A stretch of 62,161 bases of DNA, filler included, from Globobulimina sp. (taxonomy: Eukaryota): NCBI GenBank assembly GCA_003354225.1. It is 25 parts of 25 records of this genome, joined end to end, with 100 filler letters (N's around TTAATTAATTAA, not from the genome) between each part and the next. Parts side by side here need not be neighbours in the genome. Positions count along the whole stretch, not along the records: positions 47,330 to 49,718 come from PIVH01006965.1; 24 more parts are not named here. One strand, written 5' to 3'. The first letter of the stretch is position 1; every line of letters begins with the position of its first letter. The position numbers and the translations under genes are program-made. Below are positions 1-62,161 of this stretch, one piece after another. The notes under the pieces are model-generated. The model searched no databases. It was not told the origin of the DNA and saw nothing but the letters and a program-made list of their open reading frames with translations.

Positions 1-405
1 GTATGAATGTAATATTCTATACATCACGAATTTAAAACATGACGAGTTTAGAATAAGCTCTTTAAATCAAAAATTTCCAAAAGGCAATATTCTAAACACG
101 TCCTATTCTAAAGTATATAAAGTTCACCCAAAAAACAAAAGTCTGGTGATAAGCTAAGGCTACCACCATCGTTTGATGTGTCTCTGCTTCATATTACTCG
201 ACCATATTGTATAAATTGGTTTAAACTTGTTTGAATCGGTTTAAATTTGTTTGAATTGGAATATAAATATAATATAAATACTATAAATATGCTATTTATA
301 CGAAGGATTCCATGAATAGCTCGTTTTGCATGTTGATGGCGGATTTCAAGTTCTCTATGAAGTGAGGTAAAAACTTTAAAAGTTTTCGGCATTCGTCACG
401 TTAAT

Positions 406-1044
406 ATGGCGCTTGAATGTAAGGAAAAAGATACTGTGCATCGCCAAGGATCATACAAAGGTAAACTGTGTCAATATGATAAAATACAAAGGATTATCTG
501 TAGATTATCGGCAACTGGTATCATGGTCGTAAAACACAAAGCATGGATGATTGAACTCGATGCGAAATGGAATAAAAAGAATGTAAACAATCAAATTGAA
601 AGCGTCACAAAAGATTACTTTCAATCAGACAAAGACTGTCGTTTTTGGCACAGATTTTTAGATATTTGGTCTGATGAACTTGGTGAATGGGGTGAACCAT
701 TTTGGATATCACAAAGCAATATGGACACATTGTATGGGATGCATGTCTCATTGGGTAGATATAGAAACGGCAAAGATAAAAGGCCAAAAGAATGGCGAAA
801 TGGACTACGAATAACAATAGATTTCAGTGATGCTGATATTGAAATTTGGCAATCTGCTCCTGTCAGAGAAGAAAGTCGAGTGCATTTTAGTAATAATCCA
901 CAAAAATGCCAGCAATCTGGAAAGACATGTTATCAAACCGGTTATGCTTTACTTTACTTTACTTTACTTTACTTTACTTTATCTAAAACCATACCGTCGT
1001 CACGGAACTTAACAACTTATCCAGTGATCGACCAGTTTTATTAG
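406..1044 (+). CDS. Hypothetical Trp-rich ORF, possibly a repeat-derived relic
   Basis: 212-aa ORF with no recognisable domain; the 3' end runs through a (CTTTA)n microsatellite. Confidence 0.3.
   Translation: MALECKEKDTVHRQGSYKGKLCQYDKIQRIICRLSATGIMVVKHKAWMIELDAKWNKKNVNNQIESVTKDYFQSDKDCRFWHRFLDIWSDELGEWGEPFWISQSNMDTLYGMHVSLGRYRNGKDKRPKEWRNGLRITIDFSDADIEIWQSAPVREESRVHFSNNPQKCQQSGKTCYQTGYALLYFTLLYFTLSKTIPSSRNLTTYPVIDQFY
947..981 (+). repeat. (CTTTA)n microsatellite
   Basis: About 7 tandem copies of ctttactttac... Confidence 0.9.
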
Positions 1045-1324
1045 ATCAAGCAATTAAACTCATTTTACTTTATAAATACGGTTCGCGACATCAAGTTTTA
1101 TTACTAATTGAGCTGTTAATCGAAACAAAGCTCCCAGCTGATATTATCGACAATATATTAGCATATTCGTTTTATTCCATCCCGGACACAAACCGCATCG
1201 TCGATAACTGCCAATCCTTAGGCGGTAACATAGAATTCGGCGGAAATTGTATTGGCTGCCTTAATTGCCAGCTTTCGTCAGACGAAGAAGAGACATTCAA
1301 TCCCTTTATATAAGCTATCTATCC

Positions 1325-2043
1325 ATGACTCAGCCGAATACGCCAAATAATTCGCCTGATATTGATTTACCGGACACAGTCTACGCAAATTCGCAGACAA
1401 ATATTCGTATTCCGGCCGACTTAACCCATCCTTTTTATAATTACAGCACTGGCATAGGTCTATACATCCATCCATTAATGGGCCATTTCCTCACAGTATT
1501 AATATTTGCCCTATTTATAGAATTTATTTATTACATCAAAGAATACGAAGGCTTTGACCCTGACCAATATCGCCAACCCGACCCATTCAACGTGACAGAA
1601 TTCCTTATTAGTAATCAAAAATTATTACAAATACGTCAATCATTATACGAATACGCGGCATTAATAAACGACATAGAAACAACAGAGACTATAATTTATT
1701 TTATTATTTAGTTGCCACTCTATCCATCGAAGAATACCGTGCTTTTTTAACACGTCCAGACGTCGAAGAAGATTACGGCGTAAACCAAGGTTTTAATCAT
1801 TTTAACATTGTAACTCTCACTGAATTTGGACGCGTAGAACTCTACGCCGCTCTTTTTGATCCAAATAAATTTAAATACTACGTCATTCAAGCTCGAATTG
1901 GCGAAGAATCAGTCAAATATCTTGACATTAGGAAATATCCATATATTCGTGATTTGGAACAGAAAAATCGTTTCACCGAAGACTTCTTCAAAGACGATCA
2001 GAAAGATAGTGATCGTGACAGCGACGGTGATTATTGTATTTAA
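1325..2043 (+). pseudogene. Frameshifted hypothetical gene
   Basis: ORF MTQPNTP...ETIIYFII* continues in another frame for ~115 codons (NLFYYLVATLSIEEYRAFLTRP...DSDGDYCI*) with a shift near 1680-1705. Confidence 0.45.
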
Positions 2044-2393
2044 ATCAAATCAAATCATATTTAAAGTAAGTAAATAAAGTATCCTTTTCCTTTTATTTCT
2101 TTTTTATTGATCCCCATATTTAGTATAATATATTTTTATTTGTGGTGTTCAATTTTTATTTTCCTTTTATTTTTTAAAAATTAGTTTAGTGTGACATCAA
2201 AATTGATCAACCTTTTTTGTCTTAAAATAGGTGCTTCAATTCATTTTATTTTATTTTTTTTTGTGAATTAAGTATATTTAACCAATATACTTCGATTTAA
2301 ATTGTTTTTATTTGCGAACTTTTTAAGTTTACAAATTAAACCCCCTCTTTTTTCTTATTTTATGATCAAAAGTGAATTTATTTTTGTTTTTCA

Positions 2394-2493
2394 NNNNNNN
2401 NNNNNNNNNNNNNNNNNNNNNNNNNNNNNNNNNNNNNTTAATTAATTAANNNNNNNNNNNNNNNNNNNNNNNNNNNNNNNNNNNNNNNNNNNN
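2394..2493. other. Artificial contig spacer (N44-TTAATTAATTAA-N44), first of 24 spaced about every 2.49 kb
   Basis: Identical 100-bp spacer with stops in all six frames recurs 24 times; contig lengths fall from 2393 to 2388 bp. Confidence 0.99.
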
Positions 2494-3422
2494 TCCTAAT
2501 CAATGAATCTCTATTCCAATTACTTTCAGAAGCAACTCTAAATAAATTACTTCCCGTTTCTGGAATGTCCTCATCAGATCCACCGCTCAATGAAATCTCA
2601 AAAGAGCTCCGTAAACTCGCTGAACTCACAAATGTAGAATTCATTAAAAACGTTTTCTTTTTAGAATCGTGTTTCTTCACAAGTGCGGATTCGTGTTTCA
2701 TTTGAGCCAGTTCTTGTTTTATTGCATTAAGTTTCTCTGCAGAAATTGAATCAGGACTCGTTTGCTCAATGTCAAGCTTATCCGCTATATCGAGAGAGCT
2801 TACGGAAGAACAATTATCATCCGGTAATTCCAGTTCCTATCAAATAATTTATGTGTTTTTGATATAAAAATATATATAAAAATACCTGAAAATCACTGTC
2901 AATGACACTTGTTTTGTATTGATTGGTTATGAATGCTGATACATCTAAAAGTGTTTCTGCCTTTGATATTGTTTTTTGTATCCGGCTGTCTGTTACATTT
3001 TTTTCATCACTTTGTATCTCATGCAATGTCATACAATTTACATTTTCCTCTTCTTTTTGTAGCTGTTTATGAGACGTCGTTTCAGTCAATTTCTCGTCAT
3101 GATTTTCTGCAGTCGTTTGTAACATTGTTAATCTGCATATTGTTGCATGTTGCGTTTGTTTGTACATTGGAATAGTACATGGAGGTTATATAGTAATTAA
3201 TCAACTCATTTGTTAACATCTTCCTCTCTGCTTTTTGTTGCTCCAGTTCCTGTGCCATAGCAGCTATCATATTATTTAATCTTTCATTCTCTATTTTAGA
3301 CTGTTTATATTCGTCGATTAGTTTCTGTTTGTATCGTGTGTCTTTTTTTGTCTTCCCAGAATTTGAGAATTCTCTACACTGGTCCCATGATTCAACGATT
3401 CCCATGTTTTCTTGTTTGATCC
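2494..3422 (-). CDS. Coiled-coil hypothetical protein, partial, with a 49-nt intron (2837-2885) and a probable frameshift near 3100-3170
   Basis: ORFs 3097-3459, 2817-3167 and 2438-2701; the GTATTT...TAG intron restores the frame into ELELPDDN...MKHES. Confidence 0.5.
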
Positions 3423-3749
3423 TGACCGGAAAAAATAAAAAAAGTAGAGCTGGATGCATGGGTTGGTCCTTATATATATTGTGGAACGTACGCTGGAACC
3501 ACTTATAACTATGACGATTTAATATAAGATATTTAGATTCTATGGTCGATAATTGATAATTCAGTGAAAAATATAAGATAAAAAAATGTTAAACGTGCGG
3601 ATTTAATCGGTTTTAAATATTTTTCTGTGCATGTTCAATCTGCAAAAGGTGTGGAAACAATATTTATTAGCAAAGTGACGGAATGTTAAATTTTTTGGAA
3701 TGGCTTTCAACCAAATATGTTAATTGAGCTTCCATTTCTTTTTTCTGCC

Positions 3750-3834
3750 ATCAATGAATCTCTATCCCAATTACTTTTGGACGCAACGCTAAATAAATTA
3801 CTTCCCGTTTCTGGAATATCCTCATCAGATCCAC
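3750..3834 (+). repeat. ~85-bp diverged direct duplicate of 2499-2583
   Basis: Both copies read atcaatgaatctctat.ccaattacttt...aaataaattacttcccgtttctggaat.tcctcatcagatccac. Confidence 0.9.
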
Positions 3835-3887
3835 GGAAAAATGTTTGACTTAAATATTTTGGCTCAAAAACATTTATTTAACAAACA

Positions 3888-4885
3888 ATGGACAATTGTT
3901 TTATCCTCATCATCATCGCCATTTTATCAGAATATACAATAAAGAGCACATCTCTACATTCAAAAAACACATTTAGTTACATTAACAACGACACATATTG
4001 GAAATCAGTCTCGGATTTCATTCCAATCAACAACGCCTCATATGGCTCAATTAAACTTGGTCGTTCTTTACGAATGGAATATAAATTCATGTACAACTCG
4101 CGAGCACAGTATCACTTAAACAATAGTAAAGATCACGAGAATGCATTTCGTATTGGATACAGCAGCGAAATAAGCAATCGTGCGGATGGCGCAGGTTCTC
4201 GTTATCCGTCAATGTGGATCTATTATGTTAACAGTTTGCCCTTTGTCAAATTTTCAATCTCGAATGAAGAAAATAACTGGAAAGAGTTTGGCGATTTATA
4301 TCCGATACAAAGCTATCAAACATATTCGGTGATCATTGAATTCAACCAAACCAATGTATTTATTTCCGTCTCCAATGATATTGTGTACAGTGGATTGCGT
4401 TCATTTGGTACATCCGAGTTGTTTTTAGATTCATTTATGAATATTTGGATAGCACAATTTGGCCACGACGGTATTGCCACACCCGCAGCAAATGTAACTA
4501 TGTCGGATATCATTATTGTAACTTGGGATCATTTGACCACTCCATCACCAACAACAACAAAAACAACAACGTTTTCACCAACAATTTCACCAATTGCAGG
4601 TACACAAAATCCAACAATGAGTCCACTGCAAACCATAGAAACGATTGTATCCAATCAAGCAATCGAATTATATGAATTTTATAATGAAACGTTAGATGAA
4701 TATAAGGATAAATATAAAATCTATGAATCTTTTATATATTTTGCAGTGATGATGGCGGCACAGAATATATCTAAGCATTCCATGGATATTAATGATGCGG
4801 ATAAATACACTGAAAAGGAATGGAATTATGGAGGCATTCATGAGATGAAACATTGTATGATGTTTAATCGCAAAATAATTGAAAA
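3888..4885 (+). CDS. Secreted/surface protein: signal peptide, beta-rich (possibly lectin/LamG-like) domain, PT-rich linker; 3'-partial
   Basis: Hydrophobic N-terminus FILIIIAIL, aromatic beta-rich domain, TTPSPTTT linker. Confidence 0.6.
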
Positions 4886-4985
4886 NNNNNNNNNNNNNNN
4901 NNNNNNNNNNNNNNNNNNNNNNNNNNNNNTTAATTAATTAANNNNNNNNNNNNNNNNNNNNNNNNNNNNNNNNNNNNNNNNNNNN

Positions 4986-6047
4986 AGTGGGTCTTCGCGT
5001 CGGCTGCGGTGAAGGGAAAGTGGTGGGGTCCGAGGTAGGATCGCGAGTGGGAGTGGATGAAGGCACGTTTGTGGGCGATTGGGTAGGCGACTCTGTAGGG
5101 TTTGGCGTGGGTTCTACGGTGGGATCGCGCGTGGGATGGCGCGTAGGGATTTGCGTGGGTTCGCGGGTGGGGATTTGCGAGGGGAACTCGGTGGGGAATG
5201 CGGTGGGGTCCAAGGTGGGAATGAGCGTGGGGTACAGGGTGGGCCAGGTCGGCTTTGGCGTGGGTTGTATGACGGGCGCCTCGTGGTGGTCAGGTGCATC
5301 TGTATGGGTATTTGGGTGCGGATGGGGTACAAATGTGTTTCGACAAAGTGAGTGTGCAAACCTCCACAGAAATTGGGTACTTCGGCGTCGGTGCAGGCAT
5401 AGCCATAGTTGGAGTTGGAGACGTAAGCGATGTGGCCATCTTCGACGGTGTCGGGCACAGTTGTGCAGAAATAGATATTTACATCGTTCTGCGGCGCAAA
5501 ATCGCAATTGTAGCGCATGCCTAATATGCCATACTCTTCGTCGCGTAATAAGGTGGTGGTGCAGTTGAATACCGTGGAAGCACCGTAATCGATGATGATA
5601 TGCTCTAAATCGGCGACTGTGTGGTCGCATTCTGAGGTTGAGACGCCTAATTCTACGAAATCTATTTGCTCGGTGCATAGGTCGTGTTGGTTATAGTCTT
5701 CACTGCGTGTTATTGTGTAGGTATAACAGTGGACGTCATAGCCGTAGGTCACGTCGTGCCGGGTGTAGGAAGAAGTGTATTCGACGAAAAATGCTCGATC
5801 TTCACAGGAACATCCGAGTGGGGCTTCAGCTGTTTATTTTTTGTATTGTATTTTGTGCGTTTTATAGTGTTTAGTTTGGCTTTAATTTGCAGGCTGTTTG
5901 TGTACTGTAATGAGAATCGTTGTTACGTACAAAAACAGGAATGTATAGTTACGACGGAAATTTGTATGTATTTATGTATAACTAAACTCCACCACAACTG
6001 AGCAGATGAGATAGAGATAAAAAGTATATGTATTAATGTTGTCCATT
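4986..6047 (-). CDS. Mucin-like PT-repeat surface protein with a Cys-rich domain; spliced, 3'-partial
   Basis: A GTTTGC...ATACAG intron (~5301-5362) joins NFCG to DAPDHHEAP then the PTxxPT repeats; the upstream exon structure is approximate. Confidence 0.65.
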
Positions 6048-6239
6048 TTAGCCATTGCATCATATTCTTTGGCTGCTCAAATCCAAATGAGGATAATTAT
6101 TTGTTTCGACTGATTGAAAGATATGTTGTTAAAAGTATAAAAGAAGCAGCAATGGTCAAATGGCCAAAAGTTTTTTTTTTGTTTGTTTTTATATCCGTTT
6201 TTTATCCGCAAAAACGGATATAAAAACATCGTTCAATTA

Positions 6240-7377
6240 ATGGGAAACTCACAAAAACAAGCGACAAAAGTGATGTCGTACAAAGGAAAAAGTGACAATT
6301 TATCGAAAGAATTGCGTCGTTTACAAACAGAATATAAAGACAATTTTGTCCCATTATATGAACGGAAATGGATAAAAACACAACCATTTGATGATAATTC
6401 AGTTGATGCAAAATCTTCCGTTGATGAAAAATCTTCCATTGAATTTAGTATTTTACAATTTAATATTTTAGCAGATGGCTTATCCGGTGCATATGCTACA
6501 GGAATGAAAAAATTTGACAAAGCACCCCAAGAATCATTATATTTTAAGTATCGCGGATTTCGTATTTTGGAAGAAATTGCAAATACATTGCCAGATATTA
6601 TCACAATGGAAGAAGTTGATACTTTTAATTTTTTATCATATTATCTTGAACCAATGGGATATTCCGGTTGTCATCAAGCAAAAGCACATAGTCCCTGCGT
6701 TAACATTGGCAGACAAAACAACATTGACTTACCTCCGGATGGTGTTGCTATCTTTTATAAAAATGAAAAATTTAAAATTGTTGAAGAAAACATCTATAAA
6801 TATACGAAACCCGTTGTTGCTATGTTGGTACACTTCAAATTCGTTCAATATGATAAGGAGTTTCTTGTTGGTGTCACTCATTTGAAAGCTGCCAAAGATT
6901 GTAGAGGAGAGTCCATTCGATTGAAGCAGTTAAATGTTTTGTTACCGACATGGTTGCAAATTAAACATAACTCAAAGGATATTGACTTATTTATTGGCTG
7001 CGATTTGAATTCACCAAATGTGAATACGTGCGGCTTTCCGCCGATGGCTTACCATTCAATTGTTAATCCAACATTATTTATTGATAAATATGTGAATGGA
7101 AACAATGATAATAATAATAATAATATTGCAGTGCCAGAGAATTATGAGAGTGGGTATGGATTAAATATGTCAAGTGCTTATTTTATTGGTTTAGGGAATG
7201 AGCCACCATTTACAACATATAAATCAAGGCAAACAGTGACTTGTCATACTATCGATTACATATTTTACGAAAGGGACAAATGGGATGTAATTAAATTGTT
7301 AAGTATTCCAAAGGATGATGAGGTAAAAAATAGAAAAACTTATATTCCTGCATGGGATTATCCATCTGATCATTTTG
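6240..7377 (+). CDS. NOCT: Nocturnin/CCR4-like EEP phosphatase, 3'-partial
   Basis: Motifs QFNILADGL, PDIITMEEVD, THLKA, GCDLN, TIDYIFY, YPSDH. Confidence 0.85.
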
Positions 7378-7594
7378 NNNNNNNNNNNNNNNNNNNNNNN
7401 NNNNNNNNNNNNNNNNNNNNNTTAATTAATTAANNNNNNNNNNNNNNNNNNNNNNNNNNNNNNNNNNNNNNNNNNNNCGGCTTACTGGTCAGCTTGCTGA
7501 CCATACATTGCTTTTCATTTTCCTGGTCAGCTTGCAGACCATGCATTTCGTCGTCTGCTTTTGGCTCATTGTTTCGATGGTGTGTTGACTTGTT

Positions 7595-8881
7595 GCCCTA
7601 AATTTTGGATATAATGCTCAACGAATAATGCATTGGTTTACAAAGCAGAAATCATCATATTGGACATCAATCGAATCAAAATTAAAAATTATTCATTATT
7701 CATCATCACCAAAGCCATGGAATATTAAACCATCACAAAGAATTTGCGATAAATTAGAAATAATTTGGCATAAAAATTGGTTATCTTTAAATCAAAAAAT
7801 AAATAAAAATAAAAATACAATCATTGAATTGAGTGAAAATAACAATTATAAGCAAGTAAACACAAAAATACACAGTAAGTATAAATTTGATTTGCAAATA
7901 TTTGATATTGACTTTAATGAGTTAATGACAAAAAGATGTATCGAATTTGGACGGATTTCTGATACAAACGAAGAAAAACAGTTTTTATTGCATTTTAATC
8001 ATAAATTTAATGAATTTCTCAATGGATTAAAGGCGAAGGAGCCTGTGGTAGAAAGTGATTTTATTTTTAATGGGATTCCTAAAATAATCCATCAGATTTG
8101 GTTGGGTCCAAATGAGATACCAAAAGAATATATATCATGGAGCAAAACATGGCATAAATTCCATCCAAATTGGAAATATATGTTATGGACAGACAAAGAG
8201 TTAAATAATTTTCAGTGGCAATCGAAGATTAATAAATCATTATTTCAATTGGCTAATAATTATGGTGAGAAATCGGATATTTTGCGATTAGAAATTTTAT
8301 TCAAATATGGTGGAATTTATGTTGATTTTGATTTTGAATGTATTCAAACATTTGATTTATTTTCAACTGACAGCGAGAATATTTCATGTTTTTTTGGGTT
8401 TAGCAACAACGGTCTGCCGGAAGTAAATAATGCGTTGATTGGAATAAAAGCAAAACATAAAATACTAACAGATATTTGGCGCTCAATACAAGTAATTTGC
8501 AGTACAAATGATAATAATAATACATTAATTAGGAGTGGTCCAATCCAATTAAGTAGATGTTTAATGAATAATTATTTATCATATAATGATATTTTAGTAT
8601 TTCCAATAAAATGTTTTTATCCATTTCCAAATAACATGAGATTTTTGCCAATAAATGATAGATTTATATATTATGACAATAATACCTTCGCTGTACACCA
8701 TTGGGGTTGTTCATGGAATAAAAAATTTAAAAATACCGTTACCATAAATCAAAATAATCAAACAGAAAAAAAAGATCTAGAAGAAAAAATCAATGATTCT
8801 AATTCTAATATTATTGACTCGATAATGAATACACCCAATAACATTGCTTTACAATCAAGAATCATGAGTTTCTTGCAATAA
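7595..8881 (+). CDS. Glycosyltransferase fusion: GT8/glycogenin-like C-terminus plus GT32 (DXD) domain; 5'-partial
   Basis: FGYNAQR...IIHYSSSPKPW (GT8) followed by IPKIIHQIWLG, KSDILRLEILFKYGGIYVDFD and AVHHWGCSW (GT32). Confidence 0.8.
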   Translation, partial: ALNFGYNAQRIMHWFTKQKSSYWTSIESKLKIIHYSSSPKPWNIKPSQRICDKLEIIWHKNWLSLNQKINKNKNTIIELSENNNYKQVNTKIHSKYKFDLQIFDIDFNELMTKRCIEFGRISDTNEEKQFLLHFNHKFNEFLNGLKAKEPVVESDFIFNGIPKIIHQIWLGPNEIPKEYISWSKTWHKFHPNWKYMLWTDKELNNFQWQSKINKSLFQLANNYGEKSDILRLEILFKYGGIYVDFDFECIQTFDLFSTDSENISCFFGFSNNGLPEVNNALIGIKAKHKILTDIWRSIQVICSTNDNNNTLIRSGPIQLSRCLMNNYLSYNDILVFPIKCFYPFPNNMRFLPINDRFIYYDNNTFAVHHWGCSWNKKFKNTVTINQNNQTEKKDLEEKINDSNSNIIDSIMNTPNNIALQSRIMSFLQ

Positions 8882-9013
8882 TAAAATGCAATCACGAATA
8901 GTACATGAGTTTTTCATTCTGCTTCAATTGGTCAAGGAAGTATTGAGTCTGTAGGGAAAATAATTAAATAAGAGATGTTAATCAAGAGTTATTTTTAAAC
9001 CACGTGTAGCAAT

Positions 9014-9869
9014 TTAACATGTCCAATCGGCTCGAGCCAAATCTTGAGCAACGAATACAACATATAATACCATCATTGCCACACCCAATTTTTTGGTCAT
9101 TCTCCAATTCGCTATTTTTATCATGATAATAATGCAAAGCAACATTGCCAATAATATTAATATACTAAATTCCAAACCCTCAGCGTCAACTGCTACTGGT
9201 CTACCATTGTAACAAAGTGAATACAATAACCATGGAACTGGCAGACCAACCAAAACATCAAATATATTGGAGCCAATTGATGAAGATACAGCCATATCGC
9301 CATGACCCTGCCTGGCGACAATAACCGAAGATAATAGGTCGGGTATAGAGGTGCCTGCCGCTAAGAATGTTAACCCCATCACAACTAATGGTATTTTTAA
9401 TGTGTCACCAACTATTTGTGTCCATTCCACTAAAAAAAAGGAAAATACCCCAATCCACACAATTGAAATTATAAACGAGAAATAACAATATTTTGCTTTG
9501 CTTGGATGTCTGGTGTCTGGAATTGTGTACATAAATAATATTATTAATGGTATGGTTAAAATGAACCAAAATCGAGCCATAAATGTTTTGGGAAATTTCA
9601 ATATATTTTCTGTACCTTCTACAAATTTTGCTTGTTTGCCAAAACAACGTAATTTTTCTTGATAATATTCTGTTGACACAAACCATTTCTTAAATTCATC
9701 AAACGTCATTTCATTGCATTGAATATCATATTCTTCAAATATTTTTTCAACATCTTCATGTGATAAATTTTCAACTCCCAAAGTTTCCAAAAATGCATGA
9801 ATTTCCGAGACATTTAACACATCTTTTTGATCAAAATCGATCGTATCATAAATAAATTTCATCTCTCCC
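9014..9869 (-). CDS. K-dependent Na/Ca exchanger (NCKX/SLC24) C-terminal half with an EF-hand pair; 5'-partial
   Basis: Alpha-2 repeat [14 protein letters not shown] and [17 protein letters not shown]-hand-like [12 protein letters not shown] and MTFDEFKKW. Confidence 0.9.
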
Positions 9870-10212
9870 NNNNNNNNNNNNNNNNNNNNNNNNNNNNNNN
9901 NNNNNNNNNNNNNTTAATTAATTAANNNNNNNNNNNNNNNNNNNNNNNNNNNNNNNNNNNNNNNNNNNNCATATGGAGAGACAGTAGAGGCAATAGAGTG
10001 AGGATTATTTATTAATCCACGCTGCTGGCAAGCAATCCCTTAGACTTAAGTAGACATTAAATGTAACGGTCTCGAAAATGTATAGATCCATATTTTGCAG
10101 CTTCTTTTTCAGACTCTGTATACAATAAAAAATCAGGATTGGTGCCAAATGTATCGTTTGAACGTTTATTTGATTTAGAAAAAAAATTAATTAAAGAAAA
10201 AATAACAAATAA

Positions 10213-12041
10213 CTACTTATGTTCTTTTGTATTATGGTTATGCCATTGCATTATTGGTGTGCTTTTCCCTTTTTTTTTTGGTCGAACAAAAAACGCTTTA
10301 CAATCACCTTTTAAACACATGATATATCTCTTTTTAGTGTCCCACGACCAGTCCGATGTCCATTTGGTACTCTTATCCGGATCCTGTTTTTTGCAAAGAT
10401 ATCCCCACCATTGTATCACGAGTTGCTTCCTATTCCATAGATGATAATGTTTCCCCATGGTTTTGCAATAATGTTTTGTTTTGCCATTTACTTCAATTTC
10501 AACAATATCATCTTCAATGGAATCCATATTCATCATTTGTTTCTCATTTTTCTTGATTTGACTCACAATTTTTCGTTCTTTCTCAACTATCTCCGGATGA
10601 CTCCGAAAATGTTTTAATAAATCTTCCTGTTCTTTCACTGTATTTTCTTGCAAATAGTAACATAATTTTTTTTTTCGTTTTTTTCTATTTTTTTTCGATT
10701 TCTTTTTGTTAGCATCATGTTTTTTATTTCCTTTTCTGATCATTGATATAATTGCAACTGATTTTGATTTTAATTGGGTGTCAATTATTTGTTTACTTTC
10801 ATTTGGACAAAATAAAAACAAAAATTGTAATATCTCATTCATCATTTTATGACTTGGCGTAAATAACCATCGATATTCCTCCATATCTGCACAATTACAT
10901 ATTAATTGCAATAAAGCATAAATCCATTCTGATTCCCACATCGGTTTATAATTATTATTTACATTTTTGTCTTCAACAATCGAACCGCAACAACACGCAA
11001 TGAAATACATCCATAACATTTGATTTTTTCTGCTCGGTTTATATTTATTTAATAAAACAACAACGGCTTTAATAGAAACGTTTCTATATCGACATTGTGC
11101 GATGATGAATGACTGTGCCACAGTCTTCAAATGTGTATAACAATCAATATCCGCTTTTAATGTGATGGATAATGTAAACAGTTTGTTTAATAAATCGAAA
11201 ATATGCATTGTTTCTATCGTATTTGCATATGTTACCAAGCAATATATAAATATTAATATTGATTGGATTACATTTCTATTCAATTGTGGTGAATTATTAT
11301 TGGTATCGATCTCTCTCAACACCTCATTCTTTTCTTCATCATTTTCTGTTTCATTCTCAATAATTGCGGTCATAAATTGGCACACAGCCTCTGTCATAAT
11401 AATATTATTTTTATTTATCATTTGGTAATTTGCGGCGGATCTCATCCATTGTGATAACTCAACAATACTTCCCGGACTGTTGTCATATACACCGCACATA
11501 ATAGCATTAAAACGTTCATAATCATCATCATTCAAACTCTCATTTCTCTCATTAGTTTTAGTCTTTTTCGCGCTGCCATCGGCTACATATTATGTACATA
11601 TATGATATGTATGTTAGTATATAAAGTACGAAACATTTTCGATGTTACTTAACATAATTTTTGTTTCTTTGATGTATGAAAAGATGCCCATTGATCCATG
11701 ACAGCAGCCGATAAATCCAGGGCATAATTATTATTATTATTATTATTATTATTATTGTTGTTGTGGTTGTTGTTGTTGTTATTGTTACCACCTCGTCCTC
11801 CTCCGCTATTATTACCATGGTTGCCACCACCATTACCTCCACGGCCTCCTCCTCCTCCTCCATTATTACCATTGTTATCACCACCTCCTCCGTTATTGCC
11901 GTTACTATTATTAATGGTTTGGCCAGAAACTACCTGCTGATCCACTGTTTGATTTGTTACATTTTGGGTTTGCACATATACAAAGGAGGTTCCCGGCCGT
12001 AGGTTATTGACAATATCCCGTAGTTCTCTTCCAGTGCTCAT
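10213..12041 (-). CDS. Two-exon protein: Gly/Asn-rich N-terminus, helical middle, C-terminal C-x4-C...H-x-H zinc finger
   Basis: A GTTAAG...ATGTAG intron (~11584-11653) joins ORFs 11649-12041 and 10213-11535 in frame; C-terminus CLKGDC...WHNH. Confidence 0.6.
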
Positions 12042-12161
12042 TGTTACAAATAAGTTTTATAAGTTTCTATTATGAATGATTTATAAGTTTTATAAGCAAA
12101 AAAAAAACGATTTATCAAATCAAAAACACGCAAGTATTGGACATTCATTCTAGTTTATTAA

Positions 12162-12361
12162 TTATTTATTATACAGCACAGCATCTGGCTTTTCTGCACC
12201 ATGCTTATGCATTGTCGTTCCTTCCTCGATTCCATCATTGCTGCTCTCGATTATAAATTCATCAGCTCCGATATTATGATTATAACCTTCCGTCGGCGCA
12301 CTTCCTTTCTTATTCCCATCATCCATTCCATCCGAATCTGTCAAAACTTCCATCTGTGTCA
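12162..12361 (-). CDS. 3' end of an acidic hypothetical protein
   Basis: Open from the contig edge to the stop at 12162. Confidence 0.4.
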
Positions 12362-12461
12362 NNNNNNNNNNNNNNNNNNNNNNNNNNNNNNNNNNNNNNN
12401 NNNNNTTAATTAATTAANNNNNNNNNNNNNNNNNNNNNNNNNNNNNNNNNNNNNNNNNNNN

Positions 12462-12821
12462 ATTTAAATCTGATTTAATTTTATTATTTAAATCAAAATG
12501 AATCCCAATATTTGGATTAATTTCATTTGTTTGATTTTGTTTATCATTTAAAGATTTATTAATTTGTCGAATATCAATATCTTCATTGTCTTTTTTATCA
12601 TTTTGGTTTAAATCCGATTTGATATTTTTATTTTGATTATTATTATTTCCATTGTTAGTTTGATTAATTTCGTTATCGATATCAACATTGTCATCATTGA
12701 GAATATCATTATCGTCATTAATGTCAAAATCATCATCACAAAGATCTAAACCAACACCATCAAGATCGAAATCATCATCGTTTAACAATTCATCATCTAA
12801 TACACCGTCAAGTGATGACAT
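12462..12821 (-). CDS. Asp/Asn-rich N-terminus of a hypothetical protein, partial
   Basis: ORF MSSLDGVLDDELL... open to the contig edge, divergent from the next gene. Confidence 0.5.
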
Positions 12822-12888
12822 TTTCAATTTTAGTCAAGAGAATGTAGAAAGTGAACTAAATGTTTTTTCTAAATGCATAATATCCAAC

Positions 12889-14853
12889 ATGTCACAGTGG
12901 AGTCGCAAATATAACGATTCCAATGAAGACGACATTCAAATTAGCGAAGAAACACAAAGATATATTAAACATTTACAAATCAAATCCAATGATGCTTGTT
13001 GTATGATGTTTATTTGATATTTATTTGATTTCATTGTTGTTAATATTTATTGACAGTTTTCGAACACAATAAAGATGATGATATCACAGAAGAATTATTG
13101 AGAAGAATTGAAGAGAATGCAAATACCGAAAGACAACCAAATGAAGTCAGAGAAGCACGCAAAGTGATTCAAAATTGGCTGCAAATTGAGAATGAAGCAC
13201 AATTCATTCGGCATCATCCGCAAAAACTAAATACAATATTAATAAACAAAAACCACTACATTTCCGCAAATCCGCCAATCACAAAAAGAAATTCCTCAAA
13301 AACACACAACAAAACACCTAATTTATCATCGTTTGATGCGAAATTTGCTAGAATGAAAACAAAGGCAGTGAACAGACAAAAAAAACAAAAATTTGAATCT
13401 TACAAAAAACAGATATTAACCAAACATAAAGAAACTAAAATATCAATTAAAACAAAAAAAACCACTCCCAATATATTTGAATGCAAAGAGGAAGAATCAA
13501 ATATTAATATGCAAAATATACACAATGCAGAACAAAAATTAAGATACGATTTAATTCCGGGCTCAATCTGCAATAAAATGAATAAAAAATTGAATAAAAA
13601 TAAAGAAAACTATTCAAATAAATTAGAAGAAACGAAAAAAGTATTATTATTTCAATTAATTGAAATTGAAAAACAAGAAAAATATCATAATAAAAAATTA
13701 ATAATAAAAATATGGTCAGAATGGCAAAAACAGAAAAATAAATCGCGAGAAATCGAAGAAAACGCAATTAATTTGTATCGGAATAATTTATTAAAACATT
13801 CGTTTATTCCATGGATTGATTATATAAAAAAGTCCAAACAGATATTAATTAATGTATTTAGTGAATGGATTAAGTTACGATTAATATCACAAAAGAATGA
13901 AATAAAAGCAATTGAATTTTATGAATACGGATTAAAAGATAATATATTATTTAATTGGAGTGATTATACAAAACAATGCATTGAAACAAGAAAAATACGA
14001 AGCATGCAGCTACAAACACGTTTATATAAAATGAATAAAATCACAAAAAGACATTACAAATTTGTAATATCCAACAAAATTATTAAACATTGGAAGGAAT
14101 ATACAAATAATGAACAAAGTAAAAGATTTTTAAATCAACAAAGAGAAAAAAGAAAATTAAAGATACAAAAATTAATTTCTTCGGTTAAGCAAAAAACAAA
14201 CACAAATAATATTAAATTGGAAAATAAAATGAATATAACAAAGCATAATAAAGTTGAAACCCAACAGAAATCGCGTAATAATAACACAAAAACAAAAGAA
14301 ATAAAGTCGCAAAGTATTCAAACAGTTACAAAAAAGGATATGAATGAGAAACAGCAACCAATTAAGAAAGAAATAAAATATATGAATTCATTAAAACCAT
14401 CGCCTTTGATCATTTCAATGGAAAAACGAGCATTGGAACGAAAAGAAAAACGTAAACAAATAATAGAATTAAAAAGGAAAAAAGAGGAAGAATATAAGCA
14501 ATATATATTGAAACAAAAACGAATCGAAATAGAAAAAATAAAAGAAAAAAAAAGATTGGAAAAGGAAGAGAAACTCAAAAAAATACAGAAACATATGTTT
14601 TTGAAAGAAATTGAAAAGAATAAATTAATATTATCTCAATTTCATTATAAAAGAGCATTGATGATTTATTATGGTTGGATTCCATGGATGAAATATATTG
14701 AAATAAATAACTTAAATTATCATAAAATTCTTGTAATCCGAAACGACAATCTTCAAAAACAAGTGTGGAGATTATGGCAATCGATAATAAATAAAAGAAA
14801 GCGAAACAAAGCTAATGCTAAAATGGCAGCGTGTATTGGCAGAGAAATGATTT
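12889..14853 (+). CDS. CCDC191: CCDC191-like coiled-coil protein with Sfi1-like repeats; intron 13001-13056; 3'-partial
   Basis: Repeated AxxxY..LL...F..W units and QFHYKRALMIYYGWIPW; the GTATGA...ACAG intron restores the frame. Confidence 0.55.
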
Positions 14854-14953
14854 NNNNNNNNNNNNNNNNNNNNNNNNNNNNNNNNNNNNNNNNNNNNTTA
14901 ATTAATTAANNNNNNNNNNNNNNNNNNNNNNNNNNNNNNNNNNNNNNNNNNNN

Positions 14954-17310
14954 AAAACTAATAAGGTATAAAACCATCCTCTGGTTTGATCCAAACCTTC
15001 TGCTATAAAATCAGCGGGAAATCTATTGTCGTGAAATTCGGATTTGTTTTTAAACGAATATGGATAATTACATTGTCCGTAAGGCATTGAACCTGATTCA
15101 AACCAACAATCGAATACAGCTTCAATTCGTTTTAATGTCTTACCCGTTTTTAATGATTTAACGGTTAATTTGTCGATGTTTTCTCGATGTAAATCATTAA
15201 TTTGTTGTCCAGTTCTTTGCTGCAATTCGTCAACATTTGCAATGACTTCCCATTCTTTCTCGTCATCGCTAATCCAGATTGGAATGGGTGTCCCCCAATA
15301 CCTATCCCGCGACACTGACCAATCACAGGCCTCTTCCAACCATTTCGAAAATCTATTTTTAACTTTGCCTGGGACCCATTTAATTTGGTTGTTATTGTTT
15401 TTTAATTGTTTTCTTAACGTAGCAGAACAACATAATTTAATATCAGAAACATCAATGGTGAAAGTCCACAGAACTGATTGTCAACAAATAGGTTTGAATA
15501 TTTTCAAAAACATTGAAAACAAACACTGACCATAATAATGTGAAGAGTGTGTCAGTGTTTCTGCTATGTTCAAACCTGTTTTTTGCACAATGCACTCTGC
15601 GTTTTATTTCCGAAAGTTTCATCAAAACAATTCTGATAAAATATGGCATTCTTACCTTAAGTCACTCACTCTAATAAACCAAGACGGCGTTGCCTTGTAT
15701 AATAGCGGGGTATCTGATCTCCAACAAAATGGATAATTATGTCTAAAATTTTCAACCTTCCATAACCTCTGCGCTTTCCTTAAATCTTTAATAATATTTT
15801 TATTGGCATCTAATACATATTGACCCGCATAATGTTTTACTTCCGCTGTAAATCTTCCATTATGATCAACGGGACATATAATGTCTTCCTTGCCTCTTTT
15901 ATAAATACCATTATTTTGAGAAACCCTTAAATCATCTTCACCAAATCCCGGTGCCTGATGCACAATTCCCGTGCCGGTGTCCTTTGTCACATAATCATCT
16001 GATACCACTCTGAAACAATGTTTTCTGTCACTGAAATAATCAAATAATGGCTCATATTTCTTACCCACTAACTCTTTGCCATTATATTCTTCCAACACTG
16101 CGTATTTTAGACAAAATGAATCAATTAAATCCATAATCCGCGCTCTATAATCCATATAATTGGCAATCAGTTCAAAAATTTCATTTACGCCCAATAGTAA
16201 TGCTTTATTTTTACTGTTTTTGCCTTTATTATATTTTTGTGTCTTGTCGCCACCCGATGTCTCCTTAACAGTTCTAACAGATTTTAACAACAATTGACTG
16301 CATTTACCACTGCATTCACTGAAATATGATTTAATTACAATAACATGTCTAATTAATAAATTATTTGGATCAATTGTTCGTAAATAGCCATTGCATAATA
16401 CCGTTGGATTATGATTATGAAATCGTAATAAATTCTTACAAGCAATATAATTTTTACGTTTCTCATCTTTAAATTTAACATATCGTAAACTTGCATTCAC
16501 ACAAAGTGCCAAATTAGATGGCAATGTCCATGGCGTGGTAGTCCACGCTAAAAATGACGTATTATCCTTATCATTGACAATGGGAAAACTAACTGTAATC
16601 GCAGTGACTGGGTGGTTCTCTTTGTAATTTAGGTTTGCTTCAAAGTTTGATAACGCAGTATTTAATCCTGTCGAATATGGTAATACTTTAACACCTTTGT
16701 ATAACAATCCTTTTTTATGAATTTGCGAAAATACCCACCATACGGATTCCATATAGCTTTTATCCATTGTTTTATATCCATTATCAAAGTCAATCCATCG
16801 GCCCATCCGTTCAACCGTCGATTTCCAATCATCCACGCATTTCATAACAACGTTACGACATTCTTCATTATAACGTTTAATGCCCATATTAATGACCTGC
16901 TCTCTGGTTTTAATTTTTAAGTCTTTTTCAACCAAATGTTCAACGGGAACTCCATGACAATCCCAACCAAACCGACGTTGAACAAAGTGATCAGTTTGCG
17001 TTTTATAGCGACAAATCACATCTTTAATGGTACCGGCAAGGATGTGACCATAATCTGTGTGTTTGATGGAGACGGAAATTGTTTTGTTGTTTGGTATTAA
17101 AAATCTTTTGAAGAAAATTCTGACGAAATTTACAAACGAAGCATACGTGGTTTGCCGGTTGCAAAAGGAGGTCCATCGTAAAACACAAATGGTTTCTTGT
17201 TTGAGGATTTTTGCAGCTGTTTATCAAATGGTTTGATTTTCCTCCAATATTCAATAATTTTAGTTTCTTCACCAGGAAATGACGGTTTTCCTTGTTCTGG
17301 GAGTTTTTTA
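14954..17310 (-). CDS. IARS1: Cytosolic-type isoleucyl-tRNA synthetase, partial; introns ~17056-17146 and ~15414-15655
   Basis: FYDGPPFATGKP|HYGH (HIGH motif split by an intron), GWDCHG, WTTTPWTLPSN, GTGIVHQAPGFG, DWSVSRDRYWGTPIP, EGLDQTRGWFY. Confidence 0.97.
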
Positions 17311-17445
17311 TATGTTTAATCAGTGCGTAATGAATATAGCAACATNNNNNNNNNNNNNNNNNNNNNNNNNNNNNNNNNNNNNNNNNNNNTTAATTAATTA
17401 ANNNNNNNNNNNNNNNNNNNNNNNNNNNNNNNNNNNNNNNNNNNN

Positions 17446-19615
17446 ATACGGCAGTTATTGGGCACTGTGAAGTCCTTCGCAAAGTTCCGGAGACATGTTC
17501 GCAACGCCCGGGCGCAAACGGCATGGCTGTATGCCGGGAGAGTGGCTTCGGTGTTGGGCGCCACGCTGCATAAACAACTGTTGATTGTCAGGAAGAAGAT
17601 TGAGGTTCGGAATAAATTAAACGGCGCGTTGGCTATGCAGAACATGTGCAGGTATTATGTGTGTGTTTTATTATGTTTTTTGTGCATATAATTGTAACCA
17701 TAGGGGGTATATGGAGAGAGTGAGATATTTAAATAAGATAAATGAGGTAAAAAAATGTGTGACGATGGTGTATGTTGCCTATAAAGGCAAGGTACGCCGA
17801 CAAGGTTTGGAGCAGTTTTTTATGGAGAAAGCAGCAGAAAGAGCACATTTGAAAGCAGAGGAATTGGCGAGATTGAAAGAGAAGGAATTGGCGGAAGCGG
17901 AGGAAGAACAAAAGAAACAGAGGGAAGAGGCCGCGGTCATTGCCGCCAAAGAAGCGGCGATGTTGTTAGCTGTCGCTGCAAAGGCAAAGGAAAAACGAGT
18001 GCGAATTGCAGTGACTTCGCCGCGGCCGCGATCCAAAGAAGAAGACGAGAAAGAAAAGGAAATATTGGAGAAAAGGATTGAAGCCGAAAGGACCAAACAG
18101 AAACATGTCGGGCTGCTGTTGGCGAGGCAAAAAACCAAAATGAAATTGGATTTGAAGAAACTGAAACAGGAGGAATATTATGACGCGTTGGACAAACGCA
18201 AGACTGCCGATATTAACATGGCGTTATTCGCTGCCAATGCCTGCAAGAAATTAGAGGATGAAGACGAGTACGAAGACGATATCTCATCGAGTGAGGAGAA
18301 GGATGAATCGAGTTCCAGTGACGAGGATGATGATGGATTTGATATTACAGAGTTGCTAGCCAACTTTAACAAAATTGCAAGGCTTGGAGCTAAATTCAGT
18401 CGCCATGCTGGCAAGCGAGTACACAAAAAACCTCAGCTTCGCACTGTCAAAGTCTCATTCAGTGAGGATGGCACCCCGCTGACTTTGTCGTGGGGCGCAG
18501 GCAGCCGCGCTATAAAAATGAAGGATATCTGGTACGTATCCTGGGGCCATTACACGCCCACTTTTTTAGCCCGGAGAGATAATGAGAATGTGCAGATAGT
18601 GGCTATGAAGTGTTTCAGCATCGTGGGCCATTCAGAGAAACAGGTGCTTGATTTGGAAGCGTATACGCAGCGCGACGCCAAACTGTGGGTCAAAGGGCTG
18701 CGGCAATTAATAAAACAAACGGATAAAAAAGCAGACGAATTGGCGGAGATGAACATGCAAAGATTGCTGCAATACGCACAGAAACAGAATGAAGCAAAGA
18801 AGCAATTGAAAAAAAAGCAATTACGGGTTGTCAAATTGCAGCAAGATTTGTTTGTGATGACAATAGAAGCGGTGTACAAAGAATTGGAGGAGCAGAAGAT
18901 TTGGATTATTAATGACAAAGTACGCAGCCAGTTTGATGCGGCAACTATGTACGAAACGGTATTGAAGCAAGACATTGCATGGCGAAAATGGCAGTGGTTT
19001 GTCAGGGAACAAATTACAAACTATCTGCGTGAAAATAATATGGTGCTGAAAAGTGTAGCGGCTGCAAAGGGGAATGGTGGCAATGAGGAGGATGTGAAGA
19101 ATAATTTTAATGATGAAATCAGTGTATTTTTGAAACATTATAAGCTACAAAAGTATGATCTGAATTTGCGAGATGCCGGATTGGAGAGCTTGGATGATTT
19201 GAAATCGTTGGACGATGATAGCATATTAAGCATCAGCAAGGAAGTGTCGATGCAGACGTTGCATGTGAATAAGTTTGTGGCCGCTTGCCGCGATTTGAAA
19301 GGAAATAAGTATCCACCGCAACATATCAAGGAATGGGATCGAGTGAGTCAATGGTTGCAACATGAAAACTTGCAAAAATATGTAGTTGTTTTAAGGAAGA
19401 ATGGGTTGAATAAATTGGATGATATTAATCGTTTAAATGATGATGAAATTGATTCGTTGGCAAATGAGTGTAATATGGGCGTGTTGCATAAGAAAAAATT
19501 TGTCAATGCTTGTCTGGAATATAAACGAAAGTATAAAGCAAACAGAAGAACTATCAGTGGTGCTATTATACCGTCGTTGAAGAAAAAAACATCCATTGAC
19601 TGCAGAATTATGTAA
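17446..19615 (+). CDS. IQ-like/coiled-coil protein with a PH domain and two SAM domains; 5'-partial, short intron near 17652-17703
   Basis: PH features (KCFSIVG...LDLEA...AKLWVKGL) and two SAM-like repeats (FLKHYKLQKY...; WLQHENLQKY...GVLHKKKF). Confidence 0.7.
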
Positions 19616-20171
19616 AATATATTGAAAAATTGAAATTATTTATGTATTAAACTGTTTGAATTGACAAGCATATTTTGTTTTTTTTATTTGTTAAATACAC
19701 TTTTAAAATCTTTAATAATTAGCAAAACGGAAACCTTTATGTTAAAACCATGGCAGAGAAGTTTCTCTTTCTGGATGAGGGAGAGGGAGAGGTGCAGAGT
19801 CCTGAAATATGTATCATTCAATTGCAAGATGATAGTGNNNNNNNNNNNNNNNNNNNNNNNNNNNNNNNNNNNNNNNNNNNNTTAATTAATTAANNNNNNN
19901 NNNNNNNNNNNNNNNNNNNNNNNNNNNNNNNNNNNNNATAATGGTCTTATTTGGCTAGAAACCCACCATTCACATTGTCAAAAATTCCGATATGATAACT
20001 CGTACATTGCGCAATTCAAAAACGTGCAACTAATTGAAACATACAAAGATTTCCATAATGTTGAACGCTTTGCATGTTTTCAAATAAATAAGTAACGTAA
20101 CAAACGCACCTAAAATAAGTAATTAATAAACTTTTAGTTTGGAATCGAAAAAAAAACCTCAACTCTAAATC

Positions 20172-22194
20172 ATGGAAGAGAAACGGCCACCAAATAAAGG
20201 AAAAGCGACCTGGGATGACTTTGGAGGTTCAACCCAACAGATTAGAGTCAAAGACGTCCAACGAAAAGTGACATCACAAGCACCCAAATCCCATTCAAAA
20301 ATGTTAGTATATGAGCAATTATCACGTGCAAATAAAAAAAGGGCCAAAGAAATCAAACGTCGTAAAAAAGAACGCCAAGGACTCAACCAATCCCCTTCTG
20401 ATGATGATGATGGCTCAGATAAACAATTAAAACAAACGAGTAATAATTTCAAGCGAGCGCCACTCTCAAAAGCAACCAAAAAAAAACGAAAACGGCAAGC
20501 AAAAAAAGCTGAAAAACAACCCAAAAAACGCAAAAAAAGCAGCTCTGATTCAGGTTCAGATTCCGAGAGCAGCAGCTCTGAGGATAACACACCGAGTGTA
20601 AGATATGGAGCTAATATGCGATCTGCTGCCGGACGCTCCAAATTTGGGGGCATTCAATCTATGAAAGAAAGAAAACAAAAGAAAATAGCCTCCAAACCAA
20701 AGAAAAGAGCACCCAAAGCTAAGGAAATCAGCTCATCGGAACCAGAACAGACACCGACTCCGCCTGTCATTATCAAGGAATATGTGGATGATTCTGTTCA
20801 TTTGGATGTAGAGCTTGAATTTAAGAGAGTGGAGGTTGAATATATGCAGTTATTAGACGCGCCGGAAGGTGTTTTGTGTGGTGGTGAGACTGTAATGTAT
20901 TACAGGAATGCGAGGGATGGCGCGGAATATTTCTATTTAGCAACAGATGACGATGAGGATATCATTGGCGTTCTTGAGTATGATGTGGGCGATGCGAAAT
21001 GGAATAAGTTTGTGGATTATCCCGATGATTTTCTACCAGATTTACATGGGAACTGCGTGGATATCGCCAAGAGGAAACTGTATGTATTTGATCGCCAACA
21101 GTTTGGCATTTTGGATTTAAACACAAAAGAATGGGACATTCGGAGTGCGAATAGAGACAGAAATTATAGTGACACTGTTAGGTTTGTTATGTGTTCCACA
21201 GAAACACTATAAATTAATATGAACAGATGCTGCAATCTCATATGGATCTGAATACAATATCTTTTTATGTGCATTCTAGTCAAATAACAGCAGATATTGC
21301 AGCCAGACTCATATGAGATGAGACATTGTTCATTGTTGTACGTACAGTAAAATCCAGTTTGATTATAACCCGCATCCGACGAATAACAGCGATTCGTTGA
21401 ACAACATCAAATCGCCAAGGATGTTTGCTTCCGGTGGCCTGAGCATTGATGGCACACATTTGGAATTGCTGGGCATCCAATCGGTGTATTTAGAATCGCC
21501 AATTGAAGAGATCCATGTTTTTGGGCGAACTAAGATACCGCCGGGCTCTTATCATTTGATATTGGATGAACAGGCGAAGTATCTCAAATTAGGAGGCTTT
21601 GATAGCGATGAGCTAATGAGAGGGCATAAGTTGGTTTATGCCGACGGGTGCCGCAAATTGATTGTCTGCGGCGGACAGAAGCAGGATATCTTTGATGGTA
21701 ATTGGATTGATAGCAATTCCATTTGGCTGTGCGATATAAATAATAAGTTGCAAGTGAATGGCTATAATTGGAGAGAGCTACAATGCAAATTGCCATACGG
21801 CGGGAAGACATTTGGTGTGGTGACGGCGTATGGATCTATTTTGGTGGTTATCTATTTGCGCGATAATGAGAACAAAGAGATTTATTGTTTGGATTTGTTG
21901 GACAGAGAAGGGAATTATAAATTTATTAAATCGGAAATGGAGTTTCCATTTGAGGGGGATTGCGAATATACGGATGTTATTAAAACAGATCAAGATATGG
22001 TCCATTGTATGTATTTCAGCTTATATGGTCATTGTAAATTGTCATTGTATCAAATTGTACCGATTGAATTGAAGGAGCGATATAGATCAAGGTTTGAAAT
22101 GTCTGTCAATGGCTATGTTCGCGACAATATGAGACATAAAATACCACAAACTGCGATCAATGGAATTGCAAAGTATTTGTCAGAATTGTGTTGA
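20172..22194 (+). CDS. Lys/Ser-rich N-terminus plus Kelch-like beta-propeller; spliced or disrupted near 21177-21400
   Basis: Kelch-like blades (KLYVF, KLGGFD, LIVCGG, NW..LP); C-terminal VNGYVR...IP motif. Confidence 0.65.
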
Positions 22195-22435
22195 AAGTTT
22201 GAATATTTTCGAATTGTTAGTTGTAGATTGTACGTGTAAATAGTTTATATTTTATTTTTTGTGTGGTTCAGTTGTTTTTAAATCATTCAGTATTTCAGTT
22301 CGATTCGACGCTACTTTTATTTTGTCATANNNNNNNNNNNNNNNNNNNNNNNNNNNNNNNNNNNNNNNNNNNNTTAATTAATTAANNNNNNNNNNNNNNN
22401 NNNNNNNNNNNNNNNNNNNNNNNNNNNNNAAGAAA

Positions 22436-22501
22436 TCCCACGTAGCTGAATTGGTAGCGCTGCTTTTTGCAGGAATCCAGGTTCAAATCCTGGCGTGGGA
22501 T
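22436..22501 (+). tRNA. Truncated tRNA-like gene or pseudogene (66 nt); shortened anticodon arm, possible TTT anticodon
   Basis: Acceptor TCCCACG/CGTGGGA, D arm GCT-GAATTGGT-AGC, arm CTGC-TTTTT-GCAG, perfect T arm CCAGG-TTCAAAT-CCTGG. Confidence 0.7.
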
Positions 22502-22652
22502 GGTGGTAGCTAGTGATGTCACCATTAATCCAGGTTTGTTTGCATATTTTTGTTCAAATTTATTTTCGTACCGGTATTTTTTGCAAAGGAATCACCTAAA
22601 AAGAACCAACTAAACAAAATTATCATTAAAACATCAATTTAATCAAAATGAG

Positions 22653-24820
22653 TTGCAAATTATACAAGAAATCATCACAAAATTAATATCCTCTCCAAAA
22701 TATAACCACAATGACAATGCGAATAACAACAACAATATTTATGAGAGTAAAAGTGGAAAAAGTGATGTTGACACAAAAGAAAACCTCAATGATAATGCTA
22801 CAAATGCTAAAAATGAATGGCGATTCCCATATATTGCACTCATCCGCAGCGACATTGAATATTTATTTGATATTTCCCTGCGTTTAAAAGTAGACAATGC
22901 CTCCATATCTGAGTATGCCTTATTAGAGGTTCAATATTTGGTAATGTCTGACTTTCCGCCGGAGATAATATTACAATCTGACACCCATTTATTGGACAGC
23001 TTATTCGCGCTCATCTCAAACAACGAGAAAACTAAAGCTTGTAATTATTATTTGATCCATCAATGCATCCATGTCTTTGTATCGTTTATTGATCGGATTA
23101 ATAATTCCTTGCATTTGCGATACGATCCGGCCATAATAACACATCCGGCCTCAAAATACAATCAACAAACCATTGAGATTAGACGACCGATGATTATAAA
23201 TATCCAAATGATAATGCAATGGCTAATGCTGACAATAAATGCATTTCTATCAACAAAATGATCTATAAATTATGCCATATTTGTATTACCAAACTATTAT
23301 TAAACAACAACACAAAATATGTCGCATTTACGCTGATAAACAAAATATTTGACAGTTTTCTATGCATCAAATACGAAGGAAATATAAAGGAAATAATTAA
23401 AATCATCAATTTATTTCAACCCTTCATAGAAAGTATGGATATGAATACGAATACGGATGTATTCAGCATACAGATCATCGAATTTATCACCAAATGTTTG
23501 CTGCTGTGTCCTGACCAATACCTAAATAATGAACATATTGCAACCTGTATCAACCACTTATTATCCTCCTTCATTGCCAGTAACAGCATGCACTTAAATG
23601 CGTGTTATAGCAAATTATCGACAGATATTATTCAGATTTTATATTATTTACAGCCACAAACCAATAAAAAAATAAAATACGTAGAAAATGTATTAAGTGC
23701 CTTGCGGAAACTGGATGAAAATATCGATAATTTAAATAGTTTGACACTGTCCTCGTTGCGGTCCACTTTTATTGCTTTGCCATTCAATTTAAAATATTGT
23801 AAGCCAGTCATTGAATGCATACTAAACAAAACAGAATGCAATGAATGTATATCTATGTTGTTATTGTCTCCGTCCTCGCATATTATCAATGAATGTTTAG
23901 ACTGTCTCAGCAATAACATTGACAACAAATTTCTGAATATTAATATCGATATTATTTATATATTATTACTCAGTATCCACAAACATGAAAGCATACAATT
24001 AAAAGTGATGAATATCCTACAATTATTATTGCAAAATAAGAATGAAACCATGTTGGCCATTTACAAGCAGTTATTTCCATTGTTATCCTTATATTTAATC
24101 AATAAATGCCGATGGATCTCGTTTGAAGACAACAATTTATGTCTCATCAATACCTTTCGTTTATGTTTTCATTCGGAGCATAAAATCCGTTGTGTCTCAC
24201 ATAAGAAAATTATGGATTACTATCTCCAATCCATTATAAATCAAACTGAAAATGAGGAGAAATTAAATAAGCCCTCAGATTATATGACTTATGAACCATT
24301 ACAGACTGATATCGAACAAGAAAAGAGTAAAATGGATCAATTGGTCAAAATATCAAACTATGACTTATTCCATTACGATGAGATCAAGAAATACGCCATG
24401 AAATACACCGAAAAAAAGCAACAAACGAATGCCTCATTAAAAGACTTAAAATCGACAACATTTGAAGTCAATGATATTTACAAAATCCTCTCCATTTTAT
24501 CCAACAAATCGTTGGATGTCAGCCTCAAAATAACCGCAGCAAATCAATTATTAATCATCTTTACGCAAAACAAAAAATATTGGAATATTTTGCGAGAGAA
24601 AAAGATTTTGAATCTATTGATTGAAAACCTGCACAGCAATCGACATAAAAATGATTTATTCATCATAGCTTTATTAGAAATTATAAAATTACTCTTTGAA
24701 ATCAATATGTTTTTGGACGAATGCAATTTATCGTCGCTTGAGTATGAATCCATAATTACCTCCTTATTATATATCAATTTCATGTCCAATACAAAGATAA
24801 GATATTTATTTTCAAATATC
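22653..24820 (+). CDS. RTTN: Rotatin-like centriolar protein, N-terminal region; frameshift near 23185; partial
   Basis: FPYIAL..SD, VMSDFPPEIILQ and LHLRYDP resemble rotatin FPWLPL, QDFPAEIFLQ and LNFHRDP; ARM-like helical remainder. Confidence 0.65.
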
Positions 24821-24920
24821 NNNNNNNNNNNNNNNNNNNNNNNNNNNNNNNNNNNNNNNNNNNNTTAATTAATTAANNNNNNNNNNNNNNNNNNNNNNNN
24901 NNNNNNNNNNNNNNNNNNNN

Positions 24921-26395
24921 TTCAACCATTTCAACATATCATGGCATTCAGATCAACACTTAATTCGACACAGTATCCAACAACACCACTGACGACAGCA
25001 ATAAATATAACATGTACGCATATTTACTCGTGCAATAACATATGATATTAACACACGAAGAATGTCAATGTATATATACACTATACAGATGAATCATTGT
25101 TAGGATTCGGAAGAATTTTTGGTTTTGATGTGTTTTGGATTGTACTCATTGGTTTAGGCGCAGCTATATGTTGTATCGGATATGGTCTATGTTATTATAT
25201 GATATCGCGACATGAAAATGGAAAAGAACTGGAGAAAACAGTCGAAGCAATAAATGACACAATAGAGCTAAAAGATGTTGGCTCCAATACGAGTGGAATT
25301 ACTACAAATCCAGTTTCATCAATGATTGTCCATCAAAATGCAAGATTGGAGCAACCAAAAGTGCCTCGTTACTATGGAGCCGCTGCAAACAATCAAAGAT
25401 TGCAACAAAAACACCAACAGCACCAAAGCCGGCCAGTAGCAATGGATAGATTTTATGCACAAAGCAGTGTCGAATCAAATGCATCCACACAAAACAGTGC
25501 CAATCTACAATCCAACGGGTCGCAAAAATCAATACAATCACAATCATCAAATGTCAATTTATTTCAAAATTATGGACCTCAGTCCTATCCGCAACATATG
25601 AATAATAATAATTATCAAATATCGCAACAAATGCAAAATAATAATAGTAATATGAATTATAACCATACAACATATCATAACCAATATATACAACAAAATG
25701 GAGTTCAGCAACACTCACAGAAACATATCGGGAATATTCCAAACGTACATGTACATTCACAGCAACAGCGCAATAATCACAACCATACACATCATCAGCA
25801 AATACAACAAAGACAGCCACAATCGCATGCACCGTCATATCCTGCTCAACCACAGTCATATCCACAACAAAATCGTGTGATAGCAAATCAGCCAATTGAG
25901 ATCATTAAGGCAGGTCTCAAGCCGACTGAGTCTGTAGTTTCAGATGCTACAACTGCAACAACCAACGACTGCGAGGACAGTCGAGACACTTCAGATTTCA
26001 GCTCTAGTGCGGACACCTCAGACCATGGCAACACTGAGCCACCTACGCCAAGTGTAAACTGTGCAAAGCAACCTGGTCATTTACAATCACCTGTATTTAT
26101 GATCACAGTGACTGACCAGAGCAATTATCAGGATTCGCCAATGTCAGACGATATCGTCATGAATCCTTGTTTGGATGATATACTAATCGTAAATAATAAT
26201 GATAGCGGTGATACGTTGGAGAATATGGCGGAGTTATTGGAATTCCAGGAAATTAATTGTGCGAATGATACGCCTCTCTCAACTCAGACAATGGTTCTTC
26301 ATGATACAATATCGCGATCGCCTTCCATTGATAATGAAAATAGTAATAAGTTTCCGATGACCAGAGGAAGATTGGTTGTTTTAAATGAAGATTAA
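24921..26395 (+). CDS. Single-pass membrane protein with a Gln/Asn/His-rich disordered cytoplasmic tail; 5'-partial, spliced
   Basis: TM VFWIVLIGLGAAICCIGYGLCYYMI followed by a low-complexity tail; probable intron ~25013-25089. Confidence 0.65.
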
Positions 26396-26743
26396 ATTTT
26401 ATACCAACATTTTTTGTATTTTGTTCTTTTTTTTTGTGTTTTATTTTTCATAGATATTATAAATATATTATAACATTCAATGTAATTAATAGTGTTTTTG
26501 TGATTACATGTAATTAATTTTCGAAATGTTTCTTGATTTCCCGGTTTATGATGGAATTAATATAGCAAACAACCTGTTGCACTTTTTGCCAAAATTTGTA
26601 TCAACCAATTCGTGTATATTCTGTTTCTGCGTTTGTGAATGGGAATAATTACTACGCCGAAATTTGTAGCAAGTAATGAAATTTCAGGAAATTTGAACGC
26701 ACTCTTTTCAAATCGTGCAAGGATACATAGTTATGACGTTGAC

Positions 26744-27060
26744 TCAGAATTTATGAATTCCTTTAAAATAGTCATGCTGTAAAGCATCAACAACAGTGAT
26801 TCTATTTTGCATATCATACTGCAAACATCTGTCAATCAGATCAATCGCGTAATGATTATATGAATATTTTTTATTCGAATCATTCATAAATTTATTCCAT
26901 GGTTTTTTAGCAGTTTTTGCCAATGAAATATCAATTGAAGCCTCCAATTTTAGATTATATTTTTTTAAATATGCAAATAAAGAATCTGTACCTAACACTT
27001 TAGCAATTTTGCATAACTGATCATTGTTGTCACTCCCTTGAGAGAATGGGTCTTTTTGAA
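26744..27060 (-). CDS. CSNK2A: Casein kinase II alpha, C-terminal fragment only
   Basis: PFSQGSDNNDQLCKIAKVLGT, KKPWNKF and AIDLIDRCLQYDMQNRIT..AL.HDYF are CK2-alpha C-lobe motifs. Confidence 0.85.
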
Positions 27061-27510
27061 AGAAGATATCACGAGTATCAATCACCATGGACCAACCAGT
27101 ACAGGTATCGCACGCCCTCAGCCATCGTCGTGCCATTTCATACCAACCCCATTCCAATTTCAAGTTTTCTAATCCACGAGGGCATTTTGCACGGACTTTA
27201 TTTGATGTATGTGTACCATCAGGTATTATTGCTGCGCTACAGTTAGAAATCTCGACAGCATAATACGTCACTGAGGATAAAAGAGTAGTGATTAGCACGG
27301 AAGTGTAGGTGNNNNNNNNNNNNNNNNNNNNNNNNNNNNNNNNNNNNNNNNNNNNTTAATTAATTAANNNNNNNNNNNNNNNNNNNNNNNNNNNNNNNNN
27401 NNNNNNNNNNNACGTGCGCGAGCACTGTATATATTGGTGAATATCTGTAAACCTTTTGTTTGCTTCATCGCTCTTAAAATACCATTTTTCATTTATCCAT
27501 TATCAGCACC

Positions 27511-29275
27511 AATGGTTACATATTCATTGCAATACAAAGACAAGTCCGTATTAATTAATTTCGAAGCGGAATTATGGGATAACAGACATAGGGAATATTA
27601 CCACATCGAATCCATCAAAATTGACTTAAACAAAACAAATGAATCCCAATCATCACAGTATATCATTAACAGTAAAAGTCCATATTGCAATGAATTCCCT
27701 CTAACAGTCGAGCGCACAAAGCCATATATTGGGTTATATTCAGTTGAAATCTCTGCCAAATGTGTTGGATCGCCACGGGTCTCACCAATACAACGATTAA
27801 CCATTCAATTACGCAATAATATTAGTTTAAAATGGTATTTTAAGGATGATTGCGAAATATTTCAACCATCACATCACAATATATCACAGATAACAGCTCA
27901 ATTATCAATCGGTGAAAGAAAAACAGTTTCTTTTAGTTTTGGACGCTATGCTCTCCACAAAACAGCATATAATCAGTGCACGCAAACAAATGTAAAAACT
28001 AATAAAAAACGAGAATTAAAGCTTGAAGAATATGGATGGTTTTATCAAGACAATAATAAATTATTTAACTTTTCTCAACAATTAACTCTTTTACATATTG
28101 CAGCATCAAATACGTTTAAAATGTCCTTACAAAATAAAACCACTTATCAGGTCACCAAAATATCGGCCAACACAGCAAAACAAACAAATTTATCCACGGG
28201 ATCTGTTCGCGACATTGTACATAAAATGAAGTTCAATACCAAGGCAAAGGTAAAGGTAAAGGTAAAACCTGTTAAGTCTAATATGAATACATCACAATTT
28301 GTACCGCATTTGAGTTTTGATGAAGCACTGTCATTGGACGTAGGCAGTAAAGTGGATGTCAGGGACATTGATGATGGCTACGTATATCCCGCAAGCATTC
28401 ATGACATAAAAGACAACGGTGAGATCAAAATTGTGTATGATGAGTTGGATGAAACCTGTCCAGAATGGATAGATACCGTTTTTTGGTTCAGATTGGCAAA
28501 ATACAAATCCATATCAGCGCGAGCCAGACATAGATTGAAATCAGTCAAAGTTGGGGATTATATTAATGTGAATCCCATTCATTTATATTCGGATTCGGGA
28601 TGGAAGTGTGCTGTGGTTACAAGTATTGACTGTAAATCTGGACAAATTGGAGTTAAATGGGATGCCAATATGGATGAGGAATATTGGATTCATTCGGATA
28701 ATACACAGGAATGCGCCAGATTTGATGCCCGAGGAGTTGAGACATTGTTTTTTGCGACGTTATTGGCAACGAAATATGAAGTAATTGAGGTGCTGGATAT
28801 ATCGAATAAGAATAATGTGAATATTTATGAGTCGATATTGCTCGGCAAATGCAAAGAAGCTAAGTTGGCTGACATAGAATCGTGGAAAATGGAGAGATAT
28901 TTATTTCATGGAATTCGGAGTGCGTCCGCCGGTGTCAATGCTTTGCAGAAAATAATTAAAAATGGATTCGATCGCTCGTATAATAAAGTTGGTGTTTATG
29001 GCAAAGGGACATATTTTGCAAAGCATGCGAGGTATTCAGTGAAGGGAGGATATTGTGGGAAGGATAGGAATGGTTTATATTTTGTATTGCTTTGCAGGGT
29101 GCTCGTCGGTGAATATATTGTGGGGAATGGAAGCATCAAAACAATACCGACAAAGCAAGATGGCGCAGAATATGACTCTTTAGTAAATAATATGGATAAT
29201 CCAACGATATTTGTAAGTTGGAGGGATTATCATGCCATTCCATATTATTTGATAAAATTTAAATGTTTTAAATAA
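27511..29275 (+). CDS. PARP-family mono-ADP-ribosyltransferase with two WWE-like and two Tudor/Agenet-like domains
   Basis: ERYLFHG, GVYGKGTYFA, YS, LCRVLVG, YDSLV, IFV (H-Y-I triad), IPYYLI; WWE-like WYF...QTNVKT..R and WFY...QTNLSTG..R. Confidence 0.88.
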
Positions 29276-29415
29276 ATCTTCTTCTTCTACGTGTTGGTAC
29301 GCGTTGGCAGTTTTGACGTCAGGCTTTGGAATTATTGTTCTGACTGTACATTTCTGGTTCGCTCAGCTAGTGACATTTTGCGACAAAGTTTTCACTTATC
29401 AAACACACAAACCTC

Positions 29416-29460
29416 ATCACAAACCATCACAAACCTTATCACAAACCATCACAAACCATC
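29416..29460 (+). repeat. Short tandem repeat of (ATCACAAACC)-like units
   Basis: About 4 imperfect copies. Confidence 0.7.
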
Positions 29461-29902
29461 CCCCTACATATTCTAACAATATTGTTATTGAATTTAGTAA
29501 TATTTGATAATGAGCATCACCAACACCTGCCTCACATGGAATACTGAAGCAGAAACTGCAGTCGTTAAACATGTTCAATGCATTGGCAGTAAATATCAAA
29601 AAATTGCATCAATATGTGGTGACAGATGTTACCTGAAGCAGTTGGTATGTTATGTCAGCTGATTACTGATACTGTGCATATTAAACTGGAACATTAATTG
29701 TAAATATATAGTTTCATAGTTTAGACGAAAAAAATGGAAAAATGGAGTTTTCGTATGCAGTGTTTGGAAACATAAAATATACTGATAGTATTATAAACTT
29801 TGNNNNNNNNNNNNNNNNNNNNNNNNNNNNNNNNNNNNNNNNNNNNTTAATTAATTAANNNNNNNNNNNNNNNNNNNNNNNNNNNNNNNNNNNNNNNNNN
29901 NN

Positions 29903-30483
29903 TATTCCTCTGCTGTGGCTACTTTTTGAATCGATAATGGTGTATTAATTGGTGTCCATTTATTGTTATTTCTTCTTTCATTTGTTTGTATACCAAATTG
30001 ATTATCATAATTCCGTCCGACAGCATATAATTTATTCTCATTTGAAATACAAAATGAATGTTATGATCCATTTGGTGTTGCAAATATATTTTTAATTTTC
30101 ATATCTTTGATTTGATGCCATATATTGATATTATTATAATGGCCAACACCTAATACACCATATCCATTATACCCGCAACATTCATATGTTTCATCATCAA
30201 ATACAATATATGCTGCTACACCACCATCACCACCACAACTAACAATATTTTTTATTTTCTTTTCAAATGTTTTTATTTTTGTTATTTTTGTAATATCTTC
30301 ATTTCCTCCGTTTCCTTGTTGTCCCTCTTCGTTCTCACCAATAGAATATAATAGCAATAAAATATAATAATGGAACGCATGAATGATGCTAATAATATCT
30401 GTATGGATGTAGTGGGTGCTACATTTCCTAACGTATCCACTTACTAATAATTGGGATAGTCTTTTCCTGAGAGGATGGTTCAT
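29903..30483 (-). pseudogene. RCC1/BLIP-II repeat protein with an in-frame TAA at 30061-30063
   Basis: RCC1 blades SIGENEEGQQG and CGYNGYGVLG; after the stop the frame continues HSFCISNENKLYAVGRNYDNQFG. Confidence 0.75.
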
Positions 30484-30926
30484 TTGTAAAATATTTCCAG
30501 CAATTTTTCATTGACTTAAACTGACAAAAAGAAGCTCTCAAATGTCTGCTATTAGAAAGAGCAGTTAATCAACGCAGCTGAGCTTAAGAACACAAGCACA
30601 TGGTATAAGATATTTTCTTGTTGGAAATTGATCGTTGCAATTGATTTAACAAAATACCATCACAACAAGCAAATTACCAGCTTTCCAATGATATGTTAAT
30701 ATCACAAACGACAATATCTTTGACATTTCGTTGATTATATTCATAGGCATACGTTCACATTGTAACGTGTCATTGTTTGTTGCGACTGAAGACTTGTTCG
30801 ACAGGATTCTTAAAAAAAATGAAAAACTCTGTCAAACTGAATAAAAATTCAGTACATATCGGAGACCCCTAATATTTACATTTTGTGCAAGGATAATAAA
30901 TTAACAACGATTTAAATCCAGTTAGA

Positions 30927-32089
30927 ATGTTTCGCACGCCTTGGCCCACACAGCATGAAAAAAAGAATAAGAAAGCAAAAAGTGACAGTTGGCTTGACAT
31001 AGGACATTTTGATAGATCTGTCATTACCACAGTAATATCACGGTCCATCGATGCACATAGCAGAGGAACAGTATATAGTTCACAAAAAGCAACACATGGC
31101 AAACATGAATGGAGAGTTGAGATATTGCAAAATCCCAACGATAATTTGATGGTATTTGGGGTTGCTTCAAACACTGACCATTATGATACTTATTTTGGTG
31201 TCAAGAAAAACGGTGCACCGTACTATTATGCGTTTGGTACAATAGGCGGACAAAAGACTAGTTATAGAGACAAATGGAAAAAATACGGGCCACGTTGTAC
31301 AAAAGGGGACACGATTGGAGTTCATTTGGATTTGGACGCACAAACCATCGCATTTAGTAGAAACAGGGCTGATTTAGGGGTAGCATTTAAAAATGTTAAT
31401 AAACAACAGACGTATCGATTAGCTGTCTGTTTACCGAAAGGAACAAGAATTCAAATGCGTTCTTATTCAAACAATTACAAAGAGGAAGAGAAGAAAGAAG
31501 AAAATGACGTCGACGAGAAAAAAGAAGAGGTTCTGCATTCGTAACATACGTACATTTTTAAATTGAATACACAAATTATATACAGTCGTGGTTGAAAACC
31601 GGAGACAATTTCACGTTGTATGGTAAAGTAGCAACATCTCGTCCAAATAATAAGGTGCAAAGACATCAAGACTTGTTTGGAAATCAATTGATATCAAAGA
31701 ACAACGGTACTTTCCATGAATGGAAGGTGAAAATATTAAAGAAAAACGGTAGTCTTTGTATTGGTATTGCTTCGGATACAAAATATTTTGGTAATTATTT
31801 TTATGGATCAGATGGCGCTCCGTATAATTATGGGTTTCATTGTCATGGAGAGAAAACAAATGGAAGTGGTGAACTAAGTAAATATGGCTCAATATATTAC
31901 GAAAATGATGTTATCACTGTTCATCTAAATATGTCCTTAAAAACGATACAGTTTTCAAGGAATGACATACAATTTGGGGATGCCTTCGATGATATCAATG
32001 TTAAAGCAAAGTATAGATTGGCCATAGATATTAGGAATGGAGATAAACCAACCAAAGTGGAGATGATCTCATATGAATGTTTGTATTGA
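30927..32089 (+). CDS. Tandem SPRY/B30.2 domain protein; intron 31531-31585
   Basis: Two copies of HEW.V.I, GVAS/GIAS, GD.IGVHLDL and FSRN...G.AF; a phase-0 intron joins EE to SWLKT. Confidence 0.85.
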
Positions 32090-32465
32090 TAATATGTCAC
32101 AATAAACAATATAAAACGTTGTACAAATAACCATTATAATAAAAAAAATGAAAATGAACAAAAAATATGTATCACGTTTATTAAATACTTGTAAAATATA
32201 ACATTTACAACTTGTAAAATATGTGTCCGTTTCACTATTTCCACACATGACCAATTATACACTCTTTCATGTTTCAGCAGTCCGCGTTTCCTNNNNNNNN
32301 NNNNNNNNNNNNNNNNNNNNNNNNNNNNNNNNNNNNTTAATTAATTAANNNNNNNNNNNNNNNNNNNNNNNNNNNNNNNNNNNNNNNNNNNNAAATTAGA
32401 CAATCAACACAAAAAAAAAAGACAACCAATAAAACATTAATTTATAAAAACAATTTAATCCAATA

Positions 32466-34782
32466 TTATTTTTTTATGTTAAATCTCGCAGAAGCTTTGT
32501 GAAAAATGGAGTTTTTCTGACTTTTCTGTTGGTTTTGGTTTTCATATTGCGACAATAAATCAAGATTTGTAATTTTGCGATGTTTATCCACAATGCTTCC
32601 ATCCGCATAAACAAAACCAGACAGAGAGCCCACACAATTCCCATATAACAGCACGGGAACATTAAACTGTTTATTTCCAGATTGTGTATGGAAACTATTC
32701 TTAGTGTCATTATGATTATGCTGCGAAGGCATCAAATTCATTTGTTTCTGAGTTTTGTCATATTGTTTAATCAATTTATTTGTGTCAATTAATGATTTGG
32801 GAAACGCGTTAAATAGGGAAATAATGCAATATCCAAAGCATAAATTCCCTTTCGAGACATTGATAAAAGAGATAAATAAATGAGTCCTAGCAATGAACGT
32901 AGGATCGGGAATAAATGGCTTAATCCGCAACGAGTCCAATGTCTCAATGGGCCACCTCCAAAACGCCGAGGTTTTATCAAATTTGCCCCCACAAATTCGA
33001 ATGGCTTTCGGTGCATAATTATAATGTAAAATAATATCAATTTCATCCTCCAAATGTATTTGTAATTTTTTATTGATGATCACTTTGAAAGAAGCTTGCA
33101 ACTCCACCAACGAAATGGATATATTCGTATACGATTCATTCTGATTATTATTTTGCAACTGATTGTCATTCAATTCATGCGCTGACAGTGTGAAATACGG
33201 CATTTTCGGCTTAAATTTAAACAACGACCAAACCGGTCGATGGTCACTACCAAAGCATCGATGCGACGATAAATAGCATTCCTGCCACAAATCGTATGTT
33301 TGTGGCAACGATTTATACAAAATGCGGTCGCAATAAGACGGCGGCTGATCCCTTTTGTTACTTATCGTATTTTTATTCTTTTCCCAGCGATAAGTGGGAC
33401 AAAAATGGATTTCGCCTTCCTTAAAGCCATAAAAAACGCCATCTTTTTTCTCCATTTGCTCCCTTAACTGGTCCGCTTTAATCAGCTCACTCCATTTTTT
33501 TTTCTTCACCATCTCGACCGTGGAATAAAAGTCTAACTCGATTCTATAGTTCAAGTCTCCCAAAAAAAAAGTGTGCGTAAACTGGTGCAAGACGTCCAAG
33601 CCCGGCCGGCCTAACTCCAAATTCTTGATGATGCGGTTGAAATTCTTGGCTCTTTTCTCGTACCGCTCCGCCCGCGCAGCCAAGTGCGCGTTGATGAAAA
33701 TGAAGGAAGTCTCTTGGAACTGGAAGGAGATGGCCGTGGCCCCTTTGTTGCCAATGATGTTGCCCTTCCCCGTGGGCACAACTTGGGAGTGCAAGTGCGA
33801 GATCTTGGTCACATGGCAGCGATGCACGATGATTATGATGCCGATGCCCATCAACCACGTCTTGTTCAATAAGACGTACTCTCCGCGCTCGCTGTCGATG
33901 TGGCGCAGTATGCCGGCAATCCACTGTTTGCGTAAACTGGACGAACATTCTTGCAAACCGATCACGTAAATGTCGTGCGGCTCCATCTTGGAGGGCGGGA
34001 TCCACATATTCAAGTTTGCGAAATTGATCTCAGACTCGCTCACATTCCACGAGCCCACGATGATGGACAAGGCGTCCTCGGTGAAGTACTTATTCTTATT
34101 CTCGTCGATGCCCATACTCAGATAACCGTTGTCATCGTCAGATTTGAGCCCATTGAGTTCGCCTTCATTCAATGCATCGGAGATGTCCAAATTGATAATG
34201 TTCTTCTCGTGCAATGGCGGGGTTGGCACCGGCGACACACTCTTACTTTTAAACGCATCGTTGCCGCCGGCGATGAGTCCGCGTAACGTCTCTGAGGACA
34301 GTCGTTTACGGCGCTTTTTCTTTTTGGCATTTTTAGGGCGTGAATTCGAACGGGGACTGATGGTGCCTTGTGTGGATATGTTGGGATTATTGGAGGCTTT
34401 TTGCGACATCAATTCTGCGTAAATGTCGATTTGAGGCCGAGGTGGTTTGGTGGTGTGGTTTTGATCAATATCCGGAGATAATGGGTTACGCGAAACGCTC
34501 TTTCGCGGCGATTGCTTTGTGCCTGGCAATGCGCGCAATAATCGGCCCACAAATTCTGCCCTGGCTTGGGGTGACACGAACTCGTACCAATACTCTTTGA
34601 TTTTGTTCTTGTGCTTGCAAGTTACGTGTAATTGGTTGACGTTTATGTAGGATTTTTCTAATAGTAAAATATCGCGGAATTTGTAGTCTTTTATATGCAT
34701 TCCTAAGGTTAGCATGCGTACGATTCTCTTTTCTAAGTCTAAGTATAATACGCGACGATGTTGACGCCATATTATGTCCTGG
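32466..34782 (-). CDS. Inositol polyphosphate 5-phosphatase (IPPc domain); 5'-partial
   Basis: GSWNV, IGLQE, GNKGA, NAHLAA, GDLNYR, PTYR, PSYCDRIL, SDHRPV. Confidence 0.95.
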
Positions 34783-34882
34783 NNNNNNNNNNNNNNNNNN
34801 NNNNNNNNNNNNNNNNNNNNNNNNNNTTAATTAATTAANNNNNNNNNNNNNNNNNNNNNNNNNNNNNNNNNNNNNNNNNNNN

Positions 34883-37272
34883 TATTGTTATTTTTGCCGT
34901 TCTCATGTGCTGCAATGGATGGATTAATTATATTCGACGTAGCAAATACAGATAAGCCAGTATTGGTAGCTTGTGAATTGGCGCCTGCTCCGCCAGGAAT
35001 ACCCGTATTTATCCCATATTTTGATACCGGTCGCGATGATCCCGTATAATTTGAGGAGGCACAGGTCCGCGCATTAAATATATCATACAAATAATGCAAC
35101 ATTTTACATCTTTTATTATTATTGTTACCACCCATTAATTGCTCCAATCTATTTTCTAAACCTTGTCCACCTAAACCTAAATGTATTAAACCTAATGCAA
35201 TTCCAGCACACAATGAATAGCATTCGCGATCTTCACTATTATTGCCATATAAGTTGCTGTTGTTATGTCGACTGGAACCACCACTGCCAATATGCGAGGA
35301 TGACGAGGATCTACGAACCATTTCCACCAATAACATATCAGTGGATAACTTATGTTTTGTGCCCAAAAATAAGAATCCTATCCCCAACAAGGCCGAGGCC
35401 TGCACTGTAGTTTCAATTCCTAGCTCCGCAAAGCCACTCGGAACCATTGAGGCGATATGCAAACAACATATTTTATGCACATAGGTGTCATCGTGCCTCT
35501 CCTCGCTATGGATAAACCCAATATTATTGACATAGTGGTTGGTTCATGTTTGTGTCCTAAATACCAATAAAAATCTGCAGGCATCAAACAGGTTAAATGT
35601 CCGTTTAAACCTTGCGCAAATATAAAACCAGCATGCGAATATGATGGCGATTTAGGTTTGTTGTAACAAATCCAAGTACGAATATTCTCGCGCGACTCAT
35701 CATAATTACTTAGTACTCGCAATCCAGCACTGCAACCGTTGTGAAATGAGACCCATTGTAGAAATAATTCATTATCCACTTCTTCATATTCCTGAAATAT
35801 AACATCATCAAATGAGGATAAATAACGAGGCGGTATGTTGCCATTATTATTCTGGTTATTTATATTATGCGTTAAGTATTGATTGACCGCATTTTGGATG
35901 ATTGTAAAGTCAATATCTAATGTTAGATTCCTCGATGGCACAATGCCGGATAGGTTCAGTAGTGGAATATCGATTGGTTTCGTTGCCGTGGGGCAATAGG
36001 ACCAAATGGTGAACATTCCCCGACCAATACATTGCGCAATTCGCCTTTTTATTTGGTGGAATAAGTTCACATGATATTCAGGGATATTATTAATATTCCT
36101 GCCTTGATCGTTGTTGCCAGTAATTCTGCCATTACCTATAATATCCCGTATCCTCCGCGCTTTGTTGCTTCGCAATATTCTCCGTACTTCTTTTAATCGA
36201 TAATCTGAACCAAATTGCAATAAACATTCATCTAAAACTGTTAAAGTACCATCAAAATCGGGTTTCGACATCAACTCTTCATCAACAAACTCACTGATAT
36301 CATTTATATCATCTCCAATTTTATTCATTAATCGTTGTCGCGTACTTTTTATCATTCCACCGCCAATACTTTGGGTCATAAACAACGATTTTAAGGTTTT
36401 TGTGGCACAACGTATATTATCGGAGGATTTATGGATAGCATTTATGTCATTGACAGCAAACAATTTTGGTGCTGGCGGACCAATATTTTTCTATATTTTT
36501 TTAACTTGATATCGTTTGCCGGAATAACATTTGTTATAAATATGCCTATTTGGCCCAAACTCGTATTTATATTTATCTTTATACATAAAAGTCTTTGATG
36601 TCAACGGCGACGCATTATCATTATTATACAAATCATCGTCGCTGTCTCCTAAGGCACTTTCATATTTCTTCTCTTCTTGTTTCTGTTCCTCTTGCTTCAT
36701 AAGCATAATATCCATGTCTTCCTCCTTCATCTCCATATCCATTCCTTTATTCGTCAAATCTTCCCTTCCAATCAAGAAATACGCATCTTTGGGCCAGTTA
36801 TGCGTCGGATTATATTTACAGGATCTTAAAGCTTCTCGTAACTGCAAAGCAATACCTAACGGTAAACAGTCGATATCATTTAAAGTAAAATTCTCTTCAA
36901 CCATCGCCAAAACTAATTGTTCCGAATTATTTGCGGCATCGTAAACAGTTTCTTCTTTGATTAAAAATGAAGGTGAAAAGAATGGATATGGCTCAAACAC
37001 TTGGTATTGCCGACTATGATTACGATGCGTAGTATGAGTGCCAATCGGTTTGTGTTTCTGTCTCAATCCGGTGGACAATGAAACCGATGCATTGCCGTAG
37101 ATGGACGTATCTAACGACATGTTGCTACGGTTGCTGTCAGCTTTATTTTTTGTTTTGTTTGGGTTAATTCTGGAGCTTGAATGCCTGGTAAACGGTGTGG
37201 ATGGCGACACAATTTTGTTTGGTCTGGTTCGTGATCGTGTTTTTTTAATGGATGTAGGAGTATATGGTGTAA
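34883..37272 (-). pseudogene. ANAPC1: Anaphase-promoting complex subunit 1 fragment with an in-frame TAG (36491) and a 1-nt frameshift (~35475)
   Basis: LPLGIAL..REAL, WPKDAYFLIGREDL, D.RLKEVRRIL, FHNGCSAGL, HAGFIFAQGLNGHL, RECYSLCAGIALG. Confidence 0.85.
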
Positions 37273-37372
37273 NNNNNNNNNNNNNNNNNNNNNNNNNNNN
37301 NNNNNNNNNNNNNNNNTTAATTAATTAANNNNNNNNNNNNNNNNNNNNNNNNNNNNNNNNNNNNNNNNNNNN

Positions 37373-38657
37373 ACATATTGCTCAGAGTCACCGACTCGCG
37401 CTCCAACCCATAATCCAAGTCCTTCTCCAAATCCACCTACGAATCCAAGTCCTTCGCCAACCCACAATCCAACAAGCTCACCCACACGGAATCCATCAGG
37501 TTCACCCACAACAAAATATCCCTCGGCCAATCCGTCAGCAAATCCCTCTGCAAATCCATCAAAATATCCCTCGGCAAATCCCTCGGCAAATCCATCAAAA
37601 TATCCCTCGGCAAATCCCTCTACAAATCCATCAAAATATCCTTCTGCATCACCTTCACGAAATCCATCAACATCTCCATCTGCAAATCCATCAAACTATC
37701 CATCGGAATCCCCCTCTAAAATGCCAACTCGTTGAGTATAAAAATAATATTATTTCCGTGTGTTTCCTTCATAATTGTTTTTTTGATTAATTAGTTACTC
37801 CGACTGAGGAAAACGCGGTTGATGTCGATGGACAAACAACAACATTGATGAATACTCAATTGACTCAAATGAGAGATAACAATGATTCACAGACAGCGCA
37901 AAACACTGAACTGATGCTACAAAATATATTGTATGGAGTGGCAGGAATCGTTTTGATCACATTTTGTTTACTGATTATTTTCTGTGTTTTGTATCAAAGG
38001 AAGAGGCGAAAACATATGATTCAAGAATTTAAAGCAACGCATGAAATGGTTTCGAGTCAAACTGAATTTAGCGATCCATGCAACTCGGCGGAATCAGGAA
38101 TTCGAAGAGTTGGATCCATTAATCCTGCGCATATTATTGGAGAAATTGATATGGCGCCGGATATTATGGAGGAAAACGCAGCAAATCAACATGTACACAT
38201 TGCTGCATCACATGAAAATGTAGCTGGTTCGCAAATGTATATGAATACGATGGGCAATCTTATGATGCAGCAGATGATGGATCAGATGAATATGAAAATG
38301 ATGCAACAGGGGAATAATATGAATAATATGAATATAATGCAACAGTCGCAGGTACCACAGGTACCACAGGTACCACAGGTACCACCTCTTCCCGCTGAGG
38401 ATAATGGCAATGCGCGCTGTATACCAGTGAGAAAAGTGAGTACTGATCAATTGTATAACGATCCAAATACACAACTTTATGCGACGCCAAATACACCAAA
38501 TACCCGTACCCAAAATGGACAAAATCTTGTCACATCATTTAGTTCAGCGAGCATTGTTGGAATTGCTGATCAGGACAATAACTCAGATGATGATGAAGAT
38601 TATTTGGGTTTGTACGGAAAAAATAAGTTTCCTGGACAGACTGCAACAAAAAATTAG
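37373..38657 (+). CDS. Type I membrane protein with PS/PT repeats; intron ~37731-37793; 5'-partial
   Basis: NPSKYPSA tandem repeats, TM ILYGVAGIVLITFCLLIIFCVLY followed by RKRRK, Met/Gln-rich tail. Confidence 0.7.
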
Positions 38658-38872
38658 CCGTTGAGAATATAGTATTAATTTTTAATATGTATATATATAT
38701 CGCTCACGTTCTAGAATTTCGCTTTGCATTTTTTTCTTTTTTACTGTATAATATAGTATGTGTATTTATGATAGTATGTGTATGTACTTTTTTTGTTGTT
38801 TGATAGGCAATCTGTTTTGAAGACGTTTTTACGAAAAATCGGAGATATAAGACCGCATTAAAAAAACTAAAG

Positions 38873-39762
38873 TCAACTTACAGACGATATAACACCGTAA
38901 ATGGCAAGAAATATGCCAACTATGGTCAAAACTATGGAAGGCAGCGTATACATGAAAAGCACACATTTATCTGCCACTGTTTTTGCTTCCATGATCTCTC
39001 TCCAATTATACGTTTGTAGATAACATAAACATGGAAATACAAATGCTAAATTCACCGATGATAAACTCCCAATTACTCCCATCACAACACCCAGATCTTT
39101 CAAATATAAGCCAGCGACTAAATTCGCTCCAAATATGAGAAATGTAAGCAACAAATGGTGTGTTAATGGTGCTGACTGCACCGTGTATATTTCATTCATG
39201 ACAATATATAATTTTTCTATGCGTTCATCCAATTCCTCCTCCTCCAATCCATCAATATTCCCACCATCAAATTGAGATTGATTTGTATTTATATTCAGTT
39301 GTTGTAATCTTTTCATTTTCGCACATCTTCGCTTCTTATGTTGCATGATTCTTTTCAACTTTTTTGTGTTTTCATAACCATGTTTATAGATTGCATATAT
39401 TTTCTGCAGCGACGAATATAAAATATGACGCACCAAAAAAAACGCAGACGGATAGGTCAACGATAAAGTTATAATAAACACAATTCGCATCATAATAATC
39501 AACGGGGCTTTAATCTCATAGTTAAGCAACATATTGCAATCGATAACATTGCCAAAAGTTAAATAACATGGAATGGATAACAATAAAATAAATCCTGCGG
39601 CGCCAAATATCCCTGACACAGATAGCGTAAACCAACGTTTCTGTGTTGGATTCTTCATTGTTTGATACAGCAGAAAGGAGCTGTCATGGCAAACCAATGA
39701 AAATGCAACAATGCCAATAATATTTGGTATTTTGTTTGTGTCCCAAAAATACAATGTATATT
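38873..39762 (-). CDS. Amino acid transporter (Aa_trans, SLC38A11-like), C-terminal part
   Basis: GIVAFSLVCHDSSF, YLTFG, LTYP, DLGVV..VIGS, LAFVFPCLCY. Confidence 0.85.
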
Positions 39763-39997
39763 NNNNNNNNNNNNNNNNNNNNNNNNNNNNNNNNNNNNNN
39801 NNNNNNTTAATTAATTAANNNNNNNNNNNNNNNNNNNNNNNNNNNNNNNNNNNNNNNNNNNNTAGTCGCCATTGTAAATTTTATTAAATGATATTTTTCA
39901 AAATTCTCAAAAACTTTTAGTCTCAGATTGAATGGCTTATTAACGTAGTAAAAATGGTCTAAATATAAAGGAAATTGAATTTTTATTTGAATCAAAA

Positions 39998-41495
39998 AAG
40001 GTTGGTTATCAAACAGATTTGGTGGTAAATTGATATTTGGAATTGGTGTATTAGCCACATCAATATTGACTTTTATTTTACCGGTAGCTACGTCTGGAAA
40101 ATTGACAAATGATAATACATTGTCTTGTTATTGTGGACGTGAATCAAAATGGTGTTTTAATAAAGGAAATTTCACAAATAATTCTAAAACATGCGCTCCT
40201 ATAATCGTTTCTGGCGAATTGTGTAATGCTGATTCATTTCTTTGGTTGTTAATAACATTAAGAATATTAATGGGCGTATTTGAAAGCGTAACCTTTCCCG
40301 CTTTATTTGCTGTGCTAAATTATTGGACCACAGACTCAGAGAGATCCAGAATGATTGGCATCTCCTTTGCTGGTATGTACATCGGTAATGCCTTAGGCTT
40401 TCCTCTCAGTTCATTTATTATTGCGTCTGATAATGCTTTTTTTGGAGGATGGCCGAATGTATTTTATTGTTTCAGTATACTGGGCATATTATGGTGGTTC
40501 TTTTGGACTATATTTGTAGCAGACTCACCTTTTAACGATAGCTATATCTCTGGGAAAGAATTGAAATATTTGCGTTCTGAATTACCATCTGCTTTAACCA
40601 AGAAATATAAAAATAGTCATCAATATGACGATGAATTTGAGGATAATGTAGATGACAATGAAATAAATTGGAAAGCTTTTTTAACTCATCCTTCTGCGTT
40701 GGTTTTATATGTTACACATTTTTCATATAATTGGAGTTTTTATACTCTGTTGGTAGAATTGCCAACATATTTGGATGATGAATTGAATTTTGATTTAAGC
40801 ACAGCCGGATTTGCTTCCGTTTTGCCATATTTGTCACAGTTTGCAGTATCAGCATTTGGTTCAGTATTAATTGATAAACTGATAATGTATAATGTATTAA
40901 GTACAATAAATGCAAGAAAGACAGCACAAACAATTGGTACAATAATTCCTGGTTTGCTGCTGGTTGCTTGCGGATATATAACAAATCCAACTATTGTTGT
41001 TATGCTACTATCCACAGCCACAGCTCTAATGGGAATGTCAAATTCTGGATTTGTAGCTAATTATGCTGATGTTGGTGATGTTTTATGTACTTTGTTGTTA
41101 TATATTTATAATTTGTGTTTTTGTTTTAGATCTCGCCAACTCTGTCCGGCGTGATGTTTGGCATTGGAAACACATGGGCCACTTTGCCAGGCGTGATATC
41201 CCCAATATTATCTGGATGGATCTTAACAGGAAAGAACAAGAAATCTGAATGGAAAGTTATATTTTATATTGCATTTGTTATATTTTGCATCGGCACGTCT
41301 GCCTTTTGGAAGTGGGGAACTTCGGAAAAGATTGATTTATTGAATAAAAAAGAAACACCGCAAGTTGTTAATGTTGATGGAGTTGATGCAAAATACGAAT
41401 ATTCAACATCAAAATCCAATGTAACATCATTGAAAGTTCGTGATTTTAACCAACAAAGTGAACAAACACAAACAAGAGTATTAAAAGTTGCATAA
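39998..41495 (+). CDS. SLC17/sialin-like MFS anion transporter; intron ~41073-41129; 5'-partial
   Basis: RILMGVFESVTFPA, W...ERSR, GWPNVFY, NWSFYTLL.ELPTY, RK, N.WATLPG, W..IFYI. Confidence 0.9.
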
Positions 41496-42351
41496 ATTAA
41501 CTTAAATTCTTATCTTCATACAAAATGAAAACAAACCAATCACAAAGCCGTGACAAAGGCCTCTAAGATAACTTATAAGACACCTAGTATCTGCATCACA
41601 AAAACTTTTACACATCCACTCAAAAATGGTGATAACGAGCAAAAATTAAAGTTGTCAGGATGCATGATGAAAGGAGTTATTTCCCAACCCTTCAGGAAAT
41701 CTTATACCAAAAAATCATTGTAATTTTTGTTATAGCTAAATTGCTATATAAAAATAACAGTTTGTCTTTGCATTAGTTTGCTAAGCATCCAAACATTAAC
41801 TAATTAACTAGCATTTCCAGATCCAGTCCGTTATTGCTGTTTCCAGATTCTGTACATATGTCCGGATTATCATAAACAAAATAAAAATTAAAATAACAAA
41901 TTGAACTCTATCTGCAGGGTTTATCCACTGCAGTTACAAAAATAAAACAATTTAACAAACAAACAAAAAAAAGCAAATAACCAAAAAAACAAATTGGGTA
42001 CGTAAAATGTCATTATTTCATGGCTGTCCAGAGTAATATTAATATGTCAACATCAAATTGTGGCACACATCAATATGACAGAGAATATTCGAAAACAATT
42101 CTACAAAATAAAAAAATACACAATGAGTTAGATCTTGACAATACGTTTGTTGTACACAAAAAAAAACAAAAATAAAAACAAATATTAATTGAACATGATC
42201 CCGGAAAGAACACACAAATATCTTTGAAAAAAAAGAAAAAAACATAATTATNNNNNNNNNNNNNNNNNNNNNNNNNNNNNNNNNNNNNNNNNNNNTTAAT
42301 TAATTAANNNNNNNNNNNNNNNNNNNNNNNNNNNNNNNNNNNNNNNNNNNN

Positions 42352-43003
42352 CAATTTGCCAGACATCACATTGTTTTTATTGGCTTCGGGCGCTGATGCA
42401 AACTGTAACAATTATCAGTTGTCAGATAGCTCCAACTCGCCAGCACAAATCAGCGCATCTTGGCAGCATTTGAAAGTTTTATATTATTTAATTATTTACG
42501 GCGCCAATTATAATTATTATAATATACATCTACGATCTGTCAAACAGTACGCAAAGGATAACCATTTGATTAATATGATTGTGCAAAAAGCATTGAATCA
42601 AAGGATATTGAGGAATAAAAATATATTTGCTACGTTGAATAAGATGTTGTTGCATCCCGTTGAATATATTTATTTTACGACGGAAACGGAAACGCGTTCG
42701 ATTGCGACATGTCATTCGATTGCGATTGGATCGAATCAAGATTTTCAGTTTTTAAATGATGAAAATATGATTAATTTTAATATAAATTTTGGGGATAATG
42801 ACCATATTCATAATCAAATCAAATTGAATATCAATAAGTCGAGGCAGTTTTTGAAGAAGAATAAACACAGAAATCACATAATCAATCATCGACATAGTGA
42901 GATCGATACTTGTTTGTTGTATAACCATCACAATCATTGCAGTGATAAAGTTTATTTGATAAAAGATATCGTTTCTATCATTTATTCCATGATAATTGTC
43001 TGA
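42352..43003 (+). CDS. Ankyrin-repeat protein, C-terminal part
   Basis: FLLASGADAN, SPAQISA..HL.VL.YLI.YGAN. Confidence 0.7.
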
Positions 43004-43196
43004 AATATTCATGGTTTGTTTTAATAATTGTGTCTTTTTTTTCCCTTTTAATTCATTTTCGCTTTTTAATCGATCAATTATCTGTGAAATGTATGTGTTC
43101 CTACCCCCTACAGACACACTGAAGTGTTTCGGGTTTGTGTGGTAATTTCGTTTTTGCTAATTTTATATATTACTAACTTAGCTTCGTTATCAGACC

Positions 43197-44740
43197 ATGG
43201 CGGATGAAACAAGACTCAAACTTATTAACGAAATCGAAGTGGAAGAAAGACTGCCTTTGGATAATATCGAACTTGTCAACTCCTCAGCACCGCCACTTAA
43301 AATAGCACTCAGTCCAATATCAATCACAACGCCCGAGGACTCCACATCCGAGGATGGCAGAGATAATCCCTCAAAATTCGCATCAGCCTCTGATTTTCAA
43401 ATATTTACTCGACAAATCTCCTCTCAAGTGCCATTACACCGAGTTTAACATTGCCTATATACACTCAACCAAACACATTCCATTCACCACATACACAGTT
43501 AGTCGCAATCAAACGCATGGTCAAATCGTGCAAATTATGGAGCCAAGACGCAGTGTTATCGGCATTGCCGACCATCAAACAGCTCTCCACCGACAAAGAG
43601 ATGGTTATCCGTCAAGCCACTGCAGACAGCTTAGGTCCTTTAGCAAAATACTTATTCGACACTAGAAAGCAGGACAAAGCACACCATATCATCATAAACG
43701 AGCTCTTGCCATTACTCTCCGAACTGTTGAAAGACTCTTTAGAAGTACGACACTGCGCCACTGTCTCACTAACCATCATCGCCGAGCTCTTAACCACGCA
43801 GCAAATACACCAACATATCATACAAATATTCTCCAACATGGCCCACGACGACAACCACGACCACAAAATAACTGCTTTGCACATATTAGGCGACTTAGCG
43901 CCGATCCTCAAAGCGGACGGTTGCAAGCGCCATTTGCCAGAACTTATTAAGTTATCCAAAGACTACTCCTTTCGCGTCAAAAAAACCTCAGTGCAGCAAT
44001 ATGGCGTTATATGCAAACAATTGACCTCCGCTGACACAGAGAAGCATTTACTGCCAGTTTTCCTGAACTTATGCGACGACTCCATATGGAGTGTGCGGAA
44101 AGAATGCGCGGAGGCCATCCTTGACGTTTCTGTGGCCGTTTCGCCGGCGCAGAGAACCAAGTTAGTGGCGATTATGGAGCGATTCCTCAACGATTCGAGT
44201 CGTTGGGTCCGCAACAGTGCCTATCAGGTTTTGGGTCGCTTCCTATCGAGCTTGGAGTCGGCGCAGATCACTCGCGAGTTTTTGAAGTACTTCACCTCCA
44301 TTCCACTGCTGTCGTCGGTGACTGCCAATGCCGACTGCACCAACCACTGCGCATACAACTTCCCGGCGGTTGTGATGACAGTGGGTAAGGAGCGGTGGAC
44401 TGAGTTGAATGACACCTTTGTGATTCTGTGCAAAAAGAATATTAACAGCCGGAGGACATTGGCCTGCGCTATGCACGAAATTGCTGCCATTTTGGGCGCC
44501 GCGTTGACTGAGGAATACTTGTCAGAGAGCATTGAGTTCTTCTTCCAGGACGTGGACGATATTCGACAGGGAATTATTGCCAATTTGTGCAAGATTCTGC
44601 GCGTTTTTAGCATGGAAACGCGGATCGAATACACGTCGACGTTATGGAAGTTGGCGTCGGAGCCGGACACAAATTGGAGGTTTCGGCTGTTTTTGTCGCA
44701 GCAGTTGGGAGAGATATTGCCGTTGTATCATATACAAGTT
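43197..44740 (+). CDS. PPP4R1: PP4 regulatory subunit 1 / PP2A-A-like HEAT-repeat protein; intron 43443-43498; 3'-partial
   Basis: HEAT repeats D..WSVRKECAE, DSSRWVR, HCAYNFPAV, RRTLA..MHEIA, NWRFR. Confidence 0.8.
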
Positions 44741-46102
44741 NNNNNNNNNNNNNNNNNNNNNNNNNNNNNNNNNNNNNNNNNNNNTTAATTAATTAANNNN
44801 NNNNNNNNNNNNNNNNNNNNNNNNNNNNNNNNNNNNNNNNGGTTATCTTTTGAAATATATCGTTTAGGTAAAATCAAATAATGTATGACTAAAGTTACCT
44901 TAAAAACCATCACTTGAGCCATCATCTTGAACCACCATCTTTGGCAATCGCTCTATGATATATCTAATATGATCACCGCTTGCGCCTCTAGGAAGCCTTT
45001 AAAATCGCATAATAGTTTCGTACCAACCTCTAAATGTCGTTGGCACTTCTTTCGTCAGCTTTTAGTGTATCGATAAATGCAGCCACTCCAACAAACATAT
45101 TAATGTTATAACCAATAAAACATAGTAAAATTAGGCATGTTATAACCAATAATAGGCATATATTTGGCTCTTGTGGTTTGCTAATATTTGATTGATATCC
45201 TTCAAAACAATGGATTTTGTATCATTTTGTTAATCACCAATTAATTCTTCTTCAACTTCAATATATGGTTCATTTTTGTTTTTGGCACAATACTCAATTA
45301 ATTTAAATATCGCAAAGAATATGACATAAATAATGATCACAAAATAACCAGAATAAGCAATCAGCTCAGACGGGGGAGACGTTGATAGCATGCAAAGCTG
45401 AGTAGTACTCGACCTTATTTATTAATTTGAATCCAAAGAACTTTGAACAGTTATGATGCTACAATTGTACAGTTGATTTTCTTTTAGAAGAAAGTTTTTG
45501 TATTGTCACTAATTCAATGTTTGTTCGATTTGCTTCCTGACTTCTTCCTATATATGTATCCAACTACGATCATCACAAATAATATAGTTCCAAATAATAA
45601 AAGTCTTTGTTCTGATCCTGATCCATTGTTTGCAGTGTCATTATCATTATTATTACGTTTTATAGTTACATTTTGATCATTTAACTGCAGTTCTTTTTCT
45701 TTATTTTCTACAATATCATCCCCACCATTTGATATTATAACATTATCAGTAAACTCTGCTTAATTCAGATTTATCAATGACAGTTGTTTGAGTTATACAT
45801 ATATGGTCAGAAACAGTTTTATCGTTTTCAACATTTTCCTTGCCTTCCAATGAGACTTGTATTGGACTGAACATTTCATTTGATTTTTGCCGGGTGTGGT
45901 TATTGTGTTTTTCCTCAAACATATTCAGATATCTTCTTGTGACTCGTAACGAAGCGGGCTTGGTGATACATTACATTTTTATTTGAATGAAGACATTCTA
46001 ACAAGATCAAGTTCTGATTCTTTCTCCTCTGCCATGCTGTTGTAATAATAATAAAGTTTTTTAACAGTGCTGTGCTTGACATAATACCTGCCTGTTCTGA
46101 AA

Positions 46103-47047
46103 ATGGGAGAAACCATTTCTGCAGACAACTGCTGTACGGCTGCTTATAACGATAAACAAAAAGAAGCAGCAAAAAGACAAATATTATTGGAGCAAACCGA
46201 GGAAGCAAATAAAGTACATCGTGTATCGTACGAAGACTTGAATATGATACCAAATATTACCCCAAAGACAATCTTACAACATTTGCCATGTAATAAATTC
46301 AAGAAACCAAGTTGGCAGAAGCCGCCATGTGTAATCTTAGCATGCGGATCATTCTCACCTCCAACCTATCTCCATTTACGTATCATGGAAGAGGCAAAAG
46401 ATTGTTTGGAGAAAGATTTCGAAGTAATTGGTGGTATAATCTCGCCGGTAAACGATGAGTATGGGCGCCAATTAAAAGCTTCATTATGTGCAGCAACTGG
46501 AAAACATCGGATTGCAATGACTCAGTTAGCGACACAAACATCGGAATGGATCGGGGTTTCAGACTTTGAAGTATCGCTTGATAAATGGACGCGGGTTGCT
46601 GTGGTATTGGAGGCATATGGCAAAGCTATAAATTATTATTATAATCAACAGGAACTACAGAATGACAATGACAATGACAATGGCATGGATAGTGAGGAAA
46701 AGCAAAGCAATGAGAAACAGGTGCATTTGAAATTTTTGTGTGGATCGGATTTATTGAAAAGTATGCAAACACCAAATTTGTGGAGGATGGATCATCAGGA
46801 AATTATATTAGGGCAATATGGCACAGCTGTTGTTGAAAGGGTTGGTTATGAACTAACGGATGAGTTTTTTGACGGATATGAAATGTTTAAAAAATATAAA
46901 AAACAAATACATACATTTTTGCCTGCCGTAGAAAATAAAATAAGTAGCACCAAAGTTAGACAACAACTGAAAAAGAAGCAATCTGTCAAATATTTGACAC
47001 CAGACTCTGTCATTCAATATATACACAAAGAAAGATTGTATGAATGA
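46103..47047 (+). CDS. NMNAT: Nicotinamide mononucleotide adenylyltransferase
   Basis: ACGSFSPPTYLHLR, SPVNDEY, HRIAM, CGSDLL, ISSTKVR, SVKYLTP.SVI.YI. Confidence 0.95.
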   Translation: MGETISADNCCTAAYNDKQKEAAKRQILLEQTEEANKVHRVSYEDLNMIPNITPKTILQHLPCNKFKKPSWQKPPCVILACGSFSPPTYLHLRIMEEAKDCLEKDFEVIGGIISPVNDEYGRQLKASLCAATGKHRIAMTQLATQTSEWIGVSDFEVSLDKWTRVAVVLEAYGKAINYYYNQQELQNDNDNDNGMDSEEKQSNEKQVHLKFLCGSDLLKSMQTPNLWRMDHQEIILGQYGTAVVERVGYELTDEFFDGYEMFKKYKKQIHTFLPAVENKISSTKVRQQLKKKQSVKYLTPDSVIQYIHKERLYE

Positions 47048-47329
47048 ATAAAATGATTATTGAACAGGACCTGTTTGAAACACTTTTCTTTTGAAATTGT
47101 ATACATTATCCTTGCACTGCATGTAAATCTCCATCGGATTTGTAATTGTTCAAACACGCGGTGTTTCCAAAAGGTAGTATTCTAAAGTAGCTAGAAATAC
47201 GCAGCTGATTAAATATTAAAATATAGCAGNNNNNNNNNNNNNNNNNNNNNNNNNNNNNNNNNNNNNNNNNNNNTTAATTAATTAANNNNNNNNNNNNNNN
47301 NNNNNNNNNNNNNNNNNNNNNNNNNNNNN

Positions 47330-47617
47330 GCAACAAACTTTTTTAGTACTAGGGGAAACCATGATATAATGAAACATTTATTAGTTGGTAAGAGGCATAC
47401 TAATAACATTATAATTCTTAATTTTCATTCAATAAGACAGATACCAAGGGATATTTTTGATCTTGTAAATTATGTGAATATTTACAAAACTCTCGATAAT
47501 GAGAATTTGGTAAAAGCTAAGTACGATCAAGAAAGTTTTATAAAACGATGGAACCAAGTCATGGATAGTGATAATCCACACAAGCATTATCTTTACGATA
47601 TTTATTTTCCCAAATAA
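47330..47617 (+). CDS. FtsK/HerA-superfamily (A32/P9-like) genome-packaging ATPase, C-terminal part
   Basis: Open from the contig edge: ATNFFSTRG...LLVGKRHTNNIIILNFHSIRQIPRDIFDLVNYVNIYKT, containing the Arg-finger RH, sensor strand and IP..I...N motif. Confidence 0.7.
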   Translation, partial: ATNFFSTRGNHDIMKHLLVGKRHTNNIIILNFHSIRQIPRDIFDLVNYVNIYKTLDNENLVKAKYDQESFIKRWNQVMDSDNPHKHYLYDIYFPK

Positions 47618-47645
47618 AAAACCCGCTATATGCGGGTTTATTTTT
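47618..47645. terminator. Bidirectional rho-independent terminator
   Basis: AAACCCGC-TATAT-GCGGGTTT flanked by A and T tracts, between convergent stops at 47615-47617 and 47638-47640. Confidence 0.85.
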
Positions 47646-47802
47646 GTTTAAATTTCGTACACTCTTTAACGTCAACAGTTATTAATTTTGATACTATTGG
47701 ACATCTTAACTCTTCATTAAATATTATTGTTGATTCATCATCTATAGTTACAATCATTTCTTGCCTTATCTGACAATTTACACACTCTCTACATTTTGTC
47801 AT
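47638..47802 (-). CDS. 54-aa Cys-rich, putative Zn-binding viral protein (not in the ORF track)
   Basis: MTKCRECVNCQIRQEMIVTIDDESTIIFNEELRCPIVSKLITVDVKECTKFKQK; ATGA overlap with the upstream stop. Confidence 0.7.
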   Translation of the reverse strand: MTKCRECVNCQIRQEMIVTIDDESTIIFNEELRCPIVSKLITVDVKECTKFKQK

Positions 47803-48218
47803 ATTATACTATTTTCAAAAGTTATTAAATAACCTATACCATATATATAAGAAGTATTTGAAATTGTTTTCCAAGTTTTACAAAATCGGTTTGAGAAAGA
47901 TTTTGAAATTTCATAGAATGGGTCACCATTAGCACGAATAGATAAAAGTTCAGCCCTTATAATATATGTTCTCAACAATCCTTTACCCACATAAGTATCA
48001 ATAGAGAATTGACTTTGAAACAATTCATTTATACAAGTATAACCAAATTCACGAAAAAACAATATTTGATTTGCTTCGGTTGTGATGTCTGGTTGTGGTG
48101 TTTCTATTTGTTCAAAATGAAATGGATCGATTTTAATAATAGTACCGAATAATTGCTCAGCTCTTTTTTCAATAGTTACTCCAAACTGATCTATAATTTG
48201 TGAGAAGATCGGTATCAT
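47799..48218 (-). CDS. Viral hypothetical beta-rich protein, 139 aa
   Basis: ATGA overlaps at both ends; no introns. Confidence 0.7.
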   Translation of the reverse strand: MIPIFSQIIDQFGVTIEKRAEQLFGTIIKIDPFHFEQIETPQPDITTEANQILFFREFGYTCINELFQSQFSIDTYVGKGLLRTYIIRAELLSIRANGDPFYEISKSFSNRFCKTWKTISNTSYIYGIGYLITFENSII

Positions 48219-48625
48219 CTTATAGGTTTATTATATTTTATAATATATCCTATTGACATACTATTTATTGTATTTACAAAGGAAACAATTTTGGTACAGA
48301 AAAAATTATGTGCAGTCATATGACCATTAAAAATATTCACATCGACACTGTTAACGGCTGCAATACTAGGAATTAATAATGTTGAAGCTCCCGTATCATC
48401 ATCTGTAATATTAACATTTAATTGTGCAGGTGGATTAGTTGAAAACGATTGAAATAATGTAATAAAAAGAACCTCATCATTTTCAACTTGTGGTATTAAG
48501 TCAGTGATTAAATTACTAAAATGTATATATGGTTCTATAGATAATATTTCACCGCGTTCACTACCTATTTTATTTATATGTATTCCATACCTTTCATTAT
48601 AATTGTTAAAAATTGGTATACTCAT
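48215..48625 (-). CDS. Viral hypothetical beta-rich protein, 136 aa
   Basis: ATGA overlaps at both ends; termini resemble those of the neighbouring ORF. Confidence 0.7.
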   Translation of the reverse strand: MSIPIFNNYNERYGIHINKIGSERGEILSIEPYIHFSNLITDLIPQVENDEVLFITLFQSFSTNPPAQLNVNITDDDTGASTLLIPSIAAVNSVDVNIFNGHMTAHNFFCTKIVSFVNTINSMSIGYIIKYNKPIR

Positions 48626-48798
48626 TTCTTTTTATCCTTTCTTTTATCTCGTATTGTTATTATTGTTACTACTAAAATAGCTATTTGTACAGCAATTTTT
48701 AAAATCATTTCAACATTATCAAATGATAATAATTGAGGTATTTGATGTATTACCTCAACACCTAAAATTCCTGTTATGGATGATATAATATCTTTCAT
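48622..48798 (-). CDS. 58-aa holin-like or small virion membrane protein (not in the ORF track)
   Basis: MKDIISSITGILGVEVIHQIPQLLSFDNVEMILKIAVQIAILVVTIITIRDKRKDKKK; hydrophobic helix and basic tail, directly downstream of the lysozyme-like gene. Confidence 0.65.
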   Translation of the reverse strand: MKDIISSITGILGVEVIHQIPQLLSFDNVEMILKIAVQIAILVVTIITIRDKRKDKKK

Positions 48799-48811
48799 TC
48801 GTTATATTTGT

Positions 48812-49339
48812 TTATTCATAAATTTTATATGTTAGTCTTGGTATAATACTATCTAATCGAGATTTATATATTTTTTGTGCCTTGGGATCTTTGGAATACC
48901 ATCTTGAAAAATTACCATCATGCTTTCTAGAATATTTTAAAACAGTTGCCATACTTGCATATAACGAAGGGAATTTTAAAAAATATTTTTTAAATCCTGT
49001 TTCATTTTCTGTGAATGGAATATATCCAGTTGGTTTTAAACTTGGGTTATTTCTCCATACTTCATTATGCATTGTATACCATCCATAAGGGTATGAAGAA
49101 CCAAATTTTTCCATACCCGCTGATTTAGTACCTAAAAATTGTTTACTCTTAAAATGATTTGACTCAAGCCTAAAGAGTTGTTCTAAAATTTTACTCTCTT
49201 CTTTTGTCATTTTATATTCAGAATGTAATCTTTTTAAATTCTTTTCAAATTCTGATTTCATACTAGATGCGCTCACTTTCATGGTAATTGCAAATAGTAT
49301 GATAACCAAAACAACAAAAATTATTCTATATTTTTTCAT
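48812..49339 (-). CDS. N-terminally membrane-anchored lysozyme-fold (GH73/transglycosylase-like) peptidoglycan hydrolase
   Basis: TM IIFVVLVIILFAITM; helix ending in a putative catalytic Glu (LFRLESNHF); FLKFPSLYAS; C-terminal WYS.DP....Y. Confidence 0.55.
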   Translation of the reverse strand: MKKYRIIFVVLVIILFAITMKVSASSMKSEFEKNLKRLHSEYKMTKEESKILEQLFRLESNHFKSKQFLGTKSAGMEKFGSSYPYGWYTMHNEVWRNNPSLKPTGYIPFTENETGFKKYFLKFPSLYASMATVLKYSRKHDGNFSRWYSKDPKAQKIYKSRLDSIIPRLTYKIYE

Positions 49340-49713
49340 TCTAAAGTATTAAGTTTAGTGATTATTCTTACTAAATCTTTTTTATTAAATTCGGCTAAAA
49401 TGTCATCCACAAGATCTCTGTCTTCGTATCTAAAGTAAGCGTCTACAAGTTGCGAAAATTGTTGTTTATTGTCCAATGCTGCTAATGTTGTAAAAAATTT
49501 ATTTTCATTGGTTCCAGCCCAACGCATTGACTTTCTCATATCTAAAGATAACTTTTTTATATCAGCTTCATTTTTTAGGTTCTTCTTTCCTAAGAAATAA
49601 GTTTTATTTACAAATTTAATATTTTGTAGTGTTGTTGGTGCTGCATCGGCAATCTTCTTTGCTACCCTTTCTTCCTTATTTTTTATTAATCCTACTTTTT
49701 TTAATATTAATAT
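49336..49713 (-). CDS. Single annexin-repeat viral protein, probably 5'-partial
   Basis: MRWAGTNENKFFTTLAALDNKQQFSQLVDAYFRYEDRDLVDDILAEF fits the annexin repeat MxGxGTDE...I...Y...Y.+DL..DI.SE; the frame is open upstream to 49713. Confidence 0.65.
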   Translation of the reverse strand: MLILKKVGLIKNKEERVAKKIADAAPTTLQNIKFVNKTYFLGKKNLKNEADIKKLSLDMRKSMRWAGTNENKFFTTLAALDNKQQFSQLVDAYFRYEDRDLVDDILAEFNKKDLVRIITKLNTLE

Positions 49714-49818
49714 TTAAANNNNNNNNNNNNNNNNNNNNNNNNNNNNNNNNNNNNNNNNNNNNTTAATTAATTAANNNNNNNNNNNNNNNNNNNNNNNNNN
49801 NNNNNNNNNNNNNNNNNN

Positions 49819-50670
49819 CTGGTTGCAGCACAGTTATTAGACGAAAATAATATCGGTCCCGGAGCAGTTATAAAAGCACCCTTTTACCAATCAAATAGCT
49901 GGAAACACATTCGTTGCATAGGTGTTTTACTATGGCTTCCATTGACCATTCCATCCATTTTATTTTACCCATTTACATATTTATTACAACCATTGTTATA
50001 CTTTGGTTTTGCCGCATTTATTGCACCATTTTGTGCATCGTTGTTATTTTGGATCAGTTTCGTAATATATATGCTTGACTATGCATATTCGGACGACATT
50101 GAGTTGGCATTACGGCTTTTAATGTGTGTATCATTCATTGTTATTGCTATTTTATCCTTGATTCCATTCAACAAAAAGCAAATAAATTTACAACAAAATG
50201 AATTATGGCAATTATCTTTAGATTATAAATATAGATTACGTTTCCCATCACATTTTGTATCACTTTGGCTTTCTTCATTTGGTGTTAGTTTTGCTTTATT
50301 TATTTGGCCATTTTGGATTCTTTTTGAATGTAAATATTGTCTTCAAACAATAAAACAATTATGGATCAATGATAAAAATATTGCTTTCAATAACAAGAAA
50401 GCAGCCAAACCCTTTGCGTTTTGGCATATTCGCCGGTATAAAGTTTCTGAATTTGATTGTAAACGCATCTCAATGGCAATATCATTTGTGTTTACTTTGG
50501 TGTTTGCTCCAATCTTTGTGGTTGGATGGCTTTTAACTGGTTTTTCCAGACATATTTATGCCTTCAAACCCAAATTCTGGGTCATTGCATTCGTTATATC
50601 TGCTTTGTTTTGGTCCTCTCTCTTATATTCATTATGGAATACAGATTTAGCAGTATTCACTTGGCACTGA
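49819..50670 (+). CDS. Multi-pass membrane protein fragment ending at the inverted-repeat boundary
   Basis: Several hydrophobic helices; the TGA stop lies 10-12 nt inside the repeat arm. Confidence 0.55.
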   Translation: MVAAQLLDENNIGPGAVIKAPFYQSNSWKHIRCIGVLLWLPLTIPSILFYPFTYLLQPLLYFGFAAFIAPFCASLLFWISFVIYMLDYAYSDDIELALRLLMCVSFIVIAILSLIPFNKKQINLQQNELWQLSLDYKYRLRFPSHFVSLWLSSFGVSFALFIWPFWILFECKYCLQTIKQLWINDKNIAFNNKKAAKPFAFWHIRRYKVSEFDCKRISMAISFVFTLVFAPIFVVGWLLTGFSRHIYAFKPKFWVIAFVISALFWSSLLYSLWNTDLAVFTWH

Positions 50671-51865
50671 AAACTTGTGTTGACTCTCAAAAACCTGTCC
50701 GCATTTTGACAGACAAAAAGACCAGAAAAGATGTTGAAATCGAAAAAGACCACAAAAGATGTCGCGTTTTCAAAGGAACAAGTTTTAACAGTCAAGTTCA
50801 GCGACTCTTTCCTTTGGCAAACAAACAACACCAATTACAATCAACAGTCGCATTAAGAGGAATTTCGAATGAAATTATCACCACAAGTAATAAATGTGAT
50901 TAAATTGGTATTTGGTAATTGAATTGATTTGAATTGAATTGGATAGAATTGAATAGAATTGAATAGAATTGAATTGTGTTAGATGGAGAATTAAATTTAG
51001 TGGAATTGGATGGAGAAATAATGACTCCACCAAAGTGTACGAGAGAAAAATGTGGAGAGACAAACGGGTGCATAGAAAAGTGGTAAAGCCACAAGTGCCA
51101 CGCGGCAGAACACACCGCGACAAGAACAAAAATAAGGCACACATAATAAATAAAGAAAATATGTGGTGCCCTTTTTGTAATAACTTGTTTAATGTGCAAG
51201 GGAATTTACAAAATGTTTACATTTCACATTTGCACATAAATGCTGCATTTTTTTTGAAATAATCTGCTCTTCAAACTAAGAAAACAAGCTTGAATTACAT
51301 CTTTTTTAACCCTTGCACATTAAACAAGTTATTACAAAAAGTGCACCACATATTTTCTTTATTTATTATGTGTGCCATCTTTTTGTTCTTGCCGCGGTGT
51401 GTTCTGCCGCGTGGCACTTGTGGCTTTACCACTTTTCTATGCACCCGTTTGTCTCTCCACATTTTTCTCTCGTACACTTTGGTGTGGTCATTCATATCAG
51501 TTCTGGGGTTGTCGCCCGTTTTCATTTATTTCTCCATCCAATTCCACTAAATTTAATTCTCCATCTAACACAATTCAATTCTATTCACTTCTATATCCAA
51601 TTCAATTCAATTACCAAATACCAATTTAATCACCTTACTTGTGATGATAATTCCATTCCTCTTTAATGCGACTGTTGATTGTAATTGGTGTCTGTTGTTT
51701 GTTTGCCAAAGGAAAGAGTCGCTGAACTTGACTGTTAAAACTTGTTCCTTTGAAAACGCCACATCTTTTGTGGTCTTTTTCGATTTCAACATCTTTTCTG
51801 GTCTTTTTGTCTGTCAAAATGCGGACAGGTTTTTGAGAGTCAAAAGAAGTTTTCAGTGCCAAGTG
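50658..51865. repeat. Diverged long inverted repeat: arms 50658-51202 and 51310-51865, 107-bp spacer
   Basis: Arms are reverse complements with substitutions, a ~35-bp indel and different (GAATT)n lengths; near-identical ORFs appear on opposite strands. Confidence 0.95.
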
Positions 51866-52307
51866 TTCCTTCTGGCCATTTTCTCGTCCATTCCATGGCC
51901 AAACCATACCAATTTTTTTTCTCGATACCATGATTACCATAATTCTCATTGTCTGTTTTATATTGAATGCCCCCTTTAATATCTATATTTGCAAAAGCAG
52001 CAAATCCCATTCTATCATCTTTCGCCTCCGTCCAATGTGTATTTAAATTCAATAAATCTCCGATGCGTTTAATGTATTTGAATGCGCGATCAATAGGATT
52101 GATTTTTTAGTTATTAGTATGTCAATTATATAACATCCCAAGGTGACGAATTCATCAATGATCATCCATTGATAAAACAAATTGATGAATGTCATCCATC
52201 ATACAAANNNNNNNNNNNNNNNNNNNNNNNNNNNNNNNNNNNNNNNNNNNNTTAATTAATTAANNNNNNNNNNNNNNNNNNNNNNNNNNNNNNNNNNNNN
52301 NNNNNNN

Positions 52308-52463
52308 GCAGTGAGTGATGGATGGACCAGACGCGTTGGATACAGATATGACAGAATATTAATGAAATCTAAAAGGTGGAATGTTGTTGATTTCAACATT
52401 TTGGGAGATGCGGAAAAAAGAATGCCATCAGATCATAAAGGAGTTGTCGTATATTTGGAATAA
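52308..52463 (+). pseudogene. EEP-family nuclease/phosphatase C-terminal relic
   Basis: MPSDHKGVVVYLE* motif with upstream stops. Confidence 0.45.
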
Positions 52464-52606
52464 ATATTGAATGTAAAGTCCAGCAAAATAGTAACATTTG
52501 CAATAGCAGTGAATAGCACACCGCACAACTTTTCAGTATATTGATACAAAGTTTTTTTTCACATTTTGAAAAACTTTGAAATTAAGCCTACAGTCCTCAT
52601 ATAACG

Positions 52607-53726
52607 ATGCCTGTTCGTTTAGGTATTGGTGACTGCGTTCTAGTTAGAACATCTCCGGAAGAGAATGAAAGCAAAAACGATGCAGATAACCCTCTGAAAC
52701 AAGGAATTGGTTTAATAAAATATATTGGATATATACATGGCCAGAAACATTCAACGAAACAATATGTTGGTATCGAACTAATTGAACCCATAGACACCGG
52801 CCATGATGGCAATATCAATGGATATCAATATTTCACAGCACAAAAACGTTGCGGAATCCATGTGTCATTAACCTCCATTTTATGCAAATTATCTGTTTCC
52901 GAAATTGTCAACAAATTAAAAGATGTTTTAACGTTTTTCAAAAATAAGTTATCTCAATATATGGTCGCGCTAAGTGACAGAGACGAATATATTGAAAAAC
53001 TAAAAGTACAGTTAAAAACAAATAAGTATAACAATAAAAATAGCATTTTTCCAAAATTAAAAATTTCAAATGATTCGTCCAATGCATCATATTCATATTC
53101 ATCATATCCCTCTATCCATCACTCATCATTTAAACTAAAAACCGCAAGCAAAGTAATTAACAAATTATTAACAGAAACGCGTACAAAACGTTATCATCCA
53201 TCGTCGTCCAAAGGATCCAGAAAACAATCACATATTTTAACGCCCATTACGCCAATCACACCTTATACACAATCATCATTTAAATCCATCGACCACTTAT
53301 TGATGGATAGTAACACGAATAACACAAATACTCCGACAACAAACACTGCTGCGAATATTTTGAAAGATACTAATTCAAATTCATATCCATCCACAAGTAC
53401 CCATACCAATGCAACGTCGACGTATACCAATAACACTGTAAATTCGCATAGAGCAATATTACCGGTCATAAATGAACCAAATCGTAATAATATTCATCGA
53501 AGCAGAAAAATATTATCATTACAAAACAATGCTTCATTAACATCAAATGACACATATTCCAGTGATGACGGATCTGAATCAAATAAGTTATTGTCGTATT
53601 CGAATCTATTAATTGATAATGACACTTTAAAAAATAATAATATTCACATATCAACGCCAAATACACCGAATAATATGCAATATGAACCACAGAAATATGT
53701 TAATTATCCATATCAAGCACCGTATG

Positions 53727-53762
<36 letters not shown>

Positions 53763-54316
53763 TAAATATCTCATTTAACACTGGAGTGCAAGTACCCGTA
53801 TTTGGGTCGCATTCATTCAATTATCAGCAGCAATCACCGAATGGTAATGGTGTTCTGCTACATTGTGCTAAATCTGCTGAATATATCCCACAGCCATCTG
53901 TACAGCGTATACAACATTCCATTGCATATCCAGCGCAGATGCAACATGTACAACACGTGCAGCATACACATGAATTATTTCCTGACACATCTGCATATGC
54001 CTCGTTGTCAGAGCCTGTGCCAAATAGCAACACTCCGACCCATTCAGCTCAAACTTCAATGTATACACAAAATATGTACCAACCAATCTTAAGATACTTT
54101 GCAGATTCAGTTGTTACTAATAATCAGAACGGAAAACATGTTAAATTTAAAAAAGGGAAAAACAAAAACGTTCGACATAGTAAATATTCACCGGCTGGAT
54201 CTGGAAAAGTATGGACAGAATCAAGATATAATGATAATGCAAATAATGACGAATTGGATGATGAATTAACAAAACAAGGATTTATTTTTTCTGCTCAATA
54301 TGTGTATGATGATTGA
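52607..54316 (+). CDS. CAP-Gly domain protein with a short coiled coil and disordered tail
   Basis: GLIKYIG, YVGIEL, GHDGNINGYQYF, CGIHV. Confidence 0.85.
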
Positions 54317-54796
54317 TGATAATTATAATTTGTAATTACTATATATTTAAATTATTTATTTTATTGAACCAAAATAACAAAACCAACATATTCAATGTAT
54401 TAATTGTCAGTTTTATACCATTATACAATATCGAATGCGAACCACAATAATTTATTAAATTAGCGCTAGTATTATAATGTTAATATGCCGGTCTTCTTTT
54501 GTCAACGTTTACGTTGATCCGTTTTTTTTAATTATTATGTTTTTTGTGTGTTTTTATTATGTTTGTTTGATTTTTGTTATGTTTTGTGTGTTACCTTTGT
54601 GTTTTGTAAATACGATTCTTTTTGCTGCTTTTTTGATGTAATTTGTGATTGTTTTGTGATTTTAGGTCTAGTTTTAATATCGTTACTTACAATGTTNNNN
54701 NNNNNNNNNNNNNNNNNNNNNNNNNNNNNNNNNNNNNNNNTTAATTAATTAANNNNNNNNNNNNNNNNNNNNNNNNNNNNNNNNNNNNNNNNNNNN

Positions 54797-56307
54797 AGAA
54801 GTTCTTGGACTCATTGAATAGGGCACAACTACGCTGTGTGTCCAATATGGTGACCTATGAACGCGGAGGAATGTATACAGTGAGGAAGAGCGGATCTGGC
54901 AAAGGTGTGTCGGGCACGCCATGCCGGCCAAGCAACCCTATATTGCAAGCGGACCGATCTGCGGTGATCCAATGGTATTCGAACGAATTGAACACCAAAA
55001 CGCAGGAAAGGGCAAACATGCAGCAGTGTATAACCGAGCTGCAGCGGTTTGTACGGCAGCACGAGCAGAGTCTGCGAGAGAAGGTGCGCAAATTGAAGGC
55101 GTTGAATCGGGTTATTACGACGCTGGGGAATGGCATTGAGAAACTGCAACGACAGCAACAGGACATAAACGAGGAGGAAGAGGAGGAGGATGAGGCTCAG
55201 GGACAGATGCAAGAGCTGCAGAATAGTATCGAAGACGAAAAATCTCAGATCGAGTCGTTGCGGGAAGAGATTGCGCCGCTTAAAGAGAGCGAGAAGGAGT
55301 TATTGCTAACTATCAGCAAAACGAAACTGAAATTGCAAGCGTTGGGGGACACGATTCAGAGCAAACGGCGGTCGTTGAATTCAGATCAGACATTGTTTCA
55401 GAAATTGATGGATGACTGCAATCGGACTAAGAAATGGATTGCCCAAATCCCGCCGAAAATCGCCCAGTTTGAGCAGAAATTGAAGGGAGATCGCGAGCAA
55501 TATGAAGCAGAGAAGGAGCGGGTAAACGATTTGTTGGTAGCTGCGCAAGCCTGCGGTTGTGGTGAGGAGGTAGTACCTGACCAATATCCGCGGAATCCAG
55601 CGGACCGAAATCGGGTGTTTCGCCTTTCCGATTTGAAACGGAGCAGAAAGCGGTTGGCGGCGGAGATCTATGAATGGGAGAATGAGCCTGGAAACAGTAA
55701 CAGCGATGAGATCCGACGGAGGTTCGAGAGCATAAAACCGAAATATGAGTCGCATCAACAACGCGTGGATAATGCCAATAAGAATTGCGACGAAATGAAC
55801 CGGTTTCTGCATCATCGGCGGAAGGAATACGAGATGATGAAAGGTGAGGTATCGCATCAGTTGTCGCAGGAATTCCGATATATTATGAAGCAGCAAGGAC
55901 ATGACGGCACATTGCGAGTGGATTACGACACGAAGGAGTTGGATATGTGCGTCCATATGAAGTCGCATGACGGCGCCAAGCAAGTGATGAACAGCAAGAC
56001 GCTATCTGGCGGAGAGCGGTCCTTTACGCAGGTCGCGCTGATTATGGCTCTGCAGAAGTTCAGTGGAGCGCCCATGTGTATTTATGACGAGTTTGACGTG
56101 TTTATGGATAGTGTGAATCGCGGGAACTCGATCAAGATATTGTTGAAGGCGGCGTTGGGCGCGGATAAGAATGAGAAGGAATCTGTTGGGAGCTGTGAGA
56201 GGCAGTATATATTCATTACGCCCAATGATGTGTCGCCGATTATTGCGCAAGGACATAAAAATCAAATCCGTATTCATAAATTGCAAGCGCCGAGACGGGG
56301 TGAATAA
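54797..56307 (+). CDS. SMC6: SMC6, C-terminal coiled coil and ATPase head; 5'-partial
   Basis: Signature LSGGERSF and Walker B DEFDVFMDSVNR, QYIFITP. Confidence 0.92.
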
Positions 56308-56708
56308 AATTGACGGTGATAGTATGTGATATTGACAGTGACATTGATATGTTTTCGTGTACATTTAATTTAATTTATTTATTTACATTTCTTCTTTTTT
56401 CTGTTTTGCTTTCCTCAATATGATGACTTTGATGTATTAATAAAATGCACCAAACAAAACTTACAACACCAACCAACAATACCTAGTATTATATAATTTA
56501 ACAGTATTTGAATCTCCTCTTGATTCTACAGTTTGTAATTGACTTTTTGCTTCCTGTGAAATGATCAATGGTTAGAACCATTTTAACAGTTTAATTTACC
56601 AAAAAAAACTGTTTTATTTTTAACGAACTTTAGCTTACAAAAGCCCTAGAGGCAGTAAAATAGAAACGAAAAACACAACTTGTACATGAAAAATAAAAAA
56701 CAAAAAAA

Positions 56709-56772
56709 TGTGATGCTTGGGATTTTAACCCAAATCTTATTCAAAAAGATGCTCTCAATGAGCTCGCATCAC
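56709..56772 (-). ncRNA. Miniature tRNA-like cloverleaf (64 nt), nominal anticodon TGA
   Basis: GTGATGC GA GCTC-ATTGA-GAGC ATCTT-TTTGAAT-AAGAT TTGGG-TTAAAAT-CCCAA GCATCAC A; all four stems are perfect Watson-Crick. Confidence 0.6.
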
Positions 56773-56782
56773 AATAAATTCG

Positions 56783-56995
56783 GTATCGATTGATGAGGCG
56801 ACTCCGTCGCCGCCAGAGATAACATAAAAAATGTATCGATCGATCGATGAGGCGACTTCGTCGCCGCCCATATGTAACATATTAAATAAATCTATCGATC
56901 GAGGAGGCGACTTCGTCGCCGCCATATATACCATAATAAATATGATACGGATCGATGGGCGACTCCGTCGCCGCCTTATATACCATAATAAATAT
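56783..56995. repeat. Four-unit array of the GC-rich hairpin GGCGAC-TYC-GTCGCC(GCC), period 52-55 bp
   Basis: Cores at 56797, 56851, 56906 and 56958, each preceded by ATCGAT-rich sequence and followed by AT-rich spacers. Confidence 0.92.
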
Positions 56996-57285
56996 AAAAT
57001 TTACAAAAGTATACAAACATATACAACAGAAACAAAAACAAAAACAAAAAATAGTAGTTTTTATGATTAAGGTATTGTATTACGGTTATTTACATATAAA
57101 ATCTCCGTCTGTTTGTATGCATAAAACGAAAAGTTTTGATTCTGTGCAGCTAAAATATTAATAAATAGTGGCTGCATTACCGTCTNNNNNNNNNNNNNNN
57201 NNNNNNNNNNNNNNNNNNNNNNNNNNNNNTTAATTAATTAANNNNNNNNNNNNNNNNNNNNNNNNNNNNNNNNNNNNNNNNNNNN

Positions 57286-59537
57286 ACAGCAGCCCCAACA
57301 ATAAGAAAATCAAAGCCATCCTGAAACAAAATGAAAATGAAAAGAAGCATTCCAAAACTGTTCGTTTTGCTGATGAGGAAGAAAAAAAAAAAAGAATAAA
57401 ACGCAACGACGATGCTTGGATCGAGGAGCGAGAGGAGAAATGGATCAAAAAATTGGAAAAAAGAATGGGTTTCACTCAGAAACGTTTTGGTGACGAGAAT
57501 GGGAATAAATATTGGCGACATCAGGAATTTACACAGGATGGCTTGGATTGCTTCTTTGATTTGGAACGACTGAGCGACGAAAGCGATGTTGATGGGCAAC
57601 GACAGCAAGAATACCAACAATACGTTGAATTTAACGACTTTGTGGATGGGAATAAGAATCCACAAATAAAGGATAAACCCACTGCGCAATTGAATGCATT
57701 TAAGATTAAACAATCAAACCTGGAAAAAAAGAAAAAAAAACTGGAAATTTATGGGGAAGCAGTATATGATTCGGATTGTGATTCGGATGGAAATGATATT
57801 GCAATGAAGGAGTTTTTAGAAGAAAGTGGTTCTGAATCGGAACAGGAACAGGAACAAAATAACAATAATAGCAATAAGAAGAAATATTTGCCGCCGCAGT
57901 TAAGAAGATTGCAGTTGCAAACTAATGATAAAAACATGCAATTAAAGAGATGTATTGGTGGTCATTTAAATCGTTTATTATGTCATAATTTGCGATCCGT
58001 TTCGAAAATAATCAATAATTTTTATAATGACAATGACAGCAAATACTCGCGGACAGAAATCACACAATCTCTTTGCGAATGTATTTATAATATGCTCTAT
58101 GACAAAGAAGCAAACAATGCCTTAAATTCAATAATGTTGTCTTTAGCGGCTTTAATTGCATTAATATACGCAAGCAATGGAATGGTTATTGGCTCAAATA
58201 TCATTGAAATATTTTCAAAACACATCCAATCAAATACAAATAATAAGTTTATGTATAATATGATCCGGTTATTGTCCTATTTATATTTATTTGAAATGTT
58301 AAACGCGAAGTACATTCTTGAAATATTAATTATATTCGTGGGACAATCCGAGAATGAATGCTTTAACATCTTGCATATTGTAATGGATATTTGTGGGCCG
58401 GAGCTAAGAAGTGATGATCCCGTTAAGTTTAAAGATTTAATTATTTTAATTTGCCAGAAATCAAAACTTTTATTAAAAAATGAGAAAACAACTCCAAAAG
58501 AAAAGCTTCAGATTGACACAACAATGAAACTAATATTTGATATCAAAGACAATAGAATGTGTTATAAAAAGCAAAGGCAACTTTCTGTTGGAAATAGTGG
58601 GCAGTTCAAACAATTAAAAGCGTCGATTGGTGTAATAAATTGCATGCGAATGAGTTACAAAGATTTTCTAAATATTCCTTTGCGTGGTCGATGGTGGATC
58701 GCTGGGGCGCCCATTAAGGGCAATAATAAAATAATAATAAAAGAAATAAACCCCATTTGGAGATCAACTGAGAGCGCATATTCATTCCCTGATAAATTGA
58801 TGAAAATGGCCAAGGAGTTTCATATGAATTCACCGCTTCGAAGAGCAATATTTTGCATTGTCATGGATAGTGATGATTATATTGAGGCGTTTAGGAAATT
58901 GCTGCAATTAAATCTTAGCGGTACGGACCATATACGGATTATATTGTTGTTATGTCTGCGGCAATTAAAATATAATAAATATTATTGCTTATTGTTGGGC
59001 AAATTAATAAAACATAAGAAAGCATGGAAGTTTTCATTGCATTGCGCTTTTTGGGATAAGTTTAATGAAATTAATGAGATGCAAACCAATGATCTTTTAA
59101 ATATGGCCAATTTGTTGGGGGATTTGATAAATATGCATTATTTGACTTTGGTGGTGTTAAAAAAAATGGATATTCTTAATGTGGATATGAAAAATATGTT
59201 ATTTGTGAATAATTTGTTGAGGAAATTACTAATTAAAAATAATATGTTTGCAACGTTGAGCAGAAATAATAAATTGAAGGATTTGAGACAAGACATTCAA
59301 TTGTTTTTACATTCATTGATGATTCCGACCACAAAAAAAGATATTTCTGAGTTGAAAAAGAAACATAAAAATTGTCAATTATTATATAAGGACAATAAAG
59401 TCAACAAAGATGAATTAATAAATATTGGACTAGAATTGAGAAAGGAGGAGGATTTACTTATTCTCATCAAAAGTGTTTTGAATGCAATGGAAGATAATCA
59501 AGTTCAAAAATCTGTGTATAATCAGTTGACTGTTTGA
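57286..59537 (+). CDS. NOM1: Nucleolar MIF4G domain protein NOM1/Sgd1 (MIF4G plus MA3); 5'-partial
   Basis: KYLPPQLR, GHLNRL, GPELRSDDP, RGRWWIAG, MNSPLRRAIFCIVM.S.DY.EAF.KL, YNKYY. Confidence 0.92.
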
Positions 59538-59869
59538 TTCAATTTTGCATTATTCATTTAACAGCAACAAATGACTCGTATGTTGTGAATTATGCGGATT
59601 GTTTCGTGAGAAAACACTCTCAATCCCATAATTTATACAACATTCACTTGACACAGCATGTTGATGGGCATGANNNNNNNNNNNNNNNNNNNNNNNNNNN
59701 NNNNNNNNNNNNNNNNNTTAATTAATTAANNNNNNNNNNNNNNNNNNNNNNNNNNNNNNNNNNNNNNNNNNNNTTGAATGCTTGGATAAAACTTACTTCA
59801 AACTAAAATCGGCTCCAATACCACAGTTGTATTCGCAATTTCGCAGGCATATAATCACCCGCAAATGCT

Positions 59870-61913
59870 ATGGCAGAACTAAAGTTTTGTCGCAAAATGT
59901 ATCATTGATTATAAATACGTATATTATAATAAAAAATATAGATTTCTAGATGCATGCAAAGGAGGCAAATTACAAAAAGTTAAAACAGCGCTAAACAAGG
60001 ACATAGACATCAACTATTCCATCAAAAGACACTATGACAACAAAACCGCTTTAATCCTAGCCTCAGAAGGCGGTCATTCCGCCATTGTAACTTTATTAAT
60101 CAACGCCGGCGCCAATGTCGACGGCGTAGACAAATACGGCATGACTGCCATACACCACGCTGCCTTCAAAGGCCACAGTCAAATCTGTCAAATCTTAATC
60201 AACCACAACGCAGATATCGACTGTTACGACAAAGCCTCTCTCACTCCCTTACACGAAGCAGCCTCCTCCGGCAAGGGCGGTGTGATCAAAATCTTATTGA
60301 AAGCGGGCGCTTCGGTCATATTAACCGATAAAAACAACAAAACCGCCTTGGATCTCGCCAAGGAATTCAACCGTACCACGTGTTGTAAGTACTTGCAAAA
60401 AGGCTTACAAAGACACAACAAAAAGATGGCCAAACTAAATCTACTAAATTTAAAGCAAAGCATCTCTGCGGATGAGAGCAAGGAAAATGTGGCAAACACA
60501 CATCGACAAAAAGTGAAACAGCGCACTGTTTCGCAGTATATAGGCAAGACCAAAACCAGTGGCCCGAAAAAATCCAAACATGCGACGGAAACCGATCGGA
60601 TGGCTACTTTTGCCACGCAATTAAACCTATTTTCCAACAACCAAAATCAGGAAGAAATCGACACATTGAAATCGCAGATTGTCGGTTTGAAGGATCGAGT
60701 GAAAAAACTGCAAACTGACAAAGAGAGTTTGAAAGTGGAGATGGCTCAGAATAATGTGGAGGAAAATAATGAGCTACGGACTGAGATTAAAGAGTTGAAG
60801 GATACGATTGTGATTATTGAGGAAGAGAATGAGAGACAGGACAAAGATCTACAAACTAAACAGAGGGAGGTCAATAAGTTAAAGCAGCAGATATTGAAAG
60901 AAAAGCATAAGTTTGAAAAGGAAAAGAAGGAAATCAACCGACGGTATAAGGAGAAAATCAAAGTGATTGAGCAGAAGTATGCGACCAAGGTAGTGGAGGA
61001 CGACGAGCATAAAGGCAGAGAGGATGCGGATATCAATGAGATTATCGATGAGTGCGAGGGTGACAGCGAGCGGCTGACCGAGAAGTTGTATGAGGTGATG
61101 GAGATTATGAAGCGAGTGGATGGCGAGAATGAAGAGTTGAAGCAAGAGATTGAGAGTTTGAACAAGAAGCATAGCAAGAAAGTGGATGCGTTGTTGAATA
61201 ATTATACGGCGGTACGGGAGGAGTTAAGTGAGCACGGCCATGGACAGAATGTGAGTGCGACTGTGTCGGTGGGAGAGGTGAAGGGGCCGCGGCATTCGCG
61301 GAGGAACTCGAAGGTGTTGCGGAAGATGGATCGGTTTGAGAAGTGGATGGTGAATGAGGTGGCATTGCCGCAGTATATTGATAATTTCCATGCGAACAAT
61401 TATGATCGGATTGATGTGGTTAAGACATTGAAGGAATCGGATCTGCGCGAGATTGGAGTGTCTAAGACTGGCCATAGACGGCTGATTATGGAGAAGATCC
61501 AGGATTTGCAGAGTAAGCATGGAGGGAAAGAGGAGAATGAATTATTGAAAAGTATTCACGAATTAAGTAAAGAGACACACAATGAATTGAAGGAAATGCG
61601 ACAACAATTGAATGAAGAAAGGAAAATAAATCATGAGTTGCGAGGCAAAATACGTAAAAAAAATCGACAATTAAAAATGTTGGTTAATAATCATGAGGCG
61701 GAGGATGGCAATGAGGAATATACTGCACCGGTTGCATATGATTCGAATAATAATCCGAATATACGGCACCAGCCGAGTCTGGGTAGTGTGGATAGTGCGT
61801 TCTCGTTGACACAAAATGTCAATTCGAATGATAATAATAAGCCATCAACATTTCAAAGTTGGTGTATTAATATGGGATTTCAACCATCGAAAACTAAATG
61901 TTCATGGTTTTAA
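59870..61913 (+). CDS. Ankyrin-repeat, coiled-coil and SAM domain protein; intron 59899-59941
   Basis: Ankyrin repeats TALILAS, TAIHHAA, TPLHEAA, TALDLA; SAM LPQYIDNF...DLREIGV.KTGHR. Confidence 0.85.
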
Positions 61914-62161
61914 TATTTAGTCGATCCACGTGTTTGTTTGCATTGTTTGTCTGGTTGACTTGTTTTTTTTTAATATTGTATTTCTAATTTTCTATTAGTT
62001 TGTAACGTTTGCTTTGAACTTATTTCTATTGGTTTGTGAATTCTTATAATATACAAAAACGTATTTCTTAATGGCTATTAGTATTAATTTGTGAATTGCT
62101 ATATTAGGGTTATAATAGTCCGACGTTTTTTTATTGCGAATAAAATTTAAATAAAAACTTT

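What the first reader, a model, noticed from the sequence alone, without database searches (positions are those of the whole stretch)
49336..49713. Single annexin repeat encoded in a viral lysis/entry module
Seen: AGTNE...FTTL...QQFSQLVDAYFRYEDRDLVDDILAEF follows the annexin repeat, including the GxGT loop and the downstream acidic cap residue. It is preceded by a hydrophobic/basic segment at the contig edge and is coupled to the muralytic gene. Known: eukaryotic annexins have four repeats and bind membranes in a Ca2+-dependent way; single-repeat prokaryotic versions are rare and little characterised. Inference: a virion membrane-binding or entry protein, relevant to annexin origins.
Basis: partly seen in the sequence, partly recalled or inferred. 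Interest (0 to 1): 0.72.

Follow-up and report, generated by a model that had tools for sequence, protein, structure and literature searches.

The report
Membrane-anchored single annexin repeat, phage
A small phage-type gene next to cell-bursting genes encodes one genuine annexin repeat (the calcium-dependent lipid-binding unit best known from animal cells) that in its relatives hangs from a single membrane helix, a combination not described in print for any virus.

Summary
The annexin call is right. The minus-strand ORF 49336-49713 matches only annexins in the PDB (38 of 38 hits, best E 5e-9). With its relatives it folds at pLDDT 91.7 into a five-helix repeat. That model superposes on annexin repeats at Z 7.5-10.9, against 6.1 or less for unrelated folds.

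It belongs to a family of 141-167-aa proteins with an N-terminal membrane helix, a basic linker and one annexin repeat (32 relatives in an exhaustive search, all from metagenomes). Here the gene lacks its membrane helix: the 2.4-kb contig ends, and an in-frame TAA sits at the edge.

The contig is a compact phage-type operon inside an otherwise eukaryotic, fragmentary assembly. The gene overlaps (ATGA) a signal-peptide protein that only a language-model search links to glucosaminidases. A holin-like gene follows. A relative (L003) lies 1.4 kb upstream of a clear endolysin.

My reading is a host-membrane-anchored lipid binder working with the lysis genes, not a virion entry protein. The function is inferred, not shown.

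Earlier notes of this scan record annexin repeats in uncultured phages of at least 16 other genomes. A sequence look-up found no look-alike of this protein among them. My paper searches found no report of a viral annexin.

The parts
49336..49713 (-). 5'-truncated gene for a membrane-anchored single-annexin-repeat protein: 125 codons plus a TGA stop at 49336-49338. The first ATG is only at 49537-49539 (residue 59).
   Evidence: Relatives align from query residue 3 to 124, at their own residues ~23-150. The stretch upstream of the ATG is therefore coding, and the true start lies beyond the contig end.
49714..49716 (-). In-frame TAA, two bases from the contig end, cutting off the expected membrane helix.
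   Evidence: TAA ends three other genes of this contig, so it is a stop here. Independent Logan contigs cover only 47332-49633, so the edge is unconfirmed.
49678..49713 (-). Residues 1-12: the end of the membrane helix and the conserved basic juxtamembrane motif (K-K-V-G-L-I-K).
   Evidence: Alignment A1. A hydrophobic 19-mer lies upstream of this motif in 32 of 32 full-length relatives.
49621..49677 (-). Residues 13-31: a charged linker helix predicted with high confidence.
   Evidence: AF2 model with alignment, helix H13-31, block pLDDT 85-96.
49348..49569 (-). Residues 49-122: the annexin repeat, five helices A-E.
   Evidence: Helices 49-63, 70-78, 83-97, 101-108 and 111-122. They superpose on annexin repeats over 72-79 residues at rmsd 2.0-3.1 A, Z 10-11.5.
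49504..49521 (-). AB loop W65-A-G-T-N-E70, the counterpart of the annexin calcium- and membrane-binding loop.
   Evidence: Five of 33 family members carry hydrophobic or aromatic insertions here.
49390..49392 (-). E108, the acidic cap residue, 40 residues after T68.
   Evidence: It aligns with the cap position of annexin A4 repeat 1. The position is acidic in 30 of 33 family members.
48812..49339 (-). 175-aa protein with an N-terminal signal-like hydrophobic segment. Its start overlaps the annexin gene's stop (ATGA). It is a candidate peptidoglycan hydrolase.
   Evidence: Atlas: 26 of 30 nearest clusters carry PF01832 Glucosaminidase and are viral, score 0.94 with 178 shared features. There is no HMM support. 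Three homologues share an invariant Glu.
48622..48798 (-). 58-aa membrane protein with a highly charged C-terminus; holin-like.
   Evidence: Weak match to PHROG phrog_4325 holin, E 0.011.
48215..48625 (-). 136-aa protein of unknown function; a paralogue of the next gene.
   Evidence: BLASTP 28% identity, E 2e-7. No family match.
47799..48218 (-). 139-aa protein of unknown function; a paralogue of the previous gene.
47619..47639 (.). Two-way hairpin terminator closing the minus-strand operon and the converging plus-strand ORF.
   Evidence: 8-bp stem with 5 GC pairs and T-runs on both strands. Four terminator-like sites were found against 0.4 expected.

Best explanation
Shown:
- This is the 3' five-sixths of a gene for a protein of about 150 aa, made of one N-terminal membrane helix, a basic and charged linker, and a single genuine annexin repeat.
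- It belongs to a family known only from metagenome contigs.
- In the one relative with enough flanking DNA, the neighbours are phage genes.
- Here it lies on a small phage-type contig that contaminates a eukaryotic assembly, and it is translationally coupled to the next gene.

Inferred:
- The protein is made late, together with the lysis genes: a secreted candidate wall hydrolase and a holin-like protein.
- It is held in the host cytoplasmic membrane by its helix.
- The repeat's convex face (loop W-A-G-T-N-E plus cap E108) binds calcium and acidic phospholipid head groups, as annexin repeats do.

Mechanism I commit to: the repeat faces the periplasm, where calcium is available. Once the wall is cut, it grips a second lipid surface (the inner leaflet of the outer membrane, or the outer face of its own membrane). 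It thereby helps to disrupt or fuse the envelope, a spanin-like or lysis-accessory role.

The identity part is near certain (0.95 or more). The phage origin is about 0.8. The lysis-linked membrane-binding role as a whole is about 0.4.
For: Annexin identity:
- phmmer against the PDB: 38 of 38 hits are annexins, best E 5e-9.
- Family profile against the PDB: E 1.3e-42.
- 25 of 33 family members match PF00191 at E 0.01 or better, best 2.9e-10.
- AF2 with the 33-row alignment: pLDDT 91.7, pTM 0.81, five helices.
- Foldseek against the PDB: the top 50 are all annexin chains or annexin fusions, with 70-78 columns at rmsd 1.7-3.2 A, though E is only 0.02-0.3.
- Unbiased VIA-align over 48,161 chains: ranks 1-11 are annexins, giardins, annexin fusions and astrotactin-2, at Z 7.5-10.9. 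The next row is 6.1.

Family and anchor:
- 32 of 48 exhaustive-search hits are 141-167 aa and align over query residues 3-124.
- All 32 have an N-terminal hydrophobic 19-mer.

Lipid-facing loop:
- The x position of the loop is W, L, F or M in 24 of 33 members.
- Five of 33 have hydrophobic insertions there.

Phage and lysis context:
- ATGA overlap with the next gene.
- Neighbour resembles viral PF01832 clusters by language model.
- Weak holin match for the 58-aa gene.
- Hairpin terminator, and no Shine-Dalgarno motifs with tightly packed genes.
- Relative L003 has an endolysin (phrog_873, E 4e-42), membrane proteins and an fn3 tail-like protein downstream on the same strand.
- The nearest Atlas clusters are labelled 69-85% viral, Uroviricota.
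Against: - No experiment exists, and no cultured phage carries the family. tblastn with 5 members against 50,697 phage records found nothing.
- The window copy lacks the membrane helix and has an in-frame stop at the contig edge. It may be a broken copy or an assembly-end error.
- Topology is open. The flank after the helix carries more K/R than the N-tail in 27 of 32 relatives (mean 4.5 against 2.6). By the positive-inside rule this favours a cytoplasmic repeat, where free calcium is low.
- The first G of the calcium loop is W here.
- The neighbour's hydrolase identity has no HMM support.
- Linkage to a lysis gene is seen only in the window (adjacent) and in L003 (1.4 kb away). The other loci are too short, or show only small unassignable ORFs.
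- No outer-membrane lipoprotein partner was seen in the contig.
Confidence: 0.4

Rival explanations
1. Cytoplasm-facing lysis timer. The helix anchors the repeat on the inner face of the cytoplasmic membrane. There it binds acidic lipid and modulates holin triggering or release of the secreted hydrolase. It would act like an antiholin or releasin, perhaps responding to ion influx when the membrane starts to leak.
For: The flank after the helix is richer in K/R in 27 of 32 relatives. The gene shares the operon with the holin-like gene and the signal-peptide hydrolase candidate. Eukaryotic annexins are cytosolic proteins that respond to calcium entry at membrane lesions (established knowledge, recalled).
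Against: The net-charge comparison is mixed: C-side greater in 18, N-side in 9, equal in 5. Bacterial cytoplasmic calcium is very low (recalled). There is no similarity to known holin, antiholin or releasin families.
Confidence: 0.2
2. A host-membrane protein unrelated to lysis. It could be a superinfection-exclusion or envelope-remodelling protein that merely sits beside the lysis genes.
For: Small single-pass phage membrane proteins often serve exclusion (recalled). In L003 the gene is 1.4 kb from the endolysin, with unrelated small ORFs between. Downstream genes differ among loci.
Against: The direct ATGA coupling to the candidate hydrolase in the window. No match to any PADLOC defence model, although that library does not cover exclusion proteins well.
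Confidence: 0.15
3. One reading: a virion protein that binds the host membrane during entry.
For: Annexin repeats do occur inside large phage proteins. L011 has a 587-aa ORF among large ORFs, and its repeat is 42% identical to a family member. Earlier notes of this scan, which are unchecked AI notes, describe annexin repeats in tape-measure-like and cargo proteins.
Against: This family is small and starts with a membrane helix typical of proteins inserted into the producer cell's membrane. Its neighbours are lysis-type, not structural. No capsid, tail or internal-membrane marker is on the contig.
Confidence: 0.1
4. A chromosomal bacterial gene (for example of a Bacteroidota-type cell) of the known class of single-domain, membrane-anchored bacterial annexins, with no phage role.
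For: One near Atlas cluster is named 'putative Annexin' and is 57% bacterial, Bacteroidota. Single-domain and membrane-anchored bacterial annexins are published (PMC3894181: abstract, sections 6 and 10, and search passages read).
Against: Two pattern scans of 185,579 species genomes found no relative; sensitivity was limited to the patterns used. The L003 context is phage-like. The operon consists of small orphan genes.
Confidence: 0.1

Closest known systems
Bacterial single-domain and membrane-anchored annexins (Kodavali et al. 2014, PMC3894181; for example the short flavobacterial annexins of Kordia and Aquimarina)
   Same: One annexin repeat per protein, a predicted transmembrane region in some, and remote but significant similarity to eukaryotic repeats. 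In L003 a gene with an HExxH motif lies directly upstream. This recalls that paper's remark that metalloproteases lie near the Kordia annexins.
   Different: That survey reported no annexins in viruses. This family lies in phage-type gene clusters beside lysis genes. It was not found in two pattern scans of species genomes. I could not compare sequences directly with the published bacterial proteins, because none was fetched.
Eukaryotic annexins (A4, A5, A6, giardins; Pfam PF00191)
   Same: The five-helix repeat fold, at Z 10-11.5 and rmsd 2-3 A over 72-79 residues. The G-T-[DN]-E loop, the acidic cap and the Lys/Arg after helix B are kept. The W before the loop recalls the repeat-3 alignment with annexin A4 and A3.
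   Different: One repeat instead of four. An N-terminal membrane helix, which eukaryotic annexins lack. The first loop glycine is W in the window copy. The family forms its own group in a quick repeat tree: 38 short-family repeats together with 3 others at SH-aLRT 93, apart from a clade of 55 four-repeat-type rows.
Phage spanins (lambda Rz/Rz1, T1 gp11) and other lysis accessory membrane proteins
   Same: About 150 aa with one N-terminal membrane helix followed by a helical soluble domain. The gene lies within or next to the lysis cassette.
   Different: No sequence or family match. The soluble part is a globular lipid-binding repeat, not a coiled coil. No lipoprotein partner is seen in the window. 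This is a functional analogy only.
Annexin repeats inside large uncultured-phage proteins
   Same: The same repeat type. The L011 repeat is 42% identical to family member P0013 over 53 residues and groups with the family in the quick tree.
   Different: Those repeats are embedded in proteins of 300-740 aa, per the scan's unchecked notes with cell-wall-binding domains or in tail-gene slots. This is a minimal anchor-plus-repeat protein.

Membership tests
Annexin repeat (Pfam PF00191) | Significant sequence similarity to annexin repeats | tested here: met
   phmmer against the PDB: 38 of 38 hits are annexins, best E 5e-9. Family profile against annexin VI: E 1.3e-42.
Annexin repeat (Pfam PF00191) | Operational cut-off: Pfam gathering score of 25 bits for the protein itself | tested here: inconclusive
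   The window protein scores 20.4 bits, E 5.4e-4, below the cut-off. Relatives pass: L003 26.9 bits and L001 27.0 bits. 25 of 33 members match at E 0.01 or better, best 2.9e-10.
Annexin repeat (Pfam PF00191) | Five-helix (A-E) repeat fold | tested here: met
   AF2 pLDDT 91.7 with five helices. Annexins fill ranks 1-11 of 48,161 chains at Z 7.5-10.9, with the next row at 6.1. The isolated annexin I domain 1 (1bo9) aligns over 73 of 73 residues at rmsd 2.0 A. The model depends on the alignment: the single-sequence model (pLDDT 65.8) gave no annexin match.
Annexin repeat (Pfam PF00191) | Type II calcium site: a G-x-G-T loop plus an acidic residue about 38-40 positions downstream (motif as named in the finding, and recalled) | tested here: inconclusive
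   The window has W-A-G-T with cap E108. The family has the first G in 17 of 33, the second G in 32 of 33, T in 30 of 33, and the cap as E or D in 30 of 33. Whether W in place of the first G still allows calcium binding cannot be read from sequence.
Annexin repeat (Pfam PF00191) | Calcium-dependent binding to acidic phospholipid | not testable with these tools
   Needs a liposome binding assay.
Canonical eukaryotic annexin (four-repeat core) | Four (or eight) tandem repeats forming the core disc | tested here: not met
   One repeat per protein in the window copy and in all 32 short relatives.
Bacterial single-domain membrane-anchored annexins (Kodavali 2014) | A single annexin domain with a predicted transmembrane region | tested here: met
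   The family shows a hydrophobic 19-mer in 32 of 32 members. The window copy keeps only its last residues.
Bacterial single-domain membrane-anchored annexins (Kodavali 2014) | Encoded in a bacterial chromosome | tested here: inconclusive
   Two pattern scans of the genome collection found none. The contexts seen are phage-like. One Atlas cluster is 57% bacterial. Prophages cannot be excluded.
Spanin (i-spanin/o-spanin or u-spanin) | Family match, or a coiled-coil periplasmic domain with an outer-membrane lipoprotein partner | tested here: inconclusive
   No PHROG or NCBIfam spanin match for this protein. No lipoprotein ORF was noticed in the window contig. L003 has a 194-aa lipobox protein between the annexin gene and the endolysin. 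The claim is analogy of action only.
Holin | A small membrane protein matching a holin family, with a charged C-terminal tail | tested here: inconclusive
   The annexin protein has no holin match. The 58-aa neighbour is the better holin candidate (phrog_4325, E 0.011).
Glucosaminidase PF01832 (neighbour gene 48812-49339) | HMM match to PF01832 or to a solved glucosaminidase | tested here: inconclusive
   No HMM match at E up to 10 for the protein or its 3 homologues. The language-model search puts 26 of 30 nearest clusters in PF01832, score 0.94 with 178 shared features. A Glu is invariant among the 4 sequences.

The most novel reading that the evidence does not exclude
Tailed phages of AT-rich, Bacteroidota-like hosts carry a minimal annexin: one membrane helix plus one repeat. 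It would act as a calcium-triggered membrane bridge or fusogen in host lysis, doing the job of spanins by a eukaryote-like lipid-binding mechanism. Phages would then hold a large, overlooked pool of single annexin repeats, able to move this domain between bacteria and perhaps towards eukaryotes.
Probability: 0.12. Interest if true: 0.8.

Novelty: new variant of a known kind. Interest (0 to 1): 0.55.

Why it matters
Annexins are textbook eukaryotic proteins. The one systematic survey of prokaryotes that I read found about thirty bacterial homologues and none in viruses (PMC3894181). It called for viral and more distant homologues to settle the family's origin.

Here a sizeable family puts the smallest possible annexin, an anchor plus one repeat, into phage gene clusters beside lysis genes:
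- 32 representatives at the 50% identity level in the exhaustive search.
- Nearby Atlas clusters of 68-174 members, most of them labelled viral.

That gives a tractable model for two things. One is how a single repeat binds membranes. The other is a candidate new player in how phages open Gram-negative-type envelopes, where spanin equivalents are often missing from annotations.

The window copy itself is a poor specimen: truncated, at low coverage, and a contaminant contig. The value lies in the family.

Tried and rejected
Structure searches that gave nothing:
- The single-sequence AF2 model (pLDDT 65.8) gave no annexin in Foldseek; the top rows were receptors and four-helix bundles at E 0.5 or more. 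It was superseded by the alignment-based model.
- BFVD viral structures: no match at E 0.001 or better. Rank 6 was an 801-aa uncultured-phage protein with 81 columns at rmsd 2.0 A, E 1.8.

Searches for relatives:
- The word-indexed protein search found no relative of the window protein.
- Eight IMG/VR scans found no member of the small family.
- L006 was a false positive in a tail-fibre-like ORF.
- L007-L010 hold a 190-aa ORF with only a loop-motif resemblance and no Pfam annexin match.
- L011 is a different architecture.
- Two scans of the genome collection found nothing.
- blastn of the contig and tblastn of 5 family members and the neighbour against 50,697 phage records found nothing useful.

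The neighbour gene:
- Pfam, PHROGs, NCBIfam and PDB profile searches were all negative.
- It is unrelated to the L003 endolysin.
- PADLOC found nothing for any protein of the contig.

The in-frame TAA:
- Reading TAA as a sense codon to rescue the N-terminus is rejected, because TAA ends three genes of the contig.
- The read-level check of the contig edge failed. The one run available holds three contigs that stop at 49633.

Not run:
- Homodimer prediction of the repeat (complex prediction). The queue was full at every try.
- No whole genome is held for this window.

Paper searches for annexins in phages or viruses found no such report. The hits were annexin V staining kits (passages read) or polymorphic-toxin annexin domains (passages read).
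Full report
**What the window is.** The 62,161-base window is not one locus. It is 25 contigs of 2,388-2,393 bases joined by spacers of 44 N, TTAATTAATTAA and 44 N. The finding lies in contig 47330-49718, at 27.3% G+C. I scanned the 32 longest reading frames of the other contigs. 19 carry Pfam domains at E 1e-5 or better, mostly of eukaryotic type: APC1, PP2A-type HEAT repeats, CAP-Gly, SAM, SPRY, PARP, MA3 and ankyrin. This contig is different:
- Six tightly packed minus-strand genes, three of the junctions being 4-base ATGA overlaps.
- No Shine-Dalgarno motifs.
- A two-way hairpin terminator at 47619-47639, shared with a converging plus-strand ORF.
It is a prokaryote- or phage-type fragment inside a fragmentary eukaryotic assembly. 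No whole genome is held for the window.

**The observation.** On the minus strand, 49336-49713 reads as 125 residues ending in TGA. The first ATG is residue 59. The quoted residues are present.
- Pfam finds PF00191 Annexin at E 5.4e-4 and 20.4 bits, under the 25-bit cut-off, over residues 60-109.
- phmmer against every PDB sequence returns 38 sequences, all annexins, best E 5e-9. Annexins A4, A3, A6, A7 and A5 align repeat by repeat.
- The loop is W-A-G-T-N-E rather than G-x-G-T.
- The acidic cap (E108) aligns with the cap of annexin A4 repeat 1.

**A family, and a truncated gene.**
- The word-indexed search found nothing.
- The exhaustive HMMER search of 1.84 billion representatives found 48 proteins at E 0.001 or better, best 8.9e-9.
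- Sixteen are multi-repeat annexins of 231-1,208 aa.
- Thirty-two are 141-167 aa and align with query residues 3-124 at their own positions ~23-150.
- All 32 begin with a hydrophobic 19-mer. A conserved basic motif, a charged linker, an F-N-P-x-Y-type motif and one annexin repeat follow.
So the stretch upstream of the ATG is coding, and about 20-30 N-terminal residues, the membrane helix, are missing. The contig ends there, and an in-frame TAA sits at 49714-49716. TAA is a working stop in this contig. The only public run that holds the contig covers it at depth ~6, and only up to 49633. I therefore cannot say whether the stop is an end-of-contig error or a broken copy.

**Is it an annexin?**
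- The family profile hits annexin VI at E 1.3e-42. All 60 listed PDB rows (of 85) are annexins or annexin fusions.
- 25 of 33 family members match PF00191 at E 0.01 or better. The relatives L003 and L001 pass the gathering score.
- The single-sequence model was poor and matched nothing relevant.
- With the 33-row alignment, AF2 gives pLDDT 91.7 and pTM 0.81, with helices at 49-63, 70-78, 83-97, 101-108 and 111-122, plus a linker helix at 13-31.
- In Foldseek the top 50 PDB rows are all annexin chains or annexin A2 fusions (probability 1.00 for most, 0.92 or more for all; 70-78 columns; rmsd 1.7-3.2 A; E only 0.02-0.3, as expected for a 75-residue domain).
- VIA-align without Foldseek, over 48,161 representative chains, places annexins, giardins, annexin fusions and astrotactin-2 at ranks 1-11 (Z 7.5-10.9). 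It then drops to 6.1 and to 5.4 or less.
- The isolated annexin I domain aligns over all 73 residues at 2.0 A.
The repeat is real.

**Family features that bear on mechanism**:
- Second loop G in 32 of 33, T in 30 of 33, the following E in 33 of 33.
- First loop G in 17 of 33 (W in 5, including the window).
- Cap position E or D in 30 of 33.
- The x position of the loop is W, L, F or M in 24 of 33.
- Five members carry 4-13-residue hydrophobic or aromatic insertions in this loop. This fits a lipid-facing loop.
Topology is unresolved. The flank after the helix holds more K/R than the short N-tail in 27 of 32 members (none the reverse). The net-charge comparison is mixed at 18/9/5.

**Context.**
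- In the window, the gene's stop overlaps the start of a 175-aa gene (ATGA) whose product starts with a signal-like segment.
- HMM searches say nothing about that product.
- A protein-language-model search puts 26 of its 30 nearest clusters among viral PF01832 glucosaminidase proteins of 187-193 aa (score 0.94, 178 shared features).
- Its three homologues, all metagenomic, share an invariant Glu. I treat 'wall hydrolase' as probable, not shown.
- Next comes a 58-aa membrane protein with a very basic tail and a weak holin match (E 0.011).
- Then come two paralogous orphan genes and a 54-aa ORF.

Five metagenome loci hold relatives. L003 (4.9 kb) gives real context. In order it carries:
- an HExxH-motif ORF;
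- the annexin gene (Pfam 26.9 bits);
- small ORFs;
- an 88-aa membrane protein;
- a 194-aa lipobox protein;
- a membrane-anchored endolysin (phrog_873, E 4e-42);
- a 75-aa membrane protein;
- an fn3 tail-like protein.
The other loci are too short to inform, or show only small ORFs. The nearest Atlas clusters to the annexin protein are 153, 130 and 153 aa long and 69-85% viral (Uroviricota). One 162-aa cluster, 'putative Annexin', is 57% bacterial (Bacteroidota). The family was not found in 50,697 GenBank phage records, in IMG/VR by the patterns used, or in 185,579 species genomes by two patterns.

**How it most likely works.**
- Shown: a single annexin repeat on a membrane anchor, in a phage-type operon, coupled to the next gene.
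- Inferred: it is inserted into the host cytoplasmic membrane late in infection and binds calcium and acidic lipid through the loop face.
- I commit, at about 0.4, to a lysis-accessory role. The repeat would sit in the periplasm, gripping a second lipid surface once the wall is cut, which is a spanin-like action.
- The main rival (0.2) keeps the lysis link but puts the repeat in the cytoplasm as a regulator of holin triggering or hydrolase release.

**Comparison with what is known.**
- Kodavali et al. 2014 (PMC3894181; I read the abstract, sections 6 and 10, and search passages) describe about thirty bacterial annexins. [quoted passage not shown]
- Zhang et al. 2012 (PMC3482391; passages read) note single annexin domains in secreted polymorphic toxins.
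- Six full-text searches combining annexin with phage, bacteriophage, prophage, spanin or PF00191 gave no report of a viral annexin.
- Within this scan, earlier AI notes (unchecked) record annexin repeats in uncultured phages of at least 16 other genomes, mostly inside large envelope-binding or tail proteins.
- I saw one such large form myself. L011 has a 587-aa ORF whose repeat is 42% identical to family member P0013.
- In a quick, weakly resolved repeat tree (110 repeats, 78 columns, SH-aLRT only; the careful search did not finish), the 38 short-family repeats group with the L011 repeat and two long-branch repeats (support 93). They lie apart from a clade of 55 four-repeat-type rows (95). 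This shows a distinct lineage, not its age or the direction of transfer.

**Verdict.** The thing is a new variant of a known kind: a phage-borne, membrane-anchored minimal annexin. The window copy is truncated and weakly covered, so the interest lies in the family.

Noticed in passing
window 1-62161: The window is a chain of 25 unrelated contigs of about 2.39 kb, joined by N44-TTAATTAATTAA-N44 spacers and sorted by length. Of the 32 longest frames of the other contigs, 19 carry Pfam domains, mostly eukaryotic in type (APC1, CAP-Gly, SAM, SPRY, PARP, HEAT, ankyrin). The phage-type contig is therefore a contaminant or associate of a eukaryotic sample.
   Followed up: partly
window 47799-48625 (-): Two adjacent orphan genes (136 and 139 aa) are paralogues: 28% identity, E 2e-7. 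Neither matches any family in Pfam, PHROGs, NCBIfam or PADLOC.
   Followed up: partly
window 50526-51949: In the neighbouring (eukaryotic) contig, near-identical ORF translations appear on opposite strands, for example at 50731-50856 (+) and 51607-51792 (-). This suggests a large inverted repeat.
   Followed up: no
L003 3-509 (+): The gene directly upstream of the annexin gene in this relative carries an HExxH metalloprotease-type motif but matches no Pfam or PHROG family. Kodavali et al. noted metalloproteases next to the annexins of Kordia algicida.
   Followed up: partly
L007 9854-10426 (+), and the same in L008-L010: Viral contigs of 125-373 kb encode a 190-aa protein without a membrane helix whose first half resembles the annexin A helix and loop. 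Pfam gives no annexin match at E 0.01 or better.
   Followed up: partly
L011 5761-7524 (+): A 9.6-kb IMG/VR contig encodes a 587-aa protein with a long Pro-Glu repeat tract and one annexin repeat (about residues 331-395), set among large ORFs. It is a different architecture from the small anchored family.
   Followed up: partly
alignment A1, columns 121-135: Five of 33 family members (P0012, P0019, P0020, P0024, P0041) carry 4-13-residue hydrophobic or aromatic insertions in the calcium-loop region.
   Followed up: no
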